The position numbers and the translations under genes were made by a program. Below, piece after piece: positions 1-64,000 of a DNA stretch of 64,000 bases (within the stretch, counting starts at the first letter, position 1; the number at the start of each line of letters is the position of its first letter). The stretch spans positions 558,001-622,000 of the forward strand of contig CM026548.1 of the NCBI GenBank assembly GCA_014905635.1, written 5' to 3'. The DNA comes from Scenedesmus sp. PABB004 (lineage: Eukaryota). The notes beneath the pieces are model-generated. The model was given only the letters and a program-made list of their open reading frames with translations, had not been told where the DNA came from and did no database searches.

Positions 1-78
1 CGGAGCATACGGGGTAAATGACCTCGACCGGCGCCGCGGCCGCTCACGGCCGCCCCTGCCCCCGCTCGCCGCGCGCAG

Positions 79-2025
79 GCGCAGCAGGCGGCGCCCGGCC
101 CGCGCCGCCCGCGCCGGCGCGGCCGCCGGGGCCGCGCCCATGGAGGTGGAGCGCAACGACGGCCAGGTGCGGCGCGGGTCGCGCGCGGGGCGAGGGGGGG
201 GGGGGGGGCGGCTGCCGCGCCCATGCCCTTCCCCGCGCCGCGCGTCACCGCCCGCCCGCCCGCCCGCCCGCCCGCCCGCCCGCCCGCCCGCCCGCCCGCC
301 CGCCCGCCCGCCCGCCCGCCCGCCCGCCCGCCCGCCCGCCGCCCGCCCGCCGGCCCGCCGCCCGCCCGGCCGCCGCCCGCCCGCCCGCCCGCCCGCCCGC
401 CCGCCGCCCGCCCGCCGGCCCGCCCGCCCGCCCGCCCGCCCGCCGGCCCGCCCGCCCGCCCGCCCCGCCCGCCCGCCCGCCCGCCCTCGCCCCCGCCCCC
501 GCCGCCGCCGGGCCTGCGGCGCAGGCGCGCGCCCCGCCCGCGCCCCTGCGCGCGCGGATCCCTGTGCACGACGAGGACGACGACGACGACTTCCTTCCGG
601 TGGGCCGCCGCGCCGCGCGAGCGGCCCCGATCGCCGCGCCGCCGGGTCCAGCCCTGACGCATTCGCGGTTGCCCGCCTCCGACGCCCTGCCCGCTCGCCG
701 CAGGCGGCGCCCGAGCCCGCGCCTGGTGCAGGGGGCGCGGCCGAGTCCGGCTCGCTGTACCTCGCGACGCTGGAAGCCCGCTAAAAGCAGTTCGGCTGCG
801 CCGCGTCCGACGACGAGGAGGAGCCAGCGTCCGACGACGACAACGCCGCGTCCGACGACGACGACGAGGAGCCCGCGGTGCGCCGCGCGCACGCGCTCGC
901 TCGATGGGCCGCGGCAGCCCCCGCGCCGCGCAGCGCCGCCCTCCGTGCCCCGCCGCGCCGCGCCGCGCCTTGCTCGCGCCCCGCGCGCGCCGGCGGCCCC
1001 ACCGCGCAACCCGCCGCCTCCCGTCCGCCCGCCCGCCCGCCCGCCCGCCCGCCCGCCCGCCCGCCCGCACGCCCGCCCGCCCGCCCGCCCGCAGTCGCCC
1101 ATGGACACCTCACACAGCGACGGCAAGGTGTGACGCGACGCGTGTCGTGCGGAGCGCGGTGCCAGGCGGGAGGTGCGACGCGACCACTGCGCGTCGCGAC
1201 CGCCGCTGCTGCCCGCCGCCGCTGCCCTCAGGAGGACGACGGCGCCGACGAGGAGGGCCAGGGCGGCAAGCGGCGCGAGGCCTGCCGCGAGGAGGGCTGC
1301 TGCGCCGCTGCCGTGTTCGGGCCCCCCAACGGCGCCCCGGAGCGTTGCTCGCCGCACAAGGTGCGCGCCAGGGCGCCGCGCGCCGCGCGCGGCCCTCGCC
1401 GGCACGCCGCGCCTGAGCGTGCCTGGCCACGCGCCCGCGCGCGCGGCCTCTGCGCGACGCCGCGCGGTCGGCCGCCGCCACGCACCCTCTCGCGCGCGCC
1501 GCGCTGCCGGCAGGCGCCCGGCATGCGGCGGCGCAGCCGAGCATGCGGGCTGCCGGACTGCAAGAGCGACAAGATGGCCGAGCACTGCGTCGCCGACAGC
1601 GCCGGCGCGCCGCGCAAGGGCCCTGAGCACCTGCGCTGCCCCGACTGCGCCACGTCAGCGCAGGAGCGCGGCGAGGTGGTCGTGCCAGTCGCGCGCCAGG
1701 GCCAGTCGCGCGCGCCGGGCCAGTCGCGCGCGCCGCGCAAGGCGCGCGCGCCGGGCCAGTCGGGCGCGCTGCGCTCAAGCACCCTCGGCAACGACGAGCG
1801 CAGCATGGCTGAGCTCTGCTGTGGCCTGAAGTGCGGCCTGGACCTGCCGATGGACAGCGAGGTGACGTGCTGGCAGGCGGCCGCCGCGCGCGGGGCGAGC
1901 CGCGGGTCAACTGACTGCTCATGCCGCTGCTGCTGCCGCTGCCTCCTCAGGCAGACGACGAGGGCGACGTCAGCAGGGCGGAGGACGACACGGGCAGCAC
2001 TGAGGTGAGGGTGCTGCTGGCAGCA

Positions 2026-2092
<67 letters not shown>

Positions 2093-5000
2093 GCACGCCT
2101 CGCCACTCACGTCAGGAGGAGGGCGAGGAGGAGGGCGACGCGCGCGGCCCGGCGGGCGCAGGCGACGATCGCCACCGCAAGGTGAGGAGTCCCTGGCAGC
2201 GCCGCCGCTACGCCTCGGACAAGGACCTGCGGCGCACGTCAGAGAAGATGAACGAGGAGCTGCCCAAGTTCATCGTGCGCATGCTGGAGGGTGCGCTGAC
2301 TGCGCAACTGTGCGCGCCGGCTGCACGTGCGTGGCGTGGCGTGCGCGCGCTGCTCTGGTTGCTGACCCCCCCCCCCCTCTCTGCCCCTGCCTGCAGCGGC
2401 GGTGGAGCGCGCGCGCGGCAGCGGCGAGGTCGCGGCACTGCTGGCGCTGCTCAGCCTGGACCTGCAGACCCTGCAGCGCCTGCTCGTGTGTGTGGACTGC
2501 GAGACGCTGCCACAGCGCAAGGGCCTGCTCAACGGCCTGCGGGTGGAGCTGCTGGGCAAGATGACCAACCTTGCCGCCGCCAGCCACGGTGAGAGAGGAG
2601 CGATGGGGGGGGGGGGGGCGCTCACCGCTCAGCGGTCTTGGCGGATAACGCTCACCAGCCGCGCACTCCCGCCCCTGACGCAGGCCGCACGACCAATGCG
2701 GTCGTCATGCTGCCGCTGCTGGCGGGCGTTGCCGGCTTCCGGGCGAGCGGCACGCCGACGACCGAGCAGCAGCGCCAGCTCGCCAGCATGCTGAAGGAGC
2801 TGCAGCAGCAGCCGGCCAGCAGCAGCCGTCTGGCCGCGCTGGTGCAGCAAGACCTGCCGCAGCTGCCAGCCTGGTGGGCGGGCGCGCACGGCGTGGGAGC
2901 GCCCGCGATGCACATGCTGCTGGTGGCCAACCTGCGCAATGTCATCGGCGGCGCGCAGCGGCACGCCGGCAGCACGCAGTATGCGTCGACGCCGGCAGAC
3001 GCGCTAGCGCAGCTCGCACCAGTGCTGCAGGGCCGTGTGCCCGTGTCGTACGCCAGCTCAAAGACTGAGACAAATGTCATGGCAGCAGTGCTGGCGCAGA
3101 GTGACCTGCAGCTCGCTGCGGCGGCGGCGGCAGCGGCGGTGCACGCACCGGCGGCCGCGTCTGCTGCGGGGCGTGGCGCTGCGGCCGCGCCGGTGACCAT
3201 CGACATGGCGGCGGCCGCGCTCGCTGGCTGCAGCTGCCTCAAGGGCGGCCGCAAGCAGGGGCAGCTGCTGGCGGCGGTCCAGGAGCTGGCAGCGATGCAG
3301 CCGGGCGTGGCGGACCAAAAGCTGGCAGGCGCGCGCGCGCTGCAGGCCGCGGGCATGGTGGGCGCCGGCGCCGGCCCCGGCGCGCAGAGCGGGGTGCTCA
3401 GCTGCCTCGACGCGGCTCAGCTCTTCCGCAGCCTGCTGCCGCCGGCGCTGCTGCAAGTGATCCTGGGCGACTGCTTCGACTTTTTTGACTTCAAACTGGA
3501 GACGCTGGTGCGTGTGTTCACCGGCCGGTCCAGCCACGTTCAGGTGCGGCGCCGCGCAGCGGCTGTGGCGGCGGCAATCGAGCGCGGCGTGCTGCTCACC
3601 GAGGTGCATCCGCCAACGCAGAGCCACGACGCCGTCGGCGACGCGACCGACCTCAAGGACCTGCTCATGGCGCTGCACGGCCTCATCCACGCCGACACCG
3701 CCGCGCTGCGCGTGCTGCGCAGCGCCGCGCACATACAGGAGGTGCGTGTGTGTGTCGGTGTGAGCCGCACCTGCACGCAGGCACCCGTAACTATCTTTGT
3801 CTAGGCACCCGGGGCGCGCCTGCTCACCCGCCCCACTCTGCCCGCCCACGGCGCGCCGCAGGCGGCGCTCGCCACGCACGCGCGCCACCGGCGCGCGGCC
3901 GCGGCGACGGCGCGCATTGCCCCGTGCAGCCATTACAGCGCGGTCGCTGCGCACAAGCTGGAGCTGGCTGCGCGCGCGATCGATGTGGTTGCGCACGCGA
4001 CCATGCAGAGCCAGGCGAGCAGCGGCGACGCGGCAGCGCAGAGCGCATGGGAGGCAGCGGTTGAGCGCGGGCTGGAGGCCGCCGGCGGCGGCGGCAGCGG
4101 CGGCGGCAGCGGCGGCGCCAGCGTGCTGGCGACGCACCCCGCGCCAGCGGCGGCTGCAGCGCTCGCGGTCGTGACGGCAGCCGCCGGGGGCCGGCCGCTG
4201 GTTGACGCCGCGCTGCGCGCTCGCGGGGCCGCCGCTGGCGAGGCCGAGCCTGCCGCCACGCGCCAGGAGCAGCCGCTGGAGCTGCAGCAGCAGCACCAGC
4301 CACTGGAGGAGCAGCATCAGGAGCTGCAGCAGGCCATGGCGAGCCCGGCCAAGCGGCGGCGCGCCAGCCTCAACGGCGCCAGCCCCGGCTCGGGCGCCGT
4401 GGGCGGCTCAGCGACGCCCAGCCTGCGGGCGCCCAACATCCTGGCCGGGGCGGCGGAGCGGCTGCAGCCCACAGCGCGCGAGAGGCAGCGCGAGCCTTGG
4501 GCGTCGGCGGCCGCTGCGGCGGGGCAGCCGGCGGCGGGCGTGCCCTCGCTGCCGATCGCGGAGAACGAGGACCAGGCGCTGCGCGTGCTCGACATCATCC
4601 TGAAGGAGGCGGCGAGAGCACAGGGCGCGGCGCTCAACCGCTCGCAGCGCAGCGCAGACGTCAAGGCGCTGCTGCTGTTTGTGCTGGGCGCTGCGCGCTT
4701 CCTGCGCCACGACTTTGTGGCGCTGCAGCTGCAGGAGCAGCTGGCCGGGGCACAGCAGCCCGCGCCCAGCCTGGAGGCCTACCTGCACGAGGGGCCCTGG
4801 GCTCAGCGCATGCACGACACGGCGCAGCTACTCAAGCGCTGTGTGCAGCAGGCCGGCGAGCAGCATGCCAGCCCAGGCGCGCAGGGAGCGCACGCGCTGC
4901 TGGCGCGCCTGGGCTTGCTGGCGACGCACTGCAGCCGTCGCGCCAACCTCGTGCCGGGGCGGCACGTGCTCCAGAATGTGGTGGAGGCGCAGGCGTGGAA

Positions 5001-6074
5001 GAGCGCCCTGCGCGTCGCCGACTCTGCCTTCACGCTCGGCGTGCCCTCGGCAGAGCAGCTGCTGGCGGCGGGCGTACCGCGCGAGGTGGTGCAGGGCATT
5101 GACACTGTGCACCTGCAGCTTGGAAAGTTCAGCATGCTGCACACGCTCGCGCGCGCCGAGGCCTGCGCGACGTCGCTGGCGGACTGGCACGCTGCGGCGC
5201 CGCGCGCCCGCAGCGCCACGCCCTGCGGGCCGCCGGGCCAGCAGGCGCCGGCGGTCGGGGGCGCTCAAGCAGCGGCCACTGGCCAGGGCGGGCCCCTGCC
5301 GGGCGGCGCGGGCGGCGCTAGCAGTGCCAGCGACGGGGGCACCGGCCAGCGGCAGGCACAGAAGCCAGCTGCCTCGACTGGCGGCAAGCCGGGGCTGGTC
5401 ATCCCGCTGAGGCCGCGGCCGCGCAGCGACCAGCGCCTCGACGGCCCCCCGGCCAGCGGCAGTGGCGGCATCAGCCGCGGCAACGCCGGCGGTGGCGCGG
5501 GCGCCAAGCGCAAGGCACTCTACCCCGCCTCCATCAACGCCGACGCCCCCCCCCCCCCCCCCCCCGTGCCCAGCGGCGGCGGCAGCGGCGGCAGCACACG
5601 TTTCGTGGAGATCGCTGGCGGCTTCGGCGACGGCGCGCAGGGTTGGGGCTGTGACCCCGCTGCAGCGGGCGCGGGCGGCTACGGCTACGGCGGCTACGAC
5701 GGAGCTGCGGCCGGCGGCTGCGACGCGGCCGCAGCCGGCGGCTACGACGCAGCGGCAGCGGCTGCAGCGGCGGCGGGCTACAGCTCAGGCGCCGGCGGCT
5801 ATGACCTCGCGGCGGCGGCGGCGGGTGCGCACGGCGGCCCGGCGGCCGCCGCCGCAGCAGCTGCAGGCGGGCCGGGGGTTGCCAACGGCTGGGTGGCCCG
5901 GTTTGACAGCCAGCAGCAGCAGCCGGAGCAGCAGCTGCCGGAGCTGTGGCAGCACCAGCAGCCGCAGCAGCAGCAGCAGCCAGGGCAGCCGTCGTGGCAT
6001 CAGCAGCAGCTGCAGGCGCCGACGCAGCCATGGCAGCAGCAGCCGGAGCAGCAGCTGCCGGAGCTGTGGCAGAC

Positions 6075-6119
<45 letters not shown>

Positions 6120-6471
6120 AGGGCAGCCGTCGTGGCATCAGCAGCAGCTGCAACAGCCATCTTGGCAGCAGTTGCAGTGTCAGCAGCTGCAGCAGCAGCA
6201 AATGCAGGGCGTCGGCGGCTGGATGCAGCCGTGCCTGCCACAGGGCATGGCGCCCGGCTGGGGGCTCGCCATGGGCTTTGGCGTGGCTGGCATGTACATG
6301 CAGAGCTTTGCGGCGGCGGCGGTACAGCAGATTCGGCAGCAGGCCATGCAGCAGCAGGCCATGCAGCAGCAGGCCATGCAGCAGCAGCAGCAGCAGCAGC
6401 AGCAGCTGCACCAACAGGCGATGCAGCAGCAGCAGATGCTGTATCAATTCCAGCGCTGCAATGACTTGTGA
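79..6471 (+). CDS. Large multi-exon hypothetical protein, 5'-truncated. Acidic N-terminal exons, an EsV-1-7-like Cys/His repeat, a helical middle region and a Gly/Ala- and Gln-rich C-terminus. Contains an in-frame TAA at 782-784, so it may be a pseudogene or carry a sequence error.
   Basis: GT-AG exons chain in frame: ~79-166 (..MEVERNDGQ), ~525-599 (DEDDDDDFLP), ~704-877, ~1095-1127, ~1231-1360 (CREEGCCAAAVFGPPNGAPERCSPHK), ~1514-1861, ~1951-2004, ~2116-2290, ~2397-2588, ~2684-3741 and ~3861-6471 (TGA). Confidence 0.6.
249..483. repeat. (CCGC)n tetranucleotide microsatellite in an intron, with a second tract at ~1026-1090
   Basis: Directly visible cccgcccgcccg... array. It generates the spurious PPAR-repeat ORFs in the track. 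Confidence 0.95.
2029..2089. repeat. (CT)n microsatellite in an intron
   Basis: About 30 uninterrupted CT units. Confidence 0.97.
5911..6435 (+). repeat. Coding CAG/poly-Gln tracts with duplicated units (QQQPEQQLPELWQ x2, QPGQPSWHQQQLQ x2, QQQAM x3)
   Basis: Direct repeats are visible in both DNA and translation. Confidence 0.9.
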
Positions 6472-7634
6472 CTGGGGCGGCAGGAGCGGAGGCGGCGGCA
6501 GCTGCGGGAGGGGCAGGGCAAGGGCGGCAGCGCAGCGCGGCGCCGGCCGCTGCAGGAGCGGCGGCGGCGGCGGCGGCGGCGGCCGCAGGCGGGGCCAGGC
6601 AGGGCAAGGACGGCAGCGCAGCGCGGCCAGGCGGAGGAGTAGCAGCACAGCGACGTTTGGCTTGTTGGGCAGGCTGCGCTGGCAGCCACAGCAGCCGCAC
6701 CTGGCTGTTACGGCTGCCGGCTCCCAAGAAAAGGGCTCTAGCCCCCACCCAGGCAGCCGGGTGGGGCACAGGGGCGTGGCCGCGGTTGCGGCCGCGCCCC
6801 CGTGCCCCACGCGGCTCCCGAAGCTGGAAGCCAACGCGCGCGGGGCCGCTGCCCGGAGCCGGCCTGCCGGGCGAGCCGGGCGCGCTCTTCTAGAGCTGTC
6901 GACTTGGGTTGGAGTCGCGTGCCCCCCTTTGGCGGCACGGCGACTTCAACCCAAAGCGACAGCTCTGGAAGAGGGCAGCCCAGCGCCCCGCCCGAGGCAG
7001 CTGCCGCGCGCCCACCAGGCAGGCGGGCGGGCGACGGCGGCGAGGCATCGCTGGGCGCGCAGGCGGCGGCGAGGCCACCTGCCCGCTGAGCCGGGCGGGG
7101 CGGCGGCGGTGCCAGCGCGCGACCCCGCCGCCCGAGCGCGGCGTCGGCGCCTGGCGCGAGCGCACGCTTGCGGCGCGCGGTGGCTGGCGCCCGGCAGACA
7201 CGGCCCTTGCCGACTGCTGTCCGGGGGGGGGGGGCGGCCGGCGGTGCCGGGCGAGAGGGCGGCGGCGCCGCTGCTGCTGCACGTAGCAGCAGCAGCAGCT
7301 GCTGCGCGTAGCAGCAGGCGCGGTTGGCAGTGCCGCGCGGCGCCTCACGCCTCACCGCTGTCCCGCCGCCCCTCGCAGGCCCGCCGCCGTAGTCCCTGCA
7401 ACGACTGCAACGACTGCTGCGGGGTCGCCGCGGCGGGAAGCGGGAGGCTGAGCGCCCACGCCGCCGCCGTAGTCCCTGCAACGACTGCAACGACTGCTGC
7501 CGCCTGGGGGAGCCGCGGCCGGTGGCAGGGACGGCGACGCTGCTGCTGCGTGCGCGCCGGCGCACAGCCGCAGCCGCGCCGCGCCGCTCATGCTGGAGCT
7601 CACCCCCCGCCAGAGAGCGTCCTTCGGGAACGCT

Positions 7635-7742
7635 GCGGTGTAACGAACAAGCCGCGGCGGCCCTGCCGCCGCTACACCGCGGCTTGCAAAACGTGCCGCT
7701 CCGCTCGGGGCCTCATCCCGGGCACTGTAGATCCCCCCGAGC
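7635..7742. other. Candidate structured RNA element (pseudoknot-like) overlapping a TGTAA poly(A) signal
   Basis: Perfect complementary pairs: 7635-7642/7673-7680, 7648-7653/7681-7686, 7654-7661/7665-7672, 7703-7710/7735-7742 and 7693-7697/7721-7725. Confidence 0.35.
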
Positions 7743-10700
7743 CCCGCAGACGGCCCCGACCGTTCAAGCCGGCGAGCCGACTACTTGCGGCCCTGCATTC
7801 GGCAACAGCCGAGGGCAAAGGCGCCGAGTGCTCTGTGAGTGGCGTGGAGGCCGGGGCGTCCGCGGCAGTGCGCGCGAAGCCTGACGGCCCGCCACGGTTC
7901 CCAACCACCGCTGCTCCTCAGCTGCTGATCGCGGCGGTCCTGGGTATCACAGTGTTGTTGTTGTTGCAGGCAGGCAGGCAGGCTCACCCACACCACCACC
8001 ACCACCACCACCACCACTAGGCAAAGCATGCGGGAGAGCTCGAGAGGAAGCTGTGAGTTTTCGTGGGTGAGCATGTGAAAAGGCGACACAACACATCAAA
8101 CCGCGCGGCCCGAGCCCGAGGGTGCAGCAGCGGGCACAGCAGTGCGTGAGCTGGCGGCGCGGCCGACTCCAGTCGCGGGTCAAAAACGGCCTCCACCGCA
8201 CTGCACACCGCGCCTAGGCAAACAAGCACACCACGCGACGACGGCCTCAGCGCCTCGCAAACTGCTCTGCCCCGCCGTGTCGCTTGGGGCACCGTGTGCA
8301 GTGATGTGAGATGCTGTGTGGGGCGTGTGCTCGTGTGCCCGCAAACAGTCCGCTGTTCCTCTCGCCGACGGGGCCTCTCTGCGCGTGGCCCCCACCGCCG
8401 CCACGCTCGCTCGTCGTCGCACCCCCCTCCCTCCCTCCCTCCAGCACCGCCCGCCGCGCACACAACGCACACGCCCGCCCGCGCTTCAAAGCCCGTCCGC
8501 CGCTGCCGCCTGGGCCCGCATGCGGCGGCGTGACTAAGATCACGCAGCCACCCTGTCTCATAGTGTTATTCGATCCCAGTAATTAGTAGCTGAGCTGCGC
8601 AGGCGCCGCCGTCCCAAGGCGGGCGCAGGCGTGGCCGGGAGCGGCACGCACGCCATGGCGAGTGCTGGATCCCGCCCCCCTCCCCCCTGCGGTTGAGCCC
8701 CGGGCGCGCGCGCGGCGCAGGCGCAGGCCGCCGCCGCCGGGCTCCGCCGCCGGCCGCCATGGGTGGGTGGCCGACGACACTGGGTCGGACAAAAGTGCTC
8801 GTGTTTTTTCTCAACAGCCACACACGCCGGGGCCGAGCGGGGTGGTGCTGCTCCCCGCCGCCCCGCGCCTTTCGTCGTCGCCGTCACGCAGCCGCCAGAG
8901 TCCGGCTCGCGCCCGCCCGCACGCCCGTCCCGCCCCGCCCCGCCGCCGCCGCGCCCCTAGAGCGTGACCAGGCGCGGCGGCGCGGCGTGCAACAGTGTGA
9001 TGTGTGTGTGTGTGTGGGGGGCTCAGCCAGTCTCTCGCGCACGACCAAAGGCCAAAAAAGGCCAACGACAACCGCCGCGGGCTCTCTCCACCAACGCCCG
9101 CGGTGCCTCTCTCACCACACCACCCAGGCGGCCCGGCTCGGCCGGCGACGCGCGAGCGCGAGCGCGCGCGCAGCGCCCCACGCGTCTGCTGCACAGCAAG
9201 CGACAGTGAGGGGCGCGCGCGGCGGGGGCGTTGCCGCCGCCGCGCGCTGTGTGTTTGCGAGCACACACCGCTGCCAAGCCAAGTGAGGGAGCATCAGCAC
9301 CAGCAGCAGCAGCAGTAGCAAGAGAGCGTGCGTTGGCCAAAAGCTGCCCGGAACGTTTCCCGGAGCCCATACTGACGCAGAGCGGGGCGAGCACAAGCAC
9401 ACGCGCGGCAGGTCAGGGGAATGCGCAGTGCGCCAGGCATCCTGCGGCTGCGACCAACCAGCAGGCTCTCTCGCGCAGCATGCGCGCACACACACACCAA
9501 CCCGCAGCCACTGTGGAGAGGGAGCCGCCGCCACGTGGGCCCGCCCGCGCGCTGCCGGGGGCGCTGCGCGGGGAGGCATTGCTCGCCGCGCACGCACCGC
9601 GCGGCTGGACAAATGACGGGCGGCCGCCGCCGCGCGAGGGCGGCGCGGCGCTGCCCCGCTCTCTCGGACCCCCCCGCCCGCCGCCGTCGACCCAGCAGCT
9701 GCCCCGCAGACCCCTCCGCCCCGCAGTCTTGCGGCCACGACGACGCTGCAAAACAAGCCCCTCCCCCCGCCGCAAAACGCCCGGCCCCCGTGCGTGCAGG
9801 GAGCCGGAGCCGGAGAGGCCACGCGCGTGGGGAGCGACCACCACGCGGGGCGGGCAAACCATGGCAAGTGCGGCGCGAGCGCGCCCCTACTGCGCGCGCG
9901 CGCCCCGCGAGGCGGGGCGCGGCTCTACGCGCGCTCCGCGCCCGGCGCCAGGCGGGCGCCGGGCTGTGGGTGTTCTTCGGCAGTGCCTCCTGTGTGTTTG
10001 TTGGAAGGGGGTTTATGTCTGGGAGCAGCGCGCGCGCGGCGCGCCGGCGGGCGGGCGCTCATCGCCGCGCCCGGCGGCGCGCCGCGCGCGCGCGCGCCGC
10101 GAGCTTTGATTGAGCGGGCGGCCCGCGGCGCGGGCGCGCGCGGCGCGCGCGCGCGCAGCGCGGCGCCGCGCCGCGGGGGATGAATCGCCGCGGCTCTCTC
10201 GCAGGCATGCACACGCACACGCTAGGCGGGCGGGCGCCCTGGGGGCCGCGCCGCCCGCGCACTCGGTCAGGCCCAGGCTCGGTCTCGGTCGCCGCGCTGT
10301 CGGCGGGGGCGTGGCCCGCGGCCGGCGGCGGCGTTGGCTGCCGGCGCGCGGGCCTGCAGCGCTCGGAAGGCAACAGGCAAGCAGTCGCTCCCGTCCCGTC
10401 CCGTGGCTGCTGCTGCTGCCGGGAGCGCAGCAGCAGCAGCCGGCAAAAAGGGCGCCGCGCGGGCGGGCGGGCGAGCCGCCCGCGCCGCGCCGCGGCGGCG
10501 CGCGCCACACGTGCTGATGAAAAGCGGGGGTTTGTGTGGTTGTGCAACTCTCCGCCGTGACGTGTGATGGCCCCAGCGCCACGGCGAGGCGGCGCGCGCG
10601 CGGCGCGCCGCGGCAGGCGGGCCGCGCGTGCGCGCCGCCGGCCAGGCCTCCCCTCGCTCTGCCCAACCCAACCAGCCGCGCCGCGGGCGGGGCGGGTCGT

Positions 10701-10817
10701 CGCGCCGCCGCCCGGTCCGGCGAACGAAATGCATGCGCGCGCTCAAAAAAAGGCGCGCGCCATCCTGCCCGCCCTCCCGTGGGCCCGTGGGCGCCCGGCA
10801 CGCGCACGCGCGCGCGC

Positions 10818-13625
10818 TCACGCCTGCATGGGCTCGAGGCCACCGTTCAGGAGGTCAGCCAGGCTGCTGCTCTTGCGCAGCGCCATGCCGAGGGGCAGGT
10901 CGTGCATGTCGTCGTCAAAGAGGCCCGCCGCGGCCGCCGCGGCGGCGCCGCTGCAGCCGTCGTCGCGCACGCCGGCGGCGCCGTCGGCGGGGCCAAACAG
11001 GCTCTGCGGGCGGGCGGGCGGGCGGGCGGAGAAGGTCAGGGTGCGTACGTGGCCGGGGAACGTGGCGCCGCCAGGCGCGGCGGGGCGGCGGGCAGCGGCG
11101 CCGCGGCGCGGCGCGCACCTGCAGGTCTGCGAGCATGCCGCAGGAGTCGACGCGCGTCATTCCGGCGCTGCCCTCGCTGCAGGAGTCGCCGGAGCAGGCG
11201 GCAAAGAGGTCGCCCATGCTGCCGAGCAGCGCGGCGGCGTCCTTGGCCGGCGGCGGCGGCGCCTTGGCCTTGGCCGCGCTCGCGGCGGCCGCCTGCGCGC
11301 GCAGCGTGTTGCTGCAGGAGACCTCGAAGCTGACGCGCGCGCTGCCATGGCCCTTGCCGCCGACGGCACTGCAGTCAAAGCTCATGCGCCCGCCCGCCGT
11401 CGCCGCGCTCGCGGCGGAGCAGTCGAAGCTCGCGCGGCTGCGCGCCGCGCAGTCGAAGCTCGCGCGGCTGCGCGCCGCCGCCTGCTGGTGGCTGCTGCAG
11501 TCGAAGCTCACGCGCTGCGCCTTGACGGGCCCGCCGAGCCGCGCCGCCGCGTCGGCGTCGGCGAGCTCCTGCTCCAGCCCGCCGAGCTGCAGCTCGCCGT
11601 CGAGCAGGCCCTGCATGCCCACGTCGAGGTCGTCCTCCGCGGTGATGTCGCCCAGGACAAAGTCAAAGGCGTCGCCGAGGTCGAGCCCCGGCGCCGACGC
11701 CGGGGCGGCGCCGCCGCCGAGGCTGAGGCTCGCGGCGAGCGCGGCCGCGACGCTCGCGCCGGTCGCGCCGCCGCGGCCCGCGTGCGGCAGCGCCGCGACG
11801 GGCGCGGCCGCCGCGGCCGCGGCGTCGTGCGCCGCGGCGCCGTCGAAGCCGGCCGCGGCGCCGGGCCAGGCCGGCATCGCACCATAGGGCAGGCCCATCG
11901 CCATGGCGGGCATGGCGCCGCCAAAGCCGGCGGGCGCAAAGGGCATGGGCAGGCCCATCGGCGCGCCAAACATGCCCCAGGGCATGCCCGGCAGCGACGG
12001 CATGCCGGCGAGGCCGCCCGCCGCGGGCGGCGCGCCGGCCGCGCCCGCGGGCGGCACGATGCCCGGCGCGCGCGCGAGCGGGCACATGGGCATGCCCCAG
12101 ACCATGCCGGTCGGCAGCGCGCCCAGGCCGGTGGGCAGCGGCACCGCGCCGCCGGGCGCGGGCAGCGGCCCCGCGGCGGTCGCGCCGGCGCTGGGGCCGA
12201 GCGCCGCCGGCGCCGCGGGCGCCGCCGCGGCCGCGGCCGCGGCCGCGGCCGCCGGCTTGCCGCCCGCCAGGGGCGGCTTGCTCGCCGGCGTGGCGGGCGT
12301 GGGGTGGCGCACTGCCTTCTTGATGCAGCGCGCCGCGTCCTGCTGCTGCTGCGCCGCCGCCGCCGCGGGCGTGCTCGCGGGCGACGCGCCCGCCGGCGCC
12401 TCCTCGTCGGCCTCCGGCAGCGCCAGCTGCAGCGTGCTGTAGCTGCTCGCCAGGCTGTTCAGGCTGCGCGTGCTCGGGCAGCTGTGCACGGGCGCGTGGC
12501 GCGGCGCCTTGGGCGCCGCGCCGCCGCGCGCGCCGCCCGAGCTCTCGGTCACGGCGCTGCTGCCGCTGCGGCTGAGGCTCTTGGTGGGCTCGTAGAAGCT
12601 CGACGCGACCGCGAGCGCGACGTTGGCGACCGTGTTGACGCCGCCGCCGGCGCCGGCGGCGGCCTTGGGGCTGCCGCTCGCGCTGCCCGCCTCGGGCCGC
12701 GCCGCCGCGGCGGCCGCCGCGGCCGTGGCCGCCGCCGCCGCGGCCTCGCCCTCGGGCTCCTCCTCGGGGATGACGCACATGGCCTCCAGCTCGCGCCGCG
12801 CCGCGGCGGGGCGCTCGCCGCCCGCGCCGGCGCCGCGCGCGGCCTCGGCGGGGCAGTCGATGGTCATGTTGCACATGAGCTTGCGCACGGTGTGCTGCCA
12901 GATGTTGGCGAGCTTCAGCGGCGCGAGGGGCTTGGCGAGGAAGTCGACCGCGCCGGCCTCGATGCCTGCGCGGCAGCGCGCGGGCGGACGCGGGCGCGGC
13001 CCGGCGGGCGTGGGCGTGCGGCTCGCCGCGCGCGCCCGCCGCGGCCGCCGCGGCCGCCGCCCCGGCTGGGCCCCCCGCCGGCCGCCCGCGCGGCGCGCCG
13101 CTGCTGCTGCGCACCGGCCATGATGTCGGCGGGGCTCGGGTCCGCGGCCATGAGGATGACGGGGAGGCCCTTGGCCGCGTCGAGCAGCTGCTGCCCGTTG
13201 CGGGTCTTGCAGCCCAGCAGCGCCTTGTCCGCGAGCACGACGTCAAAGCCGCCCGGCAGCTCCGTGAGGCGCGACAGCGCGTCGGCCGTCGACGCGCAGG
13301 GCGTGACCTGCGGCGCGCGGGCGCGGCGCGCGGTGAGCGCGGGGCGGCCCGCGGCGCGCGGCTGCTGCGGCGGCGCGCCCGCCGCCCCGCGTGTGCCCGC
13401 GCCGCCCCCGCCCAGCCGGCCGCGCCCGGCCCGCCCCGGCGCTGCTGCTGCAGCCGGCGCGCCCCGCCGCGCGCGCGCCAGCGCCCGGCGCACCGAGTAG
13501 CTGCATTGCTCCAGCTGCGCCTCGGCCGCGCTGCGCGCAGCGCTGTCGCCGTCCACCAGCAGCACGCGCAGCCCGCTGGGGAAGCCGGGCCGCTTGCTGA
13601 AGCTGGGGCAGCGCTTTATGCCCAT
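10818..13625 (-). CDS. Response regulator receiver-domain protein (REC similar to type-B ARR/APRR2) with a long low-complexity C-terminus and no visible GARP/Myb domain
   Basis: Spliced translation MGIKRCPSFSKRPGFPSGLRVLLVDGD...GFDVVLADK...LPVILM...GAVDFLAKPL..LANIWQHTVRK matches plant/algal REC motifs. The last exon ends LPLGMALRKSSSLADLLNGGLEPMQA*. Confidence 0.85.
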
Positions 13626-14902
13626 GCCGGGCTGTGCGTGTTGGGGGGTTGGGGGGAGCGCGGGGGTCGTGCGTCTCCGCGGCCTGGGTGCTGTCGCAGG
13701 CTCGCCCGCTGCTGCGCCGGTGTCGCTGGCGCAGCTGGGGTGGTGGTGTGTGGGGTGGTGTTCGGTGGTGGTCCTGTTCGGTGTTGTTGTTCGGTGTTGT
13801 TGTGTGCGCTCCTCTCTCCGGGCGGTGGGTGTTGTGCGCTGCTGCTCTCCGCGCGCCGGTGCCGCTGGCGCGCCTGCGCGGCCGCGGCAGCGGTTGGCGG
13901 CGGCGGCGGCGGCAGGCGGGCGGGGCGGGTGAGGGGCGGCGCGTGGCACGCGCGAGGAGGCCCAACCGCCCCCGCGCGGCTGTACGAGGGGGCCCGAGGG
14001 CGGGCGCGCGATCGCCCGCCCGCCCGCCGCCCGCCCCGACGCCGCGCCGGCCGGGCGGCGCCGAGGGGCGCCCCGCCCGGCCGCCGACGGCACCGGGCCA
14101 GCACGCGCCCCGCCCCGGGGCCGCCCGGGAGCGGGAAGAGGTGGGCCCGCTGTTGGGCCGCCCGAGCGAGGCCCCCCCGCCCGCGCGCCGGCGCCACGTG
14201 CCGGCCGCCGGGCGCGTCGACGCGCGGGGCGGCGCCCGGCGCGCCGCGCACGCCCAGCGGCCAGGGCCGGGGGAGGTCCGCCCCCGATGCCGCGTGCCCG
14301 CTGAGGCGGGGCCGCGCGCGCAGGGCCGGGGCGGCGCCCAGGCGGCGCGGCGAGGCCGTGCTGGTGCCCCCGCCGCGCCGCCGACCAATGCGCGGCCCCG
14401 GCGCGCCAGCAGCGCCTCCGGGCGCATCGTCGAAGCTCGCCCCCCGCCCGCCGCGCAGCGGGCGCCCGGCCCCACGAGGCTGCCGCCAAGAGTGGAGCGA
14501 AGCGGTGCGGCGCCAGGGCGCCCCACCGCGCCAGCTCGGGCAGCCGGGGCGCGCCGGGAGCGGGCCATCGCTGCCGGTGGCATTCGCGAGACGCCCGCCT
14601 CCCTCGGCCCCGCGCCCCCGCCCGCCCGCGCGGCGCGCCGCGCCCGCACCGTCAGCAGTCCCTGGGCAGCCTCCGCGCGCGCTGCCCGCTCGCCACCGCC
14701 CGCTCTCTTCTGCACGCCTCTTCACGCTCGCTCCCGCTAGCTTCGCCGCGCGTTCCGTCCGTCTAGCTGCGGTCAAGGTAAAGGCTCGCGGCGGGCGCGC
14801 GGCGCGCCAACAACCTGCGCGCTGAGCCTGGCCGCGCTGAGCCCTGAGCGGACTCACTCCGCGACGTGTCCGGCTCGTTGCATGGCCCCCTCTTTCTCGC
14901 TC

Positions 14903-16790
14903 TTACGGCGCCGCCGCCGCGTGCTGCTGGCGCCTGCCTCGCCGCCGCGCGCCGCGCCGCCGCTCCGTCCCCGCGCCGGGCGGGAGGGGCGCGGCGCCCG
15001 CCGGCCGCGCCGCCCGGCCGTGCCGCGCGTGCCGCGCAGCGCCGCCGCCGCCGCCAGCCCCGCCGCCGCGCGCGGCCGCGGCGGAGGCGTCGTAGGGGTG
15101 GGCCAGGCGGTGGTGGAGCCACTGCAGCAGCGTGTCAAACGCGTCGTCCATGCCCGCGTCGGCGCTCCACACGCGGCGCCGGAACAGCTCCCGCACGCGC
15201 GCGCCGTCGCCGGCGCCGGCGGCGCCGGCGTCGCCGCGGCCCATCGCCGCGAGCGCGGCCGAGCGCGCGCGCTCGTCGGCGGCGAGGCCCTCGGCGACCC
15301 ACGGGTGCTTGCGCAGGTTGGCCGACACGACGCCCGACGCCTGCTGCCGCACCCAGGGGTGGCTCAGCCACGCCATGCGGTGCCACCACGCCGTCAGGTT
15401 GCCGCGCAGCGCCGCCTCCTGCGCCGCGCCCACGCCCGCGAGCAGGGCGGGCAGGCCGGGCAGCTCCTCCTCGCGCACCTTGAGCACCGCCGCCGAGAGG
15501 CGCAGCGCGCCGCTCAGCGGCTGCGCGAGCGCGCCGCCGCGGCCGGCGGCGACGACGACGGGGATGCAGCCGTGCAGCACCGCGTCCTCAAACAGCCCCG
15601 GCCAGCCGTCGCGCGGGACGACGAGGCAGAAGCGCGACCGCGCGAGCAGCGCGCTGCCGTCGCCGCCGAGCTCGGCCGGCGTGCCGACCCAGATGCCGTG
15701 CTTCGCGCGCCACCCGCCCGCCGCAGCGAGGCCCGCGAGCCGCTGGCGCAGGCCGCCGCTGTACGCGGCCGGCCGGCCGGCGCCGAGGTCGGTGCGCAGG
15801 AGCGCGAGGATGTCGCGCCGCCGCCGCGCGTCGCCGCCGAGGAACGGCGACGACGCGAAGCGCCCCGGCGGCCGGAACGCGGGCAGCACCAGGTCCTTGC
15901 CCGGCGTGTGGCAGGGGTGCGCCCCGATCGCCGCAAGGTAGCCGCCCGGCAGCGCGGGGTCGTCGCGGTCGTCGCCGCGGTTGTAGTTGAACTCCCACCT
16001 GGCCAGGCGCGGCGCGGCGCGACGCGGGCTGAGCGGGCGGCGGCGGCGCTGGTGCGGGCGCGGGCACGGGCGCGGCGCTGCGGTCCACCTGGTGGTGGTT
16101 GAGATTGTGAAGTTGTTGGCGTCGGCGCCGCCGGGGCTGGGCAGGCGGCCCCACTGCGTGAGGATGATGGACCGCGCGTAGACCTCGGCCGGCGCCCAGC
16201 ACGCGCCTTCGTCGTGCGCAAACAGCCAGATGTGGTCCGCGCCGCCGCTCGCGTTCCAGTGTGGATAGGTGGAGCGGATGTGGTCCAGCGCGTCCAGGTG
16301 CATCGCCACGCCCTGCTTCACGGTCGACCGGCTGCGCCCCGGCGGCGCGCGGCGCGTGTGGCGTCGGCGTCAGCGTCGGCGCGGCGTCGGCGTCGGCGCG
16401 GTGCCGGCACGGCGTCAGCGCGGCGCCGGCGCGGCGTCAGCGCGGCGCGCGGACCTGTGCACACTCCACCACGGCGCGTCCGCCCAGCCCGCGACGGCCT
16501 CCATGAAGCACGCGGCGTAGACTGGGACGTAAAAGTAGTCGGCCTCGCCTGCGGGAGCCCGATCCACACCCCGGCGCGGCGGCGGCGCGGCGGCGCGGCG
16601 GGGTGAGGGAGGAGGGCGCGCGCGCGCGCTGCGGCGCGGCGCCGGGGCGGCGCCGGGCGCGGGCGCGTCGGCGCGTGGGCGGCGACGCACCCGGGTCGAG
16701 CGTGCGGTGGGGGCTCTGCAGCATGAGCTCGTGCAGGTGGCTCTCCAGCGGGTACCGCCACGCGTTGTCGCCTGGCAGCCCCGCCCCGCC

Positions 16791-16825
<35 letters not shown>

Positions 16826-19363
16826 AGTGAGGGGCGCCGCCGGCGGCGGCGGGCGCGCGCGCGCGCGCCAGGGCGCCCCGGCGGCGGGGCGGCGGCCGGC
16901 GCGCGCACTGTCGGTGGTGGTCGGGATCGTGTAATTGTTCTTGCTCCACACGCGCCAGCTGCAGGTCGCCTTGCTCGGCCGGTACTGCAGCAGCCGGCCG
17001 ACAAACCTGCATGATGTAAGCCGGCGCCGCGGCGGGGCGCGCGGCGGTGGCGGGCGCGCGCGGTCGGGCCGGTGCGGCCCCCGAGCAGCCTCGCAGCGCC
17101 GCGCGGGCCAGCCGCCGGCGGCGCCGGCGCTGCCGCGGACCCCGAGGGCGAGGGCCCCCGCGCACCGTGAGGGCATGTCATAAACAAAGATGCGCGGCCG
17201 CCGCGCCCGGCCCGCCGGCACGGGCCCGAGCCCCGTCTCGACGAGCTGCTGCAGCAGCGCGGCGTCGGCGCCGCCGCGCAGGCGCGCCGTCTGCACGCCG
17301 GCGCCGGCGAGCGCGTCGCCCAGCGCCGACGCGGACGCGGCCGCGGCCGCGTCGCCGCCGGCGGCGCCGCCGCCGCCGGGCGGCTCGCCCGCGCCGCCGC
17401 CCGCCAGCCACGCGCCGACCGCCGACGTAACGTCCGCCTGCGAGGGCGCCAGGCTGATGGCCTCGCGCCGCGCGCCGCCGCCGGTCCACATGTGCCGCAG
17501 CAGCCAGCGCGCGGCGGCGCTGAGCCGCTCCCCCGCCGCCACGCCCCGCCGCGGCTGCCCCGCCTCCGCGCCCGGCGGCCCGCGGCCGCCGCGAGCGCGC
17601 GGCGCTCCATGCCGCCGCCGCCGTCGGCCTCATCCAGGCCCGCCGCCACCGCCGCGGCGACGGCCGCCGTGGCGGCCGCAGCGCCGTCGCCGTCGCCCTG
17701 CTGCTCGCCCGCCGGCTCGGCGAGCAGCGGCGTGAGGTACAGCTCGGGGATGGGCGGCGCCTGCGCCTCGGCGGCGGCGCCGGGCTCCCGCGCGCCGCGC
17801 CGCGGCTGCGCGCCGGCGCCGGCGCCGGGCGCCGCCGCCTCGCCCGCCGCGATGGCCGCGGCGGTGCGCTCCCAGACGTCAACGTACAGGCCCTCCAGGT
17901 GGGGCCGCTGCGCGAGCAGCTGCTTGTGCGCCGGCAGCGCCGCGAGCGCAGCCGCGGCGGCCGCGGCGGCCGCCGCCTCGGCCGCCTCCGCCGCGGCGGC
18001 GGCCGAGCCGCCGAGCAGGCCGCCGCCGGCGGCCTCCGCCTCTGCCGCCGCCGCGGCCGCGACCGCGCTGTCCGCGCCCTCGTCGGCGGGGCCGCCGGGC
18101 TCGCCGGGCTCGCCGCGCGGCGCCGCCGCCGCCGCCGGCGCCGCTGGCGGCGCGAGCGCGGCGGCGTCCGACAGCCGCGCGCAGTCGGCGCCGAACCAGC
18201 CCGGAAGGCACGCGCAGAAGCCGCGCGCGCACGCGCCGTGCCCGCTGCACTGGTTGGGGCACACCGTCTCGGTGACCACCTCGCACAGCTCGCCGTCATA
18301 CCCGTCCATGTCGCACGAGCAGCGCACGCGCGGCGTGTCGACGGTGCACCAGCCCTGCGCCCCCGCGGCGGCGGCGTGTCGGCGGCGGCGGCGGCGGCAG
18401 CGCGGTGCGGCGCGGCGGCGGCGGCGCGGCGGCGTGGCGCGGCGCGGCTGCGCGGCGCGGCTGCGCGGCGCCTCCCGGGGCGCGCCGGCTCGCCCGCCCC
18501 GCGCACCTGGGCGCCGTATATGTCATCGTAGGTCATGCCGCCGCTGGCGCCCCAGCTCAGCACCTGGCCCTTGTCGTCGCTCGCGAGGCGCTGGCAGTTG
18601 CCGTGCAGCAGCCGGCCCGGCCGGATGGCCGCCGCGCCCGCCGACGCGCCCTCCGGGGCGGGCACGCGGCCGTGGTGGGGGCCATCGCAGAAGCATGTTG
18701 CGGTCGCGTCGTCGCACACGCCCGCGCACCTGGCGCGCGGGGCGGCGCCCGCGTCGGCGCCGCGCCCACCGCCCGCGCGCCGCGCCCGCCGCCGCGCCGG
18801 GCACGGCCCCCGGCGCCCCGCGCGCCCCGCCGGCCGCCGCCGCCGCACCTGCTCGGCGTCCAGCCGGGCGCCGACCAGTTCCGATCGCGCTTGCTGGGCC
18901 CGATGTGGCTCGCCGGCGCCTTGCTGCGCTTGTCGGCGCGGAACGCGTTGGTGCAGGGCCGAGGGTCGGCCGCGCCGCAGTCCGGGCCGCCCACGCCCGC
19001 GGGGCAGTCGCACAGCCCCGTCTCGCCGTTGCACACGCCGAGCCCGCTGCAGTTCCGGGGGCACGGCCGCGCCAGCACCGGCGGCGCGGCGAGCTGGAGC
19101 AGCGGCTGCGTGTAGTACTCGGCGCAGAGCGGCCCCCGGACGCCGTAGCAGCGCGCCAGTCGGGTCAGGCTCAGGAGGGGAGGCGGGGCAGCGCCGGCGC
19201 TGCCCGCAGCAGCGGCGGCGTCCGCCGCTGGCGCCCTGGCGCCGCCGCCGGGCGCGGCGCCGGCGGGTGCTGCGAGAGTCAGAGTCACTGCCACAATCAG
19301 CCACGCGGCGAGAGCCAGGGCGGCGTGGCGCCGGCGCGGCATCAGTTGGCCTGCCCTCGGCAT
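14903..19363 (-). CDS. Exostosin-family (GT47) glycosyltransferase with an N-terminal signal/TM segment and EGF-like domains
   Basis: EGF motifs CPRNCSGLGVCNGETGLCDC and CPNQCSGHGACARGFCACLPGWFGADC. GT47 motifs RPRIFVYDMP, LLQSPHRTLDP(MLQSPHRTLDP), EADYFYVPVY, PHWNASGGADHIWLFAHDEGACW, KDLVLP and SRFCLVVPRDGW...EDAVLHGCIPV. One apparent frameshift near 17560. Confidence 0.9.
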
Positions 19364-19969
19364 CGCAGGCGACAGCGCGCGCCGGCGCCCGCGCTAGCGC
19401 GGCGCCTTCTGGAGATGCGCAGCTCGAGTTTCAGCAGACCCAACGCGCTGCAGAAGTAGCTGCGAGCTGCCCGGGTGGTGCGGCCGAGCGGCGGCGAGCG
19501 CTGCCGTCGCTGCTGCCACAATCAAGCTCTCAGGGGTGCTGCGCGGAGGCGGACCACTAGCAGGCTGCGCGCGAGGCGGTGAGCGAGCGGCCGAGCGCGA
19601 CCCCGGCTGCGAGCTGAGCTTAGACCCTTTGCAAAGACGCCGCCGCCGCCGAGCTCCTTCAAAGTTCGCGGCGCGCCGCGCCGACGCGCTCACCCGCTGC
19701 AGGCCGCCGCGCCGCCGCAGCGCCGCAGCAGCAGGCGCACGGCCGCGCCGCCGACGGGGTCGTCGGCGAGCGCGCGCCCCACTCGGGGATCGGCGGCCGC
19801 GCGTCTCGGCGCCTGGCAGCGGCGGCAGAGCGCGCGCACTGGCCCGCGTTGCGAGGGCGCGGCGGCCCCAACGCCCTGGCGCGGCGCCAGGGCACAGCTG
19901 GTGCGCCGAGGCCCCTCGCCCCCCACTGCGCCCCGCGCCCCGCCTCCTGGAGCTCCCCGCTGCGGCCAC

Positions 19970-20546
19970 TCAGTACTGCGGGGCGCCCGGCAGCGGCGGC
20001 GGCGGCGGCGGCGCAGCCCGGTCGTCGGCCGCCTCCGCGTCCGGCGCCCGCCGCCGCGCTGGGCCCGCCCCCGCGTGCGCACCTCCTCGTCGTCTGTCTG
20101 GAACCGCCCCACCAGCAGCTCCGCCGCCTGCGGCACACGCGGCGTTGCGGCGTTGCGGCGGCAGGGCGCGCCCCGCCCGTCCGCGCCAGGCTGCGCGCGC
20201 GGCGGCGCCGGCGCGCACCGAGTCGGCCGCCAGCAGGCCCGCGCCGCCGAACAGCAGGATGGCGGCGACGGTGATCCAGCGCTGCCGCGACACCTGCGCG
20301 CGCGCGGCCGTGGCGGCGCGCCGGCGGTCGCCGCGCCGCGCAGCTGCCGCGGGCCGAGCGGCCAGGTGAAGCACCTGCGGGAGCACCCTGGGCCGGGAGT
20401 GGTCGCGCCAGCCCAAGCAGCCCGCGGCGCTGCTGCTGCTCCTCTCCCGGGGGCGCCCCACTGACCTTGTCGAGCAGCAGGAGCGCGGCGCTGCGCTGCT
20501 CCGGCGGCGGCGGCGGCGGCTTCAGCCGCGGCGGCGGCTCCGCCAT
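19970..20546 (-). CDS. Small (~68 aa) hypothetical single-TM protein
   Basis: The exons splice GT-AG in frame to give MAEPPPRLKPPPPPPEQRSAALLLLDK/VSRQRWITVAAILLFGGAGLLAADS/AAELLVGRFQTDDEE/Y*. Confidence 0.5.
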
Positions 20547-22355
20547 GGTCCCGGGGCCGGGCTGGGCGCGGGTCGGCGCCTGCGCGAGGGGCAGGGAGGC
20601 GAGTAGCTGCGCCGGCGGCGGCGGCGGCGCGCTCCGCTGCTCCGCAGGCTCGAGCTGCTGCCGCCGCGCCGAGGGCGCAGGGAGTGCGGGGCGCGAGAGT
20701 GAGGCGTGAAGGGGCGCGGGGGCGCGCGTTGCGTTGGCTGCCGGCGCGCGCGCGGACGCGCGGCGGTGCGGCCGCGGCGGGCTGACGCGCGCGTTTCTGC
20801 GGGGCCGCTGGATTGGGTTATTGATTCCGTTAGTACGACCGATCAGCTGCGCATGCAGCAGACAGAGCAAGTGGTCGCGCGCGCGGCCGGCGGGCGGCTG
20901 CGGTGCCGGCGCTCGCAGTGACGAGGCCGCCGCCGACGCGTGCGCGCGCCGCGGGGCCCAAGGCCGCGTGTGTGTCAGGCGGCAACTGCCCGTGCAAGTC
21001 GCCGGCCAGGCAGTCTCTGTCTTGTGGAGGGGGGGGCAACAAAGCATGCGCGCCCCCACCATTGAGGTCGAGATTGAGGGTGCACTTGGAAGCCGATGGG
21101 ACTCGCTTGCTGGCAGCAAGCAAGTTGCTGCTCAGTTGATGATGCACGCATCCCCGCACCGGCACCGGCACTGCCGCTGGGATTGGCGGTGGCGGCGGCG
21201 GCGGGCCGTTTGTCAAGACCCCCGGCGCCCACCCCGGGCGGCGCGGCGCCCGGGCCCACTCACCACCCACGTGCGCGGACGGAAGCATGCACCATGTTGC
21301 CACCCATCTCCGCCGCCACCTTGTGCTGCTGCCCGCCGCCACTGTCCCCAAGAGCCAGTGCACAGCCAGCCCCGTGCCAGTGCTGCTGCGGCCAGCCGCC
21401 GACCGTTGGGGTCGGTCCGACGACGCGCGCACGCACCCGCGCGCGTGCACGCCCAACCAAAACAACAACCACCAAAAGGCGCGCCCACACCAAAAGGCCA
21501 GTGAGGGGGTGGTTTGGTGCGCGCAAGCCGGTCCAGTGTTTGTCCCAAATCTGCCACGGGGGCGGCCGGCGGGGCCGGCACGCAGGCGCCGCGGGCCAAC
21601 AAGTCACGCAGCGGTGCCGCGGGCAAGCTGCAGCAGCCAAGAGCCGCAGCAGCAGCCCGCGGCATGCAGGCCGCGGCCCCCAAGCATGGCGCCGCCGCGG
21701 GGCCGCCGCCGGGCAAGGCGGCCATGCCCCGGGCGCCGTCCTCAGCCCCCACACACAATTTGGTTTGCCCAAGCGCGGAGGAAGCGACTGAGAAAGCAAC
21801 TCCCCTGACGCAATTCAAGCCCACAAGCCCGCCCCCATCCCCCCCATCGTGCGACCCGAATGCACCAGTCCACCGCTCTGCCTGCTGCTGCCGTGTCAGC
21901 CGAGGCGTGGGAGGCGGGCGCCCGGGGCGCCCGGCACGGCGGCGCGCAGCGCGACAGCCGCTGCAGGCAGGCCGCGGCTGCGCGCGCGCCGCCAGTCACA
22001 GCAGTCGCAGCGGTTGCGTGCTTTGCCGCAGAGCGGGCAAAAAACACGCACGGTGGGTCAGGCTTGTCCCACGGGCCGCAACGGGCAGTGCCTCCAAATA
22101 GGCATGTGAGCAGCAAGAATGCGAGCACCAGCGTGCCGGGCCAAGTGCTCCCGATGCAGCTGCTCAGCACCCGCCCCTCGCTGGCGCCGCGCGCCGGCCG
22201 GCGGCGAGGCGCACCAGCGTTCACCAATGCTCCGGAGCCGGTAAAACGACACGGGCGCAGCGCCGGCGCCGCTGGGCGCCAGCAGCTGGCCCCCCGGCTC
22301 GGGCGGGGCAGACACCCGACGCGTGCGCCGCCAGCCCCCCGCGCATGCCCCCAGC

Positions 22356-24608
22356 TCAATGGATCCGCCAGCCCGCCATGCGTTGCGCGATGTCGTCCGG
22401 CGTCGCGTCGCCGCCCGGCGGCGCGGCGCGGCCGCCTTGCGGCGGCAGGTTGCCTTGCGGCGCCCCGCGCCCCAGCCCCGCGGCGGCCATGCCTGCGAAC
22501 GGCTCCAGCGGCGGCGCCACGTGGCCTTGCAGCACGTACCCGTGCTCGCCCGGCCCGCCGTCTTGCAGCACATAGCCGCGCTCGCCCGGCCCGCCGTCGC
22601 CCTCCGGCGTGGGCACCAGCAGCGGCCCGCCCCCGGCGGCCGCGGCGGCGGCGGCGGCGGCAGCGCCGGCGCCGGCGCCGGCGCCGCGGCTCGGCGGGCC
22701 TTGCGCCACCGGCGCCGCCGCGAGCGGCGCCCAGCCGGGCAGCGCCATGCCCGCCACGCCGCTGGGCGCGTAGCCGAGCGCGCCGTACGAGGCGGCGGCG
22801 TCGCCGCCGCCGGGCGCGGCCGCGCCAGGCATGCCGGCGGGCAGGTAGGCGGCGCCGCCACCGCCGCCGCCGCCGCCGTCGCCCGGCAGCACGACCTGCA
22901 GCTGCTGGCCGTAGCTGCCGCCGACGAGCGCCATGCCTGGCGGCACCATCATGGGCGCCGAGAAGTCGCCCGGCAGGCACGCGCCGCCCGCCCCGGGGGG
23001 CAGGTAGTAGCCGCCGCCCGGCGCCGGCTGCGGCGCGGGCAGGAAGATGACGCCGCCGCCGCCCGACCACTGCTGCCCGCCGCCCGGCAGGCCGGCGACG
23101 GGCAGGCCGCCGCCCGGCAGGCCGGCGCCGCCGCCCGCCTGCAGCGCGAGCGCGCCGCCGCCGGGCAGGTACACGTACTGCGCCGCCTGCGCCTGCGCCT
23201 GCTGCTGCTGCTGCTGCTGCAGCGCCGCCACGCCGCCGCAGGCGTCGCCTGGCTGCAGCAGCGCGCCGCCGCCGCCGCCGCCGCCCGCAGCGCGCCGCCC
23301 GGCCCGAGGCCCGCCGCCGCGGCGGGCAGGTGCTCCGGGTACAGCGCGAAGCGGCTGTCCGGCGCGACGCGGCCCTGCAGGTAGGGCGCGCGGCTCGCGA
23401 GCGCGTCGGCGACGGTCGGCTCGCTCGGCACGCGCAGCTGGTCCTGCGTGTGCGCGAAGAAGCAGATGCGCCGGTTGCACTCCGTGCCAAAGCTGCAGAG
23501 CTGCGCGCGGAACCTGCGGCGCGCGGTCGCTGGCGGGTGAGGCGCCGCCGCCGCCGCCGGCGCCGCCGCCGGTGCCGCCGCTGTCGCCGCGCCGCGGCCG
23601 CGCGGGCGCACCGCGCGGGGTGCATCCAGTACTCAAAGATGCTGTGGCTGTAGGGGCACACATCCCCGCGCGGGCAGGCCTTGGACTGCGCGCGGCGCAG
23701 GGGCATGTGAGTGCGGCGGCGCGGCGCGCGCGCGCTGCCGGCTGCTGCGCCCGCCGTCACCGGTGCCGCGGCCGCGCACCTGGCGGACCTCCGGGCAGAC
23801 TATCGAGCTGTAGCGGTAGAGCGCCGGGCAGCGGCGCGTGGCCTTCTCGCCCTCGTGTGCGAAGGGGCATTCTGCGGCGGCGTGGCGCGCGCGTGCCGCC
23901 AGGCGTCGGCGCGGCGCGCGTCGCAAGCGGCACTCGAGGGCGCGCGACGGCGCCCCGCGCGCGCGCCGCCCGCCGGCTGTGATGCGCATCAGGACCGCAC
24001 CTGACCAGTCGTGCCCAAACTGCGGCGGCGGCGGCGGCGCGGCGGCGGCGCGGCGGCGGCGCGCGGCGGAGGTGGCGGCGCGGGCGGGCGTCAACGGCGG
24101 CCGGCGGCCACCCCGGCCGGCAGCATCTGCCCCGCCCACGAAATCTGCCCCGTTCCCAGCGCAGGCCGGGCGGGGGCCCGCGGTGGCGCCCGGCCCCGGG
24201 CCGGGGCCGGCCCGTTCCCGCGAGCAGACAGGACGCTGCGGGGCCCTCCCCCGCCACGCTGGCGCTGCGCCGGCGCGCCGCGCCCCGGCATGACGCTGGC
24301 GCCGCGCGGCCCCGACTGCCGGGCGCCCGGCGTCGGGCGTTGCGCGGCGGGGTGCGATAAGCGGAGGCCCCCGCCACGCGGCGCGCACCTTCTTGGCGCA
24401 GGGCACGATCTGGGCGCGGGCGGAACGGGCGGGTCGGCGTCAGCGCCGGGCCGCCGCACGGCGCGGCGTGCGGCGCGCCGGCGCGGAGGCCAACCATCGC
24501 CCCCGCCCCCGCCCCCACGTGGCGCGTGCTCACCTTGTAGCAGTAGACGCGGAAGCTCTCCGAGTCGAGGGCACTGCTGGAGAGCAGCTCGCGCGGCTGA
24601 GCGGCCAT
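22356..24608 (-). CDS. Tandem CCCH zinc-finger protein (plant RR-TZF type)
   Basis: Spliced: SESFRVYCYK/IVPCAKK/FGHDWS/ECPFAHEGEKATRRCP...CPEVRQ/SKACPRGDVCPYSHSIFEYWMHPAR/FRAQLCSFGTECNRRICFFAH. This is the CHCH arginine-rich region followed by C-x7-C-x5-C-x3-H-like and C-x5-C-x4-C-x3-H fingers. Apparent frameshift near 23290-23330. Confidence 0.93.
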
Positions 24609-24979
24609 CGCTGAAGCAGCATCGCGCGGGGCTAGGCGCGCGCCATCGCCCCCCCGCCGCGCCCGGCCGCGGGCGGCAACGCCCGGGCTGATCCCGATCG
24701 CGGACGACCCCAAGCCCAGGCGCCCTTGACTGCGCGGCGCGGTGGTGGTGCTGCTCCGCCTCGGTCTGCCGCCTCCGCTGCGCGGCTCGCGTCGTCGCGG
24801 TCCCGGAGGTGTGGCAGAGACGCTGAACGACCGGACGCCGGCGCGACGCGCCCGACAGGCGGCCGCCTGCCGGCGGTGGCGCGAGTAAAACGCGCACGAC
24901 GCCGCCACGGCATTTCGCGGTCGGCGAGACACCCATCCCGCAGCGCGCCGCCCAAAAGCCGTGCCACGCACCCCACGCC

Positions 24980-27900
24980 TCACACGCCCAGCAGCGCCTC
25001 GCCGCTCCCGAGGTCCGTGCTGCCGTCCCCGGCGCCGCCGCCACGGCCGCTGCGGCTGCGCGGCAGCGCGCCGCCGCCGCCGCTCCCGAGGTCCGCTCCG
25101 CCGCCGTTGCTGCCGTGCCGGCGCAGCCCGGCGTCGGCGCGCGGGCTCGCGCTTGCCGCCGTCGCGAGGGCGAGGCCCGCAAACAGCGGGCCCGCGTCCG
25201 TGTCCTCCACGCCGCCGCGGCTGCTCGCGCGCGCGAGCGGCGACGCGAGCAGCGCGGCGGCCGCGCGGGGCGACACCGCGGCGCTGTGGATGGCGCTGGT
25301 CGCCTTCACCGGCAGCCCATGGGCCGCCATCTCAGCCAGGGCGCACGTGACTGCGGGGCGCGATGGTCGTAGTGGGGCGCGCGGCGGGCGCGCGCGGCGG
25401 CGCGCGCCCAGCCCGCGCAGCCCGGGCCGCACCTGCGTCGTGCATCCTCACAAAAATCATCCCCCGCCCGATGGCGTCCGGCAGGCCCGTGCGCTCCAGC
25501 AGGGCGATCACGGCCGCACCTGGGGCGGCGGCGGGGCGGCCGCGGCCGGGTCGGCCGCCGGCACGCGGCGGCCGCTGGCGCGGCGTGGCGGCGGCGCGCG
25601 GCCCCGCGCGCGAGCGCTGCGGGCGGCGCGCGCGCGCGCGCACTCGGGTTGCAGAGGGCCAGCTGGATGCCCTGCGCCGCCATCTCCTCGTGCACCTGCT
25701 CCAGCAGGTGCGCGCCTGCGCCCGCCGCGGCGCGGCGCCGGCCGGCGCGTCGGGCGCGGCCGGCGGCCGCCGCCGCGGCGGCAGCGGGCGCCCGCGACCC
25801 GCCGCCGCCGCGCCGCGCCCGCTGCCGCCGCCGCCGCCGCACCCGTGGAGTCTAGGTGCGTCACGGGGCTCATGTCCAGCAGCAGGAACTGCAGCGCCAC
25901 GCCGCCAGCCGCGCTGTACGCCGCAGCGCGTTGGACATACTTGCGCAGCTGGGCGGCGGCGCGTGGGCGTGGCGTGGGCGGCGGGGCGTGGGCGGCGGGG
26001 CGTGGGCGGCGGGGCGTGGGCGGGGCTGGCGGCGAGGCCTGCCGGCGGCGTGCCCGCCACCACGGCGGCGGCGCGCGGCGCGCACGCGGTCATGGATGTA
26101 GGCGACATCTGGCGGCGGCGGGCGGCGGGGCGGGGGGCGGGGCGGCGGCGGGGCGCGGGGGTGAGGTCTGGCGCTGGCCGCCGCGGCGCGGCGCGGCGCG
26201 GCGCACGCGTGCGAGCCAGAGTTTGGAGGGGGGGGGGGAACAGGGCCCGGCGCTCACTCGCAAAGTACATCGGGGCGTCAACGCGGCACGCCGCGATGCC
26301 CGGCAGCACCTGCGCGGCGCGGCGCAGGTCGGCGCGGGTCGGGCCGACCGCGGCCGCAGCCCTCCGCCGGCGCCGCCGCCGCCCGCTCCCCCGCCGCCCC
26401 CGTGACGGCCGCGCGCCTGCGAGTTGGGGAACTGCTTGACGTTGCGGTAGATCTGCGCCGCAGCGCGGTCCGCAGTCGGCGGCGCGCGCGGCGCGCGCCC
26501 GACCGGGCGGCGGCGCGCGGCGCGCGGCGCGCCCCGCCCCGCGCGCGCACCGTCGTGTTGCCGACGCGGCCGAGCAGCGCGGTGTGGGGGATGGCCGACT
26601 CGTAGACCACGATCAGCAGCGCGAGGCCGATGCTGATGGCCAGGCCGACCTCGACGCCCAGGAACATCGTCGTCACGCACGACGTCATCCACACGAGCCA
26701 GTCGAGCTTGCGCACCTGTGCCGCGCCGCGCCGCCGCGCCGCCGCGCGACGGGCGGCCGGCTGGGCCGCGCCGAGGCGCCCGCGCCGCGTGCGGCGCAGG
26801 GCTGCCCGCCCGCCACCCCCGCCTGCGCGACGCGCCGCCGCCGCCGCGCCGCGCCCGCGCCCCTCGTGCGCTCCCCCCGCGCGCCGCGCGCGCTCCCCGC
26901 GCGGCGCCGCCGCACCCTGAAGAGGTGCACCGCCTGCTCGTACTCAAACAGACCGCTCACGCCGCTGATGACGATCGCACCCATGACGTTCAGCGGCTGG
27001 CGGCGCCCGCGGCGCGGCGGCACGGCGGCACGGCGGCACGGCGGCGCGCGTGGTGGTCGTCACGCACGCGCGGCCCGGGCGGCGGCGGCAGCGGCGGCGG
27101 CGGCGGCGGCGGCGGCGCGGGAGAGGGCGCGGGCGGGCGCGCGCGCAGGAGGGGAGGCGGGCGCTGCCGCGGCGCGCACCAGGCGCTCGAACACGGGCGT
27201 GAGCACCAGCAGGACGAGGCCGACGACGCACGCGGTCACAAACCCCGCGAGGCCCGTCTTGCAGCCTGCGCGGCCGCGGCGGCGGCGCGTGTCAGCGCGG
27301 CGCGGGGCGCGCCGCGCGGGCGCGCTGGCGCGCCGCCGCCCGGCGCCCCGGCGCGCGCGCGCGCCTGAGTCGTAGTTGACGGCCGAGCGCGAGAAGCTGC
27401 CGGTGGTGGAGTAGGCGTTGAACGCGCTGCCAGCAAAGTTGGCGAGGCCCAGCCCCACGATCTCCTGCCGGGCCGGGCCGGGGCCACGCGCGGCGGTGAG
27501 GGCGGCCCCGCCGGCGGCGCAGGCGCCGGCCCAGGCGCGGGGCTCGCGCGGCGCGGCGCTCGGCGGACGTCGCGCGGCGCGGCGCGGCGCGCCTGGTTGG
27601 AGCTGAGCTCGTAGCCGCCCTTGGCCGCGAGCGCGCGGGCGATCGACGTACTCTCCAGCAGGTCGACCACCATCACCACCACCGCCAGCGGCGCGAGGCG
27701 GCGGAAGTCAGGCATCGGCGCCCACCACGCCGCCGTCGGCGCGGGCAGGCCTGGCGGGCGGCGCGGGCGGGCGGGCGGGCGCGCGGCGGCGGCGGGAGGG
27801 CGGGCGTGGCGCGGCGCGGCGGCACGGCGCGCCGCGGGAGCGGCGGCGCGGCGCGGGGTGGGGCAGCGCGGTTGTGCGGGGCGGGACAGCGCGCCCGCGC

Positions 27901-30377
27901 GCGCACCGGTCGGGATCCGGCCCACGGTGCGGATGCCCCGGTTCTGCAGCCCCCCGGCGACGACCGCCACGATCGCGATGGCGCACGCGCTGATCGGCCC
28001 CAGCGGGCGCAGCCACTTGAGCTGCGGGCTGCGCTTGCCGAAAAACTGCGCCGGCGGCGGCGGCGGCGGCGGCGCGCGCTGGGGTCCGGAGGCGGGCGCG
28101 GGGTGCGCGGGCGGGCCAGCCCCGCGCCGCGGCAGTGAAGGGGCGGGCGTGTCGTCACCTTCATGGTCAGCAGCAGGCTGCGCGCGCGCGGGCGGCGGCG
28201 GCGGGGCGGGCGAAGTCGGCGGCGGGGCGGCGGCGAAGTCGGCGGCGGGGCGGCGCATGGGCGGCGCGGGCCGCGGGCCCCTGCGGCCCGTGGCTGCCCC
28301 CTTGTGCGCGCTGTGCGCCTGGGCGCCGCGCGTGTCGCTCACGTGAGCAGGCTGACGCCCATCACATACTCCTGAGGAGGGAGAGGGGCGGGAGAGGGGC
28401 AGCAGCAGAGGGGCGGGAGGGACGGTGGCGGCGCCGCTCAGCAGCGCAGCCCGTCGCCGCGCCGCGCCGCGCCGCCCCGCTCCCCGACCCGCTGGCGGGC
28501 CGACCGACCGACCTGCCAGACGAAGCCGTCCATTCCCTCGAGGTAGAGGCGGACGAGCTCGTGGAGCCTGTCGGCCCGCGGGACGCTGAAGCCCAGGATG
28601 TACTTGAGCTGCGGGGTGCAGGGGTGCAGGGTTCAGGCGGCGGCGGCGGCGGCGCGCGGGGCTGGAGGGCCGAGGCCGAGGGGCCTACCACCGCGCGGCT
28701 GCGGGCGCGTGGCTCGGCGAGCGGCGGAAGGGTTTAGGCGAACACGGGGTTGGGCCTAAACCCAAGCGCGCGGCGCGCCTGGCTCATGCCGATGATGACC
28801 GCCGCGCCGCTGGTGAAGCCGCCGATGACGCTGTGGGAGAGGAAGTTGGTGAGGAAGCCCAGGTTGAGCACCCCGACTGGCCGCGTCAGTCCAGCAGGGT
28901 ATCCACATTTGCAGTGCATCGCACGCCGGAGGGAGCGCGGGCGGCGGCGGCGGTGTGCGGCCGCGTCGGCGGCCGCGACGGCGGTGGCGTGGCGGCCGGC
29001 GGCCGGCGGCGCGGGCGCGGGAGGCCGTGCGGCGGGCGGCCGCACCCGCGGTGTACATGCAGGCCACGAGGAAGCTGAGCTGGATGGTGAGACGGTTGTA
29101 CTCGGCTTGCACCCCGACCTGGTGCATGGGACGGCGGAGCAGCGGCGTGGCACGGCGCGCGCGGCGCGGCACGGGGTGCGCGGCCGCGGCAGTGGCGGCG
29201 CCCGGCGGCGGCCCCCGGCGCGCGCACGAGGTCGGGCGGCGGGTTGTTTGGGTTGGTGATGTCCGCCGCGCCCGGCACGACGACCTTGAGCGAGCTCGCG
29301 ATCAGCAGCGACGTCACCTGCGCGCGCACAGCGCAGCGACGTGTCGGGCCCGGGCGCGCCGGGGCGGGCGGCGCAGCGCGGCCGCGCGCCCGCGGCGGCG
29401 GGCGGCTGCGCGCGGCTGCGAGCGGCGGCTGCCCCCCACCGCGACGGGCCCGACCGCGAGCTCGCGGCTGCTGCCAAACAGCGCGTAGACCAGCACCGGC
29501 ATGAACGCGCCTGCCGCGGCCGCGGCGGCGGCGGCGGCGCGGCGGCCTCGCATGCAGCGGCCGCGCGCGCGCGGGCGCCGCCACCGCTTGCGCCGCCGCG
29601 GGCGCCGCGCACCGTAAAGGCCGTACACGCTCGGCACGCCGGCGAGGTTGGCGTAGCTCATGCCCTGCGGGACGACCATGCAGCCGACGCTGATGCCCGC
29701 GACGACGTCCCACTGCGGCGGACGCCGCCCGGGCGGGCACGCGGGCGGGCGGGCGGGCCGGCGGCGTCGGCGCGCCCCGCCGGCGCCGCCGCGGGCGCGG
29801 CGCTGCTGGGCGCGGGGGCTGCTGCTGGGCGCGGGGGCTGCTGCTGGGGAGGCGCCCGCACCAGCAGGTAGTCTTTTATGCGGTAGGTGCGCAGCCAGCG
29901 CACGCAGGGCAGGAAGAGCGCGAGCCAGTCCAGCGGCGTGAAGCCGCGCACGCGCAGGCGCGCGCTGCGCGCCCCGGCGGCGGGCGGGCGGGCGGGCAGC
30001 GCGCGGGGCGCGCGCGCGCGTGTGTGGGCCGCTGCCGCCGCGGCGCGGCGCGGCGCCGCCCTGACCCCGTCGCGCGCGCACCGGCGGCCGTGCTTGATGA
30101 GCGAAGCGATGGCGCCCCTGACCGAGTCGGCCGCCGCGGGCTCGTCCGGGAACGGAAAGTCAGGGCCGGGCGCCTCCGAGGCGCGCGGCGTGCGGCCCGG
30201 GCGCGTGCGGATGCCGGACAGGTGGAGGCCGGGGAACGAGGCGTGCCGCGCGCGGCCCGCGGCGCGCGCGTTCGCGAGCGGGCTGTCGCCGCTCGGCGCC
30301 GCGTCGCCGGCCTCCAGCCCGCCGCCGCCGCCGCCGCCGCTGGGGCGCAGCCAGCTGGGGCGCCCCGGCGCCGCCAT
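24980..30377 (-). CDS. SULTR: SulP/SLC26 H+/sulfate transporter (SULTR family) with a C-terminal STAS domain
   Basis: Motifs [58 protein letters not shown] and [14 protein letters not shown] region VDAPMYFAN...[15 protein letters not shown]. About 20 exons. Confidence 0.95.
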
Positions 30378-30880
30378 GGGCCAGCAGCGGTTGCGCAGCG
30401 CCGCTGCTGCTGCCGCCGGCGCCTACTGGCGCATCCGCTGCCGGTGCGTGCTGGAGGGAAGCTGCGCAGTATCGGGAGGTGTCGGGGGACAATGCGCCGG
30501 CGGGCCAGGGGCGGGGACGAAGGCGGGCGCGTGCCCGACAGCAGCAGCAGTTTTATGGTGACGTGCGCCCTGCACGGGTGCGCTGGAGCGCCTTGCTCGC
30601 CGAAGCGTGCTGCAGTGGACACGCCCAGCTCGATGAGCAACTCGCGCTACGCTCCCTGCTGCACCCGGGGCTCAGAGGGCGGATGCGCAGCTAACAGGCC
30701 GGCCGCACGGCCGCTGGCCGCCCTCCCCCGGCCCACAACCCCGCTCCCGCGACCCGCGCCGGCCTGAGCGCCCCCGCGCAGATCGGGGGCAGGCCACCAC
30801 CACCGCCGCCGCCGCGAGCGCAGCTGCTGCTGCAGCAGCAGCGGGGGCCGCGCCGCCGGCCGCCGCTCCGCGCCGCCGTG

Positions 30881-32279
30881 ATGGCGGACGACTCGGACGA
30901 GGACGACTACGTCTTCTACGGCACGCCCCTGGCGGATGAGGCCGACGCGAGCGCGTCGGCGGCGGCCAACCGCGGCCGCGCCGACCCGGGCGCGGTGCGC
31001 GCGGCGCCCGTGCACCAGCAGGAGGCGGTGGACGACCAGGGCCGCCGCCGCTTCCACGGCGCCTTCACCGGCGGCTTCTCGGCGGGCTACTACAACACCG
31101 TCGGCTCAAAGGCGCGCGCGGTGCCCGCCGGCGGCAACGGCGGCGGCAACCGGCGGCGGCGGCCGGCGCTCACACGCGCGCGCGCCCGTGCGCGCCGCGC
31201 CCGCAGGAGGGCTGGACGCCCGGCACGTTCCAGTCGTCGCGCTCCGCGCCCGCGGAGCGCGCGGCGCAGAGCGTGGAGTCCTTCATGGATGAGGACGAGC
31301 TCGAGGAGCGGCGCAAGGCCGGGCTGAGCCTCACGGTGCGGCGGCCGCGCGCGCGGGCCGGAGCCCGGGGGTGGTGGGGGCCGGGGGCCGGCGGGGTGGA
31401 GGGCCGGCCCTGCCGCTCGCCGCCGAGCGCCGACGCGGCGGCGGGCGCGCTGCAGGCGACGTACGACACCTTTGGCAGCACCGGCGCGGAGCACACGCGC
31501 GCGGCGGCCGCCGCGGCCGCGGCGGAGCGGCCGAGCGCGATCCCCGGCGCGGTGCCGCTGGAGTTCTTCGCGCCCGTGAGCAGCAGCGTCGGCGTGACGC
31601 TGCTGCAGCGCATGGGCTGGCGCCAGGGGCGCGGCATCGGCGTCGCCGCGGCCGGCGCCGCCGCCGCGCCGGGCAGCCGCTGGGGCACCGTCGGCGGCGT
31701 GAGCCTGGACAACACGCCCCTCTACGTCCTGCAGCCCAAGCAGGTGCGCGTGGCGCGCACGCGTTGCACGCCGCCGCGCGGCGGCGCAGGGGCTCGCTCC
31801 CACGCGCGCCGCGCCGCCGCGCCGCCGCGCCGCCGCGCCGCCGCGCCACCCTCTCTTCCCCGCCGCGCCTCGCCGCGCCGCGGGCTCGCAGGACCTGCAC
31901 GGCCTCGGCTACGACGCGTTTGAGGGCGCCGAGGAGTTCCGCGCGCGCAAGCGCCAGAAGCTCGACGCCGCGCGCGGCGGCGCGCCCGGCGGCGCCGGCT
32001 TTGGCGCCGGCCCCGGCGGCGGCCCGCCGGCGGCGCGGGGCGCGGCCGCCCGCGCGGCGTCGCGTTTGGCGTCGGCGCGCTGGACGAGAGCGACACGCTG
32101 GGCGACATGGATGACTATGTCGACGCCGGCGCCGACGTGCTCGCGCGCCGCGGGCAGCGGCAGGAGGTGTTTGCCTACGAGGAGGCCTCCGAGTCGGGTG
32201 CGCGGCGCGCCGGCAGCAGACCCGGCGCGCCCTGCGCGCACGGCCCCGGCCCGCGCGCGAGCGCGCGCAGAGCCCCGAC

Positions 32280-32315
<36 letters not shown>

Positions 32316-33229
32316 GGTCGCGCAGACGACGAGGACCGGTTCAACCCGGCGCGCAAGACCCCCGCCGCGGCGCGCATCGCGGCGGCCGGCGGCGACCCCG
32401 CGCTGCTGCTGACCGGCCGCGAGCACGCGGCGCGGCACGGGTCGTTCGTCCCCGGCTTCCGCGCGGCGAGCGAGCTGATGACGCCGCGGGAGTACCCGCC
32501 GCCTCAGGTGCCGCCGGGCTTCGTCGCGTTCCACGCCTTTGCGCCGCCGCCGGCGCCGCCGGGCGCTGCGGGCGGCGGCGGCCCGCCGGCGCAGCAGGCG
32601 CCGGCCGACGCGTTTGCCGCGGCCAAGGCCGCCGCGGTCGCGGCGGCCGCGGCGGCGACGGCGGCCGCGGCGGCGGGCACGCCCGGCGGCGCGGCCGCGG
32701 CAGCTGCGGCGGCCGCGGCGGCAGCGGCGGCGGCGGCGCAGCAGCAGCAGCGGGCGGCGGCGGCGGGGGCGGGGCGGGACGCGCGCCGGGCGCGTACCCG
32801 CCGCCGCCGCCGGCGCCGCCGGCGCTGGACCCGGTCGACCCGCCGGCGGACGGCGCGCTGGCGCGGCAGATTGACACGCTCGCGGCGCAGGTCGTGCGCA
32901 GCGGCGCGCTGGTCGAGGCGCTCGCGCGGCAGCAGGCGGCGCGGCACCCCGGGCGCTACGCGTTCCTCCTGCCGGGCGGCCCCGGCGAAGCGTACTACGC
33001 CTGGCGCCTGCAGCAGCTGCGCGCGGCCGCGGACGCGGCCGCCGCGGCGGCCGCCGCGGCGGCGCCGCCCGAGCGCGCCGCGCCGCCGCCCGGCGCCGGC
33101 GCAGGCGCGGGCGGCCCGCCGCCGCGCGGCGCGGCGGCGGCGGGCGCGCCGGGCCCGCGGCGGCCGCAGGGCCCGCTCTCCGTGCAGGACCGCATGGCGC
33201 TGCTCGGCGAGGTGCCGCTGCCGGCGACC

Positions 33230-33276
<47 letters not shown>

Positions 33277-34772
33277 GGCGGCGCGGAGCGCCGCACGATG
33301 GGCGCGGTCGCGTCGACCGACCAGCAGCGCCTCGCGGCGGCGCTCGGCAGCGCGTTTGTGAAGGGCAGCGAGACCGAGCAGCTCGAGGTCGTCGCGGGCC
33401 TGCGCCACCCCAAGCGCGAGGCCGAGGCGGCGGCGGCGGCGGCGGGCTGGCAGCAGGGCGTCACCGTCATCGACGACGCGGCGCGCCCGCCGGCCGCCGC
33501 CGGCGGCGGCGCGCCCGGCGGCGCGGCGGCCGCGGCTGCCGCGGCGGCGGCCGCGGCGGCGGCCGCCAAGGCCAAGGCCGCGGAGCTGCCGGTCCGCAGC
33601 TTTGAGGACTGGCGCCCGCTGCCGCTGCTGTGCAAGCGCTTCAACGTCCCCGACCCCTACAAGGCCGCGCCGCGCCCGCCGAGGGCCCGCGGTTCAAGTC
33701 GGAGGCGCTCGCGCTGCCCGACACCGCCGCCGCGTCGGCCGCGCTCGCGAGCGCCGAGGAGGCGCGCCGGCGCGGCGCGTGGGAGGCGGAGCAGGCGGCG
33801 GCGCTCGCGCGGCGCCAGGCGCTGCTCAGCGCGCCCGCCCCCGGCGAACCCAGCGCCGGGGCCGCCGCTGCCGCCGCCGCCGAGCCGGGGTCTTTCCTGG
33901 ACAGCATCATGGCTGACATTGCCCAGGACGATGCGCGCGAGGCGGCCGCGGCGCAGGCCGGCGCGGGCGCCCCGCCGCAGCCGGGCGGCGCCGCCGCCGC
34001 CGGCGCCGCGGACGCCGCTGGCGCCGCGGGCGCCCGCGCGCCGCCTGGCGACGCCGCAGCGGGGCCCGGGCCCGAGCAGGAGGACGAGGACGACGACCCG
34101 CCGCTGCTGGAGAAGCCGCTGGATCTGTTTAAGGCCATTTTTGAGGACGACAGCGAGTCGGAGGACGAGGAGCAGCAGCAGCAGCAGCAGCAGGACGCGG
34201 AGCGGCCGCCGGGCCAGCAGCCGGCGGTGAACGGCGCCGCGGCGGTGCCCGACGCGGCGGGCCAGCAGCAGCAGCAGGCGCAGCAGCAGGCGCAGCAGCA
34301 GCAGTTGAGAAGAGGGCCGGAGCCGCCGCCGCGGGGCGAGGCGGCCGCGGTGGGGCTGGCGGCGAAGGGCCTGGCGGACGCCTTCCTGCGCCGCAGCGGC
34401 GCGGCGGCCGCCGCGGGGCCGGGCGCGGCGCCCGCGCACGCGGCGCCCGCGCCGACGGCCGGCGGCGCGCCGCAGAGCGCGCAGGCCGCCGAGATCCTCG
34501 CTGCGCTCGAGGCGCTGCGCGCCCGCGGCGGCGGCGGCACCGGCAAGGCCAAGAAGGCCAAGCACCGCAAGGAGTCGCGTGGCAAGGACTCCAAGCGCAG
34601 CAGCAAGAAGAAAAGCAGCAAAAAGTCCAAGAAAGAGGGCAAGCGGGACGGCAAGGCCAAGGAGCGCGAGCGGGAGCGCAGCAGCGGGCGCCACCGCGCG
34701 CGGCGGCGCAGCGGCAGCGCCGACGGCAGCTTCAGCGGCAGCGACGACGATAGCAGCGCCAGCAGCGGCTGA
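30881..34772 (+). CDS. TGH: G-patch domain protein TOUGH/GPATCH1 (DUF1604, G-patch, SURP/SWAP, Lys-rich C-terminus)
   Basis: [50 protein letters not shown] (G-patch), [12 protein letters not shown]-like [32 protein letters not shown] and [10 protein letters not shown]. Several apparent single-base frameshifts in GC runs. Confidence 0.93.
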
Positions 34773-35067
34773 GCGCGGCCGCGAGCGGCGGCAACCGACG
34801 CGTGCTGGCGTGCAGCGTGGCGGGGTTCGAGCAGCGCGCCGCGCGTGGGCGGCGCGGGGAACCGTGTTGACCTCGCGCCAGAGCTGGCCCACCGCCCACC
34901 GCGCCTTGTCTCGCCCGCGCGCCCAGCCGGCCAGCGACCCGCTCATGCGAGCAGCGGCGCGCCGCCATCAACCTCGCCGCGCCCGGCGGCAGCAGCAGCG
35001 TGCGCAGGCTGGATCCGTGCTCAGCCAGCCGGTTGCTGCTGCGTACTCGTGACGGCACGCGGCTGCC

Positions 35068-37270
35068 ATGGACGAGGATGATCAGCGCGGGAGGAGCGGC
35101 AAGCCGGCCTGGTTCACACCCGGGCGCCTGCTGGCCATCTTCTGCGCCACAAACCTGATCGTCTACCTCGACCGCGGTGAGGCGGCAGCAGCCAACGCTG
35201 CACCAGCAGCAGCTGCAGGCAGCAGCCTCGGCAGACGGCAGCGGCCGCTGCGACGCCGCCACAGCAGCGGCGGCGCCGCGCGCGGCACGTGCCCCCCCCC
35301 CCTTCCCCCACCTGACCCTCGCGCCCGGCCGCGCACAGGCCTGATTGCCAGCAATGGCGTCAACGGCTCGCCGCGCAGCGAGGAGCTGCCGCAGGGCTCC
35401 GGCATCCAGGCGCGCGGCGCGCGCCGGCACCTGGTGGCGCCGGCGGCGCCGCGCCCCGCTCAGCCGCCGCCGCCGCCGCCGCCGCTCGCCGCCCGCGCTC
35501 GCCCGCTCCCACGCGCGCGCGCCCGCGCCGCGCGCCCCGTACGCGCAGGGCGAGTTTGGGCTGACCAACACGCAGGACGGCTTCCTGGCGACCGCCTTCC
35601 TCGTCGGCCTGCTGCTCGCGAGCCCCGTGTTCTCAGAGTCCTGCAAGCACACGAGCGCGTTCCGCCTCATCGGCGCCGGCATGGCCACCTGGGCCGCCGC
35701 GACGGCCGGGTGCGGCCTCGCGCGCGGCTTCTGGTCGCTGCTGCTCTGCCGCGCCGCGGTCGGCGTCGGCGAGGCCTCGTTCGTCGCGCTCGCGGCGCCG
35801 TTCATCGGTGCGGCGCGCGGCGGCGGCACGGCGCGGCGGCCGCAGCGCCGCGCGCGCCCGAGCCTGCGCGCGCCCACACCCACGCCCACGCGCGCCCACG
35901 CGCCCCACGCGCGCCGCTGCGCCCCACGCCAGACGACTACGCGCCGCCCGCGCGCAAGGCGCGCTGGTTTGCCGCCTTTTACCTGTGCATCCCGGTGGGC
36001 TTTGCGGCGGGCTACATCTTTGGCGGCGTCGTCGCCGGCGCGCTCGGCTGGCGCGCCGCGTTCCTCATCGAGAGCGCCGCGGTGCTGCCGTTTGTGGCGT
36101 TCTGCTTCATATCGCGCCCGCTGCACCTCGCCGGCAGCCACGACAGCGGCCCAGGTGCGGCGCGCGGGGCGAACGACCGCACGCTCGCCGCACACGCCCG
36201 CGCCCGCGCCCGCGCACGCGCGCTCACCCCCGCGCCGCCGCGCCGCGCCGCCGCCGCCAGACCCGAGCGCGCCGAAGTCGCTGCGCGCGGTCGCGGCGGA
36301 GCTCGGCCGCGACGCGGCGGCGGTCGCGTCGCACGGCGCATGGCGGCGCATGGTCGGCGGATACGTGCTCTACACCGCGGTGCTCGGCGTCTACGCCTTC
36401 TGGGGGCCCAAGGCCGGCAAGGCCATCTACGACATGCCCGGCGAGTCGGCCGACGTCATCTTTGGCGGCGTGACCGTGCTCACGGGCGTGCTCGGCTCGC
36501 TCGGCGGCGGCGCCGCGCTCGACGCGGCCGGCGCGACGCTCGCCAACGCCAACCTGCTGTGCGGCGTGTCCAACCTCGTCGGCCTGGGCTTTGTGCTGTC
36601 CGCGTTCTGCCTCGCGCGCAACTTTGCCGCCTTCATCGCCCTCTTTGCCGCGGGCGAGCTCGCGCTCTTCACGCTGCAGGCGCCCGTCGGCGCGATCGGC
36701 ATGTGGTCGGTGCCGCCGCCGCTGCGGCCGCTCGCGATCAGCCTCACCACGGTCGCGATCCACCTGCTCGGAGACGTGCCGTCCCCGCCGCTGCTCGGCG
36801 CGCTGCAGAGCGCGCTCGAGGCGGCCGCGCCGCCGGGCGGCGCGGACGCGCAGTGGCGCGTGAGCATGAGCCTGGTGAGCCTGCTGCTCGCGGGCTCGGG
36901 GGCCGTCTTCCTGCACGCCGCGCGCGCCGCGCGCACGGCGCCCGACTACCGGCGGGGCGAGGAGCGCGCGGCGGCGGCGGCCGCGGCGGAGGCGCACCAC
37001 CTCGGCGGCGGCGGTGGCGGCCAGCCGGGGCACCGCCGGCGCGGCAGCGCCGGCAGCGGCGGCGGCGGCGGCGGCGGCAGCGGCGCGCTGGGCTACAGTG
37101 AGGGCGTGCTGGGCGGCAGCGGGCTGCTGGTGGGCAGCGCGGGCGCGGCGCCCGGCGCGGGGCTGCTGCTGGGCGGCGGCAACGGCGACCGGCAGCCGCT
37201 GCTCGACCCGGAGGAGGGCTCGCCGGGCGACAGCGCTGGGGCCAGCCCGCAGCCGCGGCGATTGACGTAG
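35068..37270 (+). CDS. Spinster-like MFS transporter (probable sphingolipid transporter family)
   Basis: WFTPGRLLAIFCATNLIVYLDRGLIASNGVNG, GVGEASFVALAAPFI/DDYAP, FYLCIPVGFAAGY and IHLLGDVPSPPLLG. Confidence 0.93.
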
Positions 37271-37416
37271 CCCCCGGCGGCGCTGCGCTGGGCGGCGACT
37301 GCTCGGTGTGTGATCGCGCTCGAGCGGTAACGAGGCTCCACGTCCGGCGGCGCTCCTCCGAGGTTGCCGAGTGCGCGCGCGCGCCGCGCCAGCACGGGCC
37401 CCCGCGGCCGTCGCCG

Positions 37417-38778
37417 CTACTGCTGCTCGCGCGCGCGCTCGCGCGCCTGCTGCTTCTCCAGCTCCGCGTACGCCTTGGCCTGCTGCTCCTCCGGCATCGC
37501 GTCGATTGGCGTTGCCAGCCGCTTCTTGGGCCGCCCCCACTGGTCGAGCTCATCCTCAAACTTCTCCACGCGCGGCCGCGACGCCTCCGGCCCAAAGCTC
37601 TGCCGCCGGCCGGGCGGGTGTGCGCGCAGCGCGAGCGGGCGGGTCGGCCGGCCGGCGCGCCGTCTGCGGCGGCGGCTGCGCGGCGCCCGCGGCGCCCGCC
37701 GCGCCGCGCGCAGCCTCGGCTGCCGCCCCCGCAGCCGCACCTTTGGCGTGAGGTCGTCGATGAGCTTCACCACCAGCGCGCCCTTGTAGGACAGGAAGCC
37801 GAGCAGGAGGCAGCCGCTGTAGAGCAGCTCCGCGGGGTGCCCCGCGAGCCGGCCGTACACGCCGAGCGCGAGCCCGAGCCCCGCCGGCACGAGCAGGCGC
37901 GGCCGCAGCGCCGCGCGGTACGCGGCGGCGAGCTTCGCCGCGCGGCGCAGCAGCGGCGCCTCGATCTGGCGGCGAGTCGGGTCGGGTCGGGCGGGTCGGG
38001 GCAGGTCGGGGCGGGGCGGGTGAGGTCGGCGCGTGCTGCCGCCGCCGCTGCCGCTGCTGCCGCGAGCCGGCGCGGCCGGCCGCGCACCTTGTTGGCCTCC
38101 CATATCGGCACCCGGTCGCTCCCCGACACGGCGTCGACGTCGCGGATGAGCCAGGACAGGTACGCGTAGCTCGCCGCCGCGCCGGCCATCGCGAGCAGCG
38201 CGGCCTGGCCGTTGACGGCAAACAGCAGGTACAGCCCCACCGCGCCGCCGCTCTTGCGCGTGTTGTCCAGCAGCTGCGCCTTGAGCGCGGCGTACTCCTG
38301 CGCCGCAGCGGCGGCGGCGGCGGGCGCGTCCGCTGCCGCTGCTGCCGCGCTGTCGCGTCGCCGGCGGCCCCGGCGCGGCCCCGACCCCGCTGCCGCGCTG
38401 CCGCGTCGCCGGCGGCCTCGCGGCGGCCCCGCCCCGCCTCTCCCGCGCCTGCATGTAGCCATAGTCCTCGCCCGGCGCCGCGGGCGCGCTCGTCGAGGCC
38501 ACGTCCTCGTCGTAGCTCGTGCTCGCGCTGGGGCTGCCCGCATCGCCGCCGCCGCTCGCCGCCGCGGCCGCGCAGCAGCGCCGCCGCCGGCCCGCCGGGC
38601 GCGGCGCCGCCGCCGCGGCGCGCGGCGCGCTGGCTGCCCACGGGTGCGCGCTCTGGCTGCCGCAGGCGTGCCTGAGAGGGGCGCGGAGGCGCGCGGGGTC
38701 GGCGTCGGGGCACGGCACCCGCGACGGCGGCCGGGGATGCCCGCGCGCTCCACCGCACCTGCGGCACGCTGTCGCCAT
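37417..38778 (-). CDS. Chloroplast Atp1/UncI-like (CGL160-related) membrane protein
   Basis: Transit-like N-terminus, then MQEYAALKAQLLDNT...AAASYAYLSWLIRDVD...PRLLVP...LLGFLSYKGA. This resembles the Atp1/CGL160 pattern as I recall it (EY..L...LL..T, YL..L...VD, PRLLVP, GF.TYK.A). Confidence 0.7.
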   Translation of the reverse strand: MATACRRCGGARGHPRPPSRVPCPDADPARLRAPLRHACGSQSAHPWAASAPRAAAAAPRPAGRRRRCCAAAAASGGGDAGSPSASTSYDEDVASTSAPAAPGEDYGYMQARERRGGAAARPPATRQRGSGVGAAPGPPATRQRGSSGSGRARRRRRCGAGVRRAQGAAAGQHAQERRRGGAVPAVCRQRPGRAARDGRRGGELRVPVLAHPRRRRRVGERPGADMGGQQGARPAAPARGSSGSGGGSTRRPHPPRPDLPRPARPDPTRRQIEAPLLRRAAKLAAAYRAALRPRLLVPAGLGLALGVYGRLAGHPAELLYSGCLLLGFLSYKGALVVKLIDDLTPKVRLRGRQPRLRAARRAPRAPRSRRRRRRAGRPTRPLALRAHPPGRRQSFGPEASRPRVEKFEDELDQWGRPKKRLATPIDAMPEEQQAKAYAELEKQQARERAREQQ

Positions 38779-39384
38779 CGCTTCTGCTATGCTCAGCCGG
38801 TCAACTGATAATTGCACGCCGGCGCGGGATCAATGGGTCACGCAAGTGCGCTCGCCGCTGCTGCCGCCGCTGCTGCTGCTGCTCCTGGTGGCCACGCAGC
38901 GAGGAGGTGATGGTGGTTGAGGTGGTGCTGGCGACAGATGGGGCGGCGACGAGAGTGGGCTGCGCAGGCGCGGCGGGCGGAGGCGCTCGGCCGAGTGACG
39001 CGTTGCAACGACCCGCGTTTTTCAACGCCCCTTCAGCGCCCCTTCAGCGCTGTAGTCGTCGCTTGCTGAGACGCCACACAAGAATGCAACCGCCCAGTTT
39101 ATCGCACACAGACAGTTTGAAGCGAGTGAAGATTGGATCAATCACCGGGCGCGCCGCCAGGCGCACGTCGGCGGGCGCGTGCGTGCGTTTGGTGTGTGTG
39201 TGTGTGTGTGTGTGGGTGACCCCAAAAGTCCCAAGATGCCAGCCTCAAGCTCAAACGACCGCCCATCGGCGGCCGGCGCGGCGACCCGCCGCGGCCGCCG
39301 CATGCACCCATCCCCCGCCCCCACCACGCGCGCTCGCTCGTTCGCTCGCTCGCTGGCCCCCGCCGGCGCCGGCGCCGGCGCCGC

Positions 39385-40555
39385 CTAGCCAGAGCCCGGC
39401 GGCGCCCCGCCGCCGCGGCCGCCGCCGCTGCCGCTGGCGCTCGCGCTGGCGCCGCCGCCGCTGGCGCCGCCGCCGCCGCCGCCGCCGCGGGCGGCGTCGA
39501 GGGCGCGCAGGATGCTGAGGATCTGTGCGTAAAAGGGCCACGCGGCCACGATGGTCCCCGCGATCTGGCGGCGGTCGAGGGCGTTGAGGAAGAAAAAGGT
39601 CATCTGCGCGAGGCGCACGGGGCGGCGCGCGCTTGTGACGTGTGTGTGAGCGTGCGCGCGCGCGCGCGCGTGTGTAGGGGGTGGGGGCGAGGGGGCGGGG
39701 GCGAGAGGGGGCCGACGCGGCCGCGCCGGCGCGCACCGTGCGGTGCAGCTCGCGCAGCTGCACGATGAGGTGGCACAGCGAGGCCATCATGGCCTCCAGC
39801 TCCTCCGCCGCCTCCACGCTCAGCGGGCGCGGCGCCGCGGCCGCGGCCGCCGCCGCCGCGGAGCTGCCGCCGGCGCCGCCGCCGCTGGGGCTGGGCGACG
39901 CCGCGGGGTCGTGCGGCGAGGTGAGCGCCTGGATGCGCTGCACCAGGTCGTTAACCGACGCGATGAGCGGGCGGCTCTTGCCCACGTACACCTGGCGAGC
40001 GGCCCAGGCCAGCCGCGCGGGCGGGCGGGCGGGCGGGCTCACGCGGCGGCGCGGCCTGGCCACGTCGCCGCGCGCGCGCGTGCGACGCGGCCAGCGCGCG
40101 CCGCGCCGCGCCGCGCCTGGAAGCCAGCGCAGAGGTGCTCCGCCTGCGGCTGCGAGAGGCGCAGCGCGTCGACCACGCGCGCCCAGTGCGCGGGCGGCGG
40201 CTCCTCGAGCGCCAGCGAGTCCAGGTTGCGCGCGCCCAGCTCCATCGTCTGCCTGCAGCAGGGAGCGAGCGGGCGCGGTTGATGCGTGCTGCGCGACGCG
40301 CCGGCCTGCCGCGCGGGTTCGGCCGCCCGGCGGCGGCGGCGGCGGGGCCGCGCGCTGCTCGCCCGCTCCCGCTGCTGCACCCCGCTGCTGCCGCTCAGCA
40401 GGCCGCCCGCCCCACCTGTCGGCGGCGACATGCATGAGCATCGAAAAGCGGCTGTACTGGTCAACCACGTCGTCCAGCCCGCACGCGGCGTCGTCCACGA
40501 CGCCCGCCAGGCTCTGCGGCGCCGGCACCGGCGCGGGCGCCGCACCCGCGCCGAT

Positions 40556-40586
<31 letters not shown>

Positions 40587-41438
40587 GCCGCCAGCGCGGT
40601 GCGCACGCGCGCGGTGAGGCTGCGCAGATGCGCCGCGATGTCCTCCACGCTCGCCGCCGACACCTGTGCGATGCGCTCGGGCGTGACGGCCGCGCGCATG
40701 CTCTGCGCGCAGAGCGGCGCGGGGCGTGAGGGGCGAGCGAGGACACAGAGGAGGGAGCGCCGCCGCTGCCGCCCCGCTGCTCGCGCGGCGCCGCGCACCT
40801 GCGTGGTGTACGGCTCGTCCTCGCTCGCGCTGCTGCTGCCCAGCTGCCTCAGCAGCTCGTGCACCTTCACGTCCTGCAGCAGCGTCGCCGCGATGGCCGC
40901 GGCGTCGTCGCCGGCGAGCGCCTCGGCGCTGCTGAAGACCGCGAGGGAGATGTAGTGCAGGCTCGCGCCCTGCGCGGTGACCGCATCCAGCAGCGCCTGC
41001 GCGGCCGCGGCGGCGGCGGCGCGCGCGCGGCGACGCGTCGGCGCGCGCGGCGTGCACAGCGCGGCGCAGCGGGCGGGCGCGGGCCCGCAGCGCGGCGCGG
41101 CGGCGGCGGCGCACCCGCTCGCGGCTCCGCAGGCGCTCGTGCTGCGCCTGCAGGAGGTCGTGCCGTGCCTGCGTCTCCCGCAGGTGGCCCTCGAGCTTGT
41201 TGATCACGTACTTGTTGGAGCCGCAGCCCGTGACGACGTTGCGCAGCCGCGCGCCGCCGCGGCCGGCGGTGGCCGCGGCGCCGCCGCGGGCGCGCGCGCC
41301 GCTGCGCTGCCTGCGGCCGCCGCCGGCGCGCCCGTGCGCCGACAGCGGCGCGCCGGCCAGCGCCGTCACCGCGGTGCTGCCAGAGCCGCTGCTGAAGGCG
41401 TCCGACTCTGACCGCCCCGAAGGAGCGCTCAGCTGCAT
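39385..41438 (-). CDS. Hypothetical protein with an N-terminal basic/coiled-coil (bZIP-like) segment and a helical C-terminal domain
   Basis: In-frame spliced exons: YVINKLEGHLRETQARHDLLQAQHERLRSRER (heptad repeat), HWARVVDALRLSQPQAEHL and LDRRQIAGTIVAAWPFY. Confidence 0.65.
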
Positions 41439-42520
41439 CGCGCGGCGCCGCCGCCGCCGCTGCTGCGCAGCAGCGGCGCCCGGCGCTAGATTGTGGCTTC
41501 CCCTAATCCTTCCGAGGGCAGCGTCATCACGGGAGACTGTGTGTCAGGCGACACCGGGCGCTCACGCCGCGGCGAGGCACGCCGAGCAGCGGAACGCGGA
41601 GATGGCAGCGCGCGTGGCGGGCGGAGCCGGTCCGGTCGACCGCGACGGTCCGCGATTTGTGAGGCGACGACGCCCGGGGCTCACGCCAAGGGGCGAGCGG
41701 TTCGGCGCACCGCGCGGTTGCCGAACTGCTGAAGCGCCGGCCGCCAGCGCGTCGGCGGCCGGCCCGCCGCAAGCGCAGACTGAGGCGGGGCCCCGCAGGG
41801 GCAGTGACACACACCATGAACCAACTCAGCGCAGCAGTTCTCAGTGCGCGGTGCGTCGGTCAATGCTGCGGCTCGGCGTTCGATCAGCAAGTGCGGCGGC
41901 ACGCACGTGCCCTCGGCAGGCCTTGCGTGAGGCAGTGACGGTGAGCGGTGGCAGCAGCCCCGTGCGTCGGGGCTGCTGCGCGAGAGAACGGGGTGGGCAG
42001 CGCCGGCCCAGCGGTGGGCCAGCGCCGGCGCGCGCCACCTCGGCGCGCGGGGAAGGGGATGCGTGGGCAGACGGCCTGCCCCTAATCAATCGAGGCGGTG
42101 GATCAATGTATCAATCCATGCAGTGGCGATCGCCTTCACGGCGTTGTTGTGTTGCTGGTGCGGTGCGGCGGTCAATGCGAAAGACAGGAGTGGCGGTCAA
42201 TCCCAAGACACTAGGGCGAGCGGCGCTTGACGCACGGCACGCGCGCATAAACCGGAGCGCGCGCTCTGTCGCGCGGCGCATTCGAGAACAGATTGACTGA
42301 GAGAGCGAGTCCATCGGCGAGCAGCCCAAGGGGATGCCAAGGTGATGATCATCAATGAAGCGAATTAGCCCCTTCGAAGGGGCTGTCTGGAGGGTCGCCG
42401 TGGCCAGAACTGCTGCTGGGCCGTGCCGCCAAGCCGCTCGTGTGCGCGCGTCTGCGCCTGGCGGCAGTGGTGCCGCCGCGCGTGCCGTGTGTGCTGTGGA
42501 TGAGCTGCTGCCGGTCCTGG

Positions 42521-45450
42521 TCACGTCGAGGTTGTGTCGACGATGAACCCATCGCTGGAGAGGTGTGAGGGCACGATCTGATACCCGGACGACCAGATTG
42601 TGTCCCGCGCCGCGCGGTGCAGCGTGCACGCGTAGCCGACCGCGGGCCCGCCCGTCGCGCGCATCAGCGCGCATGCGTCGAGCGATGCGCACGCGGCCGC
42701 GCACGCGGGCAGCGCGTTGCCGGGGCCGAGGTCGAGCAGCAGCCCGTCGCCGAGGGCGAGCGAAGCGGGCAGGTAATACCAGGCCGCGTCGACCGCCGCG
42801 CCGTCGGCGAGCGCCTTGAGCCCCACGGCCGCCAGCGCCGTGCCCGCACCGGCCGCGGCGCCGCGGTCGAGCGCGGCCAGGCCCTCGCAGCGCGCCGGCG
42901 GGCCGTCGGTGTGGCGATAGAGGAAGCAGCCGGGCGCCGCGCCGCACGCCGCCGCGCACGCGGCCTCGCTGCCCGCGGCCGCCGCGCCGAGGCTCGCCCA
43001 GGCAGAGGCGTCCGACAGAGCGATGTAGGTGAGCTCACTTGAGCCAGTGAGCGGCCACGTCGCGATGCAGTCGCTGCCCGACGACGCGCCGCGCGGCGAG
43101 GTCGTGCCGGGCGGGCAGGCGGAGCAGTTGCCGGACTGGGCGCCGACGGAGAAGGTCGCGTAGCCGCAGCGCGCGCAGCCGGTGGCCGACGCGCCGTAGC
43201 CCCTGGCGCACACTGGATTGATTGGTGGCGGGGGCGGGAAGGAGGCGCGCGCGCGCACGGCGTGAGACGCGGGCGCCAAGGGCGGTGCGCCGCGCACGCC
43301 GACCGCGCGGGCGAGCGCCGCGGGTGCCCCCCGCCCGCCCGCACTCACGGCTGCAGTCGGCGCGGCTCTCGGCACCGCCCTCCTGCGTCGTGGTGCCCTG
43401 CGGGCAGGGCACGCAGCTGCCGCCGGGGCTGTCGAGGCTGCCGCCCGCCGACCACCAGCCGCGGTCGCACGGCGACGGCGTGCCAGATCCGTCCAGCGCC
43501 CAGCCGGGCTGCACAACGCAGTCGCTGCTGCTGTTGGCGCCCTCCCACAGCGTCGTGAGCGCGGTCGCGCAGGGCGTGCAGGCGCCGCGGTGCGAGCCGG
43601 CGCTCCAGGAGCCGAGGCGGCAGAGCTCCGGCACCTGGGTCGGCCCCATACCCCAGCCCGGCTTGAGCAGGCAGTCGCCTGGCGAGGTGTAGCCCGACGA
43701 GGCCGGCACGCCTGCGCCGCCCCCCGGCGCGCGGCTGCGCGTGGGCGACCGGGCCGCGCGCGCGGCCGCGCGGCGCAGCCTGCGCAGCCGGCGCGGCCGG
43801 ACCCGCCCCACCCCGCCCGCGCCCGCGCCCGCGCCCCCGCCGCACCCGTGAGCACGTCGGGCGTGGTGGTGCTGGGCGGGCAGGCGTTGCAGGGGTAGCG
43901 CCGACTCGCCTCGACCGGCTCGCCATACCCGTAGCGCCCGCGCTCGCACAGGCGCGCCACCAGGCCTCCGTCCAGCCCGCCCTCGCCGCCGAAGCCAGGC
44001 GGCAGCAGGCAGTCGTCAAACTCGAGCGCGCCCTCGCCGGCGGTCGTGAGGTTGGCCCCGCACTGCGCGGGCCCGGGCGGCCGGCGGTGGGGTCGGCGCG
44101 GGCCGGCGCGCGCGACCGGCGCGCCGCGCGCGGCTGTGCGCTCGCGAGCGCCCACCGGCACGCAGGGCGCGAGGCTCCACGCGCTCTTGTAGTAGCCGCG
44201 GGGGCAGTTGGTGATCGCACCGGGCGCCCCCTGCTCCATGCCGGGCGGGACGAGGCACATGGCGGCGCTCTCGCTGCCCTCCTCCTCTGCGCGCGCGGCG
44301 CGGCGCCGTCGGCGGCAGCGCCTTCGGCGGGGTCCGCCGGCTGCTGCCGCGACCAAGCCGGTGGTGGCTCGGCGCGGCGCCGCGCGCTGCCCCGCCGCTG
44401 TGGTCAACATAGAAACCCGTCGCACCCGTCTTGAGCCCCCCGGGGCAGGGCGTGCAGCTCCGGTTGGGGCTCTCAGAGTCACTGTACGTGTGCAGCGGGC
44501 ACGGCCTGGCGGTGCCGCTGGGGTCGACATAGAAACCTCGGACGGCCAGGCTGCATGCCTCCGCGCTCGTGCTGCCCTCGCCCACGGTCGTCAGCCAGGG
44601 CCCGCACGGCTCGCACGGGCGCTCGCTGGCGCTGAATGCGGCGGCAAAGGTCCCCCGCGGGCACAGGCGGCCGATGCCGTTGAACACGAACGAGCCGGCC
44701 GGCGCGCCGCAGTCGTCGCGGCTGGCCTTGCCGCCGCCGTCGGTCGTGAGCCCGCTCGCGCAGCGCGCGCACGCGCTGGTCGTGCGGCCGACGCCATAGG
44801 TGCCGCTGGGGCAGCGAGCGCCCGCATACGTGACCGCCCCGGTCGCCTCTTTCACGCTCGTGCGGCCATACCCCGGCAGCGTCAGGCACTGCGGCGCGCC
44901 GCGAGGGGGTGGTGGTGGGGTGAGACGGGGTGCCGAGGCGGCGCTGGCGCTGCGCGTGCTGGCACACGCGCCTGCTGGAAGGAGCGCGCGCCGGGCGAGT
45001 AGGTCACGAGCCCGGCGGGGCAGTCGACCGGCGGCGCGCTGCCGCCCGTGCGGCCCGGGCCGGTGCAGACCTTGCCGCGCGGGCAGGCCGCGCACGTGGC
45101 GTTGCCCTGCGCCGTCAGCCCGGCGCCGCAGTCTGCACGCACACGGCACGCGGGCGCAGAGCGGTGAGCGTGCGGCGCGGCGGCGACGCGCGCGCCGACG
45201 GGTGCCGCCGCACGTTTCTGCGCCGCTCACCGCAAAATCGAGCGTCGTCACGGCGAAGGACAAAGCCCGACGCGCAGGTGGCGCAGACGAGCTGTGATGC
45301 GCGCTTGCCGCTCACCACGCGGCACGTCCTGCAGCCAGGCATGGCGCTGCAGTCGTTGCCGCGCGCCTGGAGCAGCGTCCTTCCAGCGCCATCGCTCAGC
45401 GTGATCACTAGGGCGAGGCAGGCGAGGCGGAGAATGGCGAGGCAGGCCAT
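42521..45450 (-). CDS. Secreted Cys-rich repeat protein (GCC2/GCC3, ephrin-receptor-like repeats) with C-terminal PAN/apple-like Cys motifs
   Basis: Signal peptide MACLAILRLACLALVITLSDG followed by many CPxGxY...CxxC..GLTT...A.S..DC units. Confidence 0.85.
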
Positions 45451-45846
45451 CCCATCCGTTCAGCAAAGGTGGTGCGGCGGCCCGCGCTACACTGGCTAGC
45501 TTCTAGCAGCGCTAGCTAAGCGTGTGAAACGTAAGGCTGACTGATGTCTGTCGCAGCGGAGATGGCGGTGTCGGAGCGGCGGAGCTGGCTGCCCGGCCCG
45601 CGAACATCCCAGCCATCGTGCGCCGCGAGCTTCACTACGAGCAGCGTGCCCCTCGTGATCGCGGCGCCGCCGACGCCCTGGCCGGCCGCAGGGGCTTGCT
45701 GCTGCGTCGCGCGCGGGAGCTGGCGGCGCGTCGCCGGAGCTGGGCTTGTGTCGCGGGCGCGGCGGGAGCTGGCGGCGCGCGCACGGCGGCGGAGCTCACA
45801 GGGGCGCGGCGCGGTCACCGGCGCCGCCGCTCACGTCACGCCCAGC

Positions 45847-48157
<2,311 letters not shown>

Positions 48158-48501
48158 GGCCAGAGCCGATCGACTGGCGGCCGCGCGGGCGGCCAGGAGC
48201 ATTCACGACCGCCAAACGGCGCCGGGAGCGTCGCCGCGCGGCTGCTGCTGCGCGTGCGGCGGCTGCGGCTGCGGCGGCGGCGCACGCGTGTGGTCGGCGG
48301 CGCGGTGCGGCGCGGTCGCTGCTGACGCTGGGCCTGCGGCGGTGGCGAGCCCTGAGCTGAGACAGCTCTCAGCGAGCTTGCACGCGGTCCGCCAGCAACC
48401 GCCACCGGGGCTCAGCGCTGAGCCCTGGACGCCTCGGCCGGCGCGCCGCGCGCGCGACCACGCCGGCGAGGCCGCGTTACCAAGGGGCTGAGGCTGATCG
48501 C

Positions 48502-51500
48502 TCACTTGCCCGGCACGATGAGGTTGAGGATCTTGCCGGGCACGTAGATGACCTTTTTGACCTCCTTGCCCTCGACCTGCTTCGCCACGTTGGGCAGCCC
48601 CCGCGCCGCGGCGAGCGCGTCGTCCTGGCTCGCGGCCACGCCGAGCTCCACCGTGCCGCGCATCTTGCCGTTGACCTGGCGCGGCGCGGCCGGGGTCGGC
48701 GCGGCGCGGCGGCGGTCGGTCGCGCTGCGTGCTCGACGCGGCGCAGCGCGGCGCGGCGCGGCGCACGAGCCGCCGCGCGCGCGGCGGCGGCGGGGGCGGC
48801 GGCGCACCTGCACCGGCAGGTTGATCGTGTCGACGACCAGCAGCGACTCGTCCGCCTCGGGCCAGGGCTCGTACGCGAGGCTCGCCCCGTGCCCCAGCCG
48901 CGCCCACAGCTCCTCCGCGAGGTGCGGCGCGTACGGGCTCAGCAGCAGCACAAACGGCTCCAGCGCGGCGCGCGGCCTGCGCGGCGGCGGCGGCGGCGGG
49001 CGCTCGGGCCGCGCCGCGCGGCGCCCTCCCTGCGCGGCGGCCGCGGCGTGCGGGCCCAGCCAGCAGCGCCGAGCCACGCGCCCGGCGCGCCCCGCGTGCC
49101 TCCCTGGGCGCCGCCCGCCCGCCGCCCCGGCGCCGCGCCGGCGCACCGGCTGTCCCACTTGTACACAGCGTTGACAAACTCCATCATCGCCGCGATGGCG
49201 GTGTTGAATCGCAGCTCCTCCGTCTCAACCGTGACCTTCTTGATCGCGCCGTGCAGCGCGCGCAGCTGCTCCCGGCTCGGCGCCTCGTCGCTCACCTGCG
49301 CGGCCGCGGCGGCGGCGGGGGCGGCGGCACGGTGCGGCGGCACACGTCTGCGGTTGCGCCCCGCGCGCCGTGCGCGGCGAGCGGCTCTGGCACGCGGGCG
49401 AGCCCCGCCCCGCCCGCGGAGGCGCGCGCGGCCTCACCCCGGCCTCAAACGCGCGGTACACGCGCGCCAGGAAGCGGTGCACGCCCTCCACGCCGCGCGT
49501 GTTCCACACCTGCCGTGGCCGCGCGCGCGGCAAGCGGGCGGGCGTGAGCGAGCGTGCTGGCCGCGCGTCGCCGCCGCCGCCGCCGCCGCTCGCGCCCGTG
49601 CCTCGGCCCCCGCCCCCGCCCACGCGGCCCCGCGCCCGCGCTGCGCCGCGCCGCGCGGCCGCGCGCGCCTTGGTGTCGCGCAGGGGCCCCATGAACATCT
49701 CATACAGGCGCAGGCTGTCGCCGCCATAGGCGCTGACCACGTCATCCGGGTTGACCACGTTGCCGCGTGACTTGCTCATCTTGTGCGCGCGCGCGCCCAC
49801 GCGCACCGACGGGTCGGACCGCAGCACGTAGCCGTCGCCGCGCTTGTCGACGTCCGCCTCGGACACCTGTGTTTTGGGGCAGGGCGGGCGCGCGCGCGCG
49901 TGTGGGGAGGGCGAGCACGGGCGCGGCGCGGGGACTGCGCTGCGCCGCGGCGCCCGGGCGAGCAAGCCGGACCCCCGCGCCGCGCGCCGCGCCGCACCCG
50001 CACGACCGTCGCGTCGGGCGCGTCGTCGGCGCAGGGCCGCCCGTCGGGGCCGACCGCGTAGCTGAATTCCACCTCGCCCAGGATCATGCCCTGGCTCACC
50101 AGCCGCGCAAAGGGCTCCTTGGTCGACACGACGCCCAGGTCGTACAACACCTGGCGGCCGGGCGGTTCGAACGCACGGCACGGGGCGGGTGGGCGGGCGG
50201 GCGGGCGTGCGCGCGGGCGGCCGCCGCGGGTCGCGGCCGGCGCGCGGCAACGCGCGCGCGCCACAAACACACTCGCCCCGTTGTGTCACAACTCCACCAC
50301 AAACCAGCTCGAGGCGAAGCACGCGCGACAAACACAAAACAAGTGCGTCACGACCGAGCACGGCAGGCGGCCCACCTTGTGCCAGACGCGCGCGTAGAGC
50401 AGGTGCAGCACACGCGGCAGACACGAAGAACAAAAGAACAAACACAAAGGAACAATGCAGACGCCACGGCGCGGCAGGCGGCGCACCTTGTGCCAGAAGC
50501 GTGCGTGGAGGAGGTGCAGCACACGCAGACAACACAACAAAAGAACAAAAGAACAAAACACACAGGAGCAATGTCTGCACAGACGCCACGGCGCGGCAGG
50601 CGGCGCACCTTGTGCCAGAAGCGTGCGTAGAGGAGGTGCAGCACCGCGTGCTCCGCGCCGCCGACGTAGAGGTCGACGGGCATCCAGTACGCCTCGAGCG
50701 CGGGGTCGACCGGCGCGCCGGGGTTTTGGGGGTCGATGAACCGCAGGTAGTACCAGCACGACCCCGCCCACTGCGGCATCGTCGACGTCTCGCGCCGCGC
50801 CGGCCGGCCTGGCGGTGTGTCGGTTGGGCGGCGCGCGCGCGCGCGCGCGCGCGGCGGCGGCGGCGGCGGCGTGGGCACGCGGGGCGGGTATGTGTGCGGC
50901 GGACGGGGCCCGGGCGCGGCGGCGCGCCCCGCACGCGGCGGCGCGCGGGCCGCGCGGCGGCCGCACCCGTGGCGGGGTCGGTCGTGTTGACCCACGACTT
51001 GATCGCCGCGAGGGGGCTCTCCGGCGTGCCGCTCGGCTTGAACTGGTCCGTCACGGGGAGCTCGAGCGGCAGGCTCTCCTCCGGCACCGCGACCGGCGAC
51101 CCGTCGCCGCCCTCGGGGTAAATGAGTGGGAAGGGCTCGCCCCAGTAGCGCTGCCGCGCAAAGAGCCAGTCGCGGAGCTTGTAGTTGACCTGGGGCGGGC
51201 GGGGAGGGCGGGGAGGGAGGGTGGGCGGGGAGTGCGGGGAGGGTGGGCGGGGAGGGGGCGTGGCCGAGCCGCGCGCGCGGGGCCGGGCGTGGCGGCTGGG
51301 CCCCGCGCCGGCGGCCGGGCGGCGGCCGGGCGGCGGCCGGGCGGCGGCCGGGCGGCGGCCGGGCGGCGGCCGGGCGCACCTGGCGCTTGCCGATGCCGCG
51401 CGCCTCGAGCCACGCAATCGCCTGCGGCGGGCAGCGCGGGCGGGCGCGGGCGCGGGCGTGGGCGTGGGCTTGGACGACGGCGCGTGCGGGCAGGGCCGAG

Positions 51501-54365
51501 GGCGCGCGCCGCTCGGCCCGGCGCCGCCGCGCCGCCGCGCACCGCGTCCTTGGCCTCCGCCGTGGGCAGGCCGTCGATGCCGAGGCCGCCGCCGCCCGCG
51601 GCGCCGCTGCCGACCGCGACGCCGGGCTCGCAAAACGGCAGCGCGCCGTCGCCGCCGCCGTCGCCGCCGGCGTCGCCGACCGCCGGCGCGACGACGCGCA
51701 CGACGGGCAGCCCAAACTTGGCCGCAAACTCGTGGTCCCGCGCGTCGTGGGCGGGCACCGCCATGATGGCGCCGCTGCCGTACCCGCCGAGCACGTAGTC
51801 GGCCACCCACACCGGGATGGGCGACCCGGTCGCAGGGTTGACCGCGTAGGAGCCTGCCGGGACGGCGGGCGGGCGGGAGGGAGCGCGGCGGGCGGGCGGG
51901 CGTGCGTGTGTGCGCGTGAGGGGCGCGGGTTGCGTGCGTGCGAGGGGCGGGTTGTGTGTGAGGGGCGGGCGGCGGCGCGCGGGCGGGCGCGCGGCGCGGC
52001 GCGGCGCGGCGCGGCGGGCCGCGCCTGTGAAGACGCCCGACTTGTCCTTCTGCAGCTCCGACCGCTCGCGCTCGCTCTTGTGCATCGCCGCCGCCACGTA
52101 CGCCGCGACGGCCGCCTCCTGCCCGCCCGCCGCGAGGCCCTGGGCGAGCAGCGGGTGCTCCGGCGCGACGACCATGTAGGTCGCCCCCGCGAGCGTGTCG
52201 GGGCGCGTGGTATAGACGGACAGGCTCGCGCCCGCCGGCAGCGCGCTGCCCGCGCCGGGCTGCACCGCGAACGTGATCTCCGCGCCCTGTGCGGCGCGGC
52301 GGCCGGGCGGCGGCAGGGGGGGGGGGTCAGCGGCCTGCGAGGGTCGGCCCAGGGGGCGCGCGCGCGCGGCCGGCCGGCGGCAGCGCCCCTCCCTCCCGCC
52401 CTCGGCGGCGCGCGCCGCGCGCGCCGCCCCCGCGCCGCGCCCGTCTCCCCCCGACGCGCGCGACACTCCCGCGCGCCCCGCCCCCCGCCCCGCCGCCGGC
52501 CGCGCAGCCCGCGCCGCCGCGGCCCGCGCCGCACACACACGCACACGCACGCACACACACGCCCACACCTCTGAGCGCCCGATCCAGTTGCGCTGCATGT
52601 CCTTGATGCTGTCCGCCCAGTCGAGGCCGTCCAGGTCCTCCAGCAGGCGGTCGGCGTAGGCGGTGATGCGCAGCATCCACTGCTTCATAGGCAGACGCAC
52701 CTGGCGGACGCGGCGGCGGCGCGCGGGGGACGCGGCGGACGCGGCCGCGGCGGACGCGGCGGGCTCGGGGCGGGAGGGCGGCGCCGCCGGCGGGCGAGCG
52801 CGCCGCGGCTGGGCCGTCGACCCCAAACCTCACACCCGTCTCCCGACCCGCTGAGCGGCGCTCGAGCCTCGCCCCCAAACCGCGCCCTCAACCCTAAACC
52901 CCGGCCCCCTCTACACCTCCGTCCCCTAAACCCCGCCGTCGCTAACCCCGCGCCGCACCACGGGGTGCCCGCCGCGCTCGCTCTTGCCGTCGATGACCTC
53001 CTCGTTCGCCAGCACCGTGCCGAGCGCGGGGCACCAGTTCACGGGCACCTCCGCCTGGTACGCGAGGCCGCGCTTGAAGAGCTGCAGGAAAATCCACTGC
53101 GTCCATCTGGGGGCGGGGCACGGGCGGGGACGAGGGAGGGGGGAGGGCGCGCGCGGGCGGGCGGGAGTGCGGGGTGGGCGAGAGTCGGCGAGGTCAGAGG
53201 GGGCGGGAGCAAGTGAGTGGGGGCGCGGGCGCCGCGCGGCGTGCTCACTTGTAGTAGCCCGGGTCGGTGGTCGACACCTCGCGCTGCCAGTCGTAGCTGA
53301 AGCCGAGGCTCTTCAGCTGCCGCCGGAAGCTGCGCGGCGCGGCGGCGGGCGCGGGCGCGCGCTCGGCGGGCGCGGGCGCGCGCTCGGCGCGCGCCCCTCG
53401 GCGCCGCGCGCGCGGGCGCGCGCCTCCGCCCCGCCCGCGCGCCTCCGCCCCGCCCGCGGCGCCGCCGTGCGGCACACCGGTCGATGTTTGCGCGCGTCGT
53501 GTCGGCGGGGTGCGTGCCCGTCTGCAGCGCGTACTGCTCCGCGGGCAGGCCGAAGGCGTCCCAGCCCATCGGGTGCAGCACGTTGAAGCCACGCATGCGC
53601 TTGTAGCGCGCGGTAATGTCGGTCGCGGTGTAGCCCTCGGGGTGGCCTACGTGCAGCCCCGCGCCGCTGCGGCGCGCGGCGCAGCGGCCGGCGGGGCGGG
53701 CGCGGGCTGGGTGCGGGCGCGCGGGCGCCGCCGACGCCTGGCCGCCGCTGGCGCCGAGGCCCAGGCGCGCGCGCGCTGCGCGGGCCGCTGGCCCGGCAAC
53801 GCGCCCTTTGCCCGTCTGCTGCGTGCCAGGCCTGTGCCCGGTCTGTGGTGTGCCCGGCCTGTGCTCTGCGAGTGCTCTGCCAGTGCTTTCCTGCGCGCGG
53901 CCTGTGCTCCGCCTGTGCTCCGCCTCTGACCGGCCTGTGGTGCTCTCTCTCTCTCTGCCTGTGGCCTCACCTGGGGTAGGGGAACATGTCGAGCACGTAG
54001 TACTTGGGCTTGCTCGTGTCCACGGCCTCGGGCGTGCGGAACGTCTGCTGCTCCTCCCAGTACGCCTGCCAGCGCGCTTCGATGTCCGCAAACGGGTAGC
54101 CCCCCGCGGCGGCGGGCCCGCCCGCGTCGCCGCCCGGCTCCGACGCCGTCAAGGGCGCCACGGGGTCGGCCACGGCGGGGCGCGGGCGCGCCGCGGCGGC
54201 GCGGCGCGCGAGCGGCGCCGCGCGGGCGGCGGCAGCAGCGGCGCCGCGGCCGCCGGCGTGCAGGCGCGCCCAGCCGGTCAGGCCGGCCGCCAGGGCGCGC
54301 ATGGAGGTGGGCGCGGGCCGCGTGGTCGGTGTAGCGCCGCTCAATTGCCGGCCCGCGAGCGCCAT
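48502..54365 (-). CDS. leuS: Leucyl-tRNA synthetase, organellar (bacterial type)
   Basis: [41 protein letters not shown] (CP1), [54 protein letters not shown] and the C-terminal VQVNGK...[12 protein letters not shown]. Confidence 0.97.
50359..50650 (-). repeat. Tandem triplication (period 122 and 111 bp) of a LeuRS exon 3' end plus splice donor, inside an intron
   Basis: Three copies of GTGCTGCACCT.CTC.ACGC.CGC.TCTGGCACAAG|GTG.GCCGCCTGCCG on the minus strand, with donors at 50608, 50486 and 50375. Confidence 0.92.
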
Positions 54366-54903
54366 TTGCGGCTCGCGAGTGCTGCTGCTGCGGTCGGGCC
54401 TGGCGCGGCGACTGAGGGCCTCAGCGGCGGCCCATTGGCGCCGGAGAGGCAGCGTCGGGTCTCTGGCAATGCACGCGGGCCAGCGGGCGGCGGCGCTGGG
54501 GGCGGCGCCGGTGCCGGCGGCGGCGTGTGGGCGCCAGGGCGCAGCCGCTCGCGACGGCGCGCGCGCAGCGGCAGCACGGGGCGCCCGGCCTGGCACCGAG
54601 GCCGCCCTCCATCAACTTGGGCGCGCTGCTGCGTGCGGCACGGCGCACGGATGCCGGGGCAAGCAAAAAGCGCGTCACCGCGCGGCCTGACCACTCGGGG
54701 TGCCCCAGCTTGTGCAGCTGGGGCGCGTGCGTTCGCGGCCGCCGCCCGACGCCGACTGAGTCAGTCCAGTCCCAAGGCCCCCCCCCCTCAGCGCCTGCGT
54801 CAGTCAGCCGGCCGGGCGGTCAATAAATCAATCGCCCCCTCGCCGCAGTGCAGTCTCCAGGGCGCGGCGCCACCGTCGCAGGCGCTCCCGCATCGCCGCC
54901 GGC

Positions 54904-55475
54904 TCACACGATGCCTGCGCGGCGCGGCGGGCGGGCGGGCGTGAGCGGGCGTGGTGGCGCGTGGCACGGCCGCCGCGGCGCGGCCGCTGCGCCCAGCCGC
55001 TCGCCGCGCGCCGCGCGCTCTCGCGCGCCGTCGCGCACCCTTGGTGCCGCGGTTGCTGCGGCGGCCGCCGATGCAGCCGCAGCAGGTCGCGACCATCGAC
55101 CAGATGCTCGCGAGGCACATGAGGCCGAAGAGGCCGCACGCGACAAAGCTGAGGATGGGGATGAGCTGCCGCCACTCGGGGCGCGGCACCGCGGCGCTCT
55201 GGAGCTTGTGATAGTAGTTGAAGATCACGCCTGGGAGAGGGAGAGAGGGGGGGAGAGAGAGAGGGAGGGCGGGAGGGAGAGAGAGAGGGGAGGGGGTGAG
55301 CGGCGGAGCAACGGCGGGGCAAGCGGGTGCCCGGCGCGGCCGCGAGGCGCGCGCAGCGCGGCGCCGCACCCGCGACCACCCAGAGCACGGTGCCCGCGGC
55401 GGCGAAAAGGCAGTCCAGCACCGACCCGAGGCCGCACAGGTTGCAGGTGCAGCACTGCAGGATGCTCAGGACGCC

Positions 55476-55510
<35 letters not shown>

Positions 55511-56254
55511 GGCGCGGGTGGGCAGAGGGCCGCGCACGCGTGAGCGCGCGCGCTGCTGGCGGCGCGCTGCTGGCGGCGCGTGCTGCCGGCGGCGCGCTGC
55601 TGTTGAGCACGCGCGCTGCTACTGCGCACGCGCGCTGCTGTTGAGCACGGGGTCGCGCACCAGTGGCGATGATGGAGATGCCGCTGACGATGTAAGCAAA
55701 GTAGCAGAGGTTGGCGCCGTTGTCGGTCGTGCCGAGCAGGCAGACGTTGGACACGTCCGCCGCAAACGTCGCGCCGTCGAGGCCGACGTGCACGCGGTGC
55801 AGGCGCAGCGCGGTGATGACGATGATCGCCGCCGCGACGCCCGCCTGGCGCCGGCAGGCAGGCGCGCGGCGGCGACGGCGCGGGCGCGGGGCGTGTTAAG
55901 GCGGCCGCGGCGGCCGGGGTGCAGGCGCCTGGCGGAGGGGCTGCTGGGCCTGGGGCTGCGCCGCCGCCGCCGCGCGCAGCGGTTGCGGCAGCTGCCGGTT
56001 GCAGCTCCGCCGCCACACCGCGCCGCGCGCGTGGCGGGGGCGCGGGTGCCCGAGGCGGTGCGAGGTCGATGGTACAGCCTCCCGGGCGCGCGTGCCGGCA
56101 CAGCGGCGGCCGCCTGGCGCGGAGAAGGAGCTGCGAAAGCTGCCGGCATGGAAGCTGCCCGCCCCGCCCTGGCCGCGCAACCGCACTGCCCGGCGAGCCG
56201 CACCTGCAGAAAGCACGCCAGCCCCGCCAGGCAGGACGAGCGAGAGAAGCCCAT
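54904..56254 (-). CDS. Four-TM Cys-rich membrane protein (MARVEL/CASP-like topology)
   Basis: Spliced: MGFSRSSCLAGLACFLQ/AGVAAAIIVIT...NVCLLG...NLCYFAYIVSGISIIAT/GVLSILQCCTCNLCGLG...LWVVA/GVIF...PEWRQLIPILSFVACGLFG...GTK/GIV*, with four hydrophobic segments. Confidence 0.8.
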
Positions 56255-56731
56255 GGCGCCCTGGGCGCGAAGCTGGCTGCTTTTGCTGCACGGCCCGGGC
56301 GCTGTGTGCGGTGTGTGCGCTTGCTGTTGCTCGGAGCGTGTCGGGGAGGGCGGCGCGGTCGCTGGAGAGGCCCGCTGAGCGGCTCTTTATCGCGGCGCAA
56401 AGGTTGAGGTTGAAGCGCATTTGGTCACCAAATTTTGGTGGCCGCGCTTCCGCAGCCGCTCCCGCTGCTCCCGCGGTGTCGTGTCGTCCCCCTAGCACCG
56501 CAACGGCAGCGCAGCTCGGCGGCACGCCCGCCGGCGCGGCGCCCTCCCTCTGCTGCCCTGCGGCGCTCCCTGCCGCCCGCGGACGCGCCCCGGGCGGGCG
56601 ATCATCGTGCGGGGTCGAAGGGGCGAGCAGCCCCGGCCCGGCGGCGCGCCGCCGCCCGGCGTGCAGCAGCGAGCGGCGCTGCTCCGAGCAGCGCCGCGGC
56701 GCGGTGCCGGTCGCGCCGCGCCGCCTGCGAC

Positions 56732-57793
56732 ATGCCTCCCCGCGTGCCTGCCCTTCTCCTGCTCGCCCTGGCGGCGGTACTGGCGCGGTGCGCGGCGCCG
56801 CCGCCGGCAGCAGCGGCGGCGGCACCGCCGGCAGCAGCGGCGGCGGCGCCCCCGCGATCAGCGGCGACGCTCACCTGCTGGACGACCGTCCCGGTCGCGC
56901 CCGGGCAGCGCCCGCTGGCGTCGCCCGTGGCCTACGACGCCGCGCGCTACCAGCTGTGCGTTCGCTACTCGGTGCGCTGCAGCGCGGACAACCCGAGCTG
57001 CCTCGCCGCCGAGGCGGTGGCGGGGACGCTGCGCACCTACTACACCGCCGCGACGGCCGCCACGTGCCGCGCGCTCTTGAGCAACGCGGAGGCGCTCCGC
57101 GTGCGCGGCGTGCTGTGCTGCCCCGCGCCGGGCTGCAACAGGCCCGACCCCGCGCGCGACCCGTCGACGCTCGCGGTGAGCGACACGTGGCTCAGCCGCG
57201 CGCAGCGCCCGCCGCAGCGCAAGGCGGCGGTCGCGGGCGGCACGGCGCCCGCGGGGCCCGGCGGCACGGTGCCCGCGGGGCCCGGCGCCGCGGCGCCGCG
57301 CGCCGGCGTCGTCGCGGCCGCGCCGCGCGCCGGCAATGCGAGCGACGCCGGCGCCGACGAGGACGGCGGCCCGGCGCACGCGATCGTGTGCGTGCACAGC
57401 CTGCCGCGCACGGCAGGACGGCACCCAGCGGCGGCGGCGCTTGTGTTCACGGCGCCCGAGCTCACGCTCTGCTCCGCGCACGAGGCGCGCTGCGCGGCCG
57501 GCGCGCCGGGGTGCACCCCGGACGAGGCCAAGGCCGGCGCGTGGGTGTGGCGCTACTCCGCCGCGAGCCCGGCGAGCTGCGAGGCGCTGGAGGCCGCCGC
57601 GGCGCGCCCCGGCGCGGGCGTGCGGCACGTCGCGTGCTGCGGCGCGGGCGCGGGGTGCAACGCGCCTGACCCGGCGCTCGACCCGCGCACGCGCGTGGTG
57701 CCGGCGGCGAGCCTGCCGCCGCAGCTGCTGCTGGTCGTGCCGCCGCGCGGGGGCGCGGGCGCGGGCGCGGGCGGGCGGCGCGCGCTGGCCTGA
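56732..57793 (+). CDS. Intronless secreted protein (353 aa) with two tandem 8-Cys domains resembling Ly6/uPAR (three-finger) domains
   Basis: Signal peptide MPPRVPALLLLALAAVLARCAA. Domain 1 is LTCW...LC..Y..RC-x6-C...Y.AA..ATC..L...LCCPAPGCNRPDP. Domain 2 is IVCV...LC...RC-x6-C...Y.AA..ASC..L...ACCGAGAGCNAPDP. Confidence 0.8.
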   Translation: MPPRVPALLLLALAAVLARCAAPPPAAAAAAPPAAAAAAPPRSAATLTCWTTVPVAPGQRPLASPVAYDAARYQLCVRYSVRCSADNPSCLAAEAVAGTLRTYYTAATAATCRALLSNAEALRVRGVLCCPAPGCNRPDPARDPSTLAVSDTWLSRAQRPPQRKAAVAGGTAPAGPGGTVPAGPGAAAPRAGVVAAAPRAGNASDAGADEDGGPAHAIVCVHSLPRTAGRHPAAAALVFTAPELTLCSAHEARCAAGAPGCTPDEAKAGAWVWRYSAASPASCEALEAAAARPGAGVRHVACCGAGAGCNAPDPALDPRTRVVPAASLPPQLLLVVPPRGGAGAGAGGRRALA

Positions 57794-57817
57794 CCTCGCG
57801 GGACGGGAGCGCGTGGG

Positions 57818-57822
57818 TTACA
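57818..57822 (-). promoter_or_regulatory. TGTAA green-algal polyadenylation signal, probably for the PAQR gene
   Basis: TTACA on the plus strand about 520 nt downstream of the PAQR stop. TGTAA is the known chlorophyte poly(A) signal and is rare in this GC-rich DNA. Confidence 0.55.
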
Positions 57823-58343
57823 TCTTGCTCCCGAGCGCACACCCGGCCGCTGCCGCGGCAAGATCACACGCCGGACCCGTGCCGGACCCGTGCGCTGGCT
57901 GGCTAGGCCGAGTGAGTGCTTCGCGCAGCGACTCTGCTAAGGAGGACAGATCCGGAGTGCAGTGCAAGTGCTGTCGACGCGCAGCTTTCCAGGCGAGCGC
58001 GCGCCGCTGCGCACGCCGCCGCCGCTTCTTGCCAGTGCGCCCGTCGCAGCGCTCCCCCCGCGCTGTACAGCTAAGCACACCGGAGCCGCGCCATGCACAA
58101 AACGCTCCTGCTGCTGCGCCCCGCTGGACCGGCGCCGGCGCCGCGGGCGCGCCGGAGCATACGGGAGAGAGAGAGAGACGACGACGACGACGACCGCGGC
58201 CCGCGGCCCCCCAGGGGACGGCGGCGGGGCGGAGCGACCGCACGTACACGCGCCGCCGCCCCCGGCCGAGCCGTGCTGACAAAGAGACAACCCAACAACG
58301 CGCGCCGCCGCCACGCAGCAATCGGCAGCGCCGCGCCCGCGGC

Positions 58344-60548
58344 TCACAGCGCCGCGCCCGCGGCCGCCGCGGCGGCGAGCTGCTGCGCCAGGCGGCTCTC
58401 GAGCGTGTCCCACACGGCGTCGATGCCGGGCAGCGGCGCCTGCCCCGCGGCCGCCGCGGCGGCAAGCACGTCGGCGAGCGGGCCGTTGACGCGGCCGGGC
58501 GCGGCGCAGCCGCCGCTCGCGTCGCGCCACTGCAGGAGGATGAGTATCGCGCGGTAGTGCACCAGCGCCGCCGCGACGACGGCGGCGTGCCAGAGCTGGT
58601 GGGAGTGGCCGAGGATGTCGAAGCGCCCCGGGTACCAGCGCTCCGGCACGCGCGTCGCGTAGATCGCCGCGCCCGCCTGGCGCGCGGCGGCGGCGGCGGC
58701 GGCGGCGCGGGGGAGCGAGCGGCGGCGCGGCGCGCGGGCGCGTCGGAAGGCGCGCGGCGCGCGGCTGCGGTCGCCGGCGCCGCCGCTGAAACCACCGCCG
58801 CCAAACCACCGCTGCCGCGCGCGGCGCCGCTGCGCACCAGGTATATTGCGCCCATGAATATGTCCAGTTGGAACGCGGCGCGGATGGCCCACACGTGCCC
58901 GCTGGTCAGCAGCAGGTGGGTGACGGGCACGACGCCCCACGCGCCGAGCATCGTGAACAGCCCCGCGCGCGCGGCGCGGTAGTGCCGCGCCTGGAAGCAG
59001 CTCGGCAGCGACAGCGCGACCACGACGACGCCTGCGGCGCCCCGGCGGCGGGGCGCGGCGCGGGTGGGCCGGCGCGCGCGGCGCACGCGCTCCTCCCTCT
59101 CGCGCCCTTCTTCGCCGCTCTCGCTCCTCCCTCCCTCCCTCCCTCCCGGCCTGCCCCGCCTGCCTCCCGCGCGCACGCCGCCGACCTCCCCGCCGCCGTC
59201 CCGCGCGCGCTGTCCCGCGCGCGCCCTCCCGCGCGTGCCCTCCCCCCCGCGGCGCCCACCCATGCTGACGGTGGTCGCGAGGTAGAAGTTTCGCCAAAAG
59301 GCGTTGCAGAGGAAGGCGTAGTACATGGCCGGCACAAAGCTCGCGACGATGAGCACGGCGATGCCGGCGTAGTCAAAGCGCCAGACCATCTCGCTGATGT
59401 GCCGCGCGCAGCAGCCAAGCAGGTGGCACGTGCCGCTCGTGAGCAGGCAGACGCACGCGCCGGCAAAGTAGACGTACACCGGCCAGCGCGGGACGGGCCA
59501 CTGCACGATGGGCGCGAGCTGCGCGCGCAGCGCGGCGCGCAGGCCGACGCCGAGCCCCGCCGCGCGGCTGTGCAGGCGCGCCTCGGCCGCGGCCAGGCCG
59601 TCCTGCAGGGTGTGCAGCCGCTGGCCGACCGCCGCGCCGACGGCGTGCAGGTTGCCCTGCACGCCGTCCGCGAGCGCGTGCACGCGGTCGCCGAGGTGCA
59701 GCCGCTCCTCCAGCGCGTGCACGCGCTGCCCCAGCCGCTCCTCGAGCGCGTGCACGCGGTCTCCGAGGTGCAGCCGCTCCTCCAGCGCGTGCACGCGCGC
59801 GCCGACGCTGTGCGACAGCTCCGCCAGCAGCCCCTCCACGTGCTCCGCCGTCACCGCGAGCGGCGTGGGCGGGTGCGCGGCAAAATACCAGGCGAGCGCG
59901 ACAAACAGCAAAAAGCCTGCGGCGGGGAGAGCGCGGGGAGGTCAGCACAGGCAGCGGCGGCGGCGGCGCCCGAGGGAAGCAGCCCGGCCTGCGCGCCGCG
60001 CCGCACCCAGGAAGTGCGTCCACACGTTGCCGGTCTCGTTGTGCAGGCTGAACAGGCTGCGTACGCTGCCGCGGATGGACTGCTCGGGCCGGTAGCTGCC
60101 CACGATGTACCTGCGGCGCGGGGCAGCAGCAGCAGCAGCAGCAGGCGCCGCGGCAGCGGCCACACGGTGAGCGGCGCGCCAGGCTGCGGGTGCCAGAAGC
60201 CGCGCACGCGGCGCCATGCGTGCCGCTGATGCTGCTGGCGCGCCGGCCGCGGCCTTGGGGCGGCCACCGCCACGACACGGCCGCGCGAACGCTGCAGCGC
60301 GCGCCGCCCGCCCGCCGCCGCGCAGCCGCCGCCCGGGCTCACTCGTTGTCCTTGAGGAAGTCGGGGAGGTCGCTGAAGCTCACGCTGCGCTGGCCCAGTC
60401 CCGGGGCGCTGCTGCGCGCCGCGCCGCGGCGACGTCGGGCGATGCCGCTGCCGTCCCCGCTCGCTGCGCGCAGCGCAGCCTCACGCGGCTCCCCGGCCAC
60501 CGTAGCGCGCCGGCGAGGCATTGTGGCGTCGCTGGGAGCGCCAGCCAT
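58344..60548 (-). CDS. PAQR/heptahelical transmembrane protein (AdipoR/HlyIII family)
   Basis: LPDFLKDNE/YIVGSYR, HNETGNVWTHFL, SGTCHLLGC, FDYAGI and PERWYPGRFDILGHSHQLWH. Confidence 0.95.
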
Positions 60549-60838
60549 GGCCGCTCCCGGCGCCCGGAGCGAGCGCGGGCGCGGCCAGCTACGCAACGAT
60601 GCCCGGCTCCTGGGGCGGTGTGTGGCGTGCGGCGCCTGCGCGGGCGCGCGTTGAGACGCTGAGACGCAGTGAGAAGCAGGAGGGCGGACCGCGACGAAGA
60701 AGGGGGGCGAGCGCGCTGAGCCCCGGCGGTTGGCGGCGGCGGACCGCGCACCTCGTCCTCGGCTGGGCGGCAGCTCAGGGGCTCGCCGCCGCACCGCCAG
60801 CGTCACCAGGGTGCCGCGCCGCCGTGAGATCACACGCC

Positions 60839-60843
60839 TTACA
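60839..60843 (-). promoter_or_regulatory. TGTAA polyadenylation signal of the TPT-family gene
   Basis: TTACA on the plus strand about 125 nt downstream of the stop at 60968. Confidence 0.6.
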
Positions 60844-60967
60844 TTACCAGCAGGCCCACGGGGCGCCGCGCAGCGTGTCGCAGCTGCGGCGGCGCAATAG
60901 AATAGATGAAACCGCGCACCGCGCCTCCCGCAGGGGTGAGCCTGGGCTCAGGTGTGTGACCCTGGGC

Positions 60968-62775
60968 TCACACCTGGGCCGCCCTGGGCGACCCCCCTGC
61001 TGGGCGCGCCAGGAGCGCGTCGCGCTCGCCGGCGCCGCTCGGCCCGCCCTCGCCGCCGCCGCCGCCCGCGCCGCGGTCCGACGCCGCGGCCGCCTTGGCC
61101 GCGGCCGCCTGCGCGGCCAGCTTCTGGTAGTTGTACGTGAACGCCCCGCCCAGCGCGACGGCGTAGCCCAGCAGCTGCAGCTCGGTCACCACCGACCTGG
61201 GCCACCGCGGCGGCGGCGGCGTGAGCGGCGCCGGCGGCGTGAGCGCGCGCGCGCCCGCCGCCCGGCCGTGAGACTCGGCGGCGCGCGCCGAGGGCTCGCC
61301 CCGCGCAGCTCCGCCCCGAGCTCGCCGAGCTCGCCGGGCCACCACCACCAGCTGGCGCACCCGTAGAGCACCATGCTGAGGTATATGAGCAGCACGTCCT
61401 TGGCCACGCCCGCGAGGTTCATCGTGAGCGCGCTCGTGCGGCCGATGAGCATGAAGATCGCGCAGTTGAGCGCGAGCGCGCTGCCCGCGCTCGCGAGCAG
61501 GAGGCCCGGCCCGACGCGCCACGCGCGCGCCGCGTGGTGCGCGGCGAGGCGGCGCGCCTCGAGCGCGGCGAACGGCAGCAGCAGGCAGGCGAGGCAGACG
61601 GGGCAGACGTGGAACATCGTGGTGATGGGGTTGAGCTTGATGCCCCGCGCCTGCAGCAGCAGCTGCACGAGCGTCAGCCGCACCGCCTCGGCCGCCATGC
61701 TGCCGCACTGCAGCGCGAGGCCGGCGAGCGACAGCACGACCTCGCCTGCGGCGGCGCGGCGGCGCGGCGCGCGGCGTGCGGCGTGGTGCGCTGCGCCAGG
61801 GAGCGCCGCGCGCGCGGCGCCACCGCCGCCGGCGCGCGGTCGCGCCGCACCGAACGACGCGGCCATCACGCCCGCGACGACGACCGCCAGCACGCACCCC
61901 GTGCGCGCGCTCCAGCGCTCCGTGCCCAGCACGGTGCCGACGGCGTAGACCAGCAGCGGCATCATCGCCTGCGCGCCGCCGCAGCGGCGGCGGCGGCGGC
62001 GGCGCGGAGGCTCGGCGGCCGCCCCACGGCAGCCCCGCAGCAGCGCTGGGGGGGGTGGGGCTGAGCCTGCGCTGGGGGCTTGAGCCTGCGCTGGGGGCTG
62101 AGCCCCTGGGGCTCTCTCTAAACCCTGCCGCGCGCCTTGAGCATCTGTATGAAGGAGACTGAGAGGTGGACGTACGCGGCGTTGCCGAGCCACAGCACGC
62201 ACGCAAAGAGCGCCCCGATCGGCACGACGCACCTGCGGCGGTGCCAGCGGCGGCGCCGGCGGCGGTGGGCCCGCGAACGCGCGGGCCCCCCGGCGCGGGC
62301 CCCCGTGCTGCGTGCCCCCAGGTGGGCCGCACCGCAGGTAGGTCTCGCTGGGCATGTCCGGCGCGTCGACGACGCCGCCGCGCACGAGCGCCGCGCTCGC
62401 CGCCCAGCAGAAGGCCATGTGCAGCCCCGTGAGCGTGAGCGGGAAGGGGAAGCCGCCGAGGCGGGGGTCCAGGATGTACTTGTTCAACCTGGGGGAGTGG
62501 AGCCGCCCCGGGCGACGCGGGCAAAGGGCGCGCGTCGGTTGCGTGCGTGCGGGCGGCCGGCGCGGCGCGGCGACAGGGAGCCAGCGCGCGCGGCGCCCAC
62601 ATGATCACGCCCGCGCTGAGCACGATCCAGAGCGCCATACAGCTGCGGCGGCGCGCGCGGCGCGCGGGTGGGCGGCGGCAGCGGCGAACAGCGGCGAGCG
62701 CCGCGCGGCCCCGCGCGCCGCGCACCCGTAGGCGGCCCCCACCGCCCGCGGCGCGGCGCCGGGGTCGCCCGCCAT
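60968..62775 (-). CDS. TPT-family nucleotide-sugar/sugar-phosphate translocator
   Basis: [17 protein letters not shown]...[57 protein letters not shown] and [14 protein letters not shown]. Confidence 0.93.
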
Positions 62776-63341
62776 CGCTGCCAGGCCTCAAGCAGCAGCA
62801 GCGGCGCTCGGCGCTGGGCGTCAAGCAGCGGCGTCGCGCCGCCGCGGCAGCAGCACGGTGGCCGCCGCTGCTGCCCGGGTTGCCCCCGAGCTCTCTGGCT
62901 AGTCTCTGCGGGCCCCTCGCGTTCGCGCACGCCTGCTTGGACCCCTGAACCGCGGCTCGAAGAAACTTTTGCTCGGCGCGCGATCGCGGCCCGCCCTTTT
63001 TCCCGGACGCCCCGTCCGTATCGGTGAGCGCGCGGCGCTGCCCGCCGCGGCCATGCGCCGCCCCGCGCGCGCGGGCGCGGGCCATCGCCCCTCGCGGCCG
63101 CCGTCCGCGGGCGGGCCCGGGCGCCCCCGGCACCGCCTCCACCGGGAGCGTCCCGGGACCGCGGCCCACGGGCGCGCGGCGGGGCGCGGCGGGCGGCCGC
63201 CGCGGCGCGGCCGCAGCGCCGGCCGGCCGGCGGCTGCAGCGCTCCACGGCCGCCGCCGCCGCCGGCCGCCGGCACGCCGCAGGCCCACACCGGGAGTCGA
63301 GTTGGCCTCGAGCCGACGCGAAAGACTCCTACCCAGTCAGG

Positions 63342-64000
63342 ATGCTCATCCCCAAGAAGAACCGGCGGGAGGTGTACAAGTACCTCTTCAAGGGTGCGCG
63401 CGGCGCTGCACAGGCCGCGCGACCGGCTGCGCAGGCCGCGCGGCAGGGGCCGTGCCAGCGGCGGCACGGCAGCGGCGAGGCAGCGGCAGGGCGGGGCAGA
63501 GCGGGCGGCGGCGGCGGGGCCCCCTCGCGCCGCGGCACGAGAGCGGCCCGCTCCAGCAGCGCCGGGCCGCGCCGCCGCCTCACGCGACCCGCCTGCGCCC
63601 CGGTCCCCGCGGTCCCCGCGCAGAGGGCGTGCTCCAGGCTGAGAAGGACTTCAACCTGGAGAAGCACCCCGAGGTCGAGGTGCCCAACCTGCATGTCATC
63701 AAGCTCATGCAGTCCTTCAAGAGCAGGGAGCTCGTCACCGAGCGCTTCGCCTGGAGGCACTACTACTGGTGCGGCCGCTGCCGCCGCGGCAGCAGCCGCC
63801 GCGCGGGCGCGCGGGCGGGGAGGGGCGGGGAGGGCGAGGGCGTGCCCGCGGCGGCGGCGAGGCCGGCCGCGCGGCCGCCCCGCCCCGCCGCCCTCGTCGC
63901 CGCCGCCGCGGCCTCGTCTGCGCCGCCGCCGCCGCGACGAGCTCACGCGCCCGCCGCGCCGCCCGCCCGCCCCGCCGCCGCACTCAACACTCCAGGTTCC
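63342..64000 (+). CDS. RPS10: 40S ribosomal protein S10 (eS10), 3'-truncated by the window end
   Basis: Exons 63342-63393, 63624-63768 and 63997 onward give [67 protein letters not shown]. Confidence 0.97.

Follow-up and report, generated by a model that had tools for sequence, protein, structure and literature searches.

A green-algal gene for a protein with two predicted three-finger (LU) domains and its non-metazoan relatives

Gene Organization and Coding Frame

The window analysed in our study was a continuous stretch of 64,000 nucleotides (64 kb) of Scenedesmus sp. PABB004. An open reading frame was found at 56732..57793 on the plus strand, running from ATG to stop and encoding a protein of 353 amino acids (P0001). 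From its codon-position GC content and the colinear tblastn alignments of P0005 and P0006, it was taken as the complete single-exon coding sequence (353 codons followed by the stop codon) of a two-domain three-finger protein. The coding sequence started with a signal-peptide-like hydrophobic leader of approximately residues 1–23 (MPPRVPALLLLALAAVLARCAAP; 56732..56800, plus strand), predicted from Kyte-Doolittle hydropathy and from the hydrophobic leaders with which the relatives also begin, followed by a short Ala/Pro-rich spacer (56801..56863, +). Domain 1 (residues 45–147; 56864..57172, +), ending in a PDPARDP tail, was delimited by the AF2 model, the VIA-align comparison and a weak Pfam match. 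It was followed by a Gly/Ala/Pro-rich interdomain linker (residues 148–215; 57173..57376, +) and by domain 2 (residues 216–321; 57377..57694, +), which ended in a PDPALDP tail and was delimited by AF2, VIA-align and its identity to domain 1. Spacer and linker were read from the sequence, and the C-terminal tail (residues 322–353; 57695..57790, +), in part encoded by a GGCGCG-type simple repeat, from sequence and hydropathy.

The overall GC content of the window was 78%, with a range of 72–85%, and 85 of its stop-to-stop frames reached 350 codons or more; therefore, the length of an open reading frame is by itself worthless as evidence. This abundance of long frames, together with the long overlapping open reading frames on both strands of the P0001 locus, speaks for the reading that the frame is no gene and stayed open by chance in extremely GC-rich DNA. 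However, a strong GC3 bias was confined to the P0001 frame, in which the codon-position GC was 0.79/0.72/0.95 (GC3 0.95, with a lower value of 0.78 in the first 150 nucleotides), whereas the overlapping alternative frame at 57336–58982 showed 0.78/0.77/0.80. The frame also contained the longest unbroken high-GC3 run found between 40 and 64 kb (318 codons), neighbouring exons being 40–250 codons long. In tblastn, the two-domain relatives P0005 and P0006 aligned colinearly and in one frame over 56858–57745, P0006 showing 35% identity to P0001 over 296 amino acids (E 6e-53), and the intronless structure proposed in the sequence-only reading was thereby borne out. A chance frame is also at odds with an internal duplication that kept eight cysteines and with the profile matches found among 1.84 billion representative proteins, which numbered 86 at E≤0.001 (P0001 and 85 others), 29 of them at E≤1e-10. 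The P0001 open reading frame is a real coding frame. Its opening by chance is effectively refuted at the sequence level by the GC3 bias, the duplication, the profile matches and the P0006 alignment, and the probability left to it is negligible. The family HMM detected no second family copy within the 64-kb window.

A Cys-rich gene with four predicted transmembrane (TM) segments was present on the minus strand at 54905–56254. Its ATG lies at 56254 and the P0001 start codon at 56732, which confirmed the divergent gap of 477 bp described earlier. The two genes had been proposed to form a ligand/membrane-partner pair. Head-to-head genes at this distance could share a promoter region, and multi-pass membrane proteins are common targets of modulation by LU proteins in animals, as described in an excerpt of PMC6600238. 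However, head-to-head neighbours are common in compact genomes, adjacency is what links the two genes, and Pfam assigned the three exons of the 4-TM neighbour to no family, giving sub-cut-off matches only (DPM3 with 18.6 bits against a cut-off of 25, plus BNLF2a and Peptidase_U49). The pair is considered very improbable. In metagenome contigs, the search for related loci, intended for a synteny comparison of the pair, gave 91 pattern matches with alignment A4 and 594 with P0008, and none of these was confirmed.

Domain Duplication and Cysteine Pattern

P0001 was found to contain 17 cysteines, with C20 in the leader and exactly eight in each domain. Domain 1 contained C49, C76, C83, C90, C112, C129, C130 and C135, followed by Asn136, in the pattern LTC...C-x6-C-x6-C-x21-C-x16-CC-x4-CN-RPDPARDP. 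Domain 2 contained C220, C247, C254, C261, C283, C302, C303 and C309, followed by Asn310, in the pattern IVC...C-x6-C-x6-C-x21-C-x18-CC-x5-CN-APDPALDP. The spacing of the cysteines was near-identical between the two domains, and their sequences shared 40% identity (E 4e-19), which is far beyond chance. Two homologous eight-cysteine domains, with LTC or IVC at the start and CC-x4/5-CN-x-PDP at the end, had been claimed from the sequence and were recovered in full. The linker contained a D(T/S)WLSR motif common to P0001 and its closest relatives (DSWLSRS aligned in P0006 and was present in P0005, P0002 and P0087), and one N-x-S sequon at N202.

Predicted Fold and Structure Comparison

Both domains were modelled by AF2 with high scores, the pLDDT being 95.3 for domain 1 and 94.7 for domain 2, with a pTM of 0.84 and 0.85, respectively. 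The models were compared exhaustively with 48,161 PDB representatives by VIA-align, and the best 50 matches were listed per domain. Among these listed matches, ranks 1–39 were all three-finger/LU proteins for each domain, with Z decreasing from 8.4 to 4.2 in domain 1 and to 3.8 in domain 2, followed by unrelated folds at Z≤3.6. Prod1 was found first, followed by toxins, CD59, uPAR and the ectodomains of TGF-beta receptors. The match to Prod1 had a Z of 8.4 for both domains, with an rmsd of 2.2 in domain 1 and 2.3 in domain 2 over 71/71 residues; as with the 67/67 residues of kappa-bungarotoxin, the whole target chain was aligned. A best Z of 7–8 is typical in VIA-align even of models without a clear match, so that the value of 8.4 alone is indecisive; what carries the argument is that 39 consecutive rows showed the same fold.

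The Foldseek list against the PDB was headed by uPAR, alpha-bungarotoxin, Prod1, Lynx2 and CD59, with none of its 199 matches at E≤0.001 (best E 0.24; TM by query 0.45–0.55). A Foldseek search of viral structures produced no meaningful match (best E 0.38). In the ESM Atlas structure search, all ten rows were uPAR/Ly6/CD59/quiver clusters with a TM of 0.54–0.63. The three-finger fold is defined by three loops that extend from a disulfide core. In the predicted structure, two hairpins (hairpins 1 and 2) and a fifth strand form the three-finger beta core of each domain, fingers 2 and 3 carry two short helices as insertions, and the conserved tail CN-x-PDP-x-x-DP packs back on the domain core. A three-finger/LU fold is thus supported for both domains by the models, in line with what had been proposed from the sequence. 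No competing plant or algal Cys-rich family was found in Pfam, the sole Pfam match being Toxin_TOLIP.

Disulfide Pattern

In an excerpt of PMC6600238, LU domains are described as containing ten plesiotypic cysteines, paired 1-5, 2-3, 4-6, 7-8 and 9-10, with an Asn invariably present after the last cysteine and a C-terminal CC-x4-C-N. The C-terminal signature was found in domain 1 as C129, C130...C135-N136 (CC-x4-CN) and in domain 2 as C302, C303...C309-N310 (CC-x5-CN); of 165 domain instances in the family, 161 had Asn directly after the last cysteine. Instead of ten cysteines, eight were present in each P0001 domain, as in 92 of 163 family domains. Many accepted LU members likewise deviate from the ten-cysteine pattern, short snake toxins and uPAR D1 among them.

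In the AF2 secondary structure (domain numbering), strand 1 contained C5, and C32 marked the beginning of strand 3, followed by C39 and C46 between strand 3 and helix 1, C68 in helix 2 after strand 4, C85 and C86 at the end of strand 5, and C91. The cysteine positions fit the canonical places of the core disulfides 1-5, 7-8 and 9-10, the pairing being read from positions and not from coordinates. Three canonical LU disulfides are probably retained in the modelled domains: one between the first cysteine and that at the start of strand 3, one between the cysteine after strand 4 and the first of the CC pair, and one between the second of the CC pair and the cysteine of the CN. Neither strand 2 nor strand 4 ended in a cysteine that could form a 4-6 bridge, and the loop-1 pair was absent; the canonical loop-1 and 4-6 disulfides would thus be missing, and a local C-x6-C bridge would be added at the tip of finger 2. 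For domain 1, the predicted pairs are C49-C76, C83-C90, C112-C129 and C130-C135. A C-x6-C loop in place of a canonical disulfide had been suggested earlier, and this putative connectivity fits the cysteine sites on the predicted secondary structure and the joint loss of C39 and C46 in complete domains of P0003 (693–808) and P0019. Single losses occurred as well, in six instances for the C46 equivalent and in two for the C39 equivalent, and domains with seven cysteines were also found.

Sequence Family and Relatives

P0001 was searched against Pfam with the curated cut-offs of the clan CL0117 (uPAR_Ly6_toxin) HMMs, which include UPAR_LY6, Toxin_TOLIP and Activin_recp among others. No curated cut-off was reached; the Toxin_TOLIP match scored 9.6 bits, the cut-off being 21.2 (E 2.1, residues 76–136). 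The single-sequence PDB search with P0001 gave two unrelated matches only, both with E above 1. The word-index search with the whole protein returned only P0001 itself, and that with profile A2 returned four proteins, namely P0001 and three already in A2. The family was found only by the exhaustive search with the two-domain profile. Of its 85 matches other than P0001, 47 matched one or more of the Pfam families UPAR_LY6, Toxin_TOLIP, Activin_recp, Toxin_cobra-type and CD59 at E≤0.1, nine reached a curated three-finger cut-off, and 38 showed no three-finger Pfam match at E≤0.1. The family profile against PDB sequences gave 21 matches at E≤10, all of which (21/21) were three-finger proteins, with a best E of 0.016.

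Two matches, P0064 (E 1.6e-5) and P0066 (E 2.2e-5), were rejected as false positives, being repeat proteins without the cysteine motif; P0064 also contained strong unrelated Pfam domains. The family statistics leave out these two and P0087–P0089, which are cluster members and not search matches. Alignments A2 and A3 contained 34 of the 84 family proteins, the single-domain ones being picked by eye. The family comprises no fewer than 84 sequence clusters, and the number of domains per member ranged from one to nine. Conservation per column was lowest in finger 1 (0.7–0.9 bits) and reached 2.1–2.4 bits in strand 3, strand 5, the CC..CN region and the tail.

The named relatives were found in Scenedesmaceae, the colpodellid Alphamonas and the chytrid Rhizophlyctis. 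The chytrid protein was encoded on a 211-kb contig, and the colpodellid member was a transcript. The Enallax costatus relatives P0002 and P0087 came from a transcriptome assembly, and close relatives of P0001 are thus expressed. The gene id 316528, which is the suffix of the P0005 locus tag, appears in a WGCNA module constructed for Scenedesmus sp. NREL 46B-D3 from the 7,028 genes left after expression filtering (PMC7955037). The identifiers of the Tetradesmus homologue had no match in one file of the Scenedesmus obliquus maternal-wall proteome (PMC11839794), and the omics supplement PMC12638912 gave chance digit matches only. The earlier suggestion of an undescribed algal three-finger family stood in part. 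No paper describing a non-metazoan three-finger family was found in the literature searched, whose coverage excludes subscription journals. However, the chytrid and colpodellid members extend the family beyond algae, and it is not wholly unrecognised, since UniProt automatically names UniRef100_A0A383V804 (P0091) of Tetradesmus obliquus a 'UPAR/Ly6 domain-containing protein'.

Comparison with Known Three-Finger Systems

The animal single-domain LU proteins (Prod1, CD59, Lynx1/2, SLURP-1/2, PSCA and GPIHBP1) have the same three-finger fold as the P0001 domain models. After Prod1 (Z 8.4), the Z of domains 1 and 2 was 6.9 and 6.8 with CD59, followed by approximately 6.3–6.4 with SLURP-1, GPIHBP1 and Lynx1. 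The [LIV]xC start and the CC-x4/5-CN end with its Asn are common to both groups, and P0001, with its leader-like N-terminus, is probably extracellular as well. The Ly6-like arrangement of a leader, one domain and a GPI-like tail occurs in some of the algal and protist relatives, P0081 and P0091 being examples. P0001 differs from animal LU proteins in having eight cysteines per domain instead of ten, with the loop-1 (2-3) and 4-6 disulfides apparently absent and the putative finger-2 bridge added, and in its two inserted helices, long finger 1 and conserved PDPxxDP tail. Unlike the single-domain animal proteins, it contains two domains and no GPI-like tail, gives a sub-cut-off Pfam match and belongs to a non-metazoan host.

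The multi-LU proteins uPAR (three domains), C4.4A, TEX101 and CD177 carry tandem LU domains in one extracellular chain, as P0001 probably does, and were among the listed VIA-align matches with a Z of 4.3–6.0. The family profile aligned with uPAR domain 3 across ...CC-x4-CN-x-PD... (E 0.11). The domains of the uPAR type are packed together, whereas those of P0001 are separated by a linker of approximately 70 residues, presumably disordered, and lack a GPI signal; no sign of the protease-receptor role of uPAR was seen in P0001. Snake three-finger toxins (Toxin_TOLIP, Toxin_cobra-type) share the eight-cysteine three-finger fold, and the best PDB match of the family profile (E 0.016) was the non-conventional weak neurotoxin 2mj0. 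In domains 1 and 2, the Z was 7.6 and 7.5 with kappa-bungarotoxin, followed by 6.8 and 6.6 with bucandin. However, the toxins are secreted single domains of 60–75 residues from venom, whereas P0001 has two domains of approximately 100 residues each, with a putatively different fourth disulfide, in an algal genome and with a Toxin_TOLIP score below the cut-off. The likeness is one of fold and not of function, no sign of toxicity or receptor antagonism being seen in P0001. The likeness to TGF-beta/activin receptor ectodomains was structural only (Z 4.1–5.5); the 353-residue P0001 has neither the TM helix nor the Ser/Thr kinase that accompany the ectodomain in receptors of the Activin_recp type.

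P0091 belongs to the same family, being in the 90% cluster of P0062, which the two-domain profile matched at E 7.2e-6, and showed the same eight-cysteine pattern with a CN-KPDPALDP tail; its host is of the same algal family as the nearest relatives of the window. Besides its single domain, P0091 has a Pro-rich stalk and ends in a hydrophobic tail (Ly6-like, probably GPI-anchored), whereas P0001 has two domains without such a tail.

Secretion, Surface Tethering and Putative Function

In the first 35 residues of P0001, the best 10-residue Kyte-Doolittle window was 3.24 by a crude hydropathy heuristic, which agrees with the signal-peptide-like N-terminus noted earlier. From this hydrophobic leader, P0001 is probably secreted. 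Its C-terminal tail had a best 12-residue hydrophobic window of 1.64, below the value of 2.0 used to flag GPI-like tails. Among 84 relatives, the same kind of crude heuristics gave a leader in 29, a GPI-signal-like hydrophobic tail in 17 and a TM segment with a cytoplasmic tail in one.

The occurrence of such tails in relatives, and of the TM segment in one, suggests that P0001 could instead be tethered at the cell surface, by a GPI anchor encoded in an overlooked 3' exon or by wall cross-linking, and act as an adhesion or wall-organising protein. Family members with up to nine tandem domains and Pro/Ser-rich stalks are consistent with this, and so are the last 30 codons of P0001, which lie on a GC-rich simple repeat and thus make its annotated 3' end uncertain. 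However, its closest two-domain relatives P0005, P0006 and P0025 have long Ser/Gly-rich tails that lack a hydrophobic end, no additional homologous exon was detected downstream by tblastn, and the P0001 tail remained under the flagging threshold. Tethering is therefore regarded as rather unlikely.

As a secreted protein, P0001 would be a disulfide-locked extracellular chain in which the leader is followed by two tandem, divergent LU domains joined by a flexible Gly/Ala/Pro linker. From the analogy with all LU proteins characterised so far, it is most likely an extracellular binding module. It would act outside the cell as a non-enzymatic module for a putative target, the variable finger 1 conferring specificity and the two domains conferring bivalency.

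Origin of the Fold and Significance

The P0001 family most likely shares ancestry with the animal LU superfamily, as we infer from signatures that go beyond the fold itself. Independent origin of a three-finger-like fold in the algal/protist family has to be weighed against this, since small disulfide-rich folds readily converge. The sequence likeness to animal LU domains is marginal for most members (9.6 bits in P0001 and no match in 38 of 85 relatives), no more than three of the five plesiotypic disulfides are apparently retained, and the two helices and the conserved PDPxxDP tail are additions. However, convergence does not readily explain the coincidence of idiosyncratic LU signatures, namely the [LIV]xC start, the CC pair, the spacing of four to five residues and the last cysteine with its nearly constant Asn. 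The relatives that passed curated three-finger cut-offs, the profile matches in the PDB, three-finger without exception, and the leader/domain/GPI-like-tail architecture common to LU proteins and part of the family also argue against it, and we regard convergence as distinctly improbable. The explanation as a whole, a secreted protein with two LU domains, a wider family, LU ancestry and extracellular binding, is held with good though not full confidence.

The LU domain is called "widespread in the Metazoa kingdom" in an excerpt of PMC6600238. According to an excerpt of a 2026 survey (PMC13719153), 14 Pfam CL0117 profiles found none in 169 plant and 1,500 fungal genomes, and the fold was concluded to have arisen at the transition to animal multicellularity. 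In our study, a confident predicted three-finger fold was found in a native green-algal gene, set against reviews and surveys that treat the LU fold as metazoan. We tentatively propose, at somewhat less than even confidence, that the LU domain is an old eukaryotic extracellular module and not an animal invention. P0001 would then belong to a conserved, undescribed non-metazoan branch of secreted or GPI-anchored surface proteins with one to nine domains in chlorophytes, alveolates and chytrids, marked by eight cysteines, the finger-2 C-x6-C bridge and the CN-x-PDP-x-x-DP tail. If so, recognition modules of the Ly6/uPAR/TGF-beta-receptor type predate multicellular animals. Homology of the family to animal LU domains would place the origin of the receptor-modulator scaffold earlier, or would leave a horizontal transfer to be explained. 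The automatic UPAR/Ly6 name on an algal homologue indicates that the data were already visible, recognition and description being what was missing. The family would also provide a unicellular or colonial system for studying the roles of three-finger proteins in organisms without nicotinic receptors, complement or TGF-beta signalling.

Coding frame and protein

GC content of the window was found to range from 72 to 85% in 2-kb bins, and 85 stop-to-stop frames of ≥350 codons were present in the 64 kb, with several long ORFs overlapping the locus on both strands. Because of this extreme GC richness open frames are cheap here, and an ORF by itself is no proof of a gene. The frame at 56732–57793 (+) showed a codon-position GC of 0.79/0.72/0.95; that of the overlapping 548-codon frame was flat (0.78/0.77/0.80). 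In a segment scan it was the longest continuous open high-GC3 segment between 40 and 64 kb (318 codons), and in the same scan the adjoining genes were split into exons of ~40–250 codons. The frame is coding and the gene is real. The ORF had been described as intronless from the sequence alone; two-domain relatives were colinear with 56858–57745 in one single frame, and the domains are therefore uninterrupted by an intron. The gene is native to the alga, since its base composition is like that of its neighbours. The green-algal assignment also held: a conserved exon of the neighbouring leucyl-tRNA synthetase was 84–86% identical to Scenedesmaceae, including Enallax costatus and Tetradesmus obliquus, followed by Monoraphidium (79%) and Chlamydomonadales (76–78%), and judged from this exon the host is a sphaeroplealean chlorophycean.

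Simple GC-rich repeats were present inside the CDS at 56800–56860 and 57745–57785 (+), with a duplicated Ala/Pro-coding unit directly after the leader and a GGCGCG-type microsatellite that encodes a (GA)n stretch just ahead of the stop. Both regions may therefore differ in length, and the precise 3' end of the gene may shift with them.

The encoded protein, P0001, contained a hydrophobic N-terminus in the translation, a putative signal peptide. It was found to contain 17 cysteines, one in the leader and exactly eight, nearly equally spaced, in each of the segments 45–147 and 216–321, which were 40% identical (E 4e-19). The two homologous domains of the sequence-only reading were thus confirmed, as were their ends: both contained [LIV]-x-C at the start and CC-x4/5-CN-x-PDP-x-x-DP at the end. 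A low-complexity linker of ~70 residues held them apart. No catalytic domain was found in P0001 by a Pfam scan.

Family of relatives

A word-index homologue search with P0001 returned no protein beyond P0001. With a two-domain profile, HMMER was run exhaustively against 1.84 billion cluster representatives and gave 86 matches at the threshold of E ≤0.001, 29 at E ≤1e-10 and 6 at E ≤1e-30. Two matches, P0064 and P0066, were dropped as repeat proteins devoid of the Cys motif. The remaining 84, with P0001 counted, shared the pattern [LIV]xC[YW]...C-x-RYQ[FY]-x-C-x6-C-T-x-x-E...W-x-W-x-Y...C...CC-x4-CN-x-PDP-x-LDP-x-T. By motif count they contained one to nine domains (43 proteins were single-domain, 24 two-domain and 9 three-domain, and the other 8 had between four and nine); HMM-defined domain instances came to 174. 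Crude hydropathy rules found a leader in 29/84, a hydrophobic GPI-signal-like tail in 17/84 and a TM segment with a cytoplasmic tail in 1/84, counts which are lower bounds because many entries are fragments. Members with several domains, with Pro/Ser-rich stretches and with GPI-like tails resemble proteins of the surface or matrix.

Source names were taken from the 30 family proteins looked up. They included transcripts of Enallax costatus (P0002, P0087) and proteins of Scenedesmus sp. PABB004 (P0003), Scenedesmus sp. NREL 46B-D3 (P0005) and Tetradesmus obliquus (P0091); the others of the 30 were metagenome or run assemblies, apart from two. One was P0013, a ~9-domain transcript of the colpodellid Alphamonas edax, from a transcriptome possibly containing prey contamination; the other was P0085, on a 211-kb contig of the chytrid Rhizophlyctis rosea, a single-domain protein that starts with a leader and ends in a hydrophobic tail. 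P0005, P0006 and P0087 were closest to P0001 and shared its layout, in which a leader is followed by two domains joined by a D(S/T)WLSR linker; P0006 was 35% identical to P0001 over 296 residues (E 6e-53). Close relatives of P0001 are expressed. The Enallax sequences are transcriptome-derived, and the locus-tag suffix of P0005, 316528, is by the JGI naming convention presumably its gene id. According to PMC7955037, gene id 316528 belongs to a co-expression module of Scenedesmus sp. NREL 46B-D3, the modules being built on 7,028 genes past an expression filter.

Three-finger fold

Structure provided the decisive evidence on the fold. AlphaFold2, given a 36-sequence alignment, modelled domain 1 with a pLDDT of 95.3 (pTM 0.84) and domain 2 with a pLDDT of 94.7 (pTM 0.85). 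Both models contained, in order, three strands, a short helix, a strand, a helix and a strand. Each was aligned by VIA-align with 48,161 PDB representatives, without the Foldseek prefilter. Among the best 50 rows, ranks 1–39 were filled for each domain by entries which we take to be three-finger proteins, and from rank 40 onward unrelated folds followed (Z ≤3.6). Prod1 was the top match (Z 8.4, rmsd 2.2–2.3 Å, 71 of 71 residues for each domain), and kappa-bungarotoxin (Z 7.6/7.5 for domains 1/2) and CD59 (6.9/6.8) also scored well, but a best Z of 7–8 is common for unmatched models too, so the fold was not called on Z alone. Lower rows contained bucandin, SLURP-1/2, GPIHBP1, mambalgin, Lynx1/2, PSCA, uPAR and Lypd6b, followed by TGF-beta/BMP/activin receptor ectodomains, TEX101, CD177, C4.4A and a salamander pheromone. 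None of the 199 Foldseek matches in the PDB reached E ≤0.001 (best E 0.24); that list was headed by uPAR, bungarotoxin, Prod1, Lynx2 and CD59.

The sequence evidence for P0001 alone was weak. Its sole Pfam match was Toxin_TOLIP at E 2.1, with a score of 9.6 bits where the cut-off is 21.2; the alignment began at the second Cys, ended at the closing CN and took in profile positions 15–72 of 72. A single-query sequence search of the PDB gave nothing relevant. Across the family the signal was consistent. Matches at E ≤0.1 to UPAR_LY6, Toxin_TOLIP, Activin_recp, Toxin_cobra-type or CD59 were found in 47 of the 85 profile matches scanned, and nine family proteins (P0018, P0022, P0023, P0029, P0037, P0049, P0060, P0070 and P0081) reached the curated cut-off; 38 showed no three-finger match at E ≤0.1. 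Other Pfam matches were scattered, sub-threshold and confined to single proteins, except for DUF7773, seen three times and itself uncharacterised. A 36-domain family profile searched against all PDB sequences gave 21 matches at E up to 10 (best 0.016), all of them three-finger proteins (snake toxins, uPAR, SLURP-1). In the ESM Atlas, uPAR/Ly6/CD59/quiver clusters filled 10/10 rows by structure (TM 0.54–0.63); by language-model features, clusters of TGF-beta receptor II, activin receptor, cobra cytotoxin and SLURP-1 scored 0.75–0.84, as leads only. Both domains of P0001 were assigned the three-finger fold, as had been proposed, on the basis of the unbroken run of one fold for each of two independent models and of the sequence signatures.

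Cysteine pattern and conservation

The LU (Ly6/uPAR three-finger) consensus is described as 60–90 residues with ten cysteines paired 1-5, 2-3, 4-6, 7-8 and 9-10, the last of which is invariably followed by Asn (PMC6600238). The algal domain contained eight cysteines instead of ten. The Asn was kept in 161/165 family domain instances. Numbered by domain, strand 1 contains C5 and strand 3 opens with C32; C39 and C46 fall after that strand and ahead of the first helix, C68 is part of the second helix directly past strand 4, C85 and C86 close strand 5, and C91 precedes N92. The disulfide map was inferred from these positions. They fit retention of LU disulfides 1-5 (C5-C32), 7-8 (C68-C85) and 9-10 (C86-C91), absence of the loop-1 pair and the 4-6 disulfide, and the gain of a local bridge, C39-C46, at the finger-2 tip. 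Complete domains of P0003 (693–808) and P0019 had lost C39 and C46 jointly and kept the other six, which supports the bridge; however, one of the two was lost singly in 8 instances. These data fit the non-standard spacing noted earlier, with its C-x6-C loop.

Finger 1 was the most variable part (0.7–0.9 bits per column), often differing in length. Conservation was highest (2.1–2.4 bits) in strands 3 and 5, in the CC..CN motif and in the PDPxLDP tail. The tail was modelled with pLDDT >90 in the last blocks of both domains, which suggests that it packs on the core.

Novelty and proposed action

The three-finger fold and superfamily are already well known, so that P0001 does not represent a novel type of protein. 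No paper on three-finger proteins outside animals was found in open-access full text and bioRxiv. According to a 2026 survey of EnsemblGenomes with the 14 CL0117 profiles, plants (169 genomes) and fungi (1,500 genomes) contained none, and the origin of the fold was dated to animal multicellularity (PMC13719153). The suggestion of an undescribed algal family stands as to the literature, but UniProt had automatically named P0091 "UPAR/Ly6 domain-containing protein" and members occur in a chytrid and a colpodellid, so that it is not strictly algal. The family has a signature of its own, namely eight cysteines, the putative finger-2 bridge and the PDPxLDP tail. For the question of how the three-finger scaffold arose in evolution, the family is of genuine interest.

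P0001 would enter the secretory pathway, fold with four disulfides per domain and be released from the cell; P0001 and its closest relatives were devoid of a hydrophobic C-terminus. It would act by bivalent, non-enzymatic binding, in which the variable finger 1 probably sets the specificity. Characterised LU proteins are all described as binding other extracellular or membrane proteins (PMC6600238). P0001 is probably a secreted or surface-exposed LU-type binding protein; any particular target is much less probable.

Neighbouring genes

The minus-strand neighbour at 54905–56254 was modelled by eye, from GT/AG boundaries and GC3, as five exons (~56254–56204, 55843–55654, 55471–55366, 55229–55042 and 54914–54905). 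Its start codon at 56254 agrees with the divergent spacing of 477 bp reported for the pair. The modelled product was ~190 aa long and Cys-rich, with four hydrophobic segments and CC/CxC clusters, and no Pfam family was found for it. A ligand/membrane-partner pairing with P0001 had been guessed; adjacency is its sole evidence and it is very improbable.

The convergent neighbour at 57818–60464 (-) belongs to the PAQR/haemolysin-III family, two of its exons matching HlyIII (E 8e-20 and 2e-16). Its N-terminal exon at 59168–59911 contained a tandem 'RVHALEERL..LGD' peptide repeat before the membrane core. From exon translations alone, the housekeeping context at 45850–54200 (-), 61004–62547 (-) and 63614–63850 (+) comprised tryptophanyl-tRNA synthetase-like and leucyl-tRNA synthetase exons, a triose-phosphate-transporter-like gene and a ribosomal protein S10e-like exon. 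High-GC3 exons at 42554–44323 (-) contained other Cys-rich, extracellular-looking segments, with a 'CPRGYYKS...C' repeat-like stretch and a 'CFLYRH...C' stretch.
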